Source: Capsulimonadaceae bacterium
GTDB lineage: Bacteria > Armatimonadota > Armatimonadia > Armatimonadales > Capsulimonadaceae
Direction: 5' to 3'
Assembly: GCA_965215505.1 (NCBI GenBank)
Contig: OZ244065.1
Span: 4,256,001-4,320,000, forward strand
Length of the DNA stretch: 64,000 nt
Numbering within the stretch: position 1 is the stretch's first letter; each line of letters begins with the position of its first letter. A model generated the notes under the pieces. That model worked only from the letters and a program-made list of their open reading frames with translations, was not told the DNA's origin and made no database searches. Positions 1 through 64,000 of the stretch are shown one piece after another. The translations under genes and the position numbers were made by a program.

Positions 1-1160
1 ATGCCCTGGGGGTGGCCGCGCTGCTGGACGTACAGGATGTCGCCGTTTTGCAGGTTCAGGTCGACGACGTTGTTCTTGCCTTTCAGCAGGTCGTCCGTGT
101 TGACCACGAGGACTGTCGCCTTGCCGTCGGCCGTGCGGCGGACGATGTCCACGTTCTTCTTGTCACCCTCGGAGGTGACGCCGCCGACCTGAGCCAAGGC
201 GACGGTCAGGGGCAGGGTCGCGCCGTCCGGAATGGGGATGACGCCCTTGGTCCCCACCTCCCCCAGCGCGAGGATGTGGGCTTCGTTGGTGGGGACCAAC
301 AGCACATCGCCGGGCGCGAGCCGGATCTTACCGGCGGGGGCGTTCAGGTCGCTGGTCAGTAGGGGGCGCAGGTTGTAGACCGTCACCGCGCCGCCGTGCT
401 TGAGCTGCACCTGGGTCAAGGCGGCCTTGGGCGTGGGGCCGGCCTGGGTGATGACGGAGAGCAGGGAAGCGCCGTCCGCCTTGACGTCATAGGCACCGGG
501 GTGGGCGACCTCGCCGATCACCTGCACCTGGGCGACGGCGTCGCGCGGGGTGAGGAACAGGATGTCGCCCGGCGCGAGCGGGAGGTTCTGGGATGTGTCC
601 GCGCCCGAGAGCAGGCGGGGCAGGTTGATGGGGACGCTGTCTTTGCCGCCGCCGGTGACAAGCATCGCCTGGGTCATGTCGGGGGCTGCCAGCGGGCCGC
701 CGCTCTGGGCCAGCAGATCCAGCAGGTGCATGCCCTGGCGGTACTCGTACTGCCCCGCCGCCTTCGCGCCCGCGCCGAGGATGCTGACCTTGCGCGCCTG
801 GCCCTGGCGCAGCGTGACGGTGACCTCGGGCTGGTTGAGCTGGTCGGACAGGCCGCGCGTCAGGGCGCGGCTGAGGCCGTCCACGGTCAGGCCCGCCGCG
901 TGGACCTTGCCGACGACCGGGTAGTTGAAGGTGCCGTCGGGCAGGACGGTGACGCTGGCCTTGAAGTCGTCGTGGCCGCGCACGGAGATGTCGAGCTGGT
1001 CGTCGGGCGACAGGACGTAGGCCAGCGGGGTGGCGTTCGTCGTCGCGGCGTTCGCCGGCGCGGTCATCATTGGGGAGGCAGGTGCGGGCGTTTGTGCCCG
1101 GCCCGGCAGGGCGGAGAGGAGCAGCAGGGCCGCAACGGAGCTACTAAGGTGGCGTGTCAC
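1..1160 (-). CDS. Polysaccharide export protein (Wza-like Poly_export + SLBB repeats), truncated by window start
   Basis: Read manually on the minus strand: GTG at 1160 overlaps the Wzc TGA (GTGA). Signal peptide MTRHLSSSVAALLLL is followed by YVLSPDDQLDISVRGHDDFKASVTVLPDGTFNYPVVGKVHAAGLT and repeated VxGxVxxPG SLBB-like units. Confidence 0.85.
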   Translation of the reverse strand, partial: MTRHLSSSVAALLLLSALPGRAQTPAPASPMMTAPANAATTNATPLAYVLSPDDQLDISVRGHDDFKASVTVLPDGTFNYPVVGKVHAAGLTVDGLSRALTRGLSDQLNQPEVTVTLRQGQARKVSILGAGAKAAGQYEYRQGMHLLDLLAQSGGPLAAPDMTQAMLVTGGGKDSVPINLPRLLSGADTSQNLPLAPGDILFLTPRDAVAQVQVIGEVAHPGAYDVKADGASLLSVITQAGPTPKAALTQVQLKHGGAVTVYNLRPLLTSDLNAPAGKIRLAPGDVLLVPTNEAHILALGEVGTKGVIPIPDGATLPLTVALAQVGGVTSEGDKKNVDIVRRTADGKATVLVVNTDDLLKGKNNVVDLNLQNGDILYVQQRGHPQG

Positions 1161-3292
1161 TTGTCGTCCTCCTCGCCGTCGGGGCCCGAGGGCAGCAGGG
1201 CGCGGCCCTTGCCGCGCTCGCCGTCGCTCTTGCCCTCAAGGGCGGGGCTGGTGTACTGGTAGTTGTAGTAGTAGTAGCCCTCGCCGTCGTGGGCGCGCAT
1301 CTTGTTGTAGGCGACGCCGAGCATGGTGGCGCGGGCCTGCTTCAAGAGCTGCATGGTGCGCCGGGCCGCGCCCTTCTTGGTCGCGCCGGTCTCGACCACC
1401 ATGATCGTCCCGTCCATCTGGGAGGCCAGGATGACGGCGTCGGCGGCGGCCAGGACGGGCGGGCTGTCGAAGATGACGATGTCGGCGAGCGCCATCAGGT
1501 CGTCCACGAGGTTTCGGAACTTGCGCGAGTTCAGCAGCTCGCCGGGGTTCGGCGGCGTGGAGCCTGCGGTCAGGACGGACAGGCCGGGCATGATCTCGTG
1601 CGGGGCCAGCGGGGTGTGCCCGAGCAGGACGTCGGTGAGGCCCGGCACGGGGGGCAGGTCGAGCAGCTTGTGCTGGGAGGGGCGGCGCAGGTCGGTGTCC
1701 ACGAGGAGGACCTTCTTGCCGTCCATCGCCATGGCGAAGGCGAGGTTGGCGGCGGTCGTACTCTTGCCCTCGCCGGGGCTGGCCGAGGTGACCATCAGGG
1801 TGCGGGCCGGCGCGTCCACGGTGGCGAAGTGGATGTTGGTCCGCAGGACGCGGTAGCTCTCCGAGGCGGGGTCGAGGCCCTGCATCTGCGGCAGCAGGTG
1901 GGCGTCGGCGGCGGTGAGGGCGGGGACGGAGCCGAGGGCGGGCAGGCCCAGCACGCGGGTGGCCTCGTCCACCGAGTTCAGGCGGTCGTCTAAGAACTCC
2001 TGCATCAAGGCGAGGCAGACGCCGACGAACAGGCCGATCAAGCAGGCGAAGAGGATGCTCTGCATCCGGTGGGGCCGGACGGGGGAGAGCGGGACGGCGG
2101 CGCTCTCGATGACGCGGGCGGCGGCGTGGTGGGCCTTCTCGCGCAGGTTGAGGTCGCCGAGCTGGTCGGTGAAGTTCTTATCCTGCTGCTGGGCCGAGTC
2201 GTGTTCGCGGGTCAGGCGGTCCAGGGTCAGCTCCAGGCCGGCGTACTGGCCGATGTTCCTCTTGGCCTCGGCGAGCCGCCGTGCTGTGAGCGCGCTCTGC
2301 GTTTGGAGCGGCGCGACTTGGGCGGTGAGGTCCACGATCTTGGCGCGCAGGGTCTCGCGCAGGGCGTCCGGGCCGGTGGTCTGGCTGGCCGCGAGTGTCG
2401 GCTGCTCGGCGAGGCGCTGCTTGAGGTCGGCGATCTGGGCGTCTATCGCCTTCACCTGTGGGGCGTTCGGGGTCAGGCCTCCCGGCTGGATCAGGCCGAC
2501 GCGGACGTTCTCGAGCTTGCGGACGTCGTCCTGGAGGCTGGCGATGACGCCGTTCGTGGTCTGAGTATGGACGGTGCTGGTGGCCGGCTCGTGGGCCAGC
2601 AAAGACCGGTTTGCCGCGATCTGGGCGCGCAGGGTGGCGAGGGCGGTCTGCTCCGCCTGAGACTCGTTGGTCAGGGCGGTGACGCGGGCGATCTGGTCGT
2701 CGCGGTTGCGGGTCAGTTCGGCCACATGATTCTTCTCTTTGAAGTTCCGCAGGGCCGTCTCGGTCGCCGTCAGCCGGTCGTGGGCGGCCTTGCCCTGCTT
2801 GACGACGAACTGGCGGGCGTTCTCCATCTCGCCGAGGCTCTGGTTGAGGTCCTGGTCGATGTAGAGCTTCAGCAAGGCGTTCGGGGCCGCCGCCGCCATC
2901 TTCGGGTCGTTCGACTCGCCCGTCACCTCGATGACGTTGGTGTCCTTGACGTTGGCGACGGAAAGCGAGGCCGGGCCGACCTGCTTCTCGACCTGGTCCA
3001 GCAGGGGGGCGGCTTGCAGCACCTCCACCTGGGTATCGACGGTCTGCTGCTGACTGAGCTGGAACAGCGACGACAGCGGGTTGCTGGAGTCCACCGTGTT
3101 CAGGTTGTAGGACGGCCCCTCGACGAGCATCTTGGCGCTCGACTGGTAGACGTTCTTCGCCATCAAGGCCTGGGCGACGCCGATCACGGCGATCAGCACG
3201 AAGGCTTGCAGGATGATCCAGCGCCTCCGCCGGAGGATCGCCAGATACTCCTGCAACGAGAAGCCCGCAGAAATATTTTCTTCCGGTTCCAT
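1157..3292 (-). CDS. wzc: Polysaccharide co-polymerase / BY-kinase (Wzc/GumC family)
   Basis: N-terminal TM, coiled-coil periplasmic region, second TM, Walker A SASPGEGKST, DTDLRRP, FDSPP, Tyr-rich tail GYYYYNYQY. Confidence 0.92.
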   Translation of the reverse strand: MEPEENISAGFSLQEYLAILRRRRWIILQAFVLIAVIGVAQALMAKNVYQSSAKMLVEGPSYNLNTVDSSNPLSSLFQLSQQQTVDTQVEVLQAAPLLDQVEKQVGPASLSVANVKDTNVIEVTGESNDPKMAAAAPNALLKLYIDQDLNQSLGEMENARQFVVKQGKAAHDRLTATETALRNFKEKNHVAELTRNRDDQIARVTALTNESQAEQTALATLRAQIAANRSLLAHEPATSTVHTQTTNGVIASLQDDVRKLENVRVGLIQPGGLTPNAPQVKAIDAQIADLKQRLAEQPTLAASQTTGPDALRETLRAKIVDLTAQVAPLQTQSALTARRLAEAKRNIGQYAGLELTLDRLTREHDSAQQQDKNFTDQLGDLNLREKAHHAAARVIESAAVPLSPVRPHRMQSILFACLIGLFVGVCLALMQEFLDDRLNSVDEATRVLGLPALGSVPALTAADAHLLPQMQGLDPASESYRVLRTNIHFATVDAPARTLMVTSASPGEGKSTTAANLAFAMAMDGKKVLLVDTDLRRPSQHKLLDLPPVPGLTDVLLGHTPLAPHEIMPGLSVLTAGSTPPNPGELLNSRKFRNLVDDLMALADIVIFDSPPVLAAADAVILASQMDGTIMVVETGATKKGAARRTMQLLKQARATMLGVAYNKMRAHDGEGYYYYNYQYTSPALEGKSDGERGKGRALLPSGPDGEEDDK

Positions 3293-3315
3293 CGCTCGTC
3301 AACTTCCCCTTACTG

Positions 3316-4728
3316 CTAATCCTCTAATGCAGGAACCGTGCCAAACCCCGCCTCGCCCGTCTGCCTCTGGTAGATCGCCCGGTGCGTTTCCAGGGCCTGA
3401 CTGACGAAGGCGCTCATCCGCTCGGCGAAGACGGCGCTGTCGAAGCGGGAGGCCTCGGCTTGAAGCTCCTCCGGGGCCACCCGCAGGGCCGCGACCGCCT
3501 GGAGCGCCTCGATCAATGCTTCGGGCGTCTGCTCGTCGAAAAATACCCCGGTCTTGCCCGCCGTCACCGTCTCCAGCGCCCCGCCGCGCCCGAAGGCGAC
3601 GACGGGCCGGCCGCTCGCCATGCACTCCACGGGCGTCAGGCCGAAGTCCTCCTCGCCGGGGAAGATCAGGGCGCGGCACCGGGCGTACTCGTGGGCCACC
3701 TGGGCGTCCGTCAGCCCGCCGAGGAACGTGATGGTGGGGCCGGCCATTCGGCGCAGCGCGCGGCACTCCGGCCCCGTCCCGATAATCCGCAGGGGGGCCT
3801 GGAGCCGGTTGCAGGCCTCGACCGCCAGGTCAATGCGCTTGTACCCGACGAGCCGCGAGACGACCAGGAAGTGGCCCCCGATCTCGCCGGCGGGGGCGGG
3901 CGTGAAGCGCGCGGTCTCGACCGGCGGGTAGATGACGGCGTCCACCTCCCGGCGGTAGTACTTGCGGATGCGCCCGGCGATGTTGTGGGAGTTTGCGACG
4001 AAGAAGTCCACGCGCTGGGCACTGTCAAAGTCGCGCCGGCGCAGGCCGCTGATCATCCCGCGCATCCACGGCTCCAGAAGCCGCGTCAGCCGGCTCTGCA
4101 TCAGATAGTCGTGCTGCCGCCAGGCGAACCGGGCGGGCGTGTGGCAGTAGCAGATGTGGCACGTCTCGGGGCTTGTGATCACGCCCTTGGCGAACGAGCT
4201 GGAGCTGCTGATGACCAGGCCGTAGGCGTTGAGGTCGAACTGCTCGAAGGCCAGCGCGTACAGCCCCAGGGCCAGTTTGTGGAATCTTCGCGAGGACAGG
4301 ACCGAGCGCTGCAAGAAGGAGGTCCGCACGTCCATCGCGGAGAAGCAGGGCAGCGTCGCCTTCGGGTCGTAGACCGAGGTGTAGACCGGCGCGGACGGGA
4401 ACAGGGCGTGCAGGGCGGCGACCACGCGCTCCGCGCCGCCCGACTGCGCCAGATAGTCGTGGACGAGGGCGGTCGCCTGCGCCGGTCCGGGCCAGGCGTG
4501 CGCCGCCGTCAGCGGGGACGACGGCGCGGCGGGGAAGACCGGCACGGCGGGCGACTGCTGGTAGCGGAAGTTGCCCGCGACGCTCCCCGGAAAGGCAGCC
4601 CGCTCGGCGACCTCGCAGGAGGCCGCCACGGACGGGCGCGGAAAACCTCCGTCATGCCCGGCGGCGCTGAGGCGACCTGACGCGGCGGGCGCTCGCTTAT
4701 TCCTGAATAGGTTAGTTCTGATTTTCAA
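3316..4728 (-). CDS. Glycosyltransferase family 4 (GT-B); true start uncertain, may be downstream
   Basis: HDYLAQSGGAERV, SRLVGYKRID, EEDFGLTPVECMASGRPVVA motifs; upstream of wzc/wza. Confidence 0.88.
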   Translation of the reverse strand: MKIRTNLFRNKRAPAASGRLSAAGHDGGFPRPSVAASCEVAERAAFPGSVAGNFRYQQSPAVPVFPAAPSSPLTAAHAWPGPAQATALVHDYLAQSGGAERVVAALHALFPSAPVYTSVYDPKATLPCFSAMDVRTSFLQRSVLSSRRFHKLALGLYALAFEQFDLNAYGLVISSSSSFAKGVITSPETCHICYCHTPARFAWRQHDYLMQSRLTRLLEPWMRGMISGLRRRDFDSAQRVDFFVANSHNIAGRIRKYYRREVDAVIYPPVETARFTPAPAGEIGGHFLVVSRLVGYKRIDLAVEACNRLQAPLRIIGTGPECRALRRMAGPTITFLGGLTDAQVAHEYARCRALIFPGEEDFGLTPVECMASGRPVVAFGRGGALETVTAGKTGVFFDEQTPEALIEALQAVAALRVAPEELQAEASRFDSAVFAERMSAFVSQALETHRAIYQRQTGEAGFGTVPALED

Positions 4729-4931
4729 GTGACCACATGGACTGGCGAAGGGTGTACGGCAGGACGGTTATCCCTGCAAGCGGCGGTCACGGAAAATGCC
4801 ATCCGTCGGCCCGAAGGCGGCTTTCGAGGGGCGGGTGAAAGGGATCGGGCAAGACGAAGGAAAGTCCGGAACACAGCCTGGTACGGGGGTGTTCACATCC
4901 GCTGTGTCCTGCTGGGCCTTGTACCACACTC

Positions 4932-4940
4932 ATTATAACA
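4932..4940 (-). promoter_or_regulatory. Extended -10 promoter (TGnTATAAT) for the EPS operon
   Basis: Minus strand reads TGTTATAAT in an AT-rich intergenic region about 200 nt upstream of the GT4 gene. Confidence 0.5.
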
Positions 4941-5155
4941 CCAGAATCTCAAAAATCCTGAAAAGATTCGCGATTTTCTGCGGTATTCATATGCAATACT
5001 ACCAATGCAATTGTCATGCCAACAATGCGGATTCGTGCCCCTCCGACGAAAATAGCGGGAAAATGTTAAGGCCGTGTTAAGACGGGCTGGAACTCCGGCG
5101 GGTCTTCCGCGCCCTGCCCTTCCCTTCGCCGCCGCGTTTCAGGTACAATCCCCCC

Positions 5156-5653
5156 ATGAACGCGCTGATCCTGTTTTCCCACGGCTCCCTCCTCTGCGGC
5201 GCGGGCGAGGCGCTGGACGCCCACGCGGGCCGCCTGCGCCGGACGGGCGAATGGGACCGGGTCGCGGTCGGGTACATGAACTACTCGGAGCCGACCTTCG
5301 CCCAGTCCGTGGCCGAGTGCGCGGAGGCGGGGGCGACGCGCATCCTCGTCCTGCCCTTCTTCCTCGTTTCGGGCTATTTCGTCACAAAATCTTTGCCGGA
5401 ACAGGTGGAGGCGGCGCAGGCCGCCCATCCGGCCTTGGAGTTCACCGTCGCCGACGCCATCGGCTTCGACGCCGGGCTTGCCGACGCGCTCATCGCCAGC
5501 GCCCAGGACCCGCTCGGGCCGGACGAGTGGCGTGACGACCTCGCCGCCGCCGCGCGCGGCTGCCGCGCCCTCCCGGACTGCCCGCTGTATGCGACGCCGA
5601 ACTGCCCGCGCGTCCCCGCCCCGGACACGCCCGCGCGGCCGTTCGTGGAGTAG
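5156..5653 (+). CDS. CbiX/SirB-family chelatase-like protein with Cys-rich C-terminus
   Basis: LILFSHGS, VGYMNYSEP, LPFFLVSG; tail GCRALPDCPLYATPNCP. Confidence 0.8.
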   Translation: MNALILFSHGSLLCGAGEALDAHAGRLRRTGEWDRVAVGYMNYSEPTFAQSVAECAEAGATRILVLPFFLVSGYFVTKSLPEQVEAAQAAHPALEFTVADAIGFDAGLADALIASAQDPLGPDEWRDDLAAAARGCRALPDCPLYATPNCPRVPAPDTPARPFVE

Positions 5654-5673
5654 ACTTAGGAAGCAACCCTTCG

Positions 5674-6045
5674 ATGAAAACCGCCCTGCTCGTCATGGTC
5701 CACGGCTCGCCCCGGCCCGTCGCAAACGGCGACATGTTCCGCGTCGTGGAGGAAGTCAAGGCCCGCGCCGTCTTCGACCACGTCGCCGTCGGCTTCATGG
5801 AGTGCAACGAGCCGACCATCCCCGACGCCGTGGACGCCTGCGCCGCGTCCGGCGCGGAGCGCGTCGTCGCCGTCCCGTATTTCCTGCACACCGGGACCCA
5901 CGTCGCCGACGACCTGCCGACGCTGCTGGAAGAAGCGCGGGAGCGCCACCCGCACGTCCAGTTCCAGATGGGACGCTACATCGGCACCTCGCCGCTCCTT
6001 ACGGACATCCTCAGCGCCCGCGCCCATGCGGCGGTCGGCGGCTGA
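5674..6045 (+). CDS. Short CbiX/SirB-family sirohydrochlorin chelatase
   Basis: MVHGS, GFMECNEP, VPYFLHTGTHVADDLP with both catalytic His residues. Confidence 0.85.
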   Translation: MKTALLVMVHGSPRPVANGDMFRVVEEVKARAVFDHVAVGFMECNEPTIPDAVDACAASGAERVVAVPYFLHTGTHVADDLPTLLEEARERHPHVQFQMGRYIGTSPLLTDILSARAHAAVGG

Positions 6046-6139
6046 AACAGACACACGGCAGCGCTGCCGCACGGCCCATGGGCCGTCTCCTGCAACAGAA
6101 CATCCCGCGAAACACGCAAGAAAGAAGCAAGACTCGCCC

Positions 6140-8218
6140 ATGCCTACGCACGCCCCCCGCCGCCTCCGGCCCGCCCGGCTCCTGCCGCTCCTGGTCGGCC
6201 TCGGCCTCTCCGCCGCTCGACTCCCGGCCCAGACGCCGCCCGCGCCCATGAACACCGCGCCCGCCCTGCACGGCGTGGATCTCAGCACCATTGATACGTC
6301 CGTCCTGCCCTGCCGCGACTTCTACCAGTACGCGAACGGCAAATGGCTGGCCGCGAACCCCGTCCCCGCCGACCGCTCCACCTGGGGCGAGATGAGCGAG
6401 ATGGGGGAGCGCAACAGCGCCGTCCTGCACTCCATCCTGGACCGGGCGGTCACCGGCCCGCCCGCCCCGGCGGGCAGCGTCGAGCGCAAGGTCGCCGACT
6501 TCTACCGCAGCGGCATGGACACCGCCCGCATCGAGCGCGAAGGCGTCCAGCCGCTGGCCCCCGAGTTCGCCCGCATTGATCAGGTCAGCGACACGCCCGG
6601 CCTGCTGGCCGAGATCGCCCACCTGCACCAGTACGGCATCCGCGCCGCCTGGGGCTTCGGCGTCAGCGCGGACACCAAGGACAGCATCCACACCATCGGG
6701 CAGCTCAGACAGGGCGGGCTGGGCCTGCCCGACCGGGACTACTACACCAAGACCGACCCCAAATCCGTCGCCCTGCGCGCCGCCTACGTCGCCCACGTCG
6801 CCCGGATGTTCGTCCTGCTCGGCGACGCCCCGGACCGCGCCGATGCCGAGTCGCAGACGGTCATGGGCATCGAAACTCGGCTGGCCTCCGCCTCCATGAC
6901 CCGCCTGGAGCAGCGCGACCCGAACGCCACCTACCACAAGCTGACATTGGCCCAGCTCGACGCCCTCTCCCCCGGCCTGTCCTGGCAGCCCTACCTCGCC
7001 GCCGTCGGCGACACCGACCCCGGCCCGCTGCTCGTCGGCCAGCCGCAGTTCTTCACGGTCGTGGGCGGCATGCTGAACTCGGTCCCGATCGCCGACTGGA
7101 AGACCTACCTGCGCTGGCACCTCATCAACGCCACGGCGGACGACCTGAGCGACGCCTTTGGCAACGAGCAGTTCGCCTTCACCGGTAAAACGCTCAACGG
7201 CTCCCCGGCCCAGCTCCCCCGATGGAAGCGCGTCCTGGCCCAGACCGACGGCTCGCTCGGCGAGGGGCTGGGCAGCCTGTATGTCGCCCGCTCCTTCTCG
7301 CCCGAGGCCAAGAAGCGCGCCCTGACCCTGGTCCTGAACCTGAAGTCCGCCCTGCACGACCGGCTCCAGTCGCTGGACTGGATCGGCGACGACACGCGCA
7401 AGCAGGCCCTGCACAAGCTCGACAAGATGATCATCAAGATCGGCTACCCGGACCACCCGCGCGACTACACCGCCCTCGCCATCGACAGCCCGGACTTCGT
7501 CACGAACGCCCTGGCCGCGCGCCGGTTTGAGGTGGCCCGCAACCTGAAGAAGCTCGGCCACCCCGTGGACCGGACCGAGTGGGGCATGTCCGCCCCGACC
7601 GTCAACGCCTACTACAACCCCTCCGTGAACGAGATCGTCTTCCCCGCCGGCATCCTCCAGCCGCCCTTCTTCGACGCCCAGGCCGACGACGCCTCCAACT
7701 ACGGCTCCATCGGCGCGGTCATCGGGCACGAGATGACGCACGGCTTCGACGACCAGGGGCGGCAGTTCGACGCCGACGGCAACCTGAAGGACTGGTGGAC
7801 GGCCGCCGACAAGAAAAACTTCCAGTCGCGCGCCGACCTCGTCGCCCACCAGTTCGACGACTTCGTGGCCGTGGACGACCTGCACGTCAACGGGCACCTC
7901 ACTCTGGGCGAGGACATCGCGGACCTCGGCGGCCTGAAGATCGCCTACCTCGCCTTCGAGAAGGCGCAGGCCGGCAAGCCGCGCGTCCGCATCGGCGGCT
8001 TCACCCCCGAGCAGCGCTTCTTCCTGGCCTTCGCCCAGGTGTGGCGCACCAACACGCGCCCCGAAGCCGCCCGCCTGCGCGTCGCGACCGATCCGCACGC
8101 GCCCGCCCGGTTCCGCGTCCTCGGCCCACTCGCCAACCTGCCTGAGTTCGCCCAGGCCTTTCCCTGCCCCGCCGGGGAGGCGAAGGTGGCCTCCGCGCAG
8201 ACGGTGAACATCTGGTAG
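6140..8218 (+). CDS. Secreted M13 (neprilysin/PepO-like) metalloendopeptidase
   Basis: Signal peptide; DFYQYANGKW, VNAYY, HEMTH zinc motif, GEDIAD, DPHAP. Confidence 0.93.
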   Translation: MPTHAPRRLRPARLLPLLVGLGLSAARLPAQTPPAPMNTAPALHGVDLSTIDTSVLPCRDFYQYANGKWLAANPVPADRSTWGEMSEMGERNSAVLHSILDRAVTGPPAPAGSVERKVADFYRSGMDTARIEREGVQPLAPEFARIDQVSDTPGLLAEIAHLHQYGIRAAWGFGVSADTKDSIHTIGQLRQGGLGLPDRDYYTKTDPKSVALRAAYVAHVARMFVLLGDAPDRADAESQTVMGIETRLASASMTRLEQRDPNATYHKLTLAQLDALSPGLSWQPYLAAVGDTDPGPLLVGQPQFFTVVGGMLNSVPIADWKTYLRWHLINATADDLSDAFGNEQFAFTGKTLNGSPAQLPRWKRVLAQTDGSLGEGLGSLYVARSFSPEAKKRALTLVLNLKSALHDRLQSLDWIGDDTRKQALHKLDKMIIKIGYPDHPRDYTALAIDSPDFVTNALAARRFEVARNLKKLGHPVDRTEWGMSAPTVNAYYNPSVNEIVFPAGILQPPFFDAQADDASNYGSIGAVIGHEMTHGFDDQGRQFDADGNLKDWWTAADKKNFQSRADLVAHQFDDFVAVDDLHVNGHLTLGEDIADLGGLKIAYLAFEKAQAGKPRVRIGGFTPEQRFFLAFAQVWRTNTRPEAARLRVATDPHAPARFRVLGPLANLPEFAQAFPCPAGEAKVASAQTVNIW

Positions 8219-8262
8219 CGCGCCAGCAGTAAGACACGACAAGAGAGGGGCGCGGGTGATAA

Positions 8263-8907
8263 TCACCCGCGCCCCTCTTGTCCTGTGTGCCGTTCTACTG
8301 CCCGCCCCTTGCCTTCGCCGATGCCGAACTGTCCGGCCTCGTGGGCATAGGCGCCGAAGGTCCAGGCGCCGAAGGTCCAGCCGTCGAAGGGGTGGAGCAG
8401 TTGGTCGTAGGTGTTGAGGGCGTCTTCCCGGCTCCGTGCCATGCCCTGGGCGGTGAGGGGGTCGTAGTAGATGGCCCCCGGCCCGGACAGGGCGGTGTAC
8501 AGCCCGGCCACCGCGTGGATCGTCTCGATGTCGGTGTAGCTGCCGGTCTGGCCCTGGAAGCCGACCGCGTCCAGGTTGAGGACGTTGTAGCCGCCGGTGA
8601 GGGTGTCGATGTCGGCGTGGAGCAGGCCCTGGGCGTCGTAGAGGGCGGTGTCCTGGACGAACTCAGCGTGGTCGCTGCTTGTGTCGGGGTCGTTGGAGCG
8701 GACGCGGTGGACGGTGTTGCCGCTGGGGTCGAACAGGTAAGGGGAGTTGATGAAGGTGTGCCGGAACCGCTCCAGCAGTCCGCCCGGCCCGTAGGTGTTG
8801 ACCAGGCCGCCGCTGCTGTCCATCTCGCACAGGACATGGCCGGCGTCGTCGTAAAGGTAGTAGGTGGTTGCGCCGAGTGGGGGCTTCCAGTCAGGTTCCG
8901 GCTGGCC
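8263..8907 (-). pseudogene. Degenerate RHS/YD-repeat core fragment
   Basis: In-frame TTYYLYDDAGHVLCEMD..., YLFDPSGN, YDAQG, GFQGQTGSYTDIET...GLY...YYDPLT resemble the RHS-associated core; no proper start and no toxin tip. Confidence 0.6.
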
Positions 8908-8964
8908 CTATGAAGTTGTCAAGGTGCGAAGTACGAGCCGAAAGGTCAGAGCATCGCGAACGCC

Positions 8965-9465
8965 TTAGTGGACGATCAGTGTGCCTGTAGGCCACTCGCC
9001 GTGTTCCCAGCCGCAAGGCATGTGCCCCGCCTCGTACACCTTGAGTGGTTCCAGGTAAAACGTCGTGGGCAGGTCACAGTCTGCGTAGGCCGCTTCCATG
9101 ATTGCCAGCAATACGTCCCATTCAACATTCGCGATGAAGCGCCGGGCGAGGTCGTGTTGCTGGGCAAAGGCTTCGACGGCAGGATAAAAGATGTCCTTCA
9201 TGTGTTCCTTCGCGGAATCCACCAAGTCGTTCCAGAAGGCGTAATCCTGCGGGTGGTTCATGCTGAGATGGATAGTTACTATATTTTTTGCATCCGCATG
9301 TGTGTCTTCCCATCTTCGTTTGTTCCAATGCACTTCCGCGCGCCGCCAGTTGAGGACGCGGCGCGCGGGGTAAGCAATCTTCATCTCCATCGGCTCCTCA
9401 CATCTTGCGAACCAGTTAATGGCTTGGATGCGCGTCAGTATGGCCGTTGGGACTTTTCTCGTCAT
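8965..9465 (-). CDS. Hypothetical protein, probable polymorphic-toxin immunity protein
   Basis: Lower GC than flanks, adjacent to the RHS remnant, C-terminal YEAGHMPCGW..GEWPxG motif. The immunity role is inferred from context. Confidence 0.6.
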   Translation of the reverse strand: MTRKVPTAILTRIQAINWFARCEEPMEMKIAYPARRVLNWRRAEVHWNKRRWEDTHADAKNIVTIHLSMNHPQDYAFWNDLVDSAKEHMKDIFYPAVEAFAQQHDLARRFIANVEWDVLLAIMEAAYADCDLPTTFYLEPLKVYEAGHMPCGWEHGEWPTGTLIVH

Positions 9466-9697
9466 GTTTTGTAGCCGGACTGTTGTGTTTGCCCTGGGCC
9501 TTCACCAGTGACGAGTAGAGCAGGAAGTGCTTCCATCGTAGCACGCCCCCGCTTGCTTGTCAAGCAGTTCGCCTCAGACACCAGGGCCACCCCCGAGAAG
9601 AGGGGCAACCACAGGGGGCTGCCCCTACCGATGGCGGAGGGGTTCACTTCAGGGCCTGCCCTCCCCTGCTTTCCCCCTAACCCCCCCGCCCCCGCCT

Positions 9698-9706
9698 GCC
9701 GACAAT
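9698..9706 (+). promoter_or_regulatory. GCCGACAAT motif, sigma28-like -10 element
   Basis: Identical 9-mer also at 16802, 26099 and 32109, each shortly upstream of a start codon. Confidence 0.45.
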
Positions 9707-9729
9707 CACCGGAGAGGCTTTACGTTTTC

Positions 9730-12162
9730 ATGCGGACACTGCCGGCCGGCGCACAACTCTATCTCCTCGCCACCTATTTCGCCGCCCTGCTCACGGCCGG
9801 GTGGGCCGCCGTCACGCCCCCGCCGGAGGCCCACGCGCGCGGCTGGGAGGTGGCCCTGTTCCTGGCCCTGGCGATCCTCGCCTACGGCAAGAAGATCACC
9901 CTGCTCCGGCACACGGGCGACAAGGACGCCGGCTCGCTGTCGCTCGGCTTCGCCATCACCTTCGCCGCCCTGCTGCGCTTCGGCCCGCAGGGTGCCCTGG
10001 TCGTCGGCACCCTGGGCTGCCTGTCGGCGTGCCTGCATCCCCGCCGCCAGCCGGGATACCAGTTCGCCTTCAACGTCTCGGTCGCCGCCGTCGCCACCTG
10101 GCTGTCGGGCCTGACCTTCCTCGCCCTGAACGGCGGCCTGACTTTCGGCCTGCGCCGGACCCTGCTCGCCGCCGCCGCCGCGAGCCTCCTCTACTACGCG
10201 GTCAACAACGTCGCGACGGCCGCCGTGATCGCGCTCTGCACCGGCCAGAGGGTGGTCACGGTCTGGCGCGAGAGTTTCCTGTGGACCGCGCCCGGCTACT
10301 TCGCCGGGGGGGCCATCGGGACGGTCGGGGCGCTGGCCTGCGGCAGCGGCGACTGGCCGCTGCTGCTGGTGCTGACCCCCGTGGCCTACCTGACCTACTC
10401 GGCCTATGCCGTCTACGCCGGCCGGGCGGCGGAGCGGCAGAGCCACATCGAGAGCCTGGCCGACCTGTACCTGGGCACCATCCGCAGCCTCGCCGTCGCT
10501 ATCGACGCCAAGGACCAGCGCTCCCACCAGCACATCGTCCGCGTCCAGCGGTCGGCCGTCGCCACCGCCCGGCACATGGGCCTGAGCGCAGATCTGGTGG
10601 AAGCGGTCAACACGGGCACGCTGCTCAAGGACATCGGCAAGCTGGGCGTCCCGGACTACGTCCTGCTGAAAACGGGCGAGCTGACCGGCGAAGAGTTCGC
10701 CAAGATCCGGAAGCACCCCGAGGTCGGCGCGGCCATCCTCGAAGGGGTCGTCTTCCCCTGGCCGGTCCTGCCGGTCGTCCGGTCGCACCACGAGCGGTGG
10801 GACGGGACCGGCTACCCGGACGGGTTGAAGGGCGAGCAGATCCCGCTGACGGCGCGGATACTGGCCGTCGCCGACGTCTACGACGCCCTGACCTCCTCGC
10901 GCGCCCACCGGGGGGCCTGGAGCCGCGAGGGGGCATTGGCGGAGATCCAGCGCCAGGCGGGCGCCCACTTCGACCCCGCCGTCGTCGCCGCCTTCACCGC
11001 CGTGATCGGCGGCCTGGCCGAAGAAGCGCCCGAGGCCGCTCCGCCCGAGGCCGCCGCGCCGGGGGGCGGAATCGTAAGCTCCGGGGACGCGGTCCGCCAG
11101 ATCCAGCGGGCCTCCTCGGAACTTTGGGCGCTCTACGAGGTCGCGCAGACGCTGTCATCCAGTCTCGGCCTGCAAGAGACTCTGGAAATTTTAGGCCGCA
11201 AGCTCGAAGCCATCCTGCCGGGCACCGCCTGCCTCTTTCTGCTGCGCGAGGGGGCCGAGGACGCCCTGGTGGCGCGCGTGGCCGTCGGACTGAACGGCGA
11301 CCGGCTGCGCGGCGCGCGGGCGAACGGGCTGGCGAGCCGCTCCCTCCAGGCCGCGACCGGCCGCGAGACCTATCGTGGCCCCTACGACGCGGATGACCTC
11401 TGCCTGCCGGACACGCTTGCGGGCTCGTGGGAGCCGCTGCGGGCCGCCCTGATCGTCCCCATCGTCCATGCGGGCGAGGTACTGGGCACGGTCAACCTCT
11501 ACCACCCGGACGCGGACGCCTTCGGGCCGCACGACCAGCAGCTCCTGGAGACCATCGCCGAGCGGGCCGCGCTGGCCCTCTACAACGGCCTGCTGTTCGA
11601 CCGGACCCGGTCGCACGCGAACACCGACGGGCTGACGGGCCTGTACAACCTGCGCTACCTGACTCAGCAGGTGGACGCGCTCTGCCTCGGGGCCGAGCCG
11701 CTGGCCCTGCTCTGCCTGGACCTGGACAGCTTCAAGCCGATCAACGACAACTTCGGCCACCAGAAGGGCGACCAGGTGCTGTGCGACCTGGCCGAGATCT
11801 TCTGCGGGGCGGTCCGCGACTCGGACATCGTCGCGCGCTACGGCGGCGACGAGTTCCTGGTCGTCCTGCGCGGGGCGGGCGCGGCCGAGGCGCAGGCGAT
11901 GTCCCAGCGCCTGCTGGAAGCCGTCTCCGCCTACGACCCCGGCCTGGCGCACCCGACGTTGGGCCGCCTCCGGGTGGGCGTCTCCATCGGGTGGGGCTGC
12001 GCCCCCGCCGACGGCCGGGACTGCACCGCCCTGCTGGCCGCCGCCGACGCCCGGATGTACCGCGAGAAGACCCAGCGCAAGCTGGGCGCGCGGGCCGAGC
12101 CGAGGCGGGACGGCCCGGCCGACCCGGACGTGCCCCTGCTGAGGCTCGTGGACGCGGCCTAG
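9730..12162 (+). CDS. Multi-TM membrane sensor (MASE9-like) + HD-GYP + GAF + GGDEF protein
   Basis: About 7-8 hydrophobic segments; LLKDIGK (HD changed to KD), HHERWDGTGYP, RILAVADVYDAL; GAF; DLDSFKPINDNFGHQKGD, RDSD I-site, YGGDEF. Confidence 0.9.
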   Translation: MRTLPAGAQLYLLATYFAALLTAGWAAVTPPPEAHARGWEVALFLALAILAYGKKITLLRHTGDKDAGSLSLGFAITFAALLRFGPQGALVVGTLGCLSACLHPRRQPGYQFAFNVSVAAVATWLSGLTFLALNGGLTFGLRRTLLAAAAASLLYYAVNNVATAAVIALCTGQRVVTVWRESFLWTAPGYFAGGAIGTVGALACGSGDWPLLLVLTPVAYLTYSAYAVYAGRAAERQSHIESLADLYLGTIRSLAVAIDAKDQRSHQHIVRVQRSAVATARHMGLSADLVEAVNTGTLLKDIGKLGVPDYVLLKTGELTGEEFAKIRKHPEVGAAILEGVVFPWPVLPVVRSHHERWDGTGYPDGLKGEQIPLTARILAVADVYDALTSSRAHRGAWSREGALAEIQRQAGAHFDPAVVAAFTAVIGGLAEEAPEAAPPEAAAPGGGIVSSGDAVRQIQRASSELWALYEVAQTLSSSLGLQETLEILGRKLEAILPGTACLFLLREGAEDALVARVAVGLNGDRLRGARANGLASRSLQAATGRETYRGPYDADDLCLPDTLAGSWEPLRAALIVPIVHAGEVLGTVNLYHPDADAFGPHDQQLLETIAERAALALYNGLLFDRTRSHANTDGLTGLYNLRYLTQQVDALCLGAEPLALLCLDLDSFKPINDNFGHQKGDQVLCDLAEIFCGAVRDSDIVARYGGDEFLVVLRGAGAAEAQAMSQRLLEAVSAYDPGLAHPTLGRLRVGVSIGWGCAPADGRDCTALLAAADARMYREKTQRKLGARAEPRRDGPADPDVPLLRLVDAA

Positions 12163-12192
12163 CGCCTCCCCCTCCGCTCAGGCCGCGCCCCT

Positions 12193-12231
12193 TTTTCCCG
12201 CACTTCTTCTTTTCCCGCACTTCTTTCAGTG
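12193..12231 (+). promoter_or_regulatory. Direct-repeat operator-like element (TTTTCCCGCACT x2 + TCAGTG), copy 1
   Basis: Conserved at the same position upstream of all three S8 genes, about 20 nt before a -10-like hexamer. Confidence 0.6.
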
Positions 12232-12275
12232 ATGCTCGCCTGCTGCCCCCCCAATAATCAAGCGTAGACGATCCC

Positions 12276-12375
12276 CGCCCCCGAACAGGGCAAACCGGCC
12301 GCGAGGCCGGGACGCAAAGCCTTCGGGTCTGTGTAAATCCCAACACGCGCAGATGGCCGGGCCGCCGAACGGGCG
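12276..12375 (+). ncRNA. c-di-GMP-I (GEMM-I) riboswitch aptamer, G20 type
   Basis: ACAGGGCAAACC-GGCC-GCGA-GGCC-GGGACGCAAAGCC...GGCCGGGCCGCCGAA; P1 CGCCC/GGGCG; matches the Vc2 layout. Confidence 0.9.
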
Positions 12376-12413
12376 ACACGCTTCCTCGGGCCGGGGCCGT
12401 CTGACACCATCCT

Positions 12414-12529
12414 TCGCAGGCGACAAGAGCAAACCGCGCGAAAGCGTGGGACGCAAAGCCACGGGCCTTATTCTTCAGCCGTCCCTAGGAACAGTACCGA
12501 AGAATGGCCGCCGGGCCACCGAGCAGCGA
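12414..12529 (+). ncRNA. GEMM-I riboswitch aptamer, A20 variant (3',3'-cGAMP/GEMM-Ib-like)
   Basis: ACAAGAGCAAACC-GCGC-GAAA-GCGT-GGGACGCAAAGCCACGGGCC...GCCGGGCCACCGA; A at 12428 occupies the Vc2 G20 position. Confidence 0.85.
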
Positions 12530-12549
12530 CGATTCCGAGGGACCTTCTT

Positions 12550-14352
12550 ATGCTTAACAAGATCAACCGAAACGTGATCAACCGGACTTCTTGGAGGGCG
12601 CCGGCGCTGGCCGCCCTGTCCGTGGGCCTGGCCGCCGCCCACGCCTCCCCGGCCCCGAACACAGCACACCACCCCTCCGGGGGGGCGCGCGCGGCCTCCC
12701 GCCCGGCGGCCTCCACGCCCGTCATCCTGAAACTCGCGCCGGGGGGTCTGACGCCCGCCCGGCAGGCCGCGCTCGCCCGGCTCGGGGCGGGCGTGACGCG
12801 CCACCTGGGCTTCATCGGCTCGGTCGCCGTCACCGTCCCGAGCCGGAACCTGGCCCGCGTCGCCGCCCTGCCGTTCGTCACGCACGTCTCCTGTGACGGC
12901 CAGGTCCACAAGTGCGACGAGTTCACGGTCGCCGCGAGCGGGGCGGGGGCGGCCTACCAGCAGTACGGGCTGACCGGGCAGGGCGTCACCGTCGCCGTCG
13001 TGGACAGCGGCGTCCAGTGCAACCACTGGGATCTGCTGGATGCCAACGGGGACGGCAACTCGCGGGTAATCGGCTACGCGGATTTTGTCCCGAGTACGAA
13101 TGGCCCCAAGCTTTACTCCGACTATTGCGGCCACGGCTCGCACGTCGCCGGCATCATCGCCGGCAACGGCGCGGCCTCCACCGGCAGCCAGTGTACCCAC
13201 ACCTACTACGGCATCGCCCGCAACGCCAGCCTCGTCAACGTGCGCGTGCTGGACCAGAACGGCGCGGGCAGCGTCAGCACCGTCCTCGCCGGCATCCAGT
13301 GGGTGGTGGCCCACAAGAACGACAACCGGAGAGCGCCGATCCGCGTGCTGAACCTGTCGCTGGGGCACCCCGTCGGCGAGAGCTACACCACCGACCCGCT
13401 CTGCCAGGCCGTCGAGGCCGCCTGGAAGGCCGGCATCGTCGTCGTCTGCGCCGCCGGCAACGCCGGCCGCGTCTCCAACACCGTGGCCGCGGGCCAGTCC
13501 AACGAGGGCTACGGCACAGCCTACGGCTCCATCCAGTCTCCGGGCAACGACCCCTACGTCATCACCGTCGGCGCGACCAAGAGCGTGGACGGCAGCCGCT
13601 GGCACGACAGGGTCGCCACCTATTCCAGCCGGGGGCCGAGCCGCCTGGACCTGGTGCTGAAGCCCGACATCATCGCGCCGGGCAACCAGGTCATCTCGCT
13701 GGACGTGGACTGGGCCACGCTCAACGCCGCCTATGGGGGCACCAACATGCTCCCCTACAGCGCCTACACCACGGCGGCGGCGTCCGGGGCTGCCGGCACG
13801 CTGGGGGCCGCCAACCGGGCGGGAGCGGGGATGTCCGACGCCTACTTCCGCCTGTCGGGCACTTCCATGGCCGCGCCCGTCGTGGCAGGGGCGGCGGCCC
13901 TGCTGCTCCAGGCGAACCCGCGGCTCTCGCCGGACACGGTGAAGGCCCGCCTGATGGTCTCCGCCGACAAATGGGGCGCACCCGACTGGCGGGGGAACCC
14001 GACAGGGCAGGCGGACCCCTGCACCTACGGGGCTGGGTATCTGAACATCCCCGCCGCGATCCAGAGCAGCGTCTTCGCCGGCCAGTCCGCCCTCAGCCCC
14101 ACGCTGACGGAGGACGGCAGCGGCAACGTCGCCATCAACGCCTCGGGCATCATGTCCGCCTCGCACGTCATCTGGGGCAGCACCGGTGTCAATGATCTGC
14201 ACGTCATCTGGGGGACGAATGCGATCTCGGGCAGCAGCGCGCTGTCGGCCTCGCACGTCATCTGGGGCAGCAGCGTCTTCTCCGACCACGTCATCTGGGG
14301 CACCAGCACCAGTGCCGTGGACCTCTCCTCGGTCGCCATCAACGGCGAGTAA
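12550..14352 (+). CDS. Secreted S8 subtilisin-like (AprX-like) serine protease 1 with C-terminal HVIWG repeats
   Basis: Signal peptide, pro-domain, VAVVDSG / GHGSHVAG / SGTSMAAP triad; HVIWG x4. Confidence 0.93.
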   Translation: MLNKINRNVINRTSWRAPALAALSVGLAAAHASPAPNTAHHPSGGARAASRPAASTPVILKLAPGGLTPARQAALARLGAGVTRHLGFIGSVAVTVPSRNLARVAALPFVTHVSCDGQVHKCDEFTVAASGAGAAYQQYGLTGQGVTVAVVDSGVQCNHWDLLDANGDGNSRVIGYADFVPSTNGPKLYSDYCGHGSHVAGIIAGNGAASTGSQCTHTYYGIARNASLVNVRVLDQNGAGSVSTVLAGIQWVVAHKNDNRRAPIRVLNLSLGHPVGESYTTDPLCQAVEAAWKAGIVVVCAAGNAGRVSNTVAAGQSNEGYGTAYGSIQSPGNDPYVITVGATKSVDGSRWHDRVATYSSRGPSRLDLVLKPDIIAPGNQVISLDVDWATLNAAYGGTNMLPYSAYTTAAASGAAGTLGAANRAGAGMSDAYFRLSGTSMAAPVVAGAAALLLQANPRLSPDTVKARLMVSADKWGAPDWRGNPTGQADPCTYGAGYLNIPAAIQSSVFAGQSALSPTLTEDGSGNVAINASGIMSASHVIWGSTGVNDLHVIWGTNAISGSSALSASHVIWGSSVFSDHVIWGTSTSAVDLSSVAINGE

Positions 14353-14389
14353 CACGCTCAACTCACGCGGTCATCTGACACGCCCATCG

Positions 14390-14440
14390 GCCCGCCGCAT
14401 GCACAATCCTTCACCCATGGAGGCGCAGGCGGCGGGCTTT
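14390..14440 (+). terminator. Conserved hairpin / intrinsic terminator after S8 gene 1
   Basis: GCCCGCCGC...GCGGCGGGC + TTT; homologous copies follow S8 genes 2 and 3. Confidence 0.65.
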
Positions 14441-14457
14441 CCCTTTTCCCGCCCCCC

Positions 14458-14498
14458 TTTTCCCGCACTTCGTTTCTTTTCCCGCACTTCTCTCAGTG
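14458..14498 (+). promoter_or_regulatory. Direct-repeat operator-like element, copy 2
   Basis: TTTTCCCGCACT at 14458 and 14477, TCAGTG, then CATAAT at 14518. Confidence 0.6.
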
Positions 14499-14540
14499 GC
14501 CGCCCTGCTCCAGACGGCATAATCAAGCGTAGATGGTTTC

Positions 14541-14639
14541 CGCCCCCGATCCGGGCAAACCGGCCGCGAGGCCGGGACGCAAAGCCACGGGCCTCCGCAA
14601 ATCTCAACACGCGGAGGCGGCCGGGCCGCCGAACGGGCG
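14541..14639 (+). ncRNA. c-di-GMP-I riboswitch aptamer, G20 type (second locus)
   Basis: CCGGGCAAACCGGCCGCGAGGCCGGGACGCAAAGCCACGGGCCTCC...GGAGGCGGCCGGGCCGCCGAA; P1 CGCCC/GGGCG. Confidence 0.9.
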
Positions 14640-14679
14640 ACACACTCCTTCGGGCCACGGGACCACCTGACCGCATCCT

Positions 14680-14782
14680 TCGCGAGCGACAAGAGCATAC
14701 CCGGCGAAAGCCGGGGGCGCAAAGCCACGGGCCTTCTTCTTCAGCAGTATCGGGGAATGGCCGCCGAGCTACCGAGCGGCGA
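14680..14782 (+). ncRNA. GEMM-I riboswitch aptamer, A20 variant (second locus)
   Basis: ACAAGAGCATACCCGGCGAAAGCCGGGGGCGCAAAGCCACGGGCC...GCCGAGCTACCGA; A at 14694 in the G20 position. Confidence 0.82.
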
Positions 14783-14801
14783 GATTACGAGGGAACAACC
14801 A

Positions 14802-16661
14802 ATGAAACACCGAAAAACGTCCCGAGAAACATCCCGAGAAACATCCCGAAAGGCACCCGCAGTAGCCGCCTTCTGCCTCGGATTGGCCGGCGCTCTCGGG
14901 ACCGTCACACCAGCACATGCGGGTACGCCCCCTGCACCGCACCTCCGCGCCGAAGCCGACTCCTTCTTTGTCCAGACCCTGGCCGACAGGCCCGCGTCGG
15001 GCCGCGCCCCCGTCATCGTGAAGCTCGCGCTGGGGGGTCTGACGCCCGCCCGGCAGGCCGCGCTCGCCCGGCTCGGGGCGGGCGTGACGCGCCACCTGGG
15101 CTTCATCGGCTCGGTCGCCGTCACCGTGCCGGACCGCAATCTGGACCGGCTGGCCGCCCTGCCGTTCGTGTCGCACCTGTCCGTGGACGGCCAGGTCCAC
15201 AAGTGCGACGAGTTCACCTGCGCCTCCAGTGGGGCCGACACCGCCTACCAGCAGTACGGGCTGACCGGGGCGGGCGTCACCGTCGCCGTCGTGGACAGCG
15301 GCATCACTTCTTCAAGGGATTTGAACGGCAACTCCTGGAATGCGGGCGGCAACTCCCGGAACGGTCGCCTTCAGGGGGCGGTCAGCTTCGTTCCGGGCGA
15401 CTCCAGCACGGACGACGCCTGCGGGCACGGCTCCCATGTCGCCGGCATCATCGCCGGGAACGGCTCCAACTCTTCGGGCTTCGGATATTCGCACACCTAC
15501 TACGGCGCGGCGCGGAATGCCAGCCTGGTGAACGTGCGCGTGCTGGACCAGTACGGCATGGGCAGCGTCAGCACGGTGCTGGCGGGCATCCAGTGGGTGG
15601 TGGCCCACAAGAACGATAACGCGAACGCGCCGATCCGGGTCTTGAACCTGTCTCTGGGGCATCCTGTGGGCGAGAGCTACAAGACCGACCCGCTCTGCCA
15701 GGCCGTCGAGGCCGCCTACCGGGCGGGCATCGTCGTCGTCTGCGCCGCAGGCAACGGCGGGCGGGCGAGCCTCTGGAACACAGCGGGCGCGGCTAATGAG
15801 GGGTGGGGGACGGCCTACGGCTCCATCAACTCGCCCGGCAACGACCCCTATGTCATCACGGTGGGTGCGACCAAGAGCAACGACGGCGTCCGCGTCCATG
15901 ACACCATCGCCACCTATTCCAGCCGGGGGCCGAGCCGCCTGGACCTGGTGCTGAAGCCCGACATCATCGCGCCCGGCAACAAGGTCATCTCCGTCTGCTC
16001 CAACGGCAGCACCCTCGACACCTATGCGGGCGGCACCAATGACATCCCCATGTCTACCTACTCCCGGTTTCCCATGCCCATGACTTCGTGGAACTACTTC
16101 CGTTTGTCGGGCACTTCCATGGCCGCGCCCGTCGTGGCGGGGGCGGCGGCCCTGCTGCTCCAGGCTAGCCCGAACCTGACGCCCGACACCGTCAAGGCTC
16201 GCCTGATGGTCGCCGCCGACAAGTGGGCCGCCCCCGCCGCCAGCGGTACGCCGACCGGCCTGGCCGACCCATGCACCTACGGGGCGGGCTACCTCAACAT
16301 CCCCGCCGCCCTCGCCAGCACGGTGACGGCGTCCGCGCCCGCCCTCAGCCCCACGCTGACCTACGACGCCAAAGGCAACGTGAGTATCGTCGCTTCGAGC
16401 ATGACTTCGGCCTCGCACGTCATCTGGGGCACCAGCGCCGTCAACGACCTGCACGTCATTTGGGGGACCAGCGCCATTTCGGGCAGCAGCACACTGGCGG
16501 CCTCGCACGTCATCTGGGGGACCAGCGTTTTCACCAACACCACCACCTGGGCGTTCAGCACCGGCGCTGCGGACCTCTCCGCTTCCGCCCTCTACGGCGA
16601 GGGGGCCGCCGTCCAGGCCTTCCAGGCGAATGCCTGCCCCGCGCCGGCAAGCGCGAATTAA
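14802..16661 (+). CDS. Secreted S8 serine protease 2 with HVIWG repeats
   Basis: SD GAGGGA then ATG 14802; D/H/S triad motifs; HVIWG x3 plus TTTWA; short extension after ...LYGE. Confidence 0.93.
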   Translation: MKHRKTSRETSRETSRKAPAVAAFCLGLAGALGTVTPAHAGTPPAPHLRAEADSFFVQTLADRPASGRAPVIVKLALGGLTPARQAALARLGAGVTRHLGFIGSVAVTVPDRNLDRLAALPFVSHLSVDGQVHKCDEFTCASSGADTAYQQYGLTGAGVTVAVVDSGITSSRDLNGNSWNAGGNSRNGRLQGAVSFVPGDSSTDDACGHGSHVAGIIAGNGSNSSGFGYSHTYYGAARNASLVNVRVLDQYGMGSVSTVLAGIQWVVAHKNDNANAPIRVLNLSLGHPVGESYKTDPLCQAVEAAYRAGIVVVCAAGNGGRASLWNTAGAANEGWGTAYGSINSPGNDPYVITVGATKSNDGVRVHDTIATYSSRGPSRLDLVLKPDIIAPGNKVISVCSNGSTLDTYAGGTNDIPMSTYSRFPMPMTSWNYFRLSGTSMAAPVVAGAAALLLQASPNLTPDTVKARLMVAADKWAAPAASGTPTGLADPCTYGAGYLNIPAALASTVTASAPALSPTLTYDAKGNVSIVASSMTSASHVIWGTSAVNDLHVIWGTSAISGSSTLAASHVIWGTSVFTNTTTWAFSTGAADLSASALYGEGAAVQAFQANACPAPASAN

Positions 16662-16676
16662 CCGGCAAAGCCCCGC

Positions 16677-16727
16677 GCCCGCCCCCTGCATAGTCTTCCA
16701 CCCGTGGAGGCGCAGGCGGCGGGCTTT
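16677..16727 (+). terminator. Conserved hairpin / terminator after S8 gene 2
   Basis: GCCCGCCCCCTGC...GCAGGCGGCGGGC TTT. Confidence 0.6.
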
Positions 16728-16745
16728 CTCGTGTCCCGCCCCTCC

Positions 16746-16810
16746 TTTTCCCGCACTCCTCCTTTTCCCGCACTTCTTTCAGTGACGCCCCTTTGCGGGA
16801 CGCCGACAAT
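16746..16810 (+). promoter_or_regulatory. Direct-repeat operator-like element, copy 3, plus GCCGACAAT
   Basis: TTTTCCCGCACT at 16746 and 16763, TCAGTG, GCCGACAAT at 16802; no riboswitch follows. Confidence 0.6.
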
Positions 16811-16815
16811 TAGCC

Positions 16816-18591
16816 ATGAGGAAGTCGTCTCCGAGACGACCACCAGGAAGAAGCCATGCTGAACCAAAAAAATCGACAACAATGCGCCCGGAAGCGCCCA
16901 TCCTTGCCGCACTCTCCCTTGGCCTGGTCAGTGCCTTACTGACCGGCCCGGCGGCTCAAGCGGACGCGCCCGCCGCGAAGGCCGACACCGCCCGGCTCCT
17001 GGCCGCCGGGCCGACAGCGGCCCGCGCCCCCGTCATCGTGAAGCTCGCGCCGGGGGGTCTGACGCCCGCCCGGCAGGCCGCGCTCGCCCGGCTCGGGGCG
17101 GGCGTGACGCGCCACCTGGGCTTCATCGGCTCGGTCGCCGTCACCGTGCCGGACCGCAATCTGGACCGGCTGGCCGCCCTGCCGTTCGTGTCGCACCTGT
17201 CCGTGGACGGCCAGGTCCACAAGTGCGACGAGTTCACGGTCGCCGCGAGCGGGGCGGGGGCGGCCTACCAGCAGTACGGGCTGACCGGGCAGGGCGTCAC
17301 CGTCGCCGTCGTGGACAGCGGCGTCCGCAGCAACGCCGACCTGCGGACGCCGGGGTCCGGGAAGCCGCAGCTCCTCGCCTCGCAGAGCTTCATCCCCGGC
17401 GACACCAGCACGGACGACGCCTGCGGGCACGGCACCCACATCGCCGGCATCGTCGCCGGCAACGGCGCGGCCTCTACGGGCAGCCAGTACACCCACACCT
17501 ACTACGGCATCGCCCGGCAGGCCAATCTGGTGAGCGCACGCGTGCTGGACAAGAACGGCGCGGGCAGCGTCAGCACGGTAGTGGCTGGCATCGGGTGGGT
17601 CGTCGCTAACAAGGCGAAATACGGCGTCCGCGTCCTGAACCTGTCGCTGGGGCACCCGGTCGGCGAGAGCTACACCACCGACCCGCTCTGCCAGGCCGTC
17701 GAGGCCGCCTGGAAGGCCGGCATCGTCGTCGTCTGCGCCGCCGGCAACGCCGGGCGGGCCGGTGCCACCAACACAGCGGGCGCGGCCAACGAGGGGTGGG
17801 GGACGGCCTACGGCTCCATCCAGTCTCCGGGCAACGACCCCTACGTCATCACCGTCGGCGCGACCAAGAGCGTGGACGGGAACCGCTGGGACGACAGGGT
17901 CGCTACCTACTCCAGCCGGGGGCCGAGCCGCCTGGACCTGGTGCTGAAGCCCGACATCATCGCGCCCGGCAACCAGGTCATCTCGACGTACTCCTACGGG
18001 AGCATGCTTTTCAACTACAACGTCGCGAACAACAACAGCCTGCCGATACAGACCTACTCGAAGACGGCCTGGAACGGCTATTCCACCGACTACTTCCGTC
18101 TGTCGGGCACTTCCATGGCCGCGCCCGTCGTGGCGGGGGCGGCGGCCCTGCTGCTCCAGGCCAGCCCGAACCTGTCGCCCGACACCGTCAAGGCCCGCCT
18201 GATGATCTCCGCCGACAAGTGGGCCGCCCCCGACGGCACCGGCGACCCCCTCACCTACGGGGCGGGCTACCTCGACATCCCCGCCGCCATCGCAAGCACC
18301 GCGACGGCGAGCCTGCCCGCCCTCAGCCCCGCGTTGACGCTCAACAATGACGGCACCGCCTCCCTCGTCATGGACCGGGCCACCTGGGGCTCCAGCCTGT
18401 GGGGGACCGGCATCACCGACCTGCGGGCCACCTGGGGCAGCTCGGTCAGCGCGGACCGCGCGACCTGGGGCAGCGCCGCGCTGGTCATGGACCGGGCCAC
18501 CTGGGGCAGCAGCGTGTGGGGCGACCGGGCCACCTGGGGCAGCAGCACCGACGCCGTGGATCTCTCCTCGGTCGTCATCAACGGCGAGTGA
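16816..18591 (+). CDS. Secreted S8 serine protease 3 with RATWG repeats (start ambiguous)
   Basis: VAVVDSG / GHGTHIAG / SGTSMAAP; RATWG x5 plus SLWG and SVWG; ends DLSSVVINGE. Confidence 0.9.
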   Translation: MRKSSPRRPPGRSHAEPKKSTTMRPEAPILAALSLGLVSALLTGPAAQADAPAAKADTARLLAAGPTAARAPVIVKLAPGGLTPARQAALARLGAGVTRHLGFIGSVAVTVPDRNLDRLAALPFVSHLSVDGQVHKCDEFTVAASGAGAAYQQYGLTGQGVTVAVVDSGVRSNADLRTPGSGKPQLLASQSFIPGDTSTDDACGHGTHIAGIVAGNGAASTGSQYTHTYYGIARQANLVSARVLDKNGAGSVSTVVAGIGWVVANKAKYGVRVLNLSLGHPVGESYTTDPLCQAVEAAWKAGIVVVCAAGNAGRAGATNTAGAANEGWGTAYGSIQSPGNDPYVITVGATKSVDGNRWDDRVATYSSRGPSRLDLVLKPDIIAPGNQVISTYSYGSMLFNYNVANNNSLPIQTYSKTAWNGYSTDYFRLSGTSMAAPVVAGAAALLLQASPNLSPDTVKARLMISADKWAAPDGTGDPLTYGAGYLDIPAAIASTATASLPALSPALTLNNDGTASLVMDRATWGSSLWGTGITDLRATWGSSVSADRATWGSAALVMDRATWGSSVWGDRATWGSSTDAVDLSSVVINGE

Positions 18592-18607
18592 CCCGGCCGG
18601 CTTCCAT

Positions 18608-18660
18608 GCCCGCCGCCTGCATCGCTTCCCACCCGTGGAGGCGCAGGCGGCGGGCTTTTT
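18608..18660 (+). terminator. Intrinsic terminator after S8 gene 3
   Basis: GCCCGCCGCCTGC...GCAGGCGGCGGGC followed by TTTTT. Confidence 0.75.
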
Positions 18661-18821
18661 CGTGTCACCACCCGGCGGCATGAGCGGCGGGACTAAACGG
18701 GTATAATAAACCGGCAAAAGATGTGGCGCAGGCTTGGGCGGGTGAACCCCGCCGGAGCCTTTTTCGTGCGTCACGCCTCCCGGTGATTTTAGTTGGCGAT
18801 CTTGGAAGGAAGCACTGGCGA

Positions 18822-22580
<3,759 letters not shown>

Positions 22581-22595
22581 GACAAAGAGGGAAAG

Positions 22596-23801
22596 ATGGC
22601 TGGCCGTGACAGGTCTGTATGCGTGACGCTCCTTGCAGCGGCGGCGTTCATAACCGCGCCGGTGTCGCGTGGCGCTCCGGCCACTCCCCAGACGCCTCCA
22701 CCCCCGGCGGGGTGGAGGCGGGGGCCTTCAACCCACGCCGACTATTTCCCCATCGGCGTCTGGCTGCAAAGCCCGAGCAATGCGGCGAAGTACCGGGCGG
22801 CGGGCATCAACCTCTACGTCGGACTATGGCAGGGGCCGACCGAGGAACAACTGGCCGCGCTGAAGGCCGCCGACATGCCGGTCATCTGTGAACAGAACGC
22901 CGTCGGCCTGAAGCACCTGGCCGACCCCGCCATCGTCGGCTGGATGCACCAGGACGAGCCGGACAATGCCCAGCTCGTAACGGACCCCGCGACGGGCAAA
23001 CAGGGCTATGGCCCCTGCGTTCCGCCCGCCCGCATCGTCGCCGATTACGCCCGCCTGCGCGCCGCCGACCCCACGCGCCCCATCCTGCTGAATCTGGGGG
23101 AGGGGGTGGCGAACGACGAGTGGATCGGGCGCGGGGTCGGCGCGTCCCTGGCGGACTACCCTCAGTACATCAAAGGAGCCGACATCATCTCGTTTGATGT
23201 CTACCCGGTGGCAGGCTTGGGCAAGCCCAACGGCGAGAACTACCTGTGGTATGTCGCCAAAGGCGTCACCCGCCTGGCCGGGTGGACAGCGGGCCGGGAG
23301 ACGGTCTGGAACTACATCGAGTGTACGCACATCGGCAGCGACCGAAAGCCTACCCCCGATCAGGTGCGGTCCGAGGTCTGGATGGCGCTCATCCACGGCT
23401 CGCACGGGCTGCTCTACCTCGTCCATGAGTTCCAGCCGAAGTTCAACGAACACGCCCTGCTGGACGACGCCCCCATGCTCGCCGCCGTCACTAAGATCAA
23501 CCAGCAGGTCCAGGCGCTCGCCTCCGTTCTGAACAGCCCCACTCTTGCTCAGGCCGCCACGGTGCATTCCTCCTCGGAGCAGACCCCCATTGACCTGATG
23601 GTGAAGCGGCAGGGAAAGGCGACCTACCTGTTCGCAGTCGGCATGCGGAACAGCGCGGCGTCGGGGGCGTTCACCGTTCAGGGCCTGCCCAAGACGGCCC
23701 GTGCCGAAGTCATCGGCGAGGCCCGGACGATCACGGTAAAAGGCGGCAAGTTCAGCGACGCCTTCGGCCCATACGCGGTCCACCTCTACCGAATCTTGTA
23801 G
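22596..23801 (+). CDS. Secreted putative glycoside hydrolase-like protein
   Basis: Signal-like N-terminus; YFPIGVWLQ, GWMHQDEPDN, ISFDVYP, WMALIHG typical of GH-like TIM barrels. Confidence 0.55.
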   Translation: MAGRDRSVCVTLLAAAAFITAPVSRGAPATPQTPPPPAGWRRGPSTHADYFPIGVWLQSPSNAAKYRAAGINLYVGLWQGPTEEQLAALKAADMPVICEQNAVGLKHLADPAIVGWMHQDEPDNAQLVTDPATGKQGYGPCVPPARIVADYARLRAADPTRPILLNLGEGVANDEWIGRGVGASLADYPQYIKGADIISFDVYPVAGLGKPNGENYLWYVAKGVTRLAGWTAGRETVWNYIECTHIGSDRKPTPDQVRSEVWMALIHGSHGLLYLVHEFQPKFNEHALLDDAPMLAAVTKINQQVQALASVLNSPTLAQAATVHSSSEQTPIDLMVKRQGKATYLFAVGMRNSAASGAFTVQGLPKTARAEVIGEARTITVKGGKFSDAFGPYAVHLYRIL

Positions 23802-23837
23802 GGGCGCGATTCATCGCGCCCTCCGTAGGAGACCAGC

Positions 23838-25823
23838 ATGGCAATCGCGGATGACGTGTTTGTGGCGGCAGTCAAGGCGGGCGACGTTCCCGCCGTGGAA
23901 AGCCTGCTGGAACAAGGCGCGGACGTCAACGCCCGGACCGAGCGCGGCGGCACGGGCCTGATGATCGCCGCAAGGGTGGGCGACCTCAACCTTGTCCGCC
24001 TGCTGTTGGCACACGGCGCTGAGGTCAACATCCGAAACCAGATGGGCCAAAGTGCGTTGCTGACTGCGCTGACCCAGTGGACGCTGACTGAAAAGAACGC
24101 CGCCATTGCTGAGGCGCTGCTTGAGGCCGGGGCGGATCTCGATGCCCGCAACCATGCCGGTTATACGGCTCTGCGCTTGGCCGCCCAAGGCGGCATGTGT
24201 GGGATCGTGCGGCGGCTTATTGCCGCCGGTGCCGAGGTCAACACTGCCGACGATCGCGGCACGAGCGCACTGATGGGTGCCGTGATGCGCGGGCATGGCG
24301 AGACGGTTTCTGTCCTGCTTCAAGCCGGGGCCGACCCGAACACGGCGGGCGAGTTCGGCCTCACCGCGCTTGCGTCAGCAGTGTCCAAGGGCAACGCTGA
24401 AATAGTCGCCTTGCTGCTTGAATCAGGAGCGGACACCAGGTACAAAGACCGTCCTTTTTCGGTTGCCCTGCTGGCCCAGAAAAAGCCCGAGATCCTATCG
24501 CTCATCAAGGCCGCCGCCGGGACGAACCTGCACGACGCTGCGAAGGCGGGCGACCTGCCCGCCGTGGCCGCTCTGCTCTCCGGCGGGGCGGACGTGGACG
24601 CCAAAGACGACGACGGGCGGACGGCCCTGATGGTGGCGTCTGAGGAAGGGCAGGCCGAATGCCTCACGCTCCTGCTGGACCACCACGCCGCCGTCAATGT
24701 CCTGGACCGGCTCGGCTTCACGGCCCTGATCCGCGCCTCCATCAAGGGCCAGGTCGGGGCCGTCCGCCTGCTGCTGGGACACGGTGCGGACGTCAACATC
24801 TCAGGACGCTGGGGACACACCGCCCTGGAACGCGCCGCCCTGGGGGGCAAGGAAGAGGTCGTCGCGCTGCTGGTCGAGGCCGGCGCGGAGGTGCGCTTCG
24901 TCGAGGCCATGCTGCTCGGCGATCTGGACTCCGTGCTGTTCCTCCTGGGCGAAGGCACGGACATCAACACGACCACCAGGAGCGGCCTGACCGCGCTCAT
25001 GGCGGCGACGGCGCGCGAGGACGGCCCCGCCCTGCGGCTGCTGCTGGAACGGGGCGCGGACCCGAACCGCTTTGATACCCTGGGTCGGTCCGCGCTGACC
25101 TGGGCGATCAACAAGGGCCGTGCCGACCTCGTGGGCCTCCTCCTGACGCACGGCGCGGACGTCAATGCCCAGAGCGACGAGGGCGGCGCGGCCCTCAAGG
25201 CGGCGGTACGGGCCAACGACGCCGAGATGGTCCGTCTGCTGATCGCGCGTGGCGCGAACGTGGAGGGCCGCGACAAGCGCGGCTGGACCGCCCTGCATGA
25301 TGCCGTTCTGGCGGCGCGTCGGGGCGACGCCCAGGTCATCCCCGTCCTGCTGGAAGCGGGCGCAGACATCAATGCCCTGAACGCGCGCGGCCAGACGCCG
25401 CTCATCGCCGCCGCCGCTTTCGGCAGTCTGGAGGCCGTGCGCGTCCTGCTGAGGCACGGCGCGGACGCCTCCCGCCGGGACGCCTCCGGGCTGACGGCCC
25501 TGGCGGCGGCGCACACCCACCCGGAAGTCGTGGCCCTGCTGAGGGAGGCCGGCCCGAAGGAAGACAGCCTGTTTGATGCGGCTGAAGAAGGCGACGCGGC
25601 CCAACTGCTTTCGCTTCTTGCGTCACGGGGAGACATCAACGCGAAAGACGAGCAGGGCCGCACCGTTCTGGAAGCGGCGGCCTCCGCGCGCCATTTCGAT
25701 CTCGTGCGCCTGCTGCTGGACAGAGGCGCATCGGTCAGTCCAGAAAGCCGCCTGACGATCACCCTGTCGGCGCGTGCCGCTGGACGCAAGGACATCGTCG
25801 CGCGGCTCCAACAGGATTCTTAA
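23838..25823 (+). CDS. Ankyrin-repeat protein
   Basis: Many GxTAL..AA..G....V..LL..GAD(V/I)N repeats across the whole ORF. Confidence 0.93.
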   Translation: MAIADDVFVAAVKAGDVPAVESLLEQGADVNARTERGGTGLMIAARVGDLNLVRLLLAHGAEVNIRNQMGQSALLTALTQWTLTEKNAAIAEALLEAGADLDARNHAGYTALRLAAQGGMCGIVRRLIAAGAEVNTADDRGTSALMGAVMRGHGETVSVLLQAGADPNTAGEFGLTALASAVSKGNAEIVALLLESGADTRYKDRPFSVALLAQKKPEILSLIKAAAGTNLHDAAKAGDLPAVAALLSGGADVDAKDDDGRTALMVASEEGQAECLTLLLDHHAAVNVLDRLGFTALIRASIKGQVGAVRLLLGHGADVNISGRWGHTALERAALGGKEEVVALLVEAGAEVRFVEAMLLGDLDSVLFLLGEGTDINTTTRSGLTALMAATAREDGPALRLLLERGADPNRFDTLGRSALTWAINKGRADLVGLLLTHGADVNAQSDEGGAALKAAVRANDAEMVRLLIARGANVEGRDKRGWTALHDAVLAARRGDAQVIPVLLEAGADINALNARGQTPLIAAAAFGSLEAVRVLLRHGADASRRDASGLTALAAAHTHPEVVALLREAGPKEDSLFDAAEEGDAAQLLSLLASRGDINAKDEQGRTVLEAAASARHFDLVRLLLDRGASVSPESRLTITLSARAAGRKDIVARLQQDS

Positions 25824-25901
25824 AGACTACTCCCTGCCTGCGTCTTCGGCAGAGCCTGCACCGCTGCCGGCAAGGCGCGGCCCCTGACGAGCGCGGCCCG
25901 T

Positions 25902-26037
25902 GACGAGTGGTTGAAAACCACTCGCTAATAGAAGCGTCCTGCGGACGGGAATACAGCTCCCAAGCCCGGCCCGCGTGGCAATCAGGTCCTCTGTCCACAG
26001 GACACCTTTCCTAGCGAGTAGTTTTCAACCACTCGTC
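25902..26037. repeat. REPIN/MITE-like element with palindromic terminal inverted repeats
   Basis: GACGAGTGGTTGAAAACCACTCGCTA (25902-25927) versus near-perfect reverse complement at 26012-26037. Confidence 0.7.
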
Positions 26038-26113
26038 GCGGGCCGCACTCGCCATTCCTACCATCTTTCCCCGCAGACTCACCGGAACCGCACTTTCTGC
26101 CGACAATACAGCC

Positions 26114-27631
26114 ATGAGAGTGGCATCCACCGAGAACGGGGCGAGGAAGACGCGCGCGGTGCGGCACCGGCAGGGGTCCGTGACCGACGGGGAGGGGGCC
26201 GCGCCGGACCCGCCGTTCCCCCCGGCGGAGTCCGACTCGCTGATGGAACAGGCCGCCCAGCGCTTCGAGCAGCTCTTCCAGGGCCTGCCGGTCTCCTGCT
26301 TCTGCTACGACGCCGAGGGGCGAATCATGGAGTGGAACCGGGGCAGCGAGGCGCTCTTCGGCCGCCCCGCCGCGTCGGCATTCCTCGCGCCCGTCTGGGA
26401 GGTGGTCGGGCGTCCCGAAGACGCCGAGATATCGCGGGCGATCCTCCGCAGCGTGATCGGCGGCGCGGCCTACGAGGGTTTCGACTGGGAACAGCCCGCG
26501 CCGGGCGGCGGCCCGCCCCGGCACCTGCTGTGCAACGCCTTCCCGATGCGCGACCGGGCGGGGGCGATCACCGGCGGCGTCACCGTCTGTGTGGACATCT
26601 CGGAGCGGGCGCGGGCGGAGCAGGCGCTCTGGGAGAACGAGGAGCGCTGGCAGCTCGCCCTGCGGGGCAACAACGACGGCATTTGGGACTGGAACGCGCG
26701 CGACGGCCAGCTCTTCGTGTCGGCCCGCTGCCGCCAGATCTTTGGGGCCGAGGCGGCGGAAGCCTGCCCGCCGACCGGCGCGGGGGGTGCGACCGGCGGC
26801 GAAGATCTGCCCGACGGGAGGGAGCCGGCGGGCTTCCAAAGGGCTTGGTTCGGGCGGATACATGGGGAAGACCGGCAGGGCGCGTGGGAGGCGTTCGAGG
26901 CGCACCTGGAGGGGCGGGCGGCCTTCTACAACTCGGAACACCGCCTCTGCCTCCCGGACGGCTCCTGCCGGTGGGTGCTGGACCGAGGGCAGGCGCTCTG
27001 GGACCGCGGCGGCACCTTGGTGCGCGTGGCCGGGTCGGTCACGGACGTCACCGAGCGGCGGCGGGTGGAGGAGATGGTCCGGGACCATGCCGTCGTGCTG
27101 GAGTTCCAGAAACAGGCGCTGGAGGAGGCCAACCGGCGGCTGGAGGCGCTCGCCACCGAGGACGGGCTGACGGGCCTGAAGAACCACCGCGCCTTCCAGG
27201 AGCGGCTGGCGATGGAGGCCGAGCGGGCGCGGCGCTACGGACTCCCGCTGTCCGTCGTCCTGCTGGACGTGGACCGGTTCAAGCTGTACAACGACGCCTA
27301 CGGCCACCCCGCCGGGGACGCCGTCCTGCGAACCGTGGCGGCCTGCCTCCAGGCCAGCATCCGCGAGGCGGACCAGGCGGCCCGCTACGGCGGCGAGGAG
27401 TTCGCCCTGATCCTCCCGCACACCCAGGCCGCCGACGCGCTCGTCGTCGCCGCGCGCTGCCGGAAGGCCATCGAGGCCGCCGCCTGGCCCGCCCGTCCGG
27501 TCACGGCGAGCCTCGGCGTCGCCGCGCTTTCCCCGTCCTGCCCCGACCCTGCCGCCCTGATCGCCGCCGCCGACAAGGCCTTGTACCGCTCCAAGCACGA
27601 GGGCCGTAACCGGGTCACCGTCGCCGAATAA
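26114..27631 (+). CDS. PAS-PAS(PAC)-GGDEF diguanylate cyclase
   Basis: PAS, NDGIWDWN PAS3, DVDRFKLYNDAYGHPAGD, READ I-site, YGGEEF. Confidence 0.92.
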   Translation: MRVASTENGARKTRAVRHRQGSVTDGEGAAPDPPFPPAESDSLMEQAAQRFEQLFQGLPVSCFCYDAEGRIMEWNRGSEALFGRPAASAFLAPVWEVVGRPEDAEISRAILRSVIGGAAYEGFDWEQPAPGGGPPRHLLCNAFPMRDRAGAITGGVTVCVDISERARAEQALWENEERWQLALRGNNDGIWDWNARDGQLFVSARCRQIFGAEAAEACPPTGAGGATGGEDLPDGREPAGFQRAWFGRIHGEDRQGAWEAFEAHLEGRAAFYNSEHRLCLPDGSCRWVLDRGQALWDRGGTLVRVAGSVTDVTERRRVEEMVRDHAVVLEFQKQALEEANRRLEALATEDGLTGLKNHRAFQERLAMEAERARRYGLPLSVVLLDVDRFKLYNDAYGHPAGDAVLRTVAACLQASIREADQAARYGGEEFALILPHTQAADALVVAARCRKAIEAAAWPARPVTASLGVAALSPSCPDPAALIAAADKALYRSKHEGRNRVTVAE

Positions 27632-27690
27632 GGCCGACACAAAGACGGCCCGGCGGATGACCGCCGGGCCGTCTTGCTGCCGCACATGAG

Positions 27691-28230
27691 TCAGGTGTTG
27701 TCGCTCATCGTCGCGTCCTGCGAGGTGGTCGTCGCGCCCTTTGCCGCTGCGCTGTCGTCGTGGAACAGGTAGTTAGACGACTCGGGATCGAGCGCGCCGC
27801 TCGGCGTCTGCGCGACGAGCTGGGCGAAATGGTCCAGGTCGTGCTGGAGCTTCTGCTCGAAGTGCTTGCCCGCGCCCAGCTTTTCGCCCGCGTCACCCAG
27901 GACGCCCGCTGGCGGGTCGTAGCTGAGGCTGACGTTCACCTTGGTCTGGCTATCACCGACCGGCTCGAACGTCACGACACCATGGTTCGTCATGCCGCTG
28001 GTCGAGCGCCAGCCGATCTGCTTGCCCTCGATCCAGTTCTCGTTCACGGCGTCCCATTCGTGCGTCCCGACCACGTCGGCGACCCAGTGGCTGGTCTGGC
28101 TGTCCTTATAGGTCACTTCCTTAATATAGGACATGAACTTCGGGAAGTCGTTGAAGTGGGAAAAAAGGTGGTAGACCTGGGTGGGCGAGGCATTGATCGT
28201 CACGGCCGCGGTGTGCGTATATTCCGCCAT
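27691..28230 (-). CDS. SRPBCC / polyketide-cyclase family protein
   Basis: VTINASPTQVY...FPKFM...SHW...WDA...IGWRS...YDPPAG. Confidence 0.85.
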   Translation of the reverse strand: MAEYTHTAAVTINASPTQVYHLFSHFNDFPKFMSYIKEVTYKDSQTSHWVADVVGTHEWDAVNENWIEGKQIGWRSTSGMTNHGVVTFEPVGDSQTKVNVSLSYDPPAGVLGDAGEKLGAGKHFEQKLQHDLDHFAQLVAQTPSGALDPESSNYLFHDDSAAAKGATTTSQDATMSDNT

Positions 28231-28299
28231 TGTTCTGCGTTTCCTTTCGGGAAAAGGTCTTTAGTACGTTAGCATCAAGTTACCCAGATGGGCACGGTT

Positions 28300-29319
28300 T
28301 TATGCACGCGCGCGCCGCGACGCCGCCCAGAGCGCCGCCCCCAGGGCTAGGACGCCCAGCAGACGCGCCCGGCTCGGGTGCAGGCCGAAGGCCCTGGTAT
28401 AGAGGCTGACCGACCTCGACTGCTTGCCGTAGCTGCCCGCCACCTTCCCCGGACCGGGGACCGGACCGTCCATGTTGTCCGGCGCGTTGTCGCCCGGCTC
28501 GTCCCACTTCTGCTGCATTTTGTAGAGCGTCCGTGCCATGAGCCGGTCGGTGATGTCGGGGGCGATGCTTTCCAAAACCGCCAGGGCCTTGCTCGCACTG
28601 CCGACGTAGATGTCCCGACGGGGGTGCGCGGCGGCGAACACGATGGCTTCGGCCACCGCCCCGGCCTCATAGACCGGCGGCATGGCCCTGGGGCGGACAC
28701 CCATACGCGACCGGGCGTTGTCATAGAACGGCGTGTTGATGGCGGCGGGCAGGATCAAAGTCGCATGGATGTCCGGGTAGTCGTGCTTCAGCTCCATCCG
28801 TAAGGCCTCGGTGAAGCCTTTGACGCCCGCCTTGGAGGTGCAGTAGGTCCCTTGCAAAGGAATGGACCGGACGCCAAGCCCTGACCCGACGTTGATGATC
28901 GTTCCCACCCCCTGCCGCTTCATGACCGGCAGGGCGGCCTTGACTCCGTACATGGTGCCGAGCAGGTTGACCTGGATGATGCGCTCCATGTCCGCCACGG
29001 GCAGGTCTTCCAGGGTCGCGTACTCGCTGATGCCGGCGTTGTTGACCCAGGTGTCTATGCGTCCGAACCGCGCGACCGCCGCAGAGGCCAGGTGCGCCAC
29101 CTGCTCCCAGAGCGCGACATCGGTCACGACGACCAGCGCCGCCCCGCCTCGCGCCCGCACCTGTCCGGCGACTTCTTCCAGGGCCTCCCCGTTGCGGGCG
29201 GCCAGGACGACCGATGCGCCCTCCGCCCCAAACCGCAAGGCCGCCTCGCGCCCGATGCCCGACGACGCGCCGGTGATGACGACCACCTGCTCCTTCAACT
29301 CCCTCAATGGCTTTGCCAA
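28300..29319 (-). CDS. SDR family oxidoreductase
   Basis: TGASSGIG, NNAG, YCTSK. Confidence 0.92.
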   Translation of the reverse strand: MAKPLRELKEQVVVITGASSGIGREAALRFGAEGASVVLAARNGEALEEVAGQVRARGGAALVVVTDVALWEQVAHLASAAVARFGRIDTWVNNAGISEYATLEDLPVADMERIIQVNLLGTMYGVKAALPVMKRQGVGTIINVGSGLGVRSIPLQGTYCTSKAGVKGFTEALRMELKHDYPDIHATLILPAAINTPFYDNARSRMGVRPRAMPPVYEAGAVAEAIVFAAAHPRRDIYVGSASKALAVLESIAPDITDRLMARTLYKMQQKWDEPGDNAPDNMDGPVPGPGKVAGSYGKQSRSVSLYTRAFGLHPSRARLLGVLALGAALWAASRRARA

Positions 29320-29332
29320 CTCGCTGTCCGTT

Positions 29333-29827
29333 CTAAGCCTTGTCGGCGTCGGCGGGCAGCCCCGTCAGCGAGTTCGGGGCGTCCAGGTTCGCGCCGTCGT
29401 CCACGCCGACGCCCAGCCGGTCCACCATCTCGCCGCCGAGCCAGCCGGTGACGCCGGCAAGGCCGAAGCCCAAAAGCGACAGCGCGAACGGCAGGCCGCC
29501 CGGCTTGGCCGGATCGGACCTCCGCAAAGCCCAGCTCGCGCCGAACAGGCCCAGGACGGCGGCATTGCCCAGGCCATGCACCTGTCCCACGCTGCGTGCC
29601 CGCGTTCCCTTCGGGATGAACAGCCAGTCCCACGTCCCGAAGGGCGCGGCGACCAGCCCGCCGACGACGCCCGCCCCGGTCATCGCCAGACCCACCTCCC
29701 CCTGCTTCGGGTTCTTGGTCAGCAGGTGCAGCGTGTCAAAAATGACTGCCGTGGACAGCAGGCCTAGCGGGAAGGTAATCAAAATGGTGTGGGCGGGGTG
29801 CCCGAAAATCTTGCTGTGGCTCTCCAT
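29333..29827 (-). CDS. DUF2231-type membrane protein
   Basis: GHPAHTILITFP...HGLGN...GWLGGEMV. Confidence 0.8.
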   Translation of the reverse strand: MESHSKIFGHPAHTILITFPLGLLSTAVIFDTLHLLTKNPKQGEVGLAMTGAGVVGGLVAAPFGTWDWLFIPKGTRARSVGQVHGLGNAAVLGLFGASWALRRSDPAKPGGLPFALSLLGFGLAGVTGWLGGEMVDRLGVGVDDGANLDAPNSLTGLPADADKA

Positions 29828-29831
29828 CGTC

Positions 29832-30173
29832 TTACTCTTTCAAGGGGTCGTGGCCCCAGTTCATCAGCGAGTAGCGCCAGTGCGTTTCCTTGACGTCGCC
29901 CGCCGGGCGCTGGGCGAGGTGCCGGTGGACGTAGCTGACCACCTTGTGCATGTGCGCGGTGTCTTCTTCCGAATAGTCGGCCTTCTTCTTGTGCAGGATC
30001 TCGATGATGTGCCGGCCCGATTGATGCCCGGTGGATTCGCCCTTGCCGTCTTCCTTCTGGCCGACTTCTTTTGACTCCTCGGTTTCCAGCCACTTCTCGA
30101 TCTGGGCCGCCGTCATGTTCACCGCCTCGTGGAAGTCCTTGATGACGGCCTCATTACCTTGTTCCGCCATCAT
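29832..30173 (-). CDS. DUF3140-type protein
   Basis: VNMTAAQIEKWL...GHQSGR...HMHKVVSYVHRH...WRYSLMNWGHDP; ATGA overlap with the upstream gene. Confidence 0.85.
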   Translation of the reverse strand: MMAEQGNEAVIKDFHEAVNMTAAQIEKWLETEESKEVGQKEDGKGESTGHQSGRHIIEILHKKKADYSEEDTAHMHKVVSYVHRHLAQRPAGDVKETHWRYSLMNWGHDPLKE

Positions 30174-30385
30174 TTGCCTTCCTTCTTCAGCTCGTCCGGC
30201 TTGTGCGCGGCCTCTTTGCCAGACTTGTCCGACTTGACCAGGTACTCCGGGTTTTCTTCCGAGGCTTTGACTTCGTGACTCTTGATCTGCGTCGGGGCGG
30301 TCAGCTTCTTCTCGACCATGCCCTCGGTTTCGCCCTGCGGCGTGTCCCACTTGACGTGGTCGCCTTTCTTCAGATCGTCCGCCAT
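30170..30385 (-). CDS. DUF2945 / hypervirulence-associated TUDOR-like small protein
   Basis: KGDHVKWDTPQGETEG...EPEY-like YLVKSDKSGKEAAHKP. Confidence 0.8.
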   Translation of the reverse strand: MADDLKKGDHVKWDTPQGETEGMVEKKLTAPTQIKSHEVKASEENPEYLVKSDKSGKEAAHKPDELKKEGK

Positions 30386-30448
30386 CGTCGTTCGTCCTTC
30401 TAAGAAAAAGCCCCACGGCAACGCCGTGGGGCCTCCTCCGTCCCGTCA

Positions 30449-31045
30449 CTACATGTTCTTGCCGCTCATATCGGTGGGCATGAGGGCAGGCTTGAGCTTG
30501 GGCATCATGGTCGAGTGGACGCCGAGGTTGGAGCCGACCTGAAAGATCATCTTGGTGTGGTCCTCGATGTTCGGCAGGTTCTTGGCGGCGAACGCGGTCA
30601 CGTCCTTGTCCTGTCCGGTGGCGATCTCCGTCTGGAACAGCTTCACGGTGTCGGCGTGGGCCGCCTCCTGCGACGCCATGTAGGCCTTGTCGAAGGCCTT
30701 GCCGGAGAGGCCCGACAGCTTGGCAATAATTGCCTTGTGCTTGGGGTCGGTGTCCGAGGGCAACGCAATGCCCTTGTCCTGGGCGACGGTCTTCAACTCG
30801 GCATTAGCCGCCGAATGCTCCTTGACCATGCGCTTGGCGACCATCATCACCTGCTTGTTCTGGGTCTTGTTCAAAGCCATTGAACTGGACTTGACCTCAA
30901 AAATGCCGCCCTGGGCAGCCTTCATGGAGAACAGCTTGTCCATGCCCGCCGGGGCGGGATCTTTCTTCGTGGTCGTCTGCGCCGAGGCGGCACCCGCCAG
31001 CGCCATTCCTGCGGCGGCAAGAGCCGCCATCTTCTTGTTAATCAC
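30449..31045 (-). CDS. Secreted DUF4142 (ferritin-like) protein
   Basis: Signal peptide; AAQGGIFEV, AKRMVKEH, LSGKAFDKAYM, LPNIEDH. Confidence 0.85.
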   Translation of the reverse strand: MINKKMAALAAAGMALAGAASAQTTTKKDPAPAGMDKLFSMKAAQGGIFEVKSSSMALNKTQNKQVMMVAKRMVKEHSAANAELKTVAQDKGIALPSDTDPKHKAIIAKLSGLSGKAFDKAYMASQEAAHADTVKLFQTEIATGQDKDVTAFAAKNLPNIEDHTKMIFQVGSNLGVHSTMMPKLKPALMPTDMSGKNM

Positions 31046-31098
31046 GGTTATGAACCCTGACCTTCCTAAGTGTTGTCTTGTGTTTTCTACCGTGAATT

Positions 31099-31124
31099 TT
31101 ACCGTTTCCGGCCCCCGGTTAAAC
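31099..31124 (-). promoter_or_regulatory. SigB/SigF-like promoter GTTT-N16-CGGTAA
   Basis: Minus strand GTTTAACCGGGGGCCGGAAACGGTAA; same spacing as the 32027-32052 copy. Confidence 0.55.
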
Positions 31125-31183
31125 ATGGCAGACACAAAAACAGCCGGCGGCAGATTCCCTGCCGCCGGCTGAAATGGAAGGAG

Positions 31184-31957
31184 TTACTGGGCCGGCGTCG
31201 GGGCGGGCGTCGTCCCGGCACCCATCCCCGTACCCGTCGCCGCCCCGCCGGCCGTGCCGGTCGCGGTGCCGCCGGTTGTGGTGCCGCCGGTCGTGGTGCC
31301 GCCGGTCGTGGCCGCCCCGCCCATCGAGGCGTCCGGCGACATGGCCATGCCCGCCATCGGCGGGGTGGACGGGCGGAACTTCATCGCCATCACGCCGACG
31401 CCCGAGGCCGCGCCGTAGATCATGGCCGTGTGGCCCACGATGCTCGGCAGGTACTTGGTCGCGTAGGCCTTCACGTCCGGGTCCTGCCCGGACGCGATCT
31501 CCTGCTGGAACAGGGCGATCGTGTTCTCGTGGTCATCCACCTGCGCGCCCATGTACATCTGGTCGAACTTGGTGCCGGACGTCTTGGCGAGTGCCGCGCT
31601 GACGACCTGGTGGGTCGGGCCGACGGTCGGCGGCAGTGTCACGCCCTTCTGCTGCGCGAGCTGCGTCAGATCGGTCTGGGCCTGTCCGTGTTCCTGAATC
31701 ATCCGCTGCGCGACCTGCTTGACCTCGCCGTTGCCGGCCTTCTTGAGTGCCATCTGGCTGGTCATCACCTCGGCCATGTTGCCGTCGGCGGCCCGGACGA
31801 CGAACAGCTTGTCCGCCGCGCTCAGAGTCCCGCCCGTGCTGCTCATCGTTCCCGCCGTGCCGGCCGCTGCCGTGCCCGTGGTGTCCTGCGCGAAGCCCGG
31901 CAGCGCGAGACCCGCCAGGGCCGCCGCCGCCAGCAGAGTTGTGGTGGTATTTCTCAT
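31184..31957 (-). CDS. Secreted DUF4142 protein with Thr/Gly-rich tail
   Basis: Signal peptide; AADGNMAEV, AQRMIQEH, SGTKFDQMYM, LPSIVGH. Confidence 0.85.
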   Translation of the reverse strand: MRNTTTTLLAAAALAGLALPGFAQDTTGTAAAGTAGTMSSTGGTLSAADKLFVVRAADGNMAEVMTSQMALKKAGNGEVKQVAQRMIQEHGQAQTDLTQLAQQKGVTLPPTVGPTHQVVSAALAKTSGTKFDQMYMGAQVDDHENTIALFQQEIASGQDPDVKAYATKYLPSIVGHTAMIYGAASGVGVMAMKFRPSTPPMAGMAMSPDASMGGAATTGGTTTGGTTTGGTATGTAGGAATGTGMGAGTTPAPTPAQ

Positions 31958-32026
31958 CGTGTTGCTTCTTTCTAGGGTGCGCCCGAGGCGGAAGAAAAAA
32001 CCGATGTTTTCCGCCTCTCCTCTAAA

Positions 32027-32052
32027 ATACCGTGGCAAAAATCGGCACAAAC
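32027..32052 (-). promoter_or_regulatory. SigB/SigF-like promoter GTTT-N16-CGGTAT
   Basis: Minus strand GTTTGTGCCGATTTTTGCCACGGTAT. Confidence 0.55.
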
Positions 32053-32145
32053 GCAGGGGGCATCAACATACTTTAACATTCTTTCCCCTGTGGTTTTTGC
32101 CGCGCCGGGCCGACAATCAGTACCAGAATTGCGGAGGAGAAACCG

Positions 32146-33087
32146 ATGCGCCTTGTGACACGGTCCGATTTTGATGGCCTGATCTGTGCGGTCCTGTTGA
32201 AGCAGGTCGAGACGATTGACACGATCCAGTTCGTCCACCCGAAAGACTTGCAGGACGGCAAGTTTGAGGTGACCGAGGACGACATCCTGACCAACGTCCC
32301 CTACGTCCCCGGCTGCGGCCTGTGGTTCGACCACCACGCCACCGAGGTCGAGCGCGTGGTCGGCAAGATAGACTTCCGGGGCGGGGACTGCCGGGTCGCC
32401 CCGAGCGCCGCCCGCGTGGTCTACGACTACTACGGCGGGGCGGCCCGCTTCCCCGGCATCGAGGAGATGATGGCCGAGGTGGACAAGGCCGACTCGGCGC
32501 AGTTCAGCGCCGACGACATCCTGCACCCCCAGGGCTGGCCCCTGCTGTCGTTCCTGATGGACGCCCGGACGGGCCTGGGCCGTTTCCGTGACTACCGCAT
32601 CTCCAACTACCAACTGATGTACGACCTCATTGATGCGTGTCAGACCATGACCATCACCGAAATCCTGGCCCTGCCCGATGTCCGGGAGCGCGTCGTCCGC
32701 TACTTCGAGCAGGACGCCCTGTTCCGAAGAATGCTCGCCGACCACTCGTGGACGCAGGGCAATGTGGTCGTCACGGACCTGCGCGGAGTCGAGACGATCC
32801 CCTGCGGCAACCGCTTCCTGGTCTACGCCACCTTCCCCGAGGCGAACACCTCCGTCTGGATCGTCAACGGCTTCCAGGGGAAGAACTGCGTCTTCGCCTG
32901 TGGCCACTCCATCCTGAACCGCACCTCCCGCACCCACATCGGTTCCCTCATGCGCCGCTTCGGCGGCGGCGGCCACGAGGCCGCCGGCACCTGTCAGGTC
33001 CCCCACGAGGAGGCCGAAGAAACCCTGAAGGAACTGGTGGCGGCGATGAACCGCGACGAATCCGTCGTCCTGGCGCTGGCGGCGTGA
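32146..33087 (+). CDS. DHH/DHHA1 phosphoesterase (exopolyphosphatase-like / nanoRNase-like)
   Basis: RLVTRSDFDGL, FDHH, GGGGHEAAG. Confidence 0.85.
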   Translation: MRLVTRSDFDGLICAVLLKQVETIDTIQFVHPKDLQDGKFEVTEDDILTNVPYVPGCGLWFDHHATEVERVVGKIDFRGGDCRVAPSAARVVYDYYGGAARFPGIEEMMAEVDKADSAQFSADDILHPQGWPLLSFLMDARTGLGRFRDYRISNYQLMYDLIDACQTMTITEILALPDVRERVVRYFEQDALFRRMLADHSWTQGNVVVTDLRGVETIPCGNRFLVYATFPEANTSVWIVNGFQGKNCVFACGHSILNRTSRTHIGSLMRRFGGGGHEAAGTCQVPHEEAEETLKELVAAMNRDESVVLALAA

Positions 33088-33200
33088 CCTAATCCCGGCC
33101 CGAGCGCCGACCCTTCCCCAACAGGGAAGGGTCGGTCGGGCGCAGTTGCTCCGCGCTCGCGCCGGGGTTAGGTTCCCCCCTCCGGTGGTAGCATGACTCC

Positions 33201-33935
33201 ATGCCCGCCAAGCCCATAGCCCCCAGCCCCGAACTCATCCAAAAAGCCCTACTCGTTCACGACCGGCTGTGCGCCGAGTACGGCTGCCCCATCGCCTACT
33301 TCCACGACCTGGACCCCCTGAGCGAGCTGGTTTCGTCCCTGCTCTCGCACCGCACCAAGAACGCGGATTCGCATCGCGCCTTCCAGAACCTCCGAGCGCA
33401 GTTCCCCGACTGGGCCGCCGTGCGGGACGCGCCGACCGAGGCCGTGGAGGCCGCCCTGGCCCCCTGTACCTGGCCGGAGCAGAAGGCGCCGCGCGTCCAG
33501 GAAATCCTGCGGCGGATCGCGGACGAGCGCGGCGAACTGTCGCTGGACTTCCTGGAAAGCCTGCCCGTGCCCGAGGCCCGCGCCTGGATGGAGCGCCTGC
33601 CCGGCGTCGGCCCCAAGACCAGCGCCGCCGTCCTGGCCTTCAGCCGCCTCCGGGGCCGCGCCCTGCCCGTGGACAGCCACCACCACCGCGTCGCCGCCCG
33701 GCTCGGCCTGATCGGGCCGAAGGTGGACGTCGGCCCGTCCCACGCCCTCCTCGAAGAACAACTCCCCCCCGGATGGACCGCGCAGCAGGTCTACGACAAC
33801 CACGAAGCCCTGATGCTGCACGGCCAGCGCTGCTGCTTCTTCCAAAACCCCGCCTGCGGGCGCTGCGTCGTTCTCGACCTCTGCCCGTTCGGGCAGGCGC
33901 GCGTCGGGCGCGTCAGGCTGGACGCAAGGGGGTAG
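33201..33935 (+). CDS. Endonuclease III-like HhH-GPD glycosylase with 4Fe-4S cluster
   Basis: LPGVGPKTS, PVDSH, C-X6-C-X2-C-X5-C. Confidence 0.9.
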   Translation: MPAKPIAPSPELIQKALLVHDRLCAEYGCPIAYFHDLDPLSELVSSLLSHRTKNADSHRAFQNLRAQFPDWAAVRDAPTEAVEAALAPCTWPEQKAPRVQEILRRIADERGELSLDFLESLPVPEARAWMERLPGVGPKTSAAVLAFSRLRGRALPVDSHHHRVAARLGLIGPKVDVGPSHALLEEQLPPGWTAQQVYDNHEALMLHGQRCCFFQNPACGRCVVLDLCPFGQARVGRVRLDARG

Positions 33936-33983
33936 GGGACCAGGATGATGCGGGTATAACCTCGGCATAGAAAGCTGGTTCTC

Positions 33984-34925
33984 ATGCCCGAAGGTCCCGA
34001 AGTCCGACGCCACGCCGACGCCCTGGCGGCGGCATTGACCCCCCATCCACTCGTCTCCCTCACCGCCCGCACCAAGGCCGCCCGCGCCTGGCTGGCCGAG
34101 CGCCCCGGCCTGCTGGAAGGCCGGCGCATTGAAAGCGTCCGGTCGCGCGGCAAGAACCTGGTCGGGCGGATCGAGGGCGGCTACTACTTCTACTCGCACC
34201 TGATGATGTGGGGCCACTGGCACGTCTTCGCGGGCGACGCCGCCCCCGAAGCCGACCGCCGGGAGCGCGCCCGGATCGTCGTCCCCGAGGCCGCCGCCGT
34301 GCTGCTCTCCGCCCCCGTGTTCGAGGTCGGGGAGGGCGACCCCATGCAGGAAGTCGAGTTCCTGCGCCTTTTGGGGCCGGACACGCTGCCCTATCCCGGC
34401 GAGGGCGCTTTTGACGCCGCCTGCTTTCAGGCCCGCCTGCTGATGCCGTCGCACCGGTCGCGGACGATCGGGGCGGCCCTGCTCGACCAGACCATTTTGG
34501 CGGGCATTGGCAACTACCTCCGGGCTGAGATCCTGTTCGCCTGCCGCATGGACCCCTGGCGTCTGGTCGGGGACCTGACACCCGATGACCTGGACTGCCT
34601 GAGCGGGACCATCCCCGCCGTCGTTGCCCGCGCCTACTCGACCGGAGGCGTCACCGTCCCCGACGAAGCCCAGGCGCGGATGCGGGCCGAGCCGGGCCTG
34701 ACCTACAACCCGGACAGCGAGTGGGGGACGCGGCACTGGGTCTTCCGCCGGACGAACCTCCCGTGCCTTGTCTGCGGCGGGCCGATCCGCCAGAAGCGGC
34801 AGATGACGCGGCAGGACGAGGACGGCGAGAAGGAACGCATCACCTACTTCTGCCCCGTCTGCCAGGGAACCAGTGTGCCGCTGTCGCCCTTCAAGGCCAA
34901 GAAGAAGGCGGAGGCCCCGGCATGA
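33984..34925 (+). CDS. Fpg/Nei-family DNA glycosylase
   Basis: N-terminal PEGPE, RGKNL, HLMMWG, AGIGNYLRAE, C-terminal CxxC...CxxCQ zinc finger. Confidence 0.92.
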   Translation: MPEGPEVRRHADALAAALTPHPLVSLTARTKAARAWLAERPGLLEGRRIESVRSRGKNLVGRIEGGYYFYSHLMMWGHWHVFAGDAAPEADRRERARIVVPEAAAVLLSAPVFEVGEGDPMQEVEFLRLLGPDTLPYPGEGAFDAACFQARLLMPSHRSRTIGAALLDQTILAGIGNYLRAEILFACRMDPWRLVGDLTPDDLDCLSGTIPAVVARAYSTGGVTVPDEAQARMRAEPGLTYNPDSEWGTRHWVFRRTNLPCLVCGGPIRQKRQMTRQDEDGEKERITYFCPVCQGTSVPLSPFKAKKKAEAPA

Positions 34926-36652
34926 ACCCTTCCGCTTTCCTCCACTTTGCCGAGACTGCGGAGTCGGTCGGCGCGACCACCAAGCGGCTCGAAAAGGCCG
35001 CCATCCTGGGCCTCTACTTCGCCGCCCTCCCCGATGACGACCTGCGCCATGCCGCCCGCTACTTCGCCGGGTACACCTTCCCGCTGCGCGACCAGCGGAC
35101 CACGAACGTCGGCGGCGCGGCCCTGCTTGCCGCGATCATCGCCGTCACGGGCGCGGACGAAACGCACGTCCGCGAGCGCCTGGTCGCCTTAGGCGATGCG
35201 GGCGACGTGGCGCATGAAGCCTTCGCCGCCTCGCCACAGGTCGCCCTTGTCCCTGTCCTGACCATCCCCCAGATCGCCGCGTTCCTGGAGACACTGTCGG
35301 CGACGGCGGGTACGAAGCGCAAGGTGGAACTAGTGACGGGCCTGCTGCGCGAGGCCTCCCCCTTGGAGGCCAAATACGTCGTCAAGTTGCTGGGCGGCGA
35401 CCTGCGGATCGGGCTGAAAGAGGGCGCGGTGGAGGACGCCGTTGCCCGCCTCGCCGCCGTCACCGTCGGCCAAGTCCAGTGGGTCAATATGCTGGAAGGC
35501 GACATCGGCGAGACGGCCCTGCTGGCCCGGCAGGGGCGGCTGGGTGAGGCACGGATGCGCCTGTTCCACCCCCTGAAGTTCATGCTGGCGACGCCCGCCG
35601 CAGACCTCGCCGATGTCGCCCGGCAGATGCCGATCCCTTTCGTCGTGGAAGACAAGTTCGACGGCATCCGCGCCCAGGCCCACATCGCCCCGCACATCCA
35701 GGGCGACGGCATCCTGCACGGCGTCGCCCACGAAGGCCGCCGCGTCGCCCTCTTCTCGCGGACTTTGGACGAGATCACCGAGAGCTTCCCCGACCTGGTC
35801 GCGCCGCTGGCCGCCCTGCTCCCCGACTCGGCTTCCGCCTCGGGCCTCATCCTCGACGGCGAGATCATCCCCGTCTTGGGCGACCTGACCCTGCCCTTCC
35901 TTCAACTCCAAAAGCGCCTGGGCCGCAAGACGCTGACCGACGCCCTTCGGGCCGAGGTGCCCGTCGCCTTCGTCCCCTATGACGTGCTGTATGCCGAAGG
36001 TCGGGTGCTGATCGAGGAGCCGTTTTCCGCCCGCCGGGCCATCCTGGAAACGCTGCCCGCCGACGGCATCGGGGTACGCCGGGCCGGCTCCGAGCTGTTC
36101 ACCGAGACTGCCGCGCTGGACGCTGCCTTTGACGCCGCCCGCGCGCGCGGCAACGAGGGCCTGATGGTCAAAGACCCCGCCTCGCCTTACAAGCCGGGCC
36201 GGCGCGGGCGGGACTGGCTCAAAATAAAACGCGCCTTGGCGACGCTGGACGTGGTCATCACGGCGGCTCAGGTGGGCGAAGGACGGCGCAGCAGGTTCCT
36301 GTCGGATTACACCTTCGCCGTCCGCGCGAGCGAAACCGACCCGACTCTGCTGAACGTCGGCAAGGCCTACTCGGGCCTGACCGATGTGGAGACGCAGGAG
36401 CTTTCCGACTGGTGCCGCGCCCACACCTTGCAGGAGTTCGCCCACGGCAAGGTGCGGACCGTTGAGCCTTTGGTCGTGCTGGAGATCACCTTCGACCGCG
36501 TCCAGGCGTCCGCCCGTCACAAGAGCGGCTACGCCCTGCGCTTCCCGCGCATCCTACGCCGCCGCCCCGACAAGCCCGCCGCCGAGGTAGACACACTGGA
36601 AACGGTCCGGCGGCTGGCCGAGGCCGAAGGAGGCACGGCCGATGACGCTTGA
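34922..36652 (+). CDS. ATP-dependent DNA ligase (LigB-like, with N-terminal DNA-binding domain)
   Basis: EDKFDGIR, LDGEI, YDVL, EGLMVK, WLKIK, ALRFPRI. Confidence 0.93.
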   Translation: MNPSAFLHFAETAESVGATTKRLEKAAILGLYFAALPDDDLRHAARYFAGYTFPLRDQRTTNVGGAALLAAIIAVTGADETHVRERLVALGDAGDVAHEAFAASPQVALVPVLTIPQIAAFLETLSATAGTKRKVELVTGLLREASPLEAKYVVKLLGGDLRIGLKEGAVEDAVARLAAVTVGQVQWVNMLEGDIGETALLARQGRLGEARMRLFHPLKFMLATPAADLADVARQMPIPFVVEDKFDGIRAQAHIAPHIQGDGILHGVAHEGRRVALFSRTLDEITESFPDLVAPLAALLPDSASASGLILDGEIIPVLGDLTLPFLQLQKRLGRKTLTDALRAEVPVAFVPYDVLYAEGRVLIEEPFSARRAILETLPADGIGVRRAGSELFTETAALDAAFDAARARGNEGLMVKDPASPYKPGRRGRDWLKIKRALATLDVVITAAQVGEGRRSRFLSDYTFAVRASETDPTLLNVGKAYSGLTDVETQELSDWCRAHTLQEFAHGKVRTVEPLVVLEITFDRVQASARHKSGYALRFPRILRRRPDKPAAEVDTLETVRRLAEAEGGTADDA

Positions 36653-37730
36653 CCCCATTCCCGACCCGACACCCGATCTGTCAACCGCCCGCGCGGCTTT
36701 CCAGGCCTTCGTCGAGCCGATCCCGCGCGACGCCGCCGTCGCCGCCCTGCACGACTCGGACGCCGACGGGCTGGCGGCGGGCGTCCTCTGGCAGCGCGGC
36801 CTGGAACGGCTGGGCTTCTCGAACATCCACCGCCTCCTGCCGGACCGCCAGCGCAGCGCGTGGAGCGAGGGCAACCGCGAGACAATCAAGGCTGCAAACC
36901 CGGACCGGCTGTTCGTCCTGGACCTGGGCAGCCAGCCCGAGCCGGTCCTGCCCGGCGTCCTGACCTGCTTCGTGGACCACCACCGGCCCGGCGGCGTCCC
37001 TGACGGCGACACCCTGGTCAGCGCCTACGCTTGGGACCCCATCCCGACCACCGCGCTGTTGACCTGGGAGCTGCTGGCCGGACTGACCGACGTGGCCGAC
37101 CTGGACTGGGTCGCCGCCATCGGGCTGATGGGGGACCTCGGCGATGCGGCCCCGTTCCCGATGCTGGCCGAGGCCAAGAAGCGCTACACCGCCAAGTATC
37201 TGAAAGAGGCCGTCGCCCTGCTCAACGCCGCCCGCCGGGCCGCCCGCTACGACCCCGAGGCGGCGGCCCGTGCCCTGCTCGCCCATGCCGACCCGCGCGA
37301 ACTGGTCAGTTCGTTGAGCGCCGACGTGCAGGCACTGCGCGCGGCCCGTGAGGAGGTCAAGGCGGCCATGGAAGAAGCTAAGAAAGCCGCGCCCGTCTTC
37401 AGCGGGCAAGTGGCACTCATCCGCGCCTCGTCCCCCTGCCAGATCCACCCGCTCGTCGCCCAGATCTGGCGGACACGCCTGCCCAAGTTCATCGTCCTCG
37501 CCGCGAACGACGCCTACCTGCCGGGCCGCGTCAACTTCTCCGCCCGCGCCGCTCGGGGTGTGAACGTCTTGGAGTTCCTGCGCTCCGTCCCGCTCCCGCC
37601 CGGCGAAGGCAATTTCGGCCAGGGCCACGACCAGGCCTCGGGCGGCAGCCTGCCCATCGCCCGCTGGAACGCGCTGCTGGCCGCGCTCGGCTTCGCAGCC
37701 GACGTGTTCGCGCCGGAGAACGCGGGTTGA
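36642..37730 (+). CDS. DHH-family phosphoesterase (short RecJ-like)
   Basis: HDSDADG, VLDLG, VDHH, GQGHDQASGG. Confidence 0.8.
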   Translation: MTLDPIPDPTPDLSTARAAFQAFVEPIPRDAAVAALHDSDADGLAAGVLWQRGLERLGFSNIHRLLPDRQRSAWSEGNRETIKAANPDRLFVLDLGSQPEPVLPGVLTCFVDHHRPGGVPDGDTLVSAYAWDPIPTTALLTWELLAGLTDVADLDWVAAIGLMGDLGDAAPFPMLAEAKKRYTAKYLKEAVALLNAARRAARYDPEAAARALLAHADPRELVSSLSADVQALRAAREEVKAAMEEAKKAAPVFSGQVALIRASSPCQIHPLVAQIWRTRLPKFIVLAANDAYLPGRVNFSARAARGVNVLEFLRSVPLPPGEGNFGQGHDQASGGSLPIARWNALLAALGFAADVFAPENAG

Positions 37731-37731
37731 G

Positions 37732-37949
37732 GTCGCCACGGGTTGAAACCCGAGGCACCGAAGTCCCCAGCGTCCAGGGGACGCAAGACTATAGGATTCA
37801 GAACGATGTCGTGTAGGGGCGGGGTCCCCCCGCCCTCCTATATTCCTTGCCCTCCTGTATTCCTTGCCGCCCTATCCCCGCCATGTCCTCATCCTAACGT
37901 CGCTTTGACGGTGGGCTTTTCGGTGCCTCGGGTTTCAACCCGTGGCGAC
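37732..37949. repeat. REPIN-like element with 30-bp terminal inverted repeats and internal GTAG-REP
   Basis: GTCGCCACGGGTTGAAACCCGAGGCACCGA and its reverse complement at 37920-37949; internal GTAGGGGCGGGGTCCCCCCGCCCT. Confidence 0.75.
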
Positions 37950-37983
37950 TCTCAACACCCTACCGGCAGGGTACAATCATCCC

Positions 37984-38685
37984 ATGAGCATACAGGCACA
38001 GCCCGTGCAGCCGTCGGATCGGCTCGGCATGACCGAGGAGCAGTGGGCGCAGTGGCAGGCTTACACGCGCGGCTTCGGGGAGCAGGATGAGAATGGCGTG
38101 GACGTCTCCCTGTTGCGCCGGAACCTGCGCCTCTCGCCCTGGGAGCGGCTGGAAAAGATGGAGCGCGAACTCGCGTTTTTCAAGGAGGACACTATGAGAC
38201 CGGATAACGACTTTCAGCGGATCATCGTGGCGCTGGACGCCAGCGGCCTGCGGTTCGTGATCATCGGCGGGATCGCCATGCGCCTGCAAGGGGCATCGCA
38301 CATCACGGACGACATCGATTTCGCGTTCGCCCGCGACCCGCAAAGCCTGGGAGCCTTGGTGAGCGCCCTCGCGCCCTACCACCCGCGCCTGCGCGGTGCG
38401 CCCGCCGGGCTGCCGTTCTTCTGGGACCTGCGGACCCTCCAGACATCGGTCAACATGACTTTGGAAACGGACGCCGGTTCCGTGGACCTCGTAGGCGAGC
38501 CTGACGGCGTCGTCTCCTTCGAGGACCTCTGGGAAGGGGCGACGGTTATAGAGCGTCAGGGCGTTCAAGTCCGGGTGGCCTCTGTGGAGGCTTTGATCGC
38601 GATGAAGCGCGCCGCCGGTCGGCCCAAAGATTACGGGCATTTGCTGGAACTGGAACGTCTGCTTAAAGTCAACTCGGGGGAGTAG
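37984..38685 (+). CDS. Nucleotidyltransferase (Pol-beta superfamily) with fused N-terminal small partner domain
   Basis: GVDVSLLRRNLRLSPWERL N-part; internal SD AAGGAGG + ATG 38194; IIGGIA...TDDIDF...LIAMKRAAGRPKD. Confidence 0.75.
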   Translation: MSIQAQPVQPSDRLGMTEEQWAQWQAYTRGFGEQDENGVDVSLLRRNLRLSPWERLEKMERELAFFKEDTMRPDNDFQRIIVALDASGLRFVIIGGIAMRLQGASHITDDIDFAFARDPQSLGALVSALAPYHPRLRGAPAGLPFFWDLRTLQTSVNMTLETDAGSVDLVGEPDGVVSFEDLWEGATVIERQGVQVRVASVEALIAMKRAAGRPKDYGHLLELERLLKVNSGE

Positions 38686-38787
38686 TGACTCTGTTGCCTT
38701 CCCTGCGGCGTTTCAGGAACGCCAGTGATGTTCTGGAAGGAGGGCGTTTAATCAATATGTACCTATTGTGCGGAGGCGGGAGGCATC

Positions 38788-39018
38788 TTGATGAGATTAG
38801 GGGCTGGTTCTGGTGCGTCCAGTTTGGCCTACGGGCTGGCATTGTGGACGGCTGTTCCTATCGTGATGATAGTCGGTGCCGTGCTTGATCGTATCCTGCG
38901 GAAGAAGGGGCGATTGTACCTGCTGCCCCGAATACTGTGGCCTGCATTCGCGCTCTTAGTGTTTCTGTTCTTGTTTATCTACTCGCGTCACTACAATGCT
39001 ATGGTGATCGCCCATTGA
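38788..39018 (+). CDS. Small two-TM hypothetical membrane protein
   Basis: Two hydrophobic segments, lower GC, GGAGG upstream. Confidence 0.4.
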   Translation: MMRLGAGSGASSLAYGLALWTAVPIVMIVGAVLDRILRKKGRLYLLPRILWPAFALLVFLFLFIYSRHYNAMVIAH

Positions 39019-39173
39019 GCGCACTATGATGGGAGTTGGAGCGTGCAGAGGGGCGGCGTGTGAGAGGGTGCATTGGCCTGTCTGACCTTCGAGGCATTAT
39101 ACCGCCAGGCTGACAAGATCGCCCGGCAATAACGGTTTTGTGTCTGGTATAATAGCCGCATCAAGGGGACCCC

Positions 39174-39623
39174 ATGTGCCGAATACTCGTTGTGGATGAT
39201 GAAGAGGAAGTGCGCGAGGCCGTGCAGCGGCGGCTCGTCCGCGAGGGATACCGCGTCGAGACCGCGCCGGGTGAGGCGGCGGGGATTGAGAAGATGCACC
39301 ACGCCGAGCGGGCCTATGACATCGTCATCACCGACATGAGCATGGAGGATTCGGGGTCCGGCATACGCATCCTGGAGAACGCCGTCTCGCGCGACGTCTT
39401 CACCGAGGTCATCGTGCTGACCGCCTACGGCAATGTCGCCAACGCCGTCGAGTGCATGAAGCGCGGCGCCTTCGACTACGTCGAGAAGAACATGCCCGGC
39501 GTGGACGTCTTCGAGCTGCTGTGCCTCAAAGTGGCGCAGGCCGTCGAGCGACGCCGGGGGGCCGTGGACACCGTCCGACGGCTCGAAGCGTTCACCAAAA
39601 GCCGGGGCGGGCTTGACCTCTAA
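39174..39623 (+). CDS. Single-domain response regulator (REC)
   Basis: ILVVDDE, ITDMSM, LTAYG, GAFDYVEK. Confidence 0.9.
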   Translation: MCRILVVDDEEEVREAVQRRLVREGYRVETAPGEAAGIEKMHHAERAYDIVITDMSMEDSGSGIRILENAVSRDVFTEVIVLTAYGNVANAVECMKRGAFDYVEKNMPGVDVFELLCLKVAQAVERRRGAVDTVRRLEAFTKSRGGLDL

Positions 39624-39689
39624 AGCATCCATGAAGCACTCGGGCGGGGCTGATGTTTGGCCTCCTTCAGATGGGGAGAAGAAGGCAGC

Positions 39690-41669
39690 ATGACACAGAT
39701 TTCGGGCGACATTCTCCAATCCTGGGACGAAGCCTCGCGGCGCGAGTGGCTCGTCACCAACGGCATCGGCGGCTACGCGATGGGCAGCCTCGCCGGGGCC
39801 AACACGCGCCGCTATCACGGCCTGCTCGTTCCCGCCTTCTCGCCGCCGCTCGGCCGCGCCGTCCTGCTTTCCAAGGTGGAAGAGGAGGTGCGGGTCGAGG
39901 ACCAGCTTTATCAGCTCGCGGCCAATAAATACCCCAGCGTCGTCCAGCCCCAGGGCTTCCGGCATCTGACCTACTTCGGGACGCGCCCCGTCCCGACCTT
40001 CACCTTCATCTTCCACGAAGAAACCGTCGTGCTGGAAAAGCGCGTCTGGATGGCGCACGGCCGGAACACCGTCTACGTCCAGTACACCTTGGTGAAGGCC
40101 CCCGAACCCGTCCGGCTGGGATTGGTGCCCCTCCTGGCCTACAAGGATTACCACACGGAGCAGCATCGGTGGGACGGCTTCACCTGCGACCTGACCTTCG
40201 AGCCGGACGGCCGGCTCCAGTGCGTCGCCTTCCCGACGGCCAACCCGCTCTTCCTCCAGGTGAAGCCGCCTTTCGCCTTTGATGACCACAAGGGCTGGTT
40301 CTATAACTTCGAACACCCGCGCGAGCAGGAGCGCGGGCTGGACTTCACCGAGGACCTGTACTGCCCCGGCCGCTTTGGCGGCGTCCTCGCGCCGGGCGAA
40401 ACCGTCACGCTGACCGCGACCGTCGAGGCCGAGCCGCCCGACGCGCCGGAGGAGGCATTGGCCGCCGAGATCGCCCGCCAGAAGGGGCTTCTGGCCCAGG
40501 CCGGTGTCCCGCCTGGCGACGACGCCCGCGAGGCGCTGACCCTGGCCGCCGACCAGTTCCTCATCGAGAAATCCCCCCGCGTCGCCCGCTCGACGGTCAT
40601 GGCCGGATACCCCTGGTTCACCGACTGGGGCCGGGACACCATGATCGCACTGCCCGGCCTGTGCCTGACCACGGGGCGGCACGGCGTCGCCCGCGAGATA
40701 CTGACCTCGTTCGCGGGCGCGGTCCAGAACGGCCTCCTGCCCAACCGCTTCTCGGACGGCGGGGGGGGGGCCGAGTACAACACCGTGGATGCCAGCCTGT
40801 GGTTCTTCCACGCCGTCCATGCCTACGCGCAGGCGTCGGGGGATTGGGAGTTCGCGCAGAGCGAGATGCTGCCCGTCCTGCACACCATCCTGGATGCCCA
40901 CATCAAGGGCACCGACTACGACATCGGCGTGGACCCCGCCGACGGCCTGCTCCACGCCGGCCATCCGGGCGTACAACTCACCTGGATGGACGCCAAGGTC
41001 GGCGACTGGGTGGTGACGCCGCGCACCGGCAAGCCGGTCGAGATCAACGCGCTCTGGCACAACGCCCTTTGTGTGACAGCGGACCTCGCCGAGCGCGCCG
41101 GGCAGGCGGACCTCGCTGCCGACTGCGCCAAGCGCGCCGCCCAGGCCAAGGCATCGTTCGCCGACGCCTTCTGGAACCCCGCCACGCACTCCCTGTTCGA
41201 CGTCATCGGCCCGGACGGTCGGCCCGACGCCTCGCTCCGGCCCAACCAGATCTTCGCCGTCAGCCTGCCCTTCCCGGTGGTCGCGGGCGACCAGGCCAAG
41301 ACCGTCGTGGACGCCGTCGCCGAGTCCCTGCTGACCCCGTTCGGCCTGCGGACACTCGCCCCCGGCTCGCCCGATTACCACGCGCAGTACGCGCCGGGCG
41401 ACCCGGCCGCCCGCGACGGGGCCTACCACCAGGGCACCGTCTGGCCCTGGCTGCTCGGGGCCTTCTGCGACGCCCACCTGAAAGTCTACGGCGACAAGCC
41501 GAAGGCCCGCGCCCTCCTGAGCGCCCTCCTGGGGCCGGGCCTGTCCCAGTACGGCGTCGGCAGCCTCTCCGAGATCGCCGACGGCGACGCCCCCCACGCG
41601 CCCAACGGCTGCCCCGCCCAGGCCTGGAGCGTCGCCGAGGTCCTGCGGGCGTATGTGATGCTGGCGTAA
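39690..41669 (+). CDS. Amylo-alpha-1,6-glucosidase (glycogen debranching enzyme)
   Basis: EWLVTNGIGGY, RRYHGLL, AGYPWFTDWGRDT, LTWMDAK, YHQGTVWPW, QAWSVAE. Confidence 0.93.
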   Translation: MTQISGDILQSWDEASRREWLVTNGIGGYAMGSLAGANTRRYHGLLVPAFSPPLGRAVLLSKVEEEVRVEDQLYQLAANKYPSVVQPQGFRHLTYFGTRPVPTFTFIFHEETVVLEKRVWMAHGRNTVYVQYTLVKAPEPVRLGLVPLLAYKDYHTEQHRWDGFTCDLTFEPDGRLQCVAFPTANPLFLQVKPPFAFDDHKGWFYNFEHPREQERGLDFTEDLYCPGRFGGVLAPGETVTLTATVEAEPPDAPEEALAAEIARQKGLLAQAGVPPGDDAREALTLAADQFLIEKSPRVARSTVMAGYPWFTDWGRDTMIALPGLCLTTGRHGVAREILTSFAGAVQNGLLPNRFSDGGGGAEYNTVDASLWFFHAVHAYAQASGDWEFAQSEMLPVLHTILDAHIKGTDYDIGVDPADGLLHAGHPGVQLTWMDAKVGDWVVTPRTGKPVEINALWHNALCVTADLAERAGQADLAADCAKRAAQAKASFADAFWNPATHSLFDVIGPDGRPDASLRPNQIFAVSLPFPVVAGDQAKTVVDAVAESLLTPFGLRTLAPGSPDYHAQYAPGDPAARDGAYHQGTVWPWLLGAFCDAHLKVYGDKPKARALLSALLGPGLSQYGVGSLSEIADGDAPHAPNGCPAQAWSVAEVLRAYVMLA

Positions 41670-41782
41670 ACAAAAAAGTGCCCCGCCACTTGCGCGGCGG
41701 GGCGAACTAGAGAAACACGATGACAGAAGCAACTCTGCACTCCTAGTTTCGGCGTCCGGGGGCCGCTCCCGTACCGTCATCT

Positions 41783-42331
41783 TTACGGGGTTTTCGCGGT
41801 GACCGCCGCCACGGCCTCGGCGGGCGTCTCCACCAGCGTCAGATACTCCAGATGCCTCGGCTCGACGGCCAGTGTCGCCGCGCAGGCATCTAGCCACGGC
41901 CCCCAGGTGTCCCGCCCGACCAGGACGAGCGGGCGCGGCGAGAGGATGTTCGTCGTCAGCTTGTTCCAGACCAGGGCCAGCTCCACCACCGTCCCGATGC
42001 CGCCGCGCAGGACAATGAACCCCGCCGAGTCTACAATCAGTGCCTGTAACCGCTGGTAGAAGTCCTGCGTTGGGCGCGTCTCCGTCAGATAGTCATTGAC
42101 GCGCGAGGTGAGCTGCGCCATCGTGACGCCGACCACCGACCCGCCCGCCTCGAACGCACCTTGTGAGGCCGTTGCCATCGTCCCCTGGTAGCCGCCGGTG
42201 CAGACGACGTACCCCGCCCCGGCCAGTAGCCGCCCGACCTCGTGCGCTTCCTCATATTCCCGGTCGCCGGGCCGGCACTGCGACCCGCCGAAGACCGAGA
42301 TCATTTTTCCGTCTGATTTTGCCTGTGTCAT
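41783..42331 (-). CDS. LOG-family (nucleotide phosphoribohydrolase-like) protein
   Basis: SVFGGS, TGGYQGTM, GGIGTVVEL. Confidence 0.85.
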   Translation of the reverse strand: MTQAKSDGKMISVFGGSQCRPGDREYEEAHEVGRLLAGAGYVVCTGGYQGTMATASQGAFEAGGSVVGVTMAQLTSRVNDYLTETRPTQDFYQRLQALIVDSAGFIVLRGGIGTVVELALVWNKLTTNILSPRPLVLVGRDTWGPWLDACAATLAVEPRHLEYLTLVETPAEAVAAVTAKTP

Positions 42332-42409
42332 GTCCCGAGTCTACCCGCTTTGACTCCGTGCGCCGGCTGCGGGTATCATAGCCGCACGTTCACCCCCAAA
42401 GGATTTCTC

Positions 42410-44323
42410 ATGCCCGCCCCCAATGACACCATCGTTCCCGGCGACAATCTGACCGTGGAAGGCGTCCCGCCGATCCCCAAGTCGCTCGCCGACGGCCTGC
42501 GCCGCTACACCGAGTTCCGCGCCGCCGCCTTCGCGGACTGGCACCCGGCCCGGCGCGAGATGCTGATCCGCACCCGCTTCGCCGACACGTTGCAGGTGCA
42601 TCAGGTCCTTTTCCCCGGCGGCGACCGGCGGCAGATGACCTTCTTCCCGGACACGGTCGGCGCGGCCTCTTATCAGCCGACGACCGGCGACTGCTTCGTC
42701 TTCAGCAAGGACACCGGCGGCGACGAGTTCTCGCAGAACTACCGCTATGACTTCGAAGACGGCGGCATCACGCGGCTGACCGACGGAGCCTCCAAGAACA
42801 GCCACGGCGTCTGGTGGCCCCGTAATGACACCATGGCCTACACCTCCACCCGGCGCACGGGCCGCGACACGGACCTGTACACCGTCCGCCCCGCCGACCC
42901 CGCGAGCGACCGGATGGTGGCCGCGCTGGAAGGCGGCGGCTGGTTCCCCCTGGACTGGTCCCCGACCGACGAGGCCGGGCTGATCCTGGTCGCCGAGTAC
43001 GTCTCGGTCAACGAGAGCTACCTGTGGCTGATGAGCGCCGAGACGGGCGAGAAGACCCTGCTGACGCCTAAAGGCGGCCCGAAGACGGCCTACGCGAACG
43101 CGAGGTTCGCCGCCGACGGCAAAAGCCTGTACGTCTTGACCGACAAGGACTCGGAGTTCCAGCGCCTGGCCTCGCTCGACATCGCAACCGGCGAATTGGC
43201 AGTTCTGACGCCCGACCTGGGCTGGGGCGTGGAGGCCATGGACGTCTGCGCGGACGGCAGCCGGATCGCCCTCGTCACCAACGAGGACGGCGTCAGCGTC
43301 CTGCGCCTGCTGGACACCCGGACGGGTGGATTGACCGTCCCGCCCGGCATCCCGGTCGGCGTCATCGGCGGCCTGCGCTGGCACCCGAACGGCCAGGACC
43401 TGGCCCTCGCCCTGCTGTCCGCCCGGTCGCCGTCCGACGTCTACTCCCTGAACGCCGATACCGGTGTACTGGACCGCTGGACCCGGAGCGAAACCGGTGG
43501 CCTGAACACGGACCGCTTCTCGGAGCCGGAACTTGTCCGCTGGCCTTCCTTCGACGGCCGCTCCATTTCGGGCTTCCTCTACCGGCCCGCCGCGAAGTTC
43601 ACGGGGAAGCGCCCCGTCAACATCGTCATCCACGGCGGACCCGAGGGGCAGGCGCGGCCCGGCTTCCTGGGCCAGAGCAACTACCACCTGAACGAGCTGG
43701 GCGTCGCCCTCCTGTACCCCAACGTGCGCGGGTCGGACGGCTACGGCAAGACGTTCCTGGACCTGGACAACGGCTTCCTGCGCGAAGGCTCCTACCAGGA
43801 CATCGGCGCATTGCTGGACTGGATCGCGACCCAGCCGGACCTTGACGCCGACCGAGTCATGGTCAGCGGTGGGTCTTACGGCGGCCACATGACGCTGGCC
43901 GTCTCGTACCTCTACAGCGACCGCATCGCCTGCTCCCTCGACATCGTCGGCATGTCCAGCCTGGTTACGTTCCTGGAGAACACGGAAGGCTACCGCCGCG
44001 ACCTGCGGCGCGTGGAATACGGCGACGAGCGCGACCCCGAGATGCGCGCCTTCCTGGAGCGCATCGCGCCCATCGCCCATGTGGAGGACATCCGCAAGCC
44101 GCTCTTCATCGTCCAGGGCAAGAACGACCCGCGTGTCCCCGCCTCCGAAGCCTTGCAGATGGCCGAGACCCTGCGCGGCAACGCCGTCCCCGTCTGGTTC
44201 CTGATGGCCGACGACGAGGGCCACGGGTTCGTCAAGAAGAAAAACGTCGAGTTCCAGTTCTACGCCACCATCCAGTTCATGCAGGCCTATTTGCTGGGTG
44301 GCGATGTGGGTACATCAGAATAA
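42410..44323 (+). CDS. S9 prolyl oligopeptidase / acylaminoacyl peptidase
   Basis: IHGGPE, GGSYGG, QGKNDPRV, DEGHGF. Confidence 0.92.
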   Translation: MPAPNDTIVPGDNLTVEGVPPIPKSLADGLRRYTEFRAAAFADWHPARREMLIRTRFADTLQVHQVLFPGGDRRQMTFFPDTVGAASYQPTTGDCFVFSKDTGGDEFSQNYRYDFEDGGITRLTDGASKNSHGVWWPRNDTMAYTSTRRTGRDTDLYTVRPADPASDRMVAALEGGGWFPLDWSPTDEAGLILVAEYVSVNESYLWLMSAETGEKTLLTPKGGPKTAYANARFAADGKSLYVLTDKDSEFQRLASLDIATGELAVLTPDLGWGVEAMDVCADGSRIALVTNEDGVSVLRLLDTRTGGLTVPPGIPVGVIGGLRWHPNGQDLALALLSARSPSDVYSLNADTGVLDRWTRSETGGLNTDRFSEPELVRWPSFDGRSISGFLYRPAAKFTGKRPVNIVIHGGPEGQARPGFLGQSNYHLNELGVALLYPNVRGSDGYGKTFLDLDNGFLREGSYQDIGALLDWIATQPDLDADRVMVSGGSYGGHMTLAVSYLYSDRIACSLDIVGMSSLVTFLENTEGYRRDLRRVEYGDERDPEMRAFLERIAPIAHVEDIRKPLFIVQGKNDPRVPASEALQMAETLRGNAVPVWFLMADDEGHGFVKKKNVEFQFYATIQFMQAYLLGGDVGTSE

Positions 44324-44335
44324 GGGAATACGACT

Positions 44336-44536
44336 ATGGCAAAATACACCTTAGACCTCGGCACGGAGTTCGAGCAGCAACTTAACCAGGTCGCCAAAGA
44401 CAAGTCGCTGCCGAAGGCGGAGATCATCCGCCGGGCGGTGGCGACCTACATTGTCATCAGCCGCGAGGCTGGTCAAGGCGGCAAAGTGACTATCGCGGAC
44501 AGGCAAGGCCACATCCTGAAACAACTCGCGGTGTGA
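44336..44536 (+). CDS. Ribbon-helix-helix (CopG-like) small protein
   Basis: YTLDL...LNQVA...KAEIIRRAV pattern; SD upstream. Confidence 0.7.
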   Translation: MAKYTLDLGTEFEQQLNQVAKDKSLPKAEIIRRAVATYIVISREAGQGGKVTIADRQGHILKQLAV

Positions 44537-44590
44537 AATAAAGGCCCGGCCCTGAAGGCCGGGCTTGACTGCTGGCGGTAAGGAACTACG

Positions 44591-45106
44591 ATGAAGCAGT
44601 TTTGGCAGATGAAGCAGTTTTGGCAGATGATGCTGTCTTTTACTATCCAAGAGCTAGTGCCCATTACAATCCTTGGCCTTCTCCCGTCAACTTTATTATG
44701 GTGCTACTGTCCTGCGCCGGGCAGGATTGTTTTCGTGGTTGAGACGGGCGCTGTCTTGCTGAATGCCTTCTCCTTTGTCGTCATTGGGCGTTTTCTACGG
44801 CGGCAGTGGACCGAGGCATCGCCTTATGTTTACAAGAGCGGCTTCAGCCTGTTGGCAAAGCGATCCTATTCTGGGATAGAAGAAACGGACAGTACGGCCT
44901 TCTCTAAACTATTAGATGCCGTTCGTCACCGCGAAGCGATGGCACCGCTGCGGCCCTGGCTGCTCACCAACGACATCACTTGGTATGTCCTGCTGGCCGC
45001 CTACATGTTTATGCTCATCCCAATGGTGATTGTGGTACTTGTGATGAAAGCCATCTCGCGATTGATGAACAGAACACTCAAAATGCACGGGGCGCATGGC
45101 CGATAA
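44591..45106 (+). CDS. Hypothetical membrane protein (low GC)
   Basis: SD AAGGA, three hydrophobic segments, overlaps the MFS start; begins with an 18-bp duplication. Confidence 0.5.
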   Translation: MKQFWQMKQFWQMMLSFTIQELVPITILGLLPSTLLWCYCPAPGRIVFVVETGAVLLNAFSFVVIGRFLRRQWTEASPYVYKSGFSLLAKRSYSGIEETDSTAFSKLLDAVRHREAMAPLRPWLLTNDITWYVLLAAYMFMLIPMVIVVLVMKAISRLMNRTLKMHGAHGR

Positions 45107-46409
45107 CGTACTACAGCCGGGCCACGCCGACGCGCCCCTCTATACGCGCTTCCCCGCCCTGCGCTCCCGCAACTACCGCTTGCTCTGGCTGGGGCAGGGC
45201 GTCTCCGGCGTCGGCTCCACGATGCAGGTGTGGGCGATCAACTGGCAGCTCTACGCCCTGACCCACCACGCGCTGGCACTCGGCCTGATCGGGCTGTTCC
45301 GGGTCGTGCCCATCATCCTGTTCTCGCTCATCGGCGGGACGGTCGCGGACGCCTGGGACCGGCGGAAGGTGATGCTGGCGACGCAGACGACATTGGCCCT
45401 GGTCGCGGCGGCCCTGGGACTGCTGACCGTGACGCACCAGATGACGGCGGCCCACATCTATCTGCTGACCGTCATCGGGGCGGCGGCGATGGCCTTCGAC
45501 AACCCTGCCCGGCAGGCCCTCATCCCCAGCCTCGTGCCGCGCGCGGACTTCGCCAGTGCCATCGCCCTGAACTCCATCGTCTTCCGCACGGCGACCATCG
45601 CCGGCCCGATGGCGGCGGGCCTGCTGATCGCGCGGGGCGGGCTGGGGGACACCTACTGGATCAACGCCGCCTCGTTCCTGGCCGTCATCGCCGCCCTGCT
45701 GCTGATGCGGATGCCGGCGGGGGCGTCCCCGACCGAGGCGGACGCCGGGCCGGAGCCGGAGAAGGCGCGGGTGAGTGTGGAGGCGCTGACGGAGGGCCTG
45801 CGCTTCGTCTGGCAGACGCCGATCCTGGTCTGGACGCTCTCGCTGGACTTCCTGGCGACCTTCTTCTCCTCGGCGAACGCCCTGATGCCCATCTTCGCGC
45901 GGGACATCCTGCACGCCGGGGCGCGGGGCTATGGCGTCCTTGCGGCCGCCGAGGCCGTCGGCGCACTAGGGGCCGGCCTCGTGCTGTCCCTGGGCCGGCC
46001 CATCGTGCGTCAGGGGAAGGTCGTGCTATGGGCGGTCGTCGCCTACGGGCTGGCGACAGTCGTGTTCGGTGCCTCGCGCCTGTTCTGGCTGTCCTGGCTC
46101 GCGCTGGCCGCCGTGGGCGTGGCGGACTCGGTCAGCACGGTCCTGCGGCAGACGATCCGGCAGCTCGTCACGCCGGACCGTCTGCGCGGGCGCATGACGT
46201 CAGTGAACATGATCTTCTTCATGGGCGGGCCGCAGCTCGGCGAGCTGGAGGCGGGCCTGGCGGCCACCTGGCTGGGTTCCCCGTGGTCGGTCATCGTCGG
46301 CGGCCTGGGCTGCCTGCTGACGGTTGCCTTGGTGGCGGCCCGCGCCCCGCTGCTCCGGGGCTACCGAGCGCCGGGGGCCGAACACAAAGAAGCGGGACAG
46401 GCCCCGTAG
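45096..46409 (+). CDS. MFS transporter (EntS/DHA3-like)
   Basis: 12 TM pattern, GTVADAWDRRKV, LRGRMTSV. Confidence 0.92.
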   Translation: MADNVLQPGHADAPLYTRFPALRSRNYRLLWLGQGVSGVGSTMQVWAINWQLYALTHHALALGLIGLFRVVPIILFSLIGGTVADAWDRRKVMLATQTTLALVAAALGLLTVTHQMTAAHIYLLTVIGAAAMAFDNPARQALIPSLVPRADFASAIALNSIVFRTATIAGPMAAGLLIARGGLGDTYWINAASFLAVIAALLLMRMPAGASPTEADAGPEPEKARVSVEALTEGLRFVWQTPILVWTLSLDFLATFFSSANALMPIFARDILHAGARGYGVLAAAEAVGALGAGLVLSLGRPIVRQGKVVLWAVVAYGLATVVFGASRLFWLSWLALAAVGVADSVSTVLRQTIRQLVTPDRLRGRMTSVNMIFFMGGPQLGELEAGLAATWLGSPWSVIVGGLGCLLTVALVAARAPLLRGYRAPGAEHKEAGQAP

Positions 46410-46444
46410 GACCTGCCCCGCTTTTTTACAAGCTAGACTGCGAA

Positions 46445-46813
46445 CTAGTACCGGCTGCTGCCGCCACCGCCGTAGCCACCGCCGCCGCTGCTGCGGCCAC
46501 CACCGCCGCCGCCGTAGCCGCCGCCACCACCGCTGCCGCCGCGGCTGCCGCCGCCACCGCCGCCCTCACGCGGGCGGGACTCGTTGACGACCAGGGCGCG
46601 CCCGTCCACGTTGCGGCCGTTGATGGCCGCGATGGCCTGCTGGGCCTCGTCTTCGCTCGCCATCTCGACGAAGCCGAAGCCGCGGGCCTGGCCGGTGTAG
46701 CGGTCGGTGACCACCTGGGCGCTGGAGACGTTGCCGGCCTCGGAGAACAGGTCATGGAGCTGCTGGTCGGTGGTCTGATAGCTCAGGTTGCCGACGTAAA
46801 GTTTGGTTGCCAT
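46445..46813 (-). CDS. RRM RNA-binding protein with Gly-rich tail
   Basis: RNP2 KLYVGNL, RNP1 RGFGFVEM, GGGGYGG tail. Confidence 0.95.
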   Translation of the reverse strand: MATKLYVGNLSYQTTDQQLHDLFSEAGNVSSAQVVTDRYTGQARGFGFVEMASEDEAQQAIAAINGRNVDGRALVVNESRPREGGGGGGSRGGSGGGGGYGGGGGGRSSGGGGYGGGGSSRY

Positions 46814-47051
46814 CAGTGAATGGCTCCTTTCAGGTGCGAGATTCCCCGCGCGGTGCATGAGGCCATCACTGAAGAAATCGAGGAACACGTCGGAATGGAG
46901 CCGAAGGAGCCGAGGAGATCGCAGAGGAAGGCATCAGACTGATGCGTCAAAGGAAGGTTGCCGGGGGAGACCCGGTTTCAGGAGTATTATACCACGAGAA
47001 TGGGATTTCTTGTCACACGCGGAATAAATTATTGCCTAGGAACAAGCCTGA

Positions 47052-47261
47052 CCCGGCCTGAAGGCCGGGCCTACTCGGATGGGCCGCCCGTTTCGGGGCT
47101 TCGGGAAGATGGTAGAGGCGTACCCCTGTGTGCGCCCTCTTTCGATGGGCGCGAGCAGGAGGGGAGGGCGCGGCAAGCAGCGCCCCTACGATGTCCGGAG
47201 GGTGTTGTCCGTAGCCCCGAAGAGGCGGCCCATCCGAGTAGACCGGCGGTTTAACGCCGGG
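47052..47261. repeat. Composite REP/REPIN-like element
   Basis: CTACTCGGATGGGCCGCC (47071) / GGCGGCCCATCCGAGTAG (47224) inverted repeats enclose a GTAG-REP pair; inverted relative at 60144-60416. Confidence 0.7.
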
Positions 47262-47267
47262 CCATCC

Positions 47268-48845
47268 CTACCGACGCCGCCGCAGGTACGAGGCGGAGAT
47301 CCGCATCTCCTCGCGGTACTTGACGACGGTCCGGCGGGCGACGGTGAAGCCGCGCTCCTGGAGGGCGTCCACGATGGCCTGATCGTTCAGGGGCAGGCCC
47401 GGCTCTTCCTCGGAGACGAGGGCGGCGATGATGCCCTTCAGGGTGACGGCGTTCTCGAAGAAGATGTCGAAGGAGACGACGTCCTGAGAGGGGAGCTGGA
47501 CGTATTTGTAGAGCAGGGCGCGGCTGACCGTGGACTCGTGCATGCCCACCATCTTCGCCAGCTGTGTGCGGGTCAAGGGGCGCAGGAAGGCGCGCTGGCC
47601 GGTCTCCAAAAAGCCCTGCTGGCACTCGATCACGGCCATCGTGATCTTCTGGATCGTGCGCCGACGCTGCTGCAAGTTCTTCAGGAACATGGTCGCCCGC
47701 TCGACGTAGGCGATGACGTGCTTCTGGTGGTCGGCGGACAGTCGCACCGACCCATCGCGCGCCGGCTCGCCGCTGTGGCGGCTGGCCCGGATGGCGTCAT
47801 ACAGGCCCCGGTAGTAGGGGTTGATCTGCAACGTCGTGTTGTCGAAGCCCAGCACCTCGACCGTGAAGCCGGTGACACCGCGCTTGATAATGACGTCCGG
47901 GCGGATGCCCCGGCTCTGACCGTTCTGGTGGTCCCAGGGCATGCGGAAGCCGGCCGCCGGGTTCGGCTTGAGTTTCTTGGTGATGAACTCCGAGGCGGCC
48001 TCGACCCGTTTGACGGGGAGGTTCATCTTGCGGGCGAGGGCCGCGAACCGGCGCTGGACGAAGGCATCCCAGTGGTGTGTGAGCAAGGCCAGGGCGACCG
48101 GGTCGAACGAGCGGTCGTCGCCCTCCTCGCGCAGATGGCGCATCTGGAGCAGGAGGCACTCGCGCAGGTCGCGCGCGCCGACACCCGGCGGGTCGCAGGC
48201 CTGGAGCCGCTCGATGCCCTGCGTGATCTGGCTGCACGGGACACGCAGCACGGCGCACGCCTCGTCCACGTTGACCTGGAGCCAGCCGCGCTCATTCAGG
48301 CTGTCCACCAGGTACTCGGCGATCCGGATCTCTTCGGGCGTCCGCGAGGTGGCGCGCAGGTGCATCAGGAGCTGCTCCGCCAGCGAGGTCTGCGTGCGGG
48401 CAAGCATCAGCGGGTCGAACTCGCCCTCGCCCTCGTCCGCGCCCGGCCCGAACTCGTTCTCGGCCCGCGCGGCCAGCCGCTCGTCCTCCGCCGTCTCCTC
48501 GCCCCGCGCGGCCAGCACGGCCAGGCTCTCGGCAAGCGAGGGAGTTGACTCGTCTTCCCGGCCCCGCTCGGAGAGGCTCGCGTCGGAGAGCGGGTGCGAG
48601 TCGCGGCTGAACGGGCAGTGCGCGCAGGACCCGATCCGGCTGCCCGGACACAGGCGGCAGCCGCCCTCGCCCGCCTCCGGGCCGTCGCTCAAGAGTTCCA
48701 GAGCGGGGTTCTCCTGCTGCTCCTGCTCGATGGCCTGCTGTAGTTCCATGGTGGAACATTGGAGCAAGCTGTTGGCCTGAATCAGATGGGGCGCAAGCTT
48801 CTGCACCTGGGCCTGACGCTGTATGTTCTCCTGACGTAACTGCAC
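47268..48845 (-). CDS. rpoN: RNA polymerase sigma-54 factor
   Basis: Gln-rich region I, ENPALE, DPPGVGARDLRECLLLQ, MHESTVSRA, RpoN box ARRTVVKYRE; GTG start inferred. Confidence 0.93.
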   Translation of the reverse strand: MQLRQENIQRQAQVQKLAPHLIQANSLLQCSTMELQQAIEQEQQENPALELLSDGPEAGEGGCRLCPGSRIGSCAHCPFSRDSHPLSDASLSERGREDESTPSLAESLAVLAARGEETAEDERLAARAENEFGPGADEGEGEFDPLMLARTQTSLAEQLLMHLRATSRTPEEIRIAEYLVDSLNERGWLQVNVDEACAVLRVPCSQITQGIERLQACDPPGVGARDLRECLLLQMRHLREEGDDRSFDPVALALLTHHWDAFVQRRFAALARKMNLPVKRVEAASEFITKKLKPNPAAGFRMPWDHQNGQSRGIRPDVIIKRGVTGFTVEVLGFDNTTLQINPYYRGLYDAIRASRHSGEPARDGSVRLSADHQKHVIAYVERATMFLKNLQQRRRTIQKITMAVIECQQGFLETGQRAFLRPLTRTQLAKMVGMHESTVSRALLYKYVQLPSQDVVSFDIFFENAVTLKGIIAALVSEEEPGLPLNDQAIVDALQERGFTVARRTVVKYREEMRISASYLRRRR

Positions 48846-49093
48846 GATCCGGGTTGCCTCTCGCGGTCTTGTGGCTCGACAGAGTCGCCGCTCTTCTGCC
48901 TCCATTGTCGGCAGAACGGCGGTGCGCGTGTAGGGGCGCGATGCGCCGCGCCCTTCAGGATTCGTCGCTCTGACGAATCCCCCCGCCGGAATGTTCCCGC
49001 AGGCCAGAGGATTCTTTCGTGAGTGTCTTTTACCCGAACGCGCGGCCCAGGTCTGTGACCGGCAGCACACTCGATCAGCCACAACAGTTTCGT

Positions 49094-51463
49094 TTACAGT
49101 TTCGTTTTGAAGTACGCGATGGTGTCCAGGATGCCCACTTCCAGCGGGATGCGCGGCTCCCAGCCCAGCAGGGTGCGCGCCTTGGTGATGTCCGGGCGGC
49201 GCTGCTTGGGGTCGTCCGCCGTCGGCAGCGGGACGTGGATGATCGGGCTGTCGCTGCCCGTCGCCTCCAGGATCACCTGGGCGAACTCGAGCATCGTGCG
49301 CTCCACCGGGTTCCCGACGTTGATCGGCCCGGATTGTTCAGAAACGGACAGCTTGAAGATGCCGTCGATCAGGTCCGAGACGTAGCAAAAGGAGCGCGTC
49401 TGCCGGCCGTCGCCGAAGACCGTCAGCGGCTCCCCCCGGAGCGCCTGGCTGACGAAGGCCGGCACGACGCGGCCATCGTTTATCCGCATGCGGGGTCCGT
49501 AGGTGTTGTGGGCGAACACGCCCGTTCCGGCGACGAAGTTCTCGCACTCCGGCACGGAGAAGTCATAAACGTAGGGCGTCGTCTCCGTCGGCTCGACGGC
49601 GTTCACCCTGGCCCAGACGAGGTCGCCGAAGCGCCCCGCGTTCAATGTCTGTTCAACGCCCGCATCCCAGGTGAGGATGTCGAACGAGGAAAGGCGGCAG
49701 AGCGTGAGACTGTAGAACGGGTACTCCCTCGTGTTGGCCTCGCTCTTGCGGCCCAGGCGGGACTGGTATTTGCCCACCGAGGCGACCAGCCCGAAGCGGA
49801 GCAGGCCGTAGGTCAGGTCCTGCGCCAGCAGGCGGCTGGTCGTCACGAAGTTCAGCTTGCTGCCGACATTCGCGCCGCTGTGCGTACCGTCGCCCTCACG
49901 GTAGCCCTCCAGGAAGTGCTTGAAGCGCGGCAGCGGGAGCTGCATGACCCAGGCCGGGATGCGCTTGCTGGAGGACAGTCCTCCAAGACCAAGTACCTCG
50001 GCCATGAGCCAGCACAGGTGCTTGCCGTGCGTGTAGATGCTGGCCCCGCGCTTGGCCGTGCGGACGGTGGAACCGACGTGGACTCCGAAGGTGTCCCGTA
50101 GGATGCCTGCGGCCCGTTCTAGGGCCGCTTCGTGGGAGCAGAGCGTCAGGAAGTGGATGGACTTGTCGGCGTAGTGGGCGACGATGCCTTCCGCCAGGAA
50201 GAAGCCCAGGAACCAGAGCAGGTCGTCCGTGACCGCCACCTCGCACGGCAGCGAGACTTTGTTGCCGCAGTTGTAGGGGCGGAGCCGGGCACCGGTGGGC
50301 CAGGTCAGCGAGAGCTGCGCCCGGAGGCGGTGCCAGATGAATAGGGGCAGCGTCCCCGCCTGCTCACACTTCCGCAACGCGCAGCCCGCCGAGTTGTGCG
50401 GGGAGGCGCTGCCGTCGAAGCGCCCGCTCTCGCGGAAGATCGTCCAGATCTGGTCGCGGTTGTCGGCGATGATCTGCTTCATCTCCGGCGCGACCAGCAG
50501 GAGTTCCCAGAGCGCGGCCGGCGTGGCGGCGCGGGCGATCCACTCCTCGCCGATGTGTACGGTGGGCCGGTCTTTCTCCACCACGGGCATTTTGCCGGCG
50601 ATGGCCACATGGTCGCCGACCTGGATCTCGCGGACGGGGATCGCTTCGGGCTTCCCCTGCTTGTCACGGCGGAACACGCTGTGGTCGCCGGTCACATGGA
50701 TCTGCCGCCCGTAGCGCGTCCTCAACACGAAGGCGTCTTTCCGGGACGGCGGGTGCTTGATGAGCGCGCTGGCCTCGCGCAAGGCGACGCACCCGGTGGC
50801 CGGGTCGAAGGCCGGCACCCGGAGCGAATGGGGGCGGCGGATCAGCTCATGCTCCATGCGGTCCGAGAACTCCTCGACCGCCGTCAGATGCATCTCGTCC
50901 CCGTCGAAAACGGCAACCGTCTCGTGCGCCAGAATGCTGTTGAAAATCCGTACGATCTTGGCGTCCATCCCGAACTTGCGGCGGTAGGCGAACGTCACCG
51001 CCTCGGCGTAGCGCTTAGCCTCGTCGTAGACGGCGCGGGTGCCGTGCGGGTTGACGTTGCCGAAATACTCCTCCGGCTGCGGGTGGATGGCCGGGTCGCC
51101 GTAGACCTCGGAGGTGGAGGCCATCAGGAACCGCGCGCCCTTGTCCCGCGCCAGATCCAGGGTGTGGTGCGTGCCGACCGAGCCGACCAGCAGCGTCTCC
51201 AGGGGCAGCTCCAGATAGTCCACCGGGCTTGCCGGGGAGGCGAAGTGGTAGACCATGTCCACCGGCCCGTCCACCGTATAGGGCTGGATGATGTCCTGCC
51301 GGACGTACTCGAAGCGCGGATTACCCCGCAGGTGCGCGACGTTCTCCTCGCTGCCCGTGACCAGGTTGTCCACGGCCACCACGTCGTAGCCTTCCGCCAG
51401 GAGGCGGTCGGACAGATGCGATCCTAAAAAGCCGGCACCGCCGGTCACCACTGCACGCGCCAT
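49094..51463 (-). CDS. UDP-glucuronate decarboxylase-like NAD-dependent epimerase, intein-containing
   Basis: [40 protein letters not shown] split by an insert, [17 protein letters not shown]. Confidence 0.92.
49505..50938 (-). mobile_element. Intein (478 aa) with LAGLIDADG homing endonuclease
   Basis: Starts SILAHETV after RIFN; block [15 protein letters not shown] and LEGYREGDG; block [24 protein letters not shown] followed by +1 Thr. Confidence 0.92.
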
Positions 51464-51697
51464 TCTGCCTCCCAATTCCGAGGGGCCTTGCCCCACCCTA
51501 TTATAGGGGAGAAACGGGCCGATGTCAAGGAAGAAGGGGTCAAGGGAGCGTTAAATCTGAAACATGCGGCCCGCCCCGGCTGTCTAAGAGCCGTCTGACA
51601 GCCGTGCGAGGCGGGCCGGGCCGCCCCCAGTCTGCTTGCCAAAGACATCGAATCCGTGTTAAACTTCAAAGGCCCCTTACGACGTATGGTAACATAT

Positions 51698-52297
51698 ATG
51701 ATGTCTCTCACTGCCTCCTCTGCCCGCCGCGCCGCCCTCGCGCTGGTCCTGCTCGCCTGCGCCGCCTTCTGCCCGCCGGGTGTGGCCGCGCCCGGCGCGA
51801 AAAAGGGCGTGGCCAAGAAGCCGTCCGCGCCGCTCAACCTGAGCGGGAGCATCGAAAGTCCGACCATCCAGATCGGCGACCCGAAGCTGCCTGGCAAGCT
51901 GCTGGCCGTCGTGAAGGGGAACGTGCTGGGGGTCGGCCCCGGAGGCGGCGGGGAACTCGGGACCATGACGCAGGTCCACGCGCTCCTCTACCAGAAGGGC
52001 AGGCAGGCCGCCACCTTCGACGCGCCCGTCGCGCACATCAGTCAGAACAACGCCACGAAAAACGTCGTGGCCGTCGGCACCGGCGGGGTCGTCATCAAGT
52101 CACTGATCGAGCCGGGGACGCGGCTCACGGCAGACATCGTCACCTGGTATGCCGGCCTCAACAGGATCGTGGCGACAGGCCACGTCGTTTACCATAACGG
52201 CAAATCGGGCTGGGACGTTCTGGCCCCGACGATGACCGCAGACACCCAGCTCCACTCGGTGAGCGGCGCAAAAGGCCGCGCGTTCGGCAAGTTTTAG
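51698..52297 (+). CDS. LptC-like LPS export protein
   Basis: N-terminal anchor, beta-jellyroll-like (LTADIVTWY...IVATGHV), first gene of the lpt cluster. Confidence 0.6.
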   Translation: MMSLTASSARRAALALVLLACAAFCPPGVAAPGAKKGVAKKPSAPLNLSGSIESPTIQIGDPKLPGKLLAVVKGNVLGVGPGGGGELGTMTQVHALLYQKGRQAATFDAPVAHISQNNATKNVVAVGTGGVVIKSLIEPGTRLTADIVTWYAGLNRIVATGHVVYHNGKSGWDVLAPTMTADTQLHSVSGAKGRAFGKF

Positions 52298-52334
52298 GGG
52301 CCTCGCTCGAACCAGCGGGGCCGATGAGGACTTC

Positions 52335-52928
52335 TTGACTAAAAATCGTGTTTTCGCCGTGGCTGTCCTGACGGGCGCTCTGTCAGGCCTCGTCCCGCTT
52401 TCGCTGTCCGCACAGAAGGTGGACACTCAGAAGGCAGGCGGGACGGCCCACAGCCGCAAAATCGGGACGGTGAACATCAGCTTTGGGGGATTCCTGTTGA
52501 TAGGGAACCGGGGGCATTTCTCGGAGGGCGTCCGGATGACTTCCGCCCAATACGATCTGGCGGCGGAAGACGTCACGGCCACGCAGGCACCGCCCAAGAG
52601 CGGGCACAGCGGCCTGACGGGGGCGACGGCGGCGGGGAGCCTCGCCAAAAAGACGCAGGTGGTCGCCCACGTCAAGCAGCCCCTGCAAGGGGAAGAGTTC
52701 CAGATCTCCGCCGACCACGCCGTCTATGTCCCGGAGTATGAACGCACCGACGGCGGCAGGATAGACTTCACGGGCCACGTCACGGTCGTCTCCCGGTCGG
52801 GCTTCCTGGCGGGGCCGGCCCCCGCAGACTTCGGGAACGGCCCGGTCACGGTCCTGCTGGGGCGGGGGGACGATTACCCGCAGATCCAGACCGGGCCGGG
52901 CCACATCGTCGCGACTCCCGCGCAGTAA
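52335..52928 (+). CDS. LptA/OstA-like periplasmic protein
   Basis: Signal peptide, ISADHAVY...IDFTGHVTV; directly upstream of lptB. Confidence 0.6.
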   Translation: MTKNRVFAVAVLTGALSGLVPLSLSAQKVDTQKAGGTAHSRKIGTVNISFGGFLLIGNRGHFSEGVRMTSAQYDLAAEDVTATQAPPKSGHSGLTGATAAGSLAKKTQVVAHVKQPLQGEEFQISADHAVYVPEYERTDGGRIDFTGHVTVVSRSGFLAGPAPADFGNGPVTVLLGRGDDYPQIQTGPGHIVATPAQ

Positions 52929-52944
52929 TTAGGGAACCAACACC

Positions 52945-53706
52945 ATGCCGATCCTACGCGCTGAGAATCTACAAAAAACTTACAAAGGCCGCAAGGTCGT
53001 CAACGGCGTCTCGGTCGAGATCAACCCCGGCGAGATCGTCGGCCTGCTCGGGCCGAACGGGGCCGGCAAGACCACGTCGTTCTACATGATGGTCGGCCTG
53101 GTCAAGCCCGACGGCGGGCGCGTCCTGCTCGACGACAAGGACATCACGCGCCTGCCCATGTACCGGCGCGCGCACGCCGGCATCGGCTACTTGGCCCAGG
53201 AGCCGAGCGCCTTCCGGGGACTGACGGCCGAGCAGAACATCATGCTGGTCCTGGAGATGCTGCCCGGCCTGACCTCCCAGGAGCGCAAGGCGCGGCTGGA
53301 AGACCTGTTGGACAGCCTGGACATGGCCGCCCGCCGCCACACGCTGGCCCGGCAGCTCTCGGGCGGCGAGCGGCGGCGCATCGAGATCGCCCGCGTCCTC
53401 GCCACCCGTCCCTCGTTCATCCTGCTGGATGAGCCGTTCACGGGCGTGGACCCCATCGCCATCGAAGACCTGCAAAAGATCATTGACGAACTCAAGACGC
53501 GCGGCATCGGCGTCCTCATCACGGACCACAACGTCCACGCGACTCTGGCGATCACGGACCGTGCCTACATCATCTCCGAGGGCGAGATCAAGACCTCGGG
53601 GACGGCGGAAGAACTCATCCAGGACCCCATCGCCCAGAAGTACTATCTGGGCCAGAACATGACGCTGATGATGCGGCGCGGTGCGGGGGGGACGCTCATC
53701 GGATGA
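52945..53706 (+). CDS. lptB: LPS export ABC transporter ATPase
   Basis: [44 protein letters not shown]. Confidence 0.95.
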
Positions 53707-54827
53707 ACACGCTCGCGAACACGCTCCACATAAGGCTGCTGGACCGGCTTGTCCTGCTGGACCTGCTGCCGAAGCTGCTGGCCTCCATCGCCGCCTTCTC
53801 GACCATCTTCCTGATCACCGGGCCGCTGATCGCCGCCTCCCGCTTCCAGGCGCTGGGCTTCCCATGGTGGGTCATCGCGCAGTTCTTCGGCTGGGACTTC
53901 CTCGAATTCGTCCGGTACACCTTCCCGATGGGGATGCTGCTGGCCGCCCTTCTGGGCTTCGACCGGCTCTCGCGCGACAGCGAGATCATCGCCCTGTTTG
54001 CGGGCAGCATCTCGTTCCCGCGCATCATCGCGCCCGTCCTCGCCCTGGGGCTGCTGGTCAGCCTGGTCAACTACACTTTCAACGACCGGATCGCCACCTA
54101 CGCCACCGAGCGCGTCGCCGACTTCAACAGCCACCGGCAGGACATCCTCGGCGAGACGACGCACCCGCTGGACCTCGCGAACCGCGCGGACGGCAAGCTG
54201 CAAGTGACCGTGCATGTGGAGAAGGGCTATGACGTCGTCGCGAAGGCGCTGCGTCAGGTGACGATCACGGTTTACGACCCGGACGGCCGCCCGAGCAAGA
54301 TCATCTACGCCGACCGCGCCATCGCGCGGGGTAATGGCTTCAAAACGTGGACACTGTACGACGGCTATGGCGTCAACTGGCAGGGGGCCCCCTTCAGCAC
54401 GCCCTTTTCAAGAATGCAAACGAATGAGATCAACAAGACGCCGGAGAACATGAGTTTCTTACAGCGTGACCCCGAGACGCTGAATTTTCGGGACTTGCAG
54501 CGCCAGATCAACGAGCTGAAGGCTGGCGGCGGCAATGTCAGCGACGTCCGCAACGCCGAGGTGGGGCTGTGGTTCAAAGTCTCCCTGCCCTTCTCGTGCC
54601 TCATCTTCGGCATGGTCGGCGCACCCCTCGGGGTGCGCTCATCCCGCTCGGGCAAGGTCAGCGGGCTGGTCTGGGCTTTGCCGATCATGCTCGGGTATTA
54701 CGTCATTTACATGACCATGAGCAATGCCGCCGCCGGCGGGGCCGTCCCGCCGATCCTGGCGGCCTGGCTGCCCAACATCATCGGCCTGTGCGTCGGGGCT
54801 GGCCTGATCTGGAAGGCGTCGCGCTGA
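53703..54827 (+). CDS. LptF/LptG family permease
   Basis: [34 protein letters not shown]. Confidence 0.92.
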
Positions 54828-54866
54828 AGGGGGCGGATGTGAAGGAATGGAGCTTGAGAGTTTAAG

Positions 54867-56318
54867 ATGGGTGCCGTAGTCTTTTTCGCCTTCATCCTGT
54901 TCGTCATGGGCGGCGTCACCGCCTACATGGGCGACCGGCTGGGCAGCTACATCGGCAAAAAACGGCACTCGACGTTCGGCCTGCGCCCCCGGCACACCGC
55001 CATGCTGTGGACGGTCGTTTCGGGCGGCGTCATCGCCGTCGGGACCCTGCTGCTGTTCCTGGCCCTGAACCGGACCTTCAGCACCGCCCTGGTGCGCGGC
55101 CCGCAGCTCCTGGAGACGAACGGCACGTTGCAGCACCAGAACCTGGCCCTGGCCCGGCACAACGTCGCCACCGAGCGCCGGGCGCGGGAGGACGACGCGC
55201 GGGCGAGCCAGGCCCAGGCGCAGGCGGCGCAGGCGCGGAAAGGACTGGCCCAGGTCGCCGCCGTGCTGGGGCGGGCGCAGAACACCCTGGCGCGCAGCCG
55301 CCAGACCCTGGCACAGCGGCAGGCCGAGCTGGACGGGGCGCAGCGGCGGCTGGCGGACGCCCGGCGGGGGCTGGACACGACGCACGCGGAACTCCGGCGG
55401 GCGGAGGACAGCGTCCACCAGGCCCGGCTCGGCGTCCGCGAGGCGCGGCGGCAGGCGCAGCTCGCCGACGCCCAGGCCGTGCGCGCCAGCCGGGACGTGC
55501 TGACGCTGGGGATCAAGGAGGACGCGCTCCGAATCGAGCAGAACACGCTCACCGCCGAGAACAAGGCGCTCGCCCGCCGGAGCCAGGCCCAGCAGGCCCT
55601 CCTGCTGACCTCGCAGGGCCGCTCGCTGGTCTTCCGCCGGGCGGAGGAGCTGGGCCGGACCGTCGTCTCGACCGGCCAGCCGGTCCCCTCGGTGCGGCGG
55701 GAGCTTGCCGTTTTCCTGGACCAGGTCGAGCTGACCGCCCGCCAGCGCGGCGCGGGCGGCCTGGACAACTCGCCCGCCGTCGTCCTCGCCGCCCCCGCGC
55801 CGGTCGAGGGCGCGGAGGCCGCCGCCGAGACGCGGGAGGCGGTCCTGGACGCCCTTTCGGAGAGCATCGCCGCCCAGGGCGGCCAGCCCAGCGTCGTCGT
55901 GGTCGCCGACGCCCGCTACAACACGTTCAACGGCGAGCCGGTCAAGCTGGACCTGAAGCCCTATGCCAATGATCTGGTGTTCCCGAGGGGCACTGTCATC
56001 GCAAGCCGCGCGATCAACGGGGAGCAGTCCCAGACCGTCATCCTCGGCCTCTTGCAGTCCTTCCTGACCGACCAGGTCCGCGTGGCCGCCCGCCGGCGCG
56101 GCATCATCCCGGTCCCCGACCCGCAATCCGGCGACCCGCGCGTCGGCCAGCCCATCGACACCCCGACCGCGCTCGCCCTGGTCCGGCAGATCCAGCAGGC
56201 CGGGCCGGACGCCCGCGTCACCGCCGCCGCCGCCGCCGACACCTACAGCGCCGACCTGCTGCGCCTGGACCTGCGCGTCACGCCCGCCCCGCCCAAGCCC
56301 GACACGGCGCAGAAATAA
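54867..56318 (+). CDS. DUF3084 domain protein
   Basis: GGVTAYMGDRLGSYIGKKRHSTFGLRPRHTA followed by a coiled coil. Confidence 0.88.
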   Translation: MGAVVFFAFILFVMGGVTAYMGDRLGSYIGKKRHSTFGLRPRHTAMLWTVVSGGVIAVGTLLLFLALNRTFSTALVRGPQLLETNGTLQHQNLALARHNVATERRAREDDARASQAQAQAAQARKGLAQVAAVLGRAQNTLARSRQTLAQRQAELDGAQRRLADARRGLDTTHAELRRAEDSVHQARLGVREARRQAQLADAQAVRASRDVLTLGIKEDALRIEQNTLTAENKALARRSQAQQALLLTSQGRSLVFRRAEELGRTVVSTGQPVPSVRRELAVFLDQVELTARQRGAGGLDNSPAVVLAAPAPVEGAEAAAETREAVLDALSESIAAQGGQPSVVVVADARYNTFNGEPVKLDLKPYANDLVFPRGTVIASRAINGEQSQTVILGLLQSFLTDQVRVAARRRGIIPVPDPQSGDPRVGQPIDTPTALALVRQIQQAGPDARVTAAAAADTYSADLLRLDLRVTPAPPKPDTAQK

Positions 56319-56355
56319 CAAGGCACTAAGGCAGTAAAAAGAAGGAGCCACCCGA

Positions 56356-56664
56356 ATGACGATCACGATTGACGTGCCGCCGGACATGGCGGCCCGGTTA
56401 TCCACCGAAGCCGACCGCCAGGGCAAGGACGTACCCGGAGTGGTGCGCGGCTTCTTGAAACAGCGCTTCGCCGGCCGCCCCGTGCGCGCCTACGACCCCG
56501 CCGCGCTCGCGGCTTTAATCGAGTCTTTCGATGAGGGCGATCCTGAAGAGCAGCGCACAACACTGGAGTACCTGAAGGTCGCCATAGACCGGGACCGTCC
56601 CGGTCAGCGCAGCATATTCGGTGAGGGCATTAACCCCATGCCGCCGCCGGATGAGATCGGCTGA
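56356..56664 (+). CDS. Putative antitoxin
   Basis: MTITIDVPPDMAARL N-terminus (RHH-like), immediately upstream of a PIN gene. Confidence 0.65.
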   Translation: MTITIDVPPDMAARLSTEADRQGKDVPGVVRGFLKQRFAGRPVRAYDPAALAALIESFDEGDPEEQRTTLEYLKVAIDRDRPGQRSIFGEGINPMPPPDEIG

Positions 56665-56669
56665 CAAGC

Positions 56670-57128
56670 ATGATCATCCTTTTGGATAGCGGCCCGCTGG
56701 GGCTGATAACGAACCCGCGTGGCGGCACTGAGGCGCAGGCATGCAAAGCGTGGTTACAGACACTCGCTCCGTCGGGCCACATTGCCCCGGTTCCGGAGAT
56801 CATTGACTACGAGCATCGCCGTGAGCCGCTGGCGGGCCTCACGCAAGCAATCATGCGTCTGGATGGCATCAAAGCAGTCGGGGCGTATGTTCCCGTCAGC
56901 GAAGAGGCTTATCTACGCGCGGCATCTCCATGGGCCACCGCGCGTCGGCAGGGCATCCCGACGGCGGACCGCTTCGCCCTGGACGCCGATGTCATCCTCG
57001 CGGCACAGGCGGCGACGCTGGACCCGACCGAATGGGGCCAGCCCGGCGCTCCCGTGGTCATCGCCACCACGAACGTCGGCCATCTGAGCCGCTTCGTAGA
57101 CGCGCGCCTGTGGCGTGGCATCCCATGA
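56670..57128 (+). CDS. PIN-domain (VapC-like) toxin
   Basis: ILLDSGPLG, PEIIDYE, LDADVILAAQA, IATTNVGHL. Confidence 0.8.
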   Translation: MIILLDSGPLGLITNPRGGTEAQACKAWLQTLAPSGHIAPVPEIIDYEHRREPLAGLTQAIMRLDGIKAVGAYVPVSEEAYLRAASPWATARRQGIPTADRFALDADVILAAQAATLDPTEWGQPGAPVVIATTNVGHLSRFVDARLWRGIP

Positions 57129-57589
57129 CCGACCCCTCCACGCCCGGAACGCTCTCCCCGCCCGAAACCCTCCTCGCCGTGGACCCCGGACGCGCCAAGT
57201 GCGGCCTGGCCGTCGTCACCGGCCCTGCACAAGAAGGCCAAGCCCCGCGCTGTCTGGAGCGGGCCGTCGTCGCTACCGAGCGGCTGACTCTGGCCGTGGC
57301 CGACATCCTGCGGCGGCGGCCCGAGGTCGGCAAAATCCTCATCGGCGGCGGCACCAACAGCGCGACCCTCCGCCGCGCATTGGAAGCGGCTTTCCCCCAA
57401 CTCCCCCTCCAGACGGTGGACGAACACAACACGTCCGCCCGCGCCCGGCAGCGGTTCGTCCAGGAGAATCCCGCCCCCGGATGGCGTCGCCTGCTGCCGT
57501 CCGGCCTCCGTTCCCCGGAAGTCCCTTACGACGATTACGCCGCAATTATGCTTGCGGAGGATTATTTTGCGAAAAAAACGGGGACATAA
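57125..57589 (+). CDS. yqgF: YqgF/RuvX-family nuclease
   Basis: LAVDPGRAKCG, IGGGT, VDEHNTS, DDYAA. Confidence 0.85.
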   Translation: MTDPSTPGTLSPPETLLAVDPGRAKCGLAVVTGPAQEGQAPRCLERAVVATERLTLAVADILRRRPEVGKILIGGGTNSATLRRALEAAFPQLPLQTVDEHNTSARARQRFVQENPAPGWRRLLPSGLRSPEVPYDDYAAIMLAEDYFAKKTGT

Positions 57590-57937
57590 CGCAAAATCGT
57601 GAAACAAACGCCACCGGCGCTTGTCTCACGGTTTGGGAACAGCCCCGAACGCTGCAAACCCCCCGCCGCGCTCCCAATGATGGTGAGGCGGCACGCATCC
57701 GGTGATGCCCTCGAACGCACAACAGCGGGACCGACCCGCGCGAGGCGGCACCGCGACACGCGAGGCGATCTGGAAATCTCTGCCCCGGATCTGCAAGGCA
57801 ACATGGATACTTGCGGACGAAAGGACGGCGAGGACCGACCGTTAGCCTATCGCGCTCTGCCAATCCGCGCTGACCGTTCCTTCTGGCGTCGAGGCTTGTG
57901 CCGGGGTGCGAATGTTCATCGCAAGGAGAAACGCTCC

Positions 57938-60058
57938 ATGAAGAAGTCTTTAGTGCTTCTCGCCGGTGCCAGCATGGCCTTCCTTGGCCTGCCCGCCGTG
58001 TCCCATGCTCAGGCGGCCAGCGGCCCGTTCGCTGACGTCCCCACCGACCACTGGGCCTACCAGTCGGTGGACACCCTCCAGAAGGCCGGCATCGTGATCG
58101 GCTACCCCGACGGCACCTACGGTGGCCGCCGGCCCATGACCCGCTACGAGTTCGCCGTCGCCATCGCCCGCCTGCTGGCCCGGCAGCCCGCCGCCGCCCC
58201 CGCCCCCGACCTGTCGGGACTGGACGCGCGGATCAGCGCCAACGCCGCCGCCATCGACGCCCTGCGGACCCTGGTGAACGGCTTCGCCCCCGAGCTGACC
58301 CGGCTCGGCCAGGACGTCGCCGCCATCAACGCCCGCCTGGACGGCCTGGAGGCCCGCGTCAACGCGCTCAATGACCGGCTGAACAAGGATGAGGGCATCC
58401 TCGGCTCGGTCGTGGATGAGCAGCGCCGCGTCAAGGTCAATGGTACGGTGACCCTCATCGCGCTGGCCGAAAATACGCGCCGCAATGGCAAGGCCTTCAC
58501 CGACGAGAACGGCGTCGTCCAGGGCCGGACCGGCTCCAAGGCGCTCCTCCAGTCCTCGGACGTCTACCACGACATCCTGCTCAACATCCGCGGCAAGCTC
58601 TCGGACACCGCCACCGCGAATGTTGACCTGGACTTCGGCAACTATCTGAGCCAGGTCGGCAACACGGCCGCCTTCCCCGGCTACTCCGCCGGCGGGGCCG
58701 CCCCGTCCGTCCTGTCGCCCGGCAGCCTGACCGCCGCCAACCAGTACGCCAACGTCTACAAGGCCTACCTGGATGCCGCCGTCAAGCTCGGACCTCTGGG
58801 CGGTGCCGAACTGCTCGTGGGCCGCTTCGGCAACCAGTACACCCGCTACACCTTGAAGCAGGTGGACGCCGACATCTACACCAACCTGATCCAGACCGAC
58901 TCCGGTGACATCATCGGCGACGGCGCTGCGGTCAACTTCAAGCTCGGCCCGGCCCATGTGAACGCCTTCGCGATCAAGGACACTGCCATCCAGTTCTCCG
59001 AGCTGTACGGCGGCTCCCAGGGGACGCAGTTCAACGCCGCCGTGCCCGCCACGCCCGGCAACCCGTTCGCGGTGGGAACGCCCGCCTTCTTCTCCAACAC
59101 CCAGACGCGGCCCGGCGGCCTGATTGCCGCCAACCATGCGGCCACCCTGGATGAAGGGGTCGGCGGCCGCGTGACCTTCGGCGCCCCCGAGGGCGCGGTC
59201 CTGGGCGCGACCGTCGAGTACTTCGGCCTCAGCAACCGCACCAACAACGGCCTGAGCGCCCTTGACGGCGTGACCGACCCGAACAAGTCCACCCAGCTCA
59301 CCGGGCTGGGCCAGGGCAACGGCCAGTACAACCGCCTGTCGGTGTACGGCGCGGACTTCAACGGTGCCCTGCCGTTCGGCCTCCCCGGCGTCAAGAAGGG
59401 CGGCATCCTGATCGATGCCAACTATAACGTCTCCGCTGAGGGCCTCGGCCACGGCTTCGCCAATATCGGCTCGGGCTACCGCTACCAGTCCACCGACGAC
59501 CAGATCGGCTTCTCCGTCGCCGGAGTCCAGATCAAGGGCGGCTACCAGTACGTCGGACCCGAGTACTCGGCTCCCGGCTACTGGGGTCGGCTCGGCGCCT
59601 GGAGCAATCCGACGAACGTCCGTGGCCCGGTCGTGTCCGCCAAGTATGCGCTCACCCGCAAACTCAGCCTGAACGCCGACGGCGAGTTCTACAAGGCCGC
59701 CTACGGGTCCAACAGCAACGGTACGCCGATCAACTCGCCGCTGCACCAGAACGACCACGTCAGCCGCTACCAGGTCGGCCTGGGCTACGGCCTGACCAGC
59801 GCCTACGGCGTTGACCTCGGCTACGAGGACGTCCGCTACGACCTGCGGAACAACGGCGGCTCGCTCGCCGCCGCCGGTAAGCCTGACGAGAACTACGTCA
59901 ACATCGGCATCGGCCACACGATCAGCCCGAACGCCAGCGTCAAGCTGCTGTACCAGATCGTCCACTACGACGACAAGGGCACCGGCTTCGACCCGACGGC
60001 GGGCGGCGGCAAGACGGACGGCAACGTCGCGCTCGGCCAGTTCCAGCTCAAGTTCTAG
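57938..60058 (+). CDS. SLH-domain outer-membrane beta-barrel protein (OmpM/SlpA-like)
   Basis: Signal peptide, FADVPTDHWAY...GYPDG...TRYEFA SLH, coiled coil, alternating beta-strands, C-terminal Phe. Confidence 0.88.
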   Translation: MKKSLVLLAGASMAFLGLPAVSHAQAASGPFADVPTDHWAYQSVDTLQKAGIVIGYPDGTYGGRRPMTRYEFAVAIARLLARQPAAAPAPDLSGLDARISANAAAIDALRTLVNGFAPELTRLGQDVAAINARLDGLEARVNALNDRLNKDEGILGSVVDEQRRVKVNGTVTLIALAENTRRNGKAFTDENGVVQGRTGSKALLQSSDVYHDILLNIRGKLSDTATANVDLDFGNYLSQVGNTAAFPGYSAGGAAPSVLSPGSLTAANQYANVYKAYLDAAVKLGPLGGAELLVGRFGNQYTRYTLKQVDADIYTNLIQTDSGDIIGDGAAVNFKLGPAHVNAFAIKDTAIQFSELYGGSQGTQFNAAVPATPGNPFAVGTPAFFSNTQTRPGGLIAANHAATLDEGVGGRVTFGAPEGAVLGATVEYFGLSNRTNNGLSALDGVTDPNKSTQLTGLGQGNGQYNRLSVYGADFNGALPFGLPGVKKGGILIDANYNVSAEGLGHGFANIGSGYRYQSTDDQIGFSVAGVQIKGGYQYVGPEYSAPGYWGRLGAWSNPTNVRGPVVSAKYALTRKLSLNADGEFYKAAYGSNSNGTPINSPLHQNDHVSRYQVGLGYGLTSAYGVDLGYEDVRYDLRNNGGSLAAAGKPDENYVNIGIGHTISPNASVKLLYQIVHYDDKGTGFDPTAGGGKTDGNVALGQFQLKF

Positions 60059-60082
60059 AGTCCCCTCCGGGACCCGACGAGC

Positions 60083-60116
60083 GACCCCCCAGGCGAAAGC
60101 CTGGGGGGTCTTTTTT
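60083..60116 (+). terminator. Intrinsic terminator
   Basis: GACCCCCCAGGC-GAAA-GCCTGGGGGGTC + TTTTTT. Confidence 0.9.
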
Positions 60117-60143
60117 CGTACCAGACCTCCCGCATAAGCATAG

Positions 60144-60416
60144 CCCGGCGCTAAACCGCCGGTCTACACGGACGGGCCGCCCGCTTCGGGGCTTCGGAGG
60201 CATCTCTTCGGAGGGACATGGGGCAGCACCCGTAGGGGTAGGGCTTGTCCCTACCCTCTTCTCCTGTCCTACTCTTCTCCTGCTCTTCGCTGCGGAATGC
60301 GCGGCATGGCAAGAGGACAGGGGGAAACCCCGGCCCTACGTCGCTGTGTCCCTCCGAAGCCCCAAAGGGGCGGCCCACCGGCGGAGCCGGGAGTAGACCG
60401 ACCCTTCAGGGCCGGG
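60144..60416. repeat. Composite REP/REPIN-like element (inverted relative of 47052-47261)
   Basis: Ends CCCGGCGCTAAACCGCCGGTCTAC and GTAGACCGACCCTTCAGGGCCGGG mirror the ends of the 47 kb element; internal GTAG hairpins. Confidence 0.7.
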
Positions 60417-60480
60417 ACCGACGGGCCGGGATATGCACACGCCGGGGCTGACCGCCGGGACGCCTTTCACGCCGGCAACG

Positions 60481-60517
60481 AAAAAGCGCCCCGGTCTACT
60501 CAAGACCGGGGCGCTTT
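60481..60517 (-). terminator. Intrinsic terminator
   Basis: AAAAAGCGCCCCGGTC...GACCGGGGCGCTTT hairpin with a U-tract on the minus strand. Confidence 0.8.
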
Positions 60518-60541
60518 CTGCTTCTGGTACTTTAACGCGCG

Positions 60542-63500
60542 CTACGGCACCGTCACCGTCACCGTCTGCGTGGCCGAATTGCCTGCCATGTCCACTGCCT
60601 GCACCTCCACCGTGTGCTTGCCGGACGTGAGCGCGGGCAGGGACAGCGTGAACGATTCCGAAGACGAGTCGAACAGGCCGTCGTCTGCCGCCGCCGCCAC
60701 CGGGTCGCCGCTGTCCACCTTGGCTTGGACCGCCTTGATGAAGGCCAGGCCCGTCGTCACCGTCCCACGCAGAGTCACCGTCTTGTCGGCGGCGACCACC
60801 GGCGTTCCCGCCGTCAGCGTCGGAGAGGCGTTCGCGACCAGGAAGGGGGCCGAAACGGCCTTGGCGGTCAAGGAGTCAGCCGGGTTGCTCGGCTTGTCGC
60901 TGGCCGTGACGCGGAGCTGATAAGTCCCGTCCGGCACTTCCGAGGTGTCCCACGAGAAGGAGGTGTCTTTCAGGCCCGTGGCCCCCGCCACCGCCTTGGC
61001 GTCCTGCGCCGCGTCCGCAGTCGCGGTGGCCTTTATCTGCGCCTGAATCTTCGCGCGGACGGCGGGCGGGATGTTGGTCTGCTTGTCCAGGTTCGCCTGC
61101 GAAGCGGCCAGAGTCGCCGCCGCACTCTTGGGTTTCGACCCGTCCGGCGTCGCGTGCTTGGTGATCGGCGTCCAGGTCTTGCCGCCGTCTCCGGAGTAAG
61201 CGGCGTCATAGACCAGAGTGTCCTTGTCCGGGTCGCTGCCCGTCCACTGGAGCAGGGCGGACTTGGAGACGGCGTCGCCGCCCGCAGGCTTGGTGATGCT
61301 GACGACAGGCGCATGGTTGTGCGGCAGATAGTAGACGCTCACGTCGCGCAGCTTGGGGGCCACCCCGACGGCGTCGCCGCTCAGGAGGGCCTGGTACTGG
61401 AGGAAGCGGGCGGGAGGCGAGGTGACGGCCTGCCCGTGCGCGCTGGTGTAGGGGGCCGACCAGGCGCTCCATGAGGCGTCCGGCCGCTCGATGTTCCCCG
61501 AGCGTGTCTGGAGGGTGACAGCGGCCCCGGCGGGCGTGTCCGCCGACCAGGCGATGGTGCCCCAGCGCGACCGGCTGCCCGCGTCGTGGACGGTGGACTG
61601 GAAGACCCCTTGCAGGCCGCTCCCGCCCGAAACGCCGATCTTGTAGACGCTGCCCACGGTCGCCGTCCCGGCATAGACCGCGTTGCCCGCCGTGTCCAGG
61701 GCGAGGCTCAGGAACTGCTCGTCCGAGTCGGCCACATACGACTGCACGCTGTCATCCGGGTTGATCTTGTAGACCGTGCTGCCCGAGACGGCGTACACGG
61801 CGTCGCTGGCATCCGTCTTGAGGCTCTGGATGCCCGGAGTGGAGCGCCCCAGCAGCCGCTTGGCCGTCCCGTCCGGCGCGATGCGGTAGACGGTGCCGGT
61901 CGCGGAGGTCCCCGCGTAGACATTGCCCAACGAGTCAGTCGCCAGGGCGCTGACGTTCGGCTCCGCCGCGTCATACAGCACGCTGCTCTTGCCGTCCGGC
62001 GTGATCTTGTAGACGATGCCGTCCGGCCCGCTCCCCGCATAGACGTTGCCGCCCTTGTCGGTGGCGATGGAGAGGATGTTGGCCTCGGGCGAGGTGAACA
62101 AGGGCTGGGCTGCGCCGATAGCAGCGGGGGTGATTGCTGCGGCATCAGTCGCCGCGACAGGAACGCCGGCCGGCGTAACGAAGGTCATGCCGGGTCGGCG
62201 TAACCCCTGAGCCACAGAGATGCCGCCCGCCATCCCATTCACCTTGACGCGCCGCCCTGTGCTGTCAGGACGGCGCGTGCTGTCTGCCGCTGTTAGCACG
62301 CTCATAGGGGACATCGCCCTGACACGCCTCCCGCCCATGCTGTAGACGCGGCCTGTCCCACCGCCCGTAGCCACAAAAACCTCATCCTGAGCCTGATTAT
62401 AGGCTAGGGCCGTGACGTACTTCTCCTGCACCGTGAACGCCTTCGCACCCTTGCCGTCCTGCCCGACCTTGAACACGATGCCGTTCGGCAGGGTGCCTGC
62501 GTACAGGTTGCCCGCGTTGTCCAGGACCAGCGAGGTCACTTCCAGCTCTTTGGTCTGGAAGAACGGGGTCGCCTTGCCCGCCGCGTCCATCTTGTAGATG
62601 ACGCCGCCGTCGCCGGTGCCCAGATAGACGTTTCCCTTGCCGTCCGGCAGAATGGACCAGATGTAGCTCTCCGAGGTGTCCGCCACCTTCTGCAAGGAGG
62701 GGGCCAGGCGCACGTCGCCCAGGCTGGTCACGGCGACATTTTTCAATACGCCCGCCGCGAACTCGCCCATGGTGTCCTGACGCCAGACCGACGGCAGCCG
62801 CCCGACCGGCTTGATGGTTGCCGGGGCGGAGGAGTCATCCGAAGCGGGCGCGGTCGCATCCGTTGCCTTTGCCGGGGCCGAGTCGGCTGGCGTTCCCGCG
62901 ACCGCCGCCGAAGTCTGGTCCGAGGCCGTGGCACCACCCCGAGCGCGTGGGGCGGCCTTCGTCGCCAGGGCGTCCGGCGAGAGCATCAGGACGAAGTCGC
63001 CTGGGCCGTCCCCGGTCAGCGAGGACATCGGGAGGGGGCCGCTGTCGGCGGTCGGGGCGGGGTCCGCCCCGGCGGGCGCGGCGCTGCCGCCGGAAGAGGC
63101 CGAGGGCCGAGCGCTTTCGGCTACATCCTTTCGCCGGACCATGATGTTCAGGGTCTGCCCGCCCGTCACGACGTAGGGGACGGTCTGCGACACCTTAACC
63201 TCGTCGCGCTCGGTCCGCAGGCCCGTCGTCCGCGCGGACTGCATGACGGAGGCGAATGTCGGCGGCAGGCCGGACAGCTTCTCCCCTTTGACCGTCACGG
63301 CCGCCGTCGGCAGCAGCAGGTGCGCGACCAGTTCATTGTTGCGCGGCTTCTCCGAGAACGCCTTGACGAGCTGGCCGACATTCGCGGCGGGACCCAGCGG
63401 CTCCGCCGAGCGGATCTGGAGCAGGCCGCCCAGCAGGCTCGTCACCCCGCCGTCCGACCCGCCCCCGCGCACGCTCAGGGAGAGCGGGCCGTCCGCCGTC

Positions 63501-64000
63501 GCCTGGGGAATCTTGACCGACACCATCCGCGTGTACAGAGGCCGCTTGTAGGGCTTCAGCACGACGCCGACGTCCACGGTGTCGCCGGGGGCGAAGTGGG
63601 ACTGCTTGACGAACAGGTGGTCTATCTCCGCCGTGTCGTGCCGGTTCTGGATCGTCACGTCCATGCGGACGCTCTTGACGGCCAGCGGGTAGAAGGAGTT
63701 GGACGACAACAGGTGCATCAGGCTGTCCAGGTCCTCGATGGCCGTCTGGTCAATGCTCAGGGCGTCGTAGAAGGTGTTGGTGCGCTTGACGTGCCCGATC
63801 TCCTCCACGTCCACATCAAAGCTCACCTGTGCGACCGAGTCGCCCGGCTGCCCATGCACCTGCGCGATGGCGGCGTCGGCCATCTGCGAGACGAGCTGGC
63901 CGGTCAGCAGCGGGTGGTTGATGATCCGCATGTGGAAGTCCTTGCGGCGCTTGATGGACTCGTCGTTGATCGAGATGGTCATGGGCACCATCTCCGGCAT
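60542..64000 (-). CDS. Large probable extracytoplasmic protein: SpoIVB/S55-associated C-terminal region + beta-propeller + Ig/FN3-like domains (5' end beyond window)
   Basis: Repeated DxxGNvYaGt..pxGxVYKI propeller blades; QTRSGN..PD.SWS.WS; NHAPVV and GTYQLRVTASD Ig-like domains. The N-part resembles regions following S55 domains (inference). Confidence 0.65.
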   Translation of the reverse strand: MPEMVPMTISINDESIKRRKDFHMRIINHPLLTGQLVSQMADAAIAQVHGQPGDSVAQVSFDVDVEEIGHVKRTNTFYDALSIDQTAIEDLDSLMHLLSSNSFYPLAVKSVRMDVTIQNRHDTAEIDHLFVKQSHFAPGDTVDVGVVLKPYKRPLYTRMVSVKIPQATADGPLSLSVRGGGSDGGVTSLLGGLLQIRSAEPLGPAANVGQLVKAFSEKPRNNELVAHLLLPTAAVTVKGEKLSGLPPTFASVMQSARTTGLRTERDEVKVSQTVPYVVTGGQTLNIMVRRKDVAESARPSASSGGSAAPAGADPAPTADSGPLPMSSLTGDGPGDFVLMLSPDALATKAAPRARGGATASDQTSAAVAGTPADSAPAKATDATAPASDDSSAPATIKPVGRLPSVWRQDTMGEFAAGVLKNVAVTSLGDVRLAPSLQKVADTSESYIWSILPDGKGNVYLGTGDGGVIYKMDAAGKATPFFQTKELEVTSLVLDNAGNLYAGTLPNGIVFKVGQDGKGAKAFTVQEKYVTALAYNQAQDEVFVATGGGTGRVYSMGGRRVRAMSPMSVLTAADSTRRPDSTGRRVKVNGMAGGISVAQGLRRPGMTFVTPAGVPVAATDAAAITPAAIGAAQPLFTSPEANILSIATDKGGNVYAGSGPDGIVYKITPDGKSSVLYDAAEPNVSALATDSLGNVYAGTSATGTVYRIAPDGTAKRLLGRSTPGIQSLKTDASDAVYAVSGSTVYKINPDDSVQSYVADSDEQFLSLALDTAGNAVYAGTATVGSVYKIGVSGGSGLQGVFQSTVHDAGSRSRWGTIAWSADTPAGAAVTLQTRSGNIERPDASWSAWSAPYTSAHGQAVTSPPARFLQYQALLSGDAVGVAPKLRDVSVYYLPHNHAPVVSITKPAGGDAVSKSALLQWTGSDPDKDTLVYDAAYSGDGGKTWTPITKHATPDGSKPKSAAATLAASQANLDKQTNIPPAVRAKIQAQIKATATADAAQDAKAVAGATGLKDTSFSWDTSEVPDGTYQLRVTASDKPSNPADSLTAKAVSAPFLVANASPTLTAGTPVVAADKTVTLRGTVTTGLAFIKAVQAKVDSGDPVAAAADDGLFDSSSESFTLSLPALTSGKHTVEVQAVDMAGNSATQTVTVTVP

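Follow-up and report, generated by a model that had tools for sequence, protein, structure and literature searches.

Tryptophan-repeat subtilases, a MASE9-like membrane sensor and tandem c-di-GMP riboswitches: a conserved pairing and a possible feedback unit

In Clostridioides difficile, the class-I c-di-GMP riboswitch Cdi-1-12 controls the secreted protease ZmpI (PMC6200980), and the original description of the GEMM RNA names "subtilase" among the GEMM-associated genes and notes tandem GEMM arrangements (PMC1950547; here and below, statements on cited papers refer to their accessible parts). A riboswitch-subtilase link is by itself ordinary and already published, as is tandem GEMM. The paper of Galperin and Chou that defined the membrane sensor domain MASE9 argues for ligand binding inside the membrane; it speaks of only a single studied MASE9 protein and names no ligand (bioRxiv 10.1101/2021.11.05.467447). 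Our literature search found no published description of a pairing between such a sensor and a subtilase, and a search joining c-di-GMP riboswitch with subtilisin returned no papers. Here we analyze a stretch of 64,000 nucleotides from a soil bacterium of the Capsulimonadaceae (the window), in which all three layers of a possible loop, namely a c-di-GMP-making sensor, a c-di-GMP-reading RNA and a protease, lie within 9 kb. The pairing of protease and sensor is a real, conserved signalling unit, the mechanism of which we infer. The features of the locus are the following.

9730-12162, plus strand: membrane sensor-enzyme (domains from Pfam; start and motifs from a 23-sensor alignment)
12183-12235, plus strand: direct-repeat element 1 (repeat family D9), with 14-mers at 12193-12206 and 12210-12223
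12280-12370, plus strand: aptamer 1a (RF03167 60.7 bits; RF01051 57.5 bits)
12410-12416, plus strand: anti-SD TCCTTCG directly 5' of aptamer 1b, complementary to CGAGGGA at 12536-12542
12419-12524, plus strand: aptamer 1b, proximal to the start codon (RF01051 62.7 bits)
12550-14352, plus strand: subtilase S8-1, 600 aa, with signal peptide, N-propeptide, catalytic domain and a tail with 4 x HVIWG (Pfam, homologue alignment, AF2)
14044-14349, plus strand: tail of S8-1, 102 aa, with a conserved start (ALSPxL..GNV), hexad units and a conserved end (VDLSSxAxxGE)
14389-14438, plus strand: terminator hairpin 1, followed by a U-rich run (repeat family D7; -31.8 kcal/mol, z -2.67)
14450-14502, plus strand: direct-repeat element 2 (D9), with 14-mers at 14458-14471 and 14477-14490
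14544-14634, plus strand: aptamer 2a (RF01051 54.7 bits; RF03167 55.3 bits)
14676-14682 and 14788-14794, plus strand: anti-SD TCCTTCG and SD CGAGGGA, flanking aptamer 2b
14685-14777, plus strand: aptamer 2b (Rfam cmscan)
14802-16661, plus strand: subtilase S8-2, 619 aa from Met16, with a tail with 3 x HVIWG (ORF open from 14757)
16677-16724, plus strand: terminator hairpin 2 (-32.3 kcal/mol)
16736-16788, plus strand: direct-repeat element 3 (D9), with 14-mers at 16746-16759 (one mismatch) and 16763-16776, no riboswitch following
16882-18591, plus strand: subtilase S8-3, 569 aa from Met23, with a tail with seven WG, mostly DRATWG (ORF open from 16816)
18608-18655, plus strand: terminator hairpin 3 (-42.4 kcal/mol, z -5.6)

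This arrangement bears out the architecture drawn in the original prediction. A multi-TM/HD-GYP/GAF/GGDEF gene is present at its predicted place upstream of three tandem S8 genes; a signal peptide (by eye), an intact D/H/S triad and a WG tail are found in all three proteases; three copies each of the same preceding direct-repeat element and the same following terminator were located; and the tandem GEMM-I riboswitches predicted for two of the three proteases are there as four aptamers in two pairs, before S8-1 and S8-2.

The ORF of the sensor is open from 9508 to 12162 (plus strand), with an upstream GTG at 9508, and alignment with 22 homologues places the real start at Met75, that is, at window position 9730. 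About eight transmembrane segments (hydrophobic segments judged by eye) lie N-terminal to the signalling domains, which are matched in Pfam by HD_5 (HD-GYP; 3.7e-36), GAF_2 (4e-13) and GGDEF (3.8e-35). As MASE9 (PF20972) scores 20.4 bits on this protein (P0004), under the curated cut-off of 24.3, we class the sensor as MASE9-like. A second sensor of the same genome reaches 23.4 bits, and among 28 neighbouring sensors scanned at other loci ten match MASE9 at E≤0.001 and three pass the cut-off (L046, 27.1; L048, 25.5; L050, 30.2). The GGDEF motif and the RxxD I-site are intact, reading VRDSDIVARYGGDEF, and the GYP motif HHERWDGTGYP is present in the HD-GYP domain. The full HD-GYP phosphodiesterase signature was looked for and not found: the HD dyad is K-D (LLKDIGK), its His being lost, in this sensor, versus H-D in all 22 aligned homologues. 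Judged by these residues, phosphodiesterase activity is doubtful, and the cytoplasmic part is most likely a net diguanylate cyclase, since GGDEF and I-site are intact and the HD-GYP domain lacks the dyad His. Of the two activities of GGDEF/HD-GYP enzymes named in the original prediction, the making of c-di-GMP fits this protein (intact GGDEF and RxxD) and the breaking is doubtful (K-D dyad).

Conservation of the pairing was surveyed in 151 Armatimonadota genomes, with 69 S8 matches outside this genome (G000), taking as query only residues 60-331 of P0004, which form the membrane domain, and a distance limit of 10 kb. A membrane-domain gene lies within 10 kb of 31 of the 69 S8 matches and within 3 kb of 25, where about 0.60 would be expected at random, and 18 of the 31 S8-bearing genomes have at least one protease-sensor pair. 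Furthermore, the membrane domain occurs in 28 of the 31 genomes with S8 versus 8 of the 120 without. For the other 38 S8 matches there is no membrane-domain gene within 10 kb; many assemblies are fragmented, and unpaired copies also occur in complete-looking genomes (e.g., G103, G148). Sensors of 30 adjacent pairs carry the outputs HD-GYP-GAF-GGDEF (18), HD-GYP-GAF (2), HD-GYP (3), PP2C (3) and HisKA-HATPase-REC (4), a variety that accords with the promiscuous outputs of MASE9. The orientation of protease and sensor varies among pairs, and no third gene is recurrent across loci. In Acidobacteriota, a WG-tailed S8 gene adjoins 3 of 12 loci with a membrane-domain match. The predicted recurrence of WG-tailed S8 proteases beside the same membrane domain, with whatever output, therefore holds in Armatimonadota and in some Acidobacteriota.

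All three proteases match Peptidase_S8 (PF00082; 160.6, 165.7 and 156.6 bits against a cut-off of 21.8; about 1e-46 each) and share 68-71% pairwise identity; the genome carries seven S8 paralogues. The starts of S8-2 (14802) and S8-3 (16882) are likely, given the lengths of P0010 and P0019 and the SD sequences: starting at Met16, S8-2 has the 619 aa of P0010, and P0019 is the counterpart of S8-3. The triad D152, H195, S439 is invariant in the three paralogues and 101 homologues, and each protease has a signal-peptide-like N-terminal segment (recognized by eye only). The AF2 model of S8-1 (pLDDT 75) matches ProN-Tk-SP (3afg) and pro-subtilisins, and this comparison with the PDB supports a pro-enzyme fold with an N-terminal propeptide. 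Tk-SP is the best PDB match of S8-1 both in sequence (E 1.7e-40) and in fold (Foldseek E 5e-29).

The four aptamers form two tandem pairs, before S8-1 and S8-2; no c-di-GMP-I aptamer was found before S8-3, even at E≤1. All four exceed the RF01051 gathering score of 35 (62.7, 62.1, 57.5 and 54.7 bits), three are just over the cut-off of 59 for RF03167 (c-di-GMP-I-GGC; 63.4, 61.7 and 60.7) and one is under it (55.3). All of them read GCAAAGCC where the RF03167 consensus is GCGAAgCc, the position which we take to be the name-giving GGC variant site, and by sequence they look like ordinary c-di-GMP-I aptamers. Eight of the 11 c-di-GMP-I aptamers of the genome precede four of its seven S8 paralogues. 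A scan of 39 loci from other genomes covered 45 S8 genes, of which 19 carry aptamers (seven of them in tandem), and all 26 aptamers stand directly 5' of an S8 gene. Where the sensor is of the c-di-GMP type, 10 of 23 loci have riboswitches; where it is a PP2C or a kinase, none of seven does (one-sided Fisher p = 0.038, a value that ignores relatedness). In most leaders of two families the proximal aptamer is bracketed by an anti-SD UCCUUCG and an SD CGA(A/G)GGA, and the SD of S8-2 pairs with the flanking UCCUUCG under unconstrained folding. Among 19 leaders, forcing rather than forbidding P1 opened the SD further in 8, made it less accessible in 3 and left it as it was in 8. Some riboswitch-bearing S8 genes have no adjoining sensor (L029, L039, L041, L059, L061, L062); any cyclase could feed these switches, because c-di-GMP diffuses.

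The 14-mer of the direct-repeat elements is, as an exact sequence, confined in the 6.18-Mb genome to the three protease promoter regions, where it is present in five exact copies and one with a single mismatch. Two other one-mismatch copies exist genome-wide, one of them before the riboswitch of a paralogue and the other unassigned. A sigma-70 consensus scan gave 0 promoter-like sites. Folding revealed a homologous hairpin with a U-rich tail 3' of each S8 gene; the three hairpins were missed by a simple terminator scan because their loops exceed its limit.

Six-residue units of the pattern x-x-hydrophobic-hydrophobic-Trp-Gly make up the tails; of the roughly ten hexads in each, only four in S8-1, three in S8-2 and seven in S8-3 carry WG. 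The tail of S8-2 has a 19-residue extension after ..YGE, and that of S8-3 resembles the "type B" tails found elsewhere more than it does those of S8-1 and S8-2. Tails of relatives contain up to about 17 near-identical units, which differ between lineages, and there identical hexads are encoded in many ways: DQALWA by 12 synonymous DNA versions in 12 copies, DRVVWG by eight in nine, DNALWS by seven in eight and NSAMWG by six in six. As identical units are encoded by so many synonymous versions, the exact repeat peptide is under selection. The six-residue periodicity is kept even in degenerate units, and many unrelated S8 fragments, from many lineages, share the core unit DN-hydrophobic-hydrophobic-WG. 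Because the non-repeat start and end are conserved and the core unit is shared, a structural or binding module fits these tails as well as a signal does.

Sequence inspection revealed no cleavage-site motif and no dibasic or other spacer between the units, and the three tails gave no Pfam match. AF2 predicted no fold for the repeats (perfect-repeat tail of L042, 38-row alignment; pLDDT about 30), a result that does not demonstrate disorder. The first approximately 55 tail residues of S8-1, in turn, were modelled by AF2 at pLDDT 77-86 as part of the enzyme. A left-handed beta-helix (Hexapep) tail was considered and dropped, there being no Pfam match and no AF2 strands. A search of the ESM Atlas with the tail led to unnamed clusters only, commonest in Acidobacteriota, and Hexapep is found on 16% of the members of one Atlas neighbour cluster; both observations are leads only.

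The S8-1 tail was searched exhaustively against 1.84 billion proteins, yielding 71 matches at E≤0.001. Ten of these were examined in full: six have subtilase sequence ahead of DN(I/L)(I/V)WG-type repeats, three consist of repeats only, and one is an unrelated repeat protein. The three repeats-only matches may be gene fragments, and so may the remaining short matches among the 71. No convincing stand-alone repeat precursor was seen among the ten fully examined of these best 71 matches. Co-folding of the membrane domain (residues 75-335, 23 rows) with the S8-1 tail (505-600, 101 rows) scored 0.00, which weighs neither way on binding.

What could this unit do? To our minds there is an even chance that the region works as one three-layer unit of secreted pro-subtilases, membrane sensor and tandem aptamers, in which a protease-dependent cue acts on c-di-GMP and this feeds back. 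The membrane domain would read the cue, for which the Trp tail, whole or in fragments and located at or within the membrane, would be the best candidate; the sensor enzyme would turn the cue into c-di-GMP, and the riboswitches would feed the c-di-GMP level back onto protease production. It is translation that c-di-GMP would set, because the proximal aptamer is bracketed by the anti-SD/SD pair. As regards the closed loop of the original prediction, its c-di-GMP parts fit (GGDEF and RxxD are intact, and riboswitches accompany the c-di-GMP-type sensors of 10 of 23 loci against 0 of 7 PP2C/kinase loci), while the physical sensing of the tail by the membrane domain is a step that we infer. Against such a unit count the 38 S8 matches with no membrane-domain gene nearby, the riboswitch-bearing S8 genes that lack an adjoining sensor, the conserved ends and shared core unit of the tails, the limited share of hexads with WG, the lack of a riboswitch before S8-3 and the mixed outcome of the P1 comparison. 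MASE9 is a widespread membrane sensor domain without a known signal, and a protease that is conserved as its partner and bears a Trp-repeat tail under strong selection offers a concrete candidate for bench tests. The unit could thereby reveal what this orphan, MASE9-like type of sensor detects, and the locus offers a compact model for the coupling of a second messenger to extracellular proteolysis in poorly studied soil phyla.

The strongest competitor, somewhat unlikely in our estimate, is one-way control: a membrane or envelope cue of an unrelated kind is picked up by the sensor, which does no more than regulate dedicated exoproteases, and on these the tail is kept as a passive anchor or as a module binding substrate or matrix. 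Such a tail would be expected to look as these do at their conserved start and end and in the hexad periodicity of their degenerate units, and the stretch of about 55 residues modelled within S8-1 (pLDDT 77-86) agrees with it; however, all residues of a unit are conserved over up to 12 copies despite synonymous divergence, a strictness beyond what surface-exposed structural repeats usually show, and the failure of AF2 to find a repeat fold speaks, weakly, in the same direction. Some S8 homologues carry extra Pfam domains, presumably of the lectin/CBM type, as in surface-binding enzymes. The riboswitch-controlled S8 genes without an adjoining sensor also agree with one-way control, as does the GEMM-subtilase association already present in the 2007 GEMM paper (PMC1950547). 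What it leaves unexplained is why the same input domain stands beside the protease when the output is a PP2C or a hybrid kinase, with no obvious path to the protease gene.

In another explanation, the protease processes its own tail and sets free Trp-hexapeptides that diffuse and reach the MASE9-like domain as a quorum-like signal. We regard this as improbable, although relatives possess up to about 17 near-identical units that selection keeps alike, that vary among lineages and that occur always in fusion with an S8 protease, the sensor is membrane-embedded with short loops and its ligand is thought to be bound within the membrane (bioRxiv 10.1101/2021.11.05.467447), and fungal Kex2-processed repeat proteins provide a precedent for an S8 protease releasing tandem identical peptides (PMC7329392, PMC6339444). 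Between the units, however, there is no cleavage-site motif; a similar core unit is common to many lineages, unlike in typical fast-diverging pheromones; and the ten fully examined of the best 71 tail matches included no clear stand-alone precursor. We are similarly doubtful of the protease as precursor of its own signal, in which Trp-hexapeptides trimmed by the protease or a paralogue would partition into the membrane as the ligand of the MASE9-type domain, with c-di-GMP or, in other lineages, phosphorylation as output and the riboswitches closing the loop. If this is true, bacteria of several phyla would share a new kind of peptide signalling that feeds directly into a second messenger.

That the sensor is itself a substrate, activated or inactivated by proteolysis, is very improbable: conserved adjacency is all that speaks for it, the membrane domain offers little to cut because its extracytoplasmic loops are very short, and irreversible cleavage fits poorly with reversibly switched cyclases and kinases. 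A neighbourhood inherited by descent only, with no functional link, is hardly credible, as the synteny of related genomes (e.g., L021, L028, L031, L035 and L036 share flanking genes) is set against pairs that are kept even where gene order, strand, output domain, bacterial family or phylum differs, and against 31 pairs observed versus 0.6 expected.

The three-layer unit can be compared with several known systems. AgrC and ComP are membrane-embedded sensor domains reading short hydrophobic peptides, and LapD/LapG couples an inner-membrane c-di-GMP protein to a periplasmic protease. Likened here by description only, they differ from the present unit in their outputs, and their precursor is not fused to a protease; LapD, moreover, acts via a periplasmic domain that is absent from the window sensor. 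Kex2 cleavage sites are dibasic. The fungal Kex2-processed repeat proteins and alpha-factor precursors also combine tandem identical short peptides with an S8-family protease, but that system is eukaryotic, and its precursor is a separate protein with units flanked by Kex2 sites (PMC7329392, PMC6339444). In the present proteases, by contrast, repeats and enzyme form one polypeptide, and sites of the Kex2 kind are not seen. Tk-SP carries a folded beta-jelly-roll domain at its C-terminus. With this pro-subtilase of Thermococcus kodakarensis (PDB 3afg, 9ues) the proteases share the order of N-propeptide, catalytic domain and C-terminal extension, whereas the extension here is a Trp-hexad repeat without a predicted fold. 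Like the described MASE9-HD-GYP-GAF-GGDEF proteins, the sensor has an N-terminal 8-TM domain followed by HD-GYP, GAF and GGDEF (bioRxiv 10.1101/2021.11.05.467447); unlike them, it is under the Pfam cut-off and has a K-D dyad. The accessible text of the MASE9 paper contains 0 mentions of a protease, and the passages on tandem arrangement and proteases in the original GEMM description (PMC1950547) draw no link to a sensor gene or a repeat tail. In Cdi-1-12/ZmpI, a class-I c-di-GMP aptamer likewise lies in the leader of a secreted protease and c-di-GMP sets production; ZmpI, however, is a zinc metalloprotease whose leader has one aptamer, an off switch at the transcript level (PMC6200980). As described there, ZmpI comes without a repeat tail or a dedicated adjoining membrane sensor, whereas the subtilase leaders of the present locus carry tandem aptamers and an anti-SD/SD platform.

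We searched 151 Armatimonadota genomes, drawn evenly from a larger group and including the window's own genome (G000), three times:

S8-1 (first of the three tandem subtilases), E<=1e-60: matches in 31 of 151 genomes
Membrane domain alone (residues 60-331 of the sensor), E<=1e-5: matches in 36 of 151 genomes
RF01051 (c-di-GMP-I riboswitch): matches in 72 of 151 genomes

Outside G000, 31 of the 69 S8 matches (a possible undercount of S8 copies, at most eight candidates per genome having been scored) lay no more than 10 kb from a membrane-domain match (27 within 5 kb, 25 within 3 kb), against a random expectation of ~0.60, the related genomes of the survey not being independent of each other. 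At least one such pair is present in 18 of the 31 S8 genomes, and several of the pair-less ones are in hundreds of contigs. The membrane domain occurs in 28 of the 31 genomes with S8 versus 8 of the 120 without it. We fetched 40 loci, paired and unpaired, with 46 of the 69 S8 matches. At 30 paired loci, two of which belong to G000, S8 and the sensor gene are usually direct neighbours; the sensor lies upstream, downstream or divergently, and its output is HD-GYP-GAF-GGDEF (18 loci), HD-GYP-GAF (2), HD-GYP (3), PP2C (3) or HisKA-HATPase-REC (4). No third gene family recurs at the loci; the genes flanking the unit in the window, for an M13 metallopeptidase (6026-8218, upstream) and the transcription-repair coupling factor Mfd (18723-22580, downstream), were not found again at related loci. 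At one locus (L053 4932-7274, genome G048), the S8 gene adjoins a MASE9-like hybrid kinase, and its tail is rich in Tyr, Pro and Glu (..YYYEPYYYDPYY..) rather than made of Trp hexads.

A bacteria-wide scan (one genome per species, seeded with the HD-GYP motif; Armatimonadota are nearly absent from its 80 loci) revealed the membrane domain in 12 loci, mostly of Acidobacteriota, three of which adjoin a WG-tailed S8. At a fourth locus, S8 stands beside a full-length sensor homologue and ends in Trp-less SEGITL hexads (L067 1659-3788, Blastocatellia MAG, Acidobacteriota). The original prediction that tailed S8 proteases recur beside the same membrane sensor with varied outputs is thus borne out in Armatimonadota and some Acidobacteriota. 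The input domain stays by the protease while outputs, gene order, strand and phylum change, which argues that the two probably work together.

G000 (6.18 Mb in a single contig, 66% GC; the window is GC-rich) contains further arrangements of this kind, among them:

C1:1950063-1953591 (L023 8063-11591): S8 gene paired with a membrane-domain-PP2C gene

Here, the gene directly downstream of the S8 paralogue at 1950207 encodes a fusion of this membrane domain with a PP2C (SpoIIE) phosphatase; the pair is also present in two relatives (L032, L037). A second MASE9-like-HD-GYP-GAF-GGDEF gene is located ~10 kb away from a riboswitch-bearing S8 pair (3915813-3920188); relatives that share the flanking genes have this sensor directly beside S8. 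The second sensor gene is divergent from a gene for a 1056-aa cytoplasmic GAF-PAS(x4)-GGDEF-HD-GYP protein (L147 1684-7612, C1:3927684-3933612). The closest paralogue of S8-1, at 2398817 (80% identity), has an SKTLWG-type tail and no riboswitch; it is oriented convergently to a TPR-GGDEF-HD-GYP gene whose product is cytoplasmic, without the membrane domain (L022 8748-13051, C1:2398748-2403051).

The sensor gene of the window is

9508-12162, plus strand: open reading frame with Pfam domains HD_5 (HD-GYP), GAF and GGDEF

Alignment with 22 homologues placed its start at Met75 (position 9730), in agreement with the start assigned earlier. Its MASE9 match (20.4 bits) is under the Pfam cut-off of 24.3. 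The GGDEF motif and the RxxD site are both intact, and the HD-GYP dyad, H-D in all 22 aligned homologues, is K-D here (LLKDIGK, 10660-10680). The sensor had been proposed to make and break c-di-GMP; judged from these motifs, the protein is more likely a cyclase than an enzyme doing both.

The three subtilases share 68-71% pairwise identity. As predicted, the Asp/His/Ser triad is intact (invariant among 101 homologues) and the N-termini are signal-peptide-like, as judged by eye. The AF2 model of S8-1 (pLDDT 75) matches the pro-form of Tk-SP, the predicted likeness including the N-propeptide. S8-3 (16816-18591) is a mosaic. In the propeptide it shares 88-91% identity with S8-1 and S8-2, and its tail, of the RATWG type found at a different sensor locus, has 62-63% identity to tails at that other locus type versus 45-46% to those of its neighbours. 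S8-2 runs 19 residues past the usual ..YGE end (GAAVQAFQANACP..., 16602-16658), and this extension with its Cys is also present in several homologues (P0009, P0012, P0021, P0023, P0031, P0045). Other close homologues of 705-735 aa (P0006, P0026, P0027, P0053, P0061, P0066) have added Pfam domains (PF14200/PF00652, PF03422, PF16990, PF22704); wherever the tail sequence was printed, the repeat tail is still terminal.

Each gene is preceded by a 14-mer direct repeat, whose exact copies (five, plus one with one mismatch) are found in the whole genome at these three promoters only; there are just two further one-mismatch copies, one of them upstream of a paralogue's riboswitch. Downstream of all three genes stand homologous GC-rich hairpins, each with a U-rich tail. 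Four c-di-GMP-I aptamers were detected with Rfam as two tandem pairs, upstream of S8-1 and S8-2. The common repeat, common terminator and tandem riboswitches of the original prediction were all recovered. No aptamer precedes S8-3, even at E<=1; it has lost its riboswitches or never had them. For three of the four aptamers, Rfam narrowly ranks the 'GGC' variant model first; each of the four scores 20-28 bits above the cut-off of the standard c-di-GMP-I model and carries A where the GGC consensus has G, at what we take to be the site that names the variant. Directly 5' of the start-proximal aptamer stands UCCUUCG, complementary to the Shine-Dalgarno sequence CGAGGGA located 11-13 nt past the aptamer. 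This pair (with CGAAGGA or related Shine-Dalgarno sequences) recurs in the majority of leaders from two bacterial families and points to translational control as the probable mode of action. In the S8-2 leader, the two elements pair in unconstrained folding; across 19 leaders, folding with P1 forced rather than forbidden predicted a more accessible Shine-Dalgarno sequence in 8, a less accessible one in 3 and no change in the other 8.

Of the 45 S8 genes at the 39 loci scanned in other genomes, 19 have aptamers (seven in tandem), and each of the 26 aptamers stands before an S8 gene; some of these genes have aptamers though no sensor is nearby. Aptamers occur at 10 of 23 loci with c-di-GMP-type sensors versus none of seven with PP2C or kinase sensors (one-sided Fisher p = 0.038, kinship ignored), an association that is only suggestive because relatedness was ignored. 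In G000, 8 of 11 aptamers precede four of the seven S8 paralogues. Aptamers of this genome also stand before a NERD-domain gene (L024 6509-6601) and directly before the gene of the anti-sigma-28 factor FlgM (aptamer C1:3295768-3295904, L026 6768-6904; gene L026 6889-7317), which is followed by ParA/ParB-like genes; another is

C1:597538-597635, minus strand: c-di-GMP-I aptamer

Every tail opens with a conserved segment (ALSPxL..G.V), continues with a variable run of hexads and closes with a conserved segment ending in G-E or G-D. In the window, full HVIWG or RATWG units are found at some hexads only; more distant relatives have near-perfect arrays (DNAIWG/ENAIWG x9, DRVVWG x9, DQALWG x7, DQALW(A/S) x16, DNALWS x8, NRVIWG x9). 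Units of the same sequence are written in many synonymous DNA forms: the 12 copies of DQALWA, for instance, have 12 versions, which differ from each other by 2.76 substitutions per 18 nt on average, every one of them synonymous. Selection on the peptide, not recent duplication, therefore maintains this identity. In AF2 predictions of the tail, the first ~33 residues are confident and the repeats lack secondary structure (pLDDT ~30); in full-length S8-1, residues 505-560 have pLDDT 77-86 and residues 571-600 below 40. In a single lineage (genome G103; L039 3761-10413, L041 3875-5698), Ser replaces Trp (SKALSG or SKA(L/M)SG). Its four Trp-less S8 genes are riboswitch-controlled, and the 10-14 kb retrieved at these loci contain no sensor.

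The best-fitting reading is that the membrane domain of the sensor reads the protease tail, or pieces of it, because selection on each unit is strict, the tail is fused to the protease, and the ligand of MASE9-type sensors is thought to be bound inside the membrane (bioRxiv 10.1101/2021.11.05.467447). The sensor of the window would write this reading into c-di-GMP, and the tandem aptamers would pass this level back to protease translation. The principal alternative is that regulation runs one way, the tail being a passive binding module; the conserved tail ends, the retained six-residue periodicity and the core DN-hydrophobic-hydrophobic-WG common to different lineages are in its favour.

Parts of such a circuit are known. 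GEMM riboswitches upstream of subtilases, and tandem GEMM, are described in PMC1950547, and PMC6200980 reports a secreted protease under a c-di-GMP riboswitch. Our literature search found no paper on the pairing of a Trp-tailed protease with a sensor; in this armatimonadotal window, sensor, riboswitch and protease are all together in one place.

Follow-up and report, generated by a model that had tools for sequence, protein, structure and literature searches.

A tandem class-I c-di-GMP (GEMM-I) leader of a secreted S8 peptidase gene with aptamers that differ at ligand-contacting position 20

In a Capsulimonadaceae bacterium, the gene for a secreted subtilisin-like S8 peptidase is preceded by a leader with two GEMM-I aptamers that differ at a base touching the ligand, the first carrying G and the second A at position 20. 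We hold with moderate confidence that this is a tandem class-I c-di-GMP (GEMM-I) leader in which both aptamers respond to c-di-GMP, the second in detuned form. Given that no known cGAMP-making enzyme was found in the genome, both aptamers most likely read c-di-GMP, at different sensitivities. An earlier note had proposed that the leader is a gate for two second messengers, c-di-GMP and 3',3'-cGAMP; the part of that proposal that concerns two aptamers with different bases at position 20 stands, whereas the part that concerns two different ligands gains no support from a genome in which no known cGAMP enzyme was detected.

Organization of the leader and its surroundings

The window (the whole stretch of DNA that was analysed, 64,000 nucleotides) contains the following features around the leader:

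9508-12162, + strand: upstream neighbour, a protein with HD-GYP, GAF and GGDEF domains (domain matches)
12193-12223, + strand: two direct copies of TTTTCCCGCACTTC (12193-12206 and 12210-12223), 5' of the promoter-like element (from sequence)
12227-12258, + strand: promoter-like element, CAGTGA (12227-12232), a 20-nt spacer and AATAAT (12253-12258), called on conservation
12276-12375, + strand: aptamer 1, GEMM-I with G20, Rfam core 12280-12370 (57.5-60.7 bits)
12376-12409, + strand: inter-aptamer linker, with a second anti-Shine-Dalgarno-like stretch, TTCCTCGG (12382-12389)
12410-12416, + strand: anti-Shine-Dalgarno TCCTTCG, pairing with 12536-12542
12419-12524, + strand: aptamer 2, GEMM-I with A20 and a long insertion in P3 (61.7-62.7 bits)
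12526-12529, + strand: GCGA, the 3' side of the aptamer 2 P1 extension (5' side TCGC, 12414-12417)
12536-12542, + strand: Shine-Dalgarno (SD) region CGAGGGA, 7 nt 5' of the ATG at 12550
12550-14352, + strand: gene controlled by the leader, encoding a secreted, subtilisin-like S8 peptidase (600 aa; open reading frame; Pfam PF00082, E 7e-47)
14544-14777, + strand: paralogous tandem leader, 87% identical, preceding a second S8 peptidase gene (14802-16661)

The limits proposed earlier for the element, 12276-12542, coincide on the 5' side with the first base of aptamer 1's P1 extension and on the 3' side with the last base of the SD. The N-terminus of the regulated peptidase resembles a signal peptide by eye, and a query with this protein against genome contigs returned one distant actinobacterial MAG. 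In a protein atlas, the S8 clusters nearest to it are most frequent in Armatimonadota or Acidobacteriota. The neighbour encoded upstream has Asp at the site that distinguishes Hypr GGDEF domains and RAHR at the Rxx(K/R) site of its HD-GYP domain, and therefore looks like a canonical c-di-GMP enzyme. In the paralogous leader the aptamer at 14544-14633 has G20 (at 14554) and that at 14685-14777 has A20 (at 14694).

The motif CAGTGA...(C/A)ATAAT lies 10-20 nt 5' of aptamer 1 in all four tandem leaders of the genome and in most relatives; its designation as promoter-like follows from this conservation, since a simple sigma-70 scan gave no match, and the transcript would probably start at about 12265. 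Both TTTTCCCGCACTTC copies, possibly a site for a regulator, are retained in the paralogous leader (14440-14480), and a related CC(C/G)GCACTT is present upstream of the leaders of relatives. Within the linker, TTCCTCGG is complementary to CCGAGGGA at 12535-12542, and the linkers of many relatives share a ...CTCG(T)CGGGCC motif rich in pyrimidines.

The two aptamers and their pockets

An Rfam cmscan of the whole window gave four GEMM-I matches above the gathering score, which form two tandem pairs. In the pair considered here both aptamers are complete, at 12280-12370 and 12419-12524 (60.7 bits, E 7e-12, and 61.7 bits, E 4e-12, respectively). Scored against RF01051 by itself, aptamer 1 reaches 57.5 bits and aptamer 2 62.7 bits (cut-off 35), and both match the covariance model over its full length (1-87), with P1, P2 with its GNRA loop, and P3. 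The P1 of aptamer 1 is extended by CGCCC (12276-12280) paired with GGGCG (12371-12375), a pairing that is kept at the sequence level in 4/4 leaders of the genome, and the P2 of aptamer 2 shows compensatory changes relative to the paralogous leader.

Pocket positions are numbered as in Vc2 (G20, A47, C92) and were read from the sequence against the Rfam alignment, site 20 being the unpaired base immediately 5' of the G-C pair that opens P2. Aptamer 1 has the complete pocket (G12289, A12316, C12365), and aptamer 2 has A12428 at site 20 with A47 (A12455) and C92 (C12519) both kept, so that the G at 12289, the A at 12428 and the two C92 equivalents named earlier are all correctly placed. A20 with C92 kept, the sequence signature of GEMM-Ib, thus occurs in aptamer 2, and it recurs in the other three tandem leaders. 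That A20 marks the Geobacter GEMM-Ib class agrees with PMC6140456 and PMC6456294.

For three of the four window matches the best-scoring model is RF03167 ('c-di-GMP-I-GGC'), a name that we take to refer to a G at the A47 site. The consensus of that model has G there, GACGCGAAG against GACGCAAAG, whereas all four window aptamers have A, and 11/11 aptamers of the genome read ACGCAAAGC. Judged by sequence, the window aptamers are ordinary GEMM-I at A47, and the higher RF03167 score would reflect overall similarity and not the variant base.

Expression platform

A recognisable expression platform, in the form of an SD-sequestering helix, is present at aptamer 2 only. An alignment of 53 sequences shows the anti-SD:SD helix paired in 93.5% of 371 cells, with slid partners giving 49-64%; of the 7 pairs, 3 have changed on both sides. 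The last three bases of the anti-SD (TCG) double as the start of the P1 extension strand TCGC (12414-12417). This extension is paired in 91.6% of 251 cells (9-62% when slid), with covariation no better than that of shuffles, 129/500 of which reach it. Because the anti-SD:SD helix competes with the P1 extension, aptamer 2 is probably a translational ON switch.

Folding predictions bear on this assignment in different ways. The minimum-free-energy structure of the aptamer 2 region includes the anti-SD:SD helix, and a structure with the P1 extension imposed and the SD free lies 3.7 and 8.5 kcal/mol higher in the two window leaders. Across 44 leaders the median probability that the SD is unpaired is 0.07 with neither aptamer sequestered, 0.35 with aptamer 2, 0.06 with aptamer 1 and 0.31 with both sequestered. 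For the leader in question the corresponding values are 0.17 with none, 0.17 with aptamer 2 and 0.05 with both, which means that the folding model does not predict opening here; in the model the second anti-SD of the linker can take over.

For aptamer 1 no output was found. Its sequestration had no consistent effect on SD accessibility in the folding model of the 44 leaders, no terminator-like site was found on the + strand, and a search by eye for conserved pairs between the TCGGGCC motif of the linker and aptamer strands gave several options of 4-6 bp, none of them convincing. A Rho-dependent site in the linker was considered as the output of aptamer 1 and set aside; in this leader the linker is not poor in G.

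Position 20 in the genome and in its relatives

The genome has 11 GEMM-I aptamers in four tandems and three singles. All four tandem leaders have G20 followed by A20 and all precede paralogous secreted S8 peptidase genes, while the singles have G20 (3/3). A20 is preserved in all four, although compensatory changes have made their P2 and P3 divergent.

Column-based typing in covariance-model alignments was extended to 187 aptamers of 60 related genomes. Non-G bases at site 20 are A or C and are nearly confined to second aptamers (17/41, as against 3/41 first aptamers and 8/105 singles); U is absent from all 187 and from the 11 of the genome. At least seven of the eight non-G singles are of the second-aptamer type, with the TCCTT(C/T)GC flank and SD platform and with no aptamer 1 detected upstream, and eight of the nine A20 aptamers in relatives stand in second position. 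A47 and C92 are fixed in 186/187. Substitutions at site 20 number at least 11 among 53 second-type aptamers, and every one introduced A or C. Since 24 of the 41 second aptamers retain G20, the tandem architecture does not depend on a weaker second sensor. The aptamer cores of the close orthologues G000 T3b and G012 differ at position 20 only, so that A20 arises as a bare point mutation with no second change in the pocket; its origin, as read from these sequences, would resemble that of the engineered bispecific mutant Vc2 G20A.

Search for enzymes of cGAMP metabolism

Either a Hypr GGDEF domain (Ser or Thr at GacA 348 with GGDE[F/Y]) or a CD-NTase such as DncV would indicate that the host makes cGAMP, and neither was found in the genome. 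The Hypr site (GacA Ser348, PleD D344) corresponds to the D of GHxxGDxxL, as mapped through the 6d9m alignment and the text of eLife 2019. Asp occupies it in 26/26 full GGDEF domains of the genome, none of which is therefore of the Hypr type, and likewise in all 52 domains of three relatives with A20 or C20 aptamers (18/18 in G022, 17/17 in G009 and 17/17 in G008), including six that were missed by the regular expression and read by eye. One candidate with Ser and one with Thr nine residues past the Asn of GLxNRR were rejected, both having Asp at GHxxGDxxL. The SMODS domain had no match in the genome; it is sporadic in relatives (8/61), where the seven genomes with A20 give one weak match and the 10 with C20 give none. 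A DncV-like domain was likewise not matched in the genome, in a search for which no positive control gave a match. Nor did any of 20 HD-GYP domains carry RxxQ/N, the signature of cGAMP-specific HD-GYP phosphodiesterases (bioRxiv 10.1101/600031); by regular expression and by eye, 19 have Rxx(K/R) and one has no motif. Enzymes of c-di-GMP metabolism are by comparison plentiful, with 26 GGDEF and 20 HD-GYP domains, one protein being encoded next to the leader.

The inference drawn earlier from A20, that 3',3'-cGAMP is used in this lineage, thus gains no support from the enzymes encoded (Asp in 26/26 GGDEF domains, no SMODS match, no DncV-like match from a model lacking a control match, 0/20 HD-GYP domains), and the absence of a synthase, for every known family that could be tested, is the very circumstance that the note had set against its own proposal. 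A synthase of unrecognised type may nonetheless exist.

Comparison with known systems

According to PMC6140456, wild-type Vc2 binds c-di-GMP with picomolar affinity, the values for Vc2 G20A are 53 nM with c-di-GMP and 120 nM with cGAMP, and the natural A20 aptamer Cbe 1-2 of Clostridium beijerinckii binds them at 30 and 463 nM. As these bispecific or c-di-GMP-preferring RNAs show, A20 alone is not sufficient for cGAMP selectivity, and the possible promiscuity of A20 aptamers, which the earlier note raised as a caveat, offers a better lead than the cGAMP reading to which it was attached. Aptamer 2 resembles both RNAs in that G-to-A at position 20 is the sole change in an otherwise ordinary GEMM-I pocket; it differs in that binding was measured for those RNAs whereas aptamer 2 is known from sequence alone. 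We know of no demonstrated cGAMP pathway in the host of Cbe 1-2. The name 'Cbe 1-2' may denote the second aptamer of a tandem.

Homotypic c-di-GMP-I tandems are well documented, with 347 doublets and 12 triplets in the survey of Sherlock et al. 2022 (PMC9481103), which in the available part of its text does not split doublets by position 20, and with the triple tandem Bc3-5 of Bacillus thuringiensis (PMC4759541). Like those described there, the present element places two GEMM-I aptamers in the 5' leader of a gene whose product is secreted or on the surface, and it probably responds to a single ligand. It differs from them in that its aptamers are unlike at the ligand-contacting base (G20 and A20), in that neither is followed by an intrinsic terminator and in that only the second has an SD-sequestering helix. 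The Geobacter GEMM-Ib riboswitches for 3',3'-cGAMP, for example Gs1761 and the tandem pair before omcAHG (PMC6456294), share the GEMM-I fold, A20 with C92 and the existence of tandems. In Geobacter, however, both tandem members are GEMM-Ib, they act through terminators and the Hypr GGDEF GacA is encoded. In the present leader A20 is partnered by G20 and the platform is translational, and the genome yielded no Hypr GGDEF, no CD-NTase and no HD-GYP of the cGAMP type. In Desulfobacca acetoxidans, as in this genome, sister leaders have GEMM-I aptamers unlike at position 20, which there form an AdoCbl / c-di-GMP-I and an AdoCbl / c-AMP-GMP gate, the A variant having gained cGAMP affinity by in-line probing (PMC9481103); there the G and A variants stand in separate leaders, each with a cobalamin riboswitch, whereas here G and A share one leader. 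The published literature searched contained no natural c-di-GMP/cGAMP tandem, and for G20C only a simulation paper.

Proposed mechanism and alternative explanations

We propose that the leader provides two thresholds for a single messenger. Without ligand, the anti-SD TCCTTCG 5' of aptamer 2 would pair with the SD, CGAGGGA. Ligand binding would close P1 of aptamer 2 and its extension (TCGC/GCGA), three anti-SD bases would be consumed, and the freed SD would turn translation ON, the direction that we infer. Aptamer 2 would be the copy wired to translation, and its G-to-A change at position 20 would be the natural counterpart of the Vc2 G20A mutation. By the same analogy we infer that A20 lowers c-di-GMP affinity from picomolar to tens of nanomolar and renders binding reversible. 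A high-affinity first sensor combined with a lower-affinity, equilibrium-type second one could then provide a second threshold or a wider response range.

A two-input gate, in which aptamer 1 reads c-di-GMP, aptamer 2 reads 3',3'-cGAMP or another dinucleotide with one adenine, the synthase is of unrecognised type and the protease needs a combination of signals, is in our estimate unlikely, if well short of negligible. A20 with C92 is the GEMM-Ib signature (PMC6140456); its restriction to second aptamers in all four tandems of the genome, and in eight of nine cases in relatives, looks like a division of labour; and the repeated substitutions at site 20, always by A or C, contrast with the constancy of A47 and C92. 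From base chemistry, A and C share a Watson-Crick face (acceptor plus amino donor) that would match the Hoogsteen edge of adenine, and replacement by A or C and never by U would be equally compatible with an adenine-containing ligand. Phosphodiesterases with Rxx(Q/N) further suggest that cGAMP signalling extends beyond the known synthases (bioRxiv 10.1101/600031). Against such a gate stand the lack of Hypr GGDEF domains here (0/26) and in three relatives (0/52), the SMODS and DncV-like searches of the genome (the latter with no control match), the 0/20 HD-GYP count and the failure of SMODS to track A20 or C20 in relatives. Close orthologues moreover flip between G and A with the rest of the pocket unchanged, whereas a clean ligand swap would be expected to travel with a synthase, and A20 aptamers lacking further adaptation, natural or engineered, are bispecific or c-di-GMP-preferring in the reports available. 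We give a low probability to the general proposition that the ligand of A20 and C20 second aptamers is a cyclic dinucleotide containing adenine, for example 3',3'-cGAMP, and that its synthase belongs to neither the Hypr GGDEF nor the CD-NTase family.

Near-neutral polymorphism is similarly doubtful. In such a case the tandem would be a homotypic doublet, and G20A or G20C would be tolerated in a translation-coupled aptamer, and drift, because the c-di-GMP affinity of GEMM-I far exceeds need. Frequent flips among close orthologues, G20 in 24/41 second aptamers and the treatment of the 347 known doublets as one-ligand devices (PMC9481103) are consistent with drift, which would however be expected to change first and single aptamers too. 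Instead, non-G bases are found in 17/41 second but 3/41 first aptamers, the eight non-G singles among 105 include at least seven of second-aptamer type, U is absent and A20 is kept in 4/4 paralogous leaders despite compensated divergence of P2 and P3. Still less probable, and by a clear step, is that A20 (or C20) aptamers bind an undescribed ligand other than c-di-GMP and cGAMP. Other riboswitch families do include variant classes in which one or two pocket changes go with a new ligand (PMC6031431), and the C20 variants of relatives are not described in the literature searched; yet A47, C92 and the whole fold are unchanged, and A20 alone is known to preserve c-di-GMP binding (PMC6140456). The gene context gives no hint of a different ligand.

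Implications

Tandem c-di-GMP-I riboswitches are the most common tandem type and are usually viewed as equal copies that sharpen a response. The two copies described here are consistently unlike at a ligand-contacting base, with the change restricted to the copy wired to translation, and to judge from the aptamers compared this has happened repeatedly within a bacterial order. If A20 only weakens c-di-GMP binding, the leader would represent a natural one-messenger design for two thresholds or for reversible sensing, and cGAMP signalling should not be deduced from A20 alone in genomes. If, on the other hand, A20 changes the ligand, the lineage must hold an unrecognised cGAMP synthase. Were second aptamers indeed to read an adenine-containing dinucleotide, these protease leaders would constitute the first c-di-GMP/cGAMP two-input riboswitch gates found in nature, and flips from G to A or C would toggle individual paralogous genes between one- and two-signal control.

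Pocket letters of the tandem aptamers

The earlier note had read the leader at 12276-12542 as two tandem GEMM-I (c-di-GMP-I, RF01051) aptamers with G at 12289, A at 12428 and C92 kept in both, a reading now borne out to the single base by an Rfam scan (cmscan) of the kind it had suggested and by comparison of the sequence with the Rfam alignment. All four GEMM-I aptamers in the 64-kb window, which lie on the plus strand as two tandem pairs, exceed the RF01051 cut-off (35 bits) by at least 20 bits.

12280-12370 with 12419-12524, plus strand: GEMM-I tandem pair 1 (Rfam cmscan)
14544-14633 with 14685-14777, plus strand: GEMM-I tandem pair 2 (Rfam cmscan)
9508-12162: gene for an HD-GYP + GAF + GGDEF protein, upstream of leader 1
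12550-14352: secreted subtilisin-like S8 peptidase behind leader 1 (Pfam PF00082)
14802-16661: secreted subtilisin-like S8 peptidase behind leader 2 (Pfam PF00082)

Position 20 was located against the Rfam alignment as the unpaired base immediately before the G-C pair with which P2 opens, and the Vc2 numbering was compared with the description in the available portion of PMC6140456. It is G in both upstream aptamers (G12289, G14554) and A in both downstream aptamers (A12428, A14694); A47 (ACGC-A-AAGC) and C92 (the C preceding the 3' P1 strand) are retained in all four. The 'c-di-GMP-I-GGC' model RF03167, whose consensus differs from RF01051 in having G at the A47 site, slightly outscores RF01051 for three of the four matches (12280-12370, 12419-12524 and 14685-14777), and the GGC identity is ruled out by the A found there. 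Automatic annotation would thus assign the GGC label wrongly to ordinary aptamers with A47 in this G+C-rich lineage.

Gene context and genome-wide distribution

The two window leaders are paralogues, 87% identical, and compensatory changes between them are seen in P2 of aptamer 2. Upstream of each (12193-12258, 14440-14525) TTTTCCCGCACTTC stands twice as a direct repeat, followed by CAGTGA and, after about 20 nt, (C/A)ATAAT; these elements are also kept in relatives' leaders, and no sigma-70 consensus match was found in them upstream of the window leaders. A third S8 peptidase gene (16816-18591) follows directly, its spacer of only about 155 nt lacking a GEMM-I aptamer. Both leader-borne window peptidases end in short HVIWG(T/S) repeats (14100-14340, 16400-16650), over which Pfam gave no match.

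The window is part of a single 6.18-Mb contig of 66.5% G+C, and the whole genome (G000, contig C1) holds 11 GEMM-I aptamers, four tandem pairs and three singles, with the order G20 then A20 in all four tandems and G20 in all three singles. The remaining two tandems lie near 3.92 Mb on the minus strand and are likewise followed by S8 peptidase paralogues, both with C-terminal DRATWGS short repeats; a paralogue of the HD-GYP/GGDEF gene lies nearby, and therefore the whole module has been duplicated.

G000:C1:3917700-3930300, minus strand: second module copy, HD-GYP/GGDEF gene (o3927684_3930221) and two S8 genes with G20/A20 leaders

All four leaders share a common ancestor, so that their uniform order represents one retained event rather than four independent ones. 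In the linker of the fourth (G000:C1, about 3920360-3920450) a 14-nt C-rich unit, CCACATCAACCAAG, is repeated three times head-to-tail between the aptamers, a G-poor stretch that could be a putative Rho-loading site. Elsewhere, the single aptamer S3 (G000:C1:3295768-3295904) has G20 and a long P2 insertion and precedes a 108-aa ORF whose product, by eye, looks like the anti-sigma-28 factor FlgM.

Position 20 among relatives

Sixty relatives spanning genus, family and order were sampled with this genome, and 48 of the 61 genomes gave RF01051 matches (262 in total). From the best 150 of these, two belonging to this genome were removed, and the 148 places kept were covered by 135 regions that included 700 nt of flanking sequence; searching these with a covariance model trained on 10 of the 11 aptamers in this genome gave 187 aptamers at E <= 0.001. 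Position 20 was typed by alignment column, and tandems were defined as two same-strand aptamers less than 250 nt apart.

Letter at position 20 in relatives' aptamers (from the best 150 of 262 matches)
All 187 aptamers: G 151, C 19, A 9, U 0, gap 8 (all eight read G by eye)
First aptamers of 41 tandems: G 35, gap (reads G) 3, C 3, A 0
Second aptamers of 41 tandems: G 24, gap 0, C 9, A 8

A47 and C92 are each present in 186 of these 187. Among the matches listed, 8 of 105 singles have a letter other than G (7 C, 1 A), and at least seven of the eight are of the second-aptamer type, with the TCCTT(C/T)GC flank and a Shine-Dalgarno (SD) platform and no aptamer 1 detected upstream; second-type singles lie immediately behind a promoter-like element in the relatives G008, G010 and G032. 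Taken together, the tandem and single counts tie a non-G position 20 to the translation-coupled aptamer type, a pattern seen in two or more families within the order.

Changes at the site number at least 11 by parsimony (label shuffles: mean 24, minimum 15) on a FastTree of 53 second-type aptamers with position 20 masked, short sequences that give the tree weak support. Between close orthologues, T3b of this genome (A) and its counterpart in G012 (G), the aptamer cores differ at position 20 alone.

The C20 aptamers (GACAAACGCAAACC), with A47 and C92 intact, make up 19 of the 187 drawn from the best 150 of 262 matches. Examples, in regions fetched from relatives, are:

L047:696-800, L047:2740-2840 and L047:5233-5334 (G008)
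L033:696-793 (G004)
L067:696-806 (G014)

C20 occupies the leader position held by A20 in a sister species (A in G003, C in G004 and G014), and is the letter of the sole aptamer in the protease leaders of G008 and G010. No description of natural C20 variants was found in the literature searched, at listing level, and C20 is possibly an undescribed natural pocket variant.

A translational platform behind aptamer 2

Aptamer 2 is flanked by (A)TCCTTCGC on the 5' side and by GCGACGATTCCGAGGGA on the 3' side, the latter followed by 7 nt and ATG, and conservation of these flanks reaches from genus to order. They can form two helices, mutually exclusive because TCG is common to both 5' strands:

12410-12416 (TCCTTCG) with 12536-12542 (CGAGGGA): anti-SD:SD helix
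12414-12417 (TCGC) with 12526-12529 (GCGA): P1 extension

Of the 371 cells for the anti-SD:SD helix in a 53-sequence alignment, 93.5% are paired (slid partners 49-64%); both sides have changed in three of its seven pairs, as in the G032 leaders (ACCTTCG/CGGAGGT), and its covariation score was matched by none of 500 shuffles. The P1 extension, in the same alignment, pairs in 91.6% of its 251 cells (slid 9-62%), with covariation not above shuffles. The ligand-free minimum-energy fold of the aptamer-2 region includes the anti-SD:SD helix, and a fold held to the P1 extension with the SD open lies 3.7 kcal/mol higher in the 12410-12542 leader and 8.5 kcal/mol higher in its paralogue, a penalty that a ligand bound at nanomolar affinity can amply cover.

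A partition-function truth table was computed for 44 of 45 leaders (no start codon was found in one), with a bound aptamer modelled as barred from other pairing.

Probability of an unpaired SD, by sequestered aptamer (median of 44 leaders)
None: 0.07
Aptamer 1 only: 0.06
Aptamer 2 only: 0.35
Both aptamers: 0.31

Aptamer 2 is thus probably a translational ON switch. The leader at 12276-12542 itself shows no modelled opening (none 0.17, aptamer 1 0.24, aptamer 2 0.17, both 0.05), which counts against a simple ON-switch reading. Its linker holds a second anti-SD-like stretch, TTCCTCGG (12382-12389), the 8-bp complement of CCGAGGGA (12535-12542), and TCCTTCG stands at the matching place in the paralogous leader; in the model TTCCTCGG can stand in for the first anti-SD, and the SD stays closed with aptamer 2 sequestered.

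For aptamer 1 no output was found among those looked at: neither window leader has an intrinsic terminator on the plus strand, its sequestration does not alter SD pairing consistently across the 44 leaders, and no convincing pairing partner emerged for the motif conserved in the linker (...CTCG(T)CGGGCC...ACCAC...). Protease leaders in G008 and G010 carry the second-type aptamer alone, and aptamer 2 is therefore the core device and aptamer 1 an addition.

One messenger or two

The earlier note had proposed a two-input gate, aptamer 1 for c-di-GMP and aptamer 2 for 3',3'-cGAMP, and with it cGAMP signalling in this lineage, for which gene content gives no support. Hypr GGDEF enzymes, which make cGAMP, carry Ser/Thr in place of the Asp of GHxxGDxxL. 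With this site (GacA Ser348, equivalent to PleD D344) mapped through a PDB 6d9m alignment and PMC6456294, Asp is found in all 26 full GGDEF domains that PF00990 finds here besides one fragment, as in the A20-bearing relatives G022 (18/18) and G009 (17/17) and the C20-bearing G008 (17/17): no Hypr enzyme in any of them. The CD-NTase search that the note had suggested likewise returned nothing in this genome, either for SMODS (PF18144, controls positive) or for the DncV-like PF21654, a model for which no control matched. SMODS is sporadic (8 of 61 genomes), with one weak match among seven A20-bearing genomes and none among ten C20-bearing ones. Nor does any of the 20 HD-GYP domains carry the Rxx(Q/N) that replaces Rxx(K/R) in cGAMP-specific phosphodiesterases, according to the part of bioRxiv 10.1101/600031 available; the HD-GYP protein beside the leader (9508-12162) reads RAHR, and c-di-GMP enzymes are abundant in this genome.

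The reading favoured on balance is that both aptamers read c-di-GMP and that A20 makes the translation-coupled one a weaker, more reversible sensor, since picomolar, very slowly dissociating binding would ill suit a switch that re-equilibrates on a full-length mRNA. In the portion of PMC6140456 available, wild-type Vc2 binds c-di-GMP at picomolar and cGAMP at 10 µM, Vc2 G20A at 53 nM and 120 nM, and the natural A20 aptamer Cbe 1-2 at 30 nM and 463 nM, respectively; P1 stability is suggested there as an added determinant of selectivity. A gate for c-di-GMP and cGAMP is unlikely given the negative markers (Hypr GGDEF, CD-NTases, Rxx(Q/N) HD-GYP), and stays alive because, in the aptamers examined, the letters replacing G are A and C alone, each with an acceptor/amino-donor face fitting adenine's Hoogsteen edge; a synthase outside the known families is conceivable. 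Near-neutral drift at position 20 seems slightly less probable still: against it, non-G letters keep to a single aptamer type, and four paralogues have held on to A20 while diverging. That aptamer 2 reads a third ligand has nothing specific in its favour and is quite improbable. The name 'Cbe 1-2' may denote the second aptamer of a tandem, in which case an A20 aptamer in that place would already have been studied, in work by Nelson or Kellenberger in 2015.

Implications

In the available part of a tandem-riboswitch survey (PMC9481103), 347 c-di-GMP-I doublets are listed as one-ligand devices, and the logic gates tabulated there include AdoCbl/c-di-GMP-I and AdoCbl/c-AMP-GMP without a c-di-GMP/c-AMP-GMP pair. 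The Geobacter tandems, as described in the accessible part of PMC6456294, are GacA-dependent and act through terminators with both aptamers GEMM-Ib, whereas here a G20/A20 pair meets a translational platform; a natural G20/A20 tandem did not turn up in the literature searched. The observation is confirmed and reaches well beyond the window: the protease leader combines a heterotypic GEMM-I tandem and a translational platform, and at stake is whether it embodies a one-messenger, two-affinity design or a hidden cGAMP pathway.
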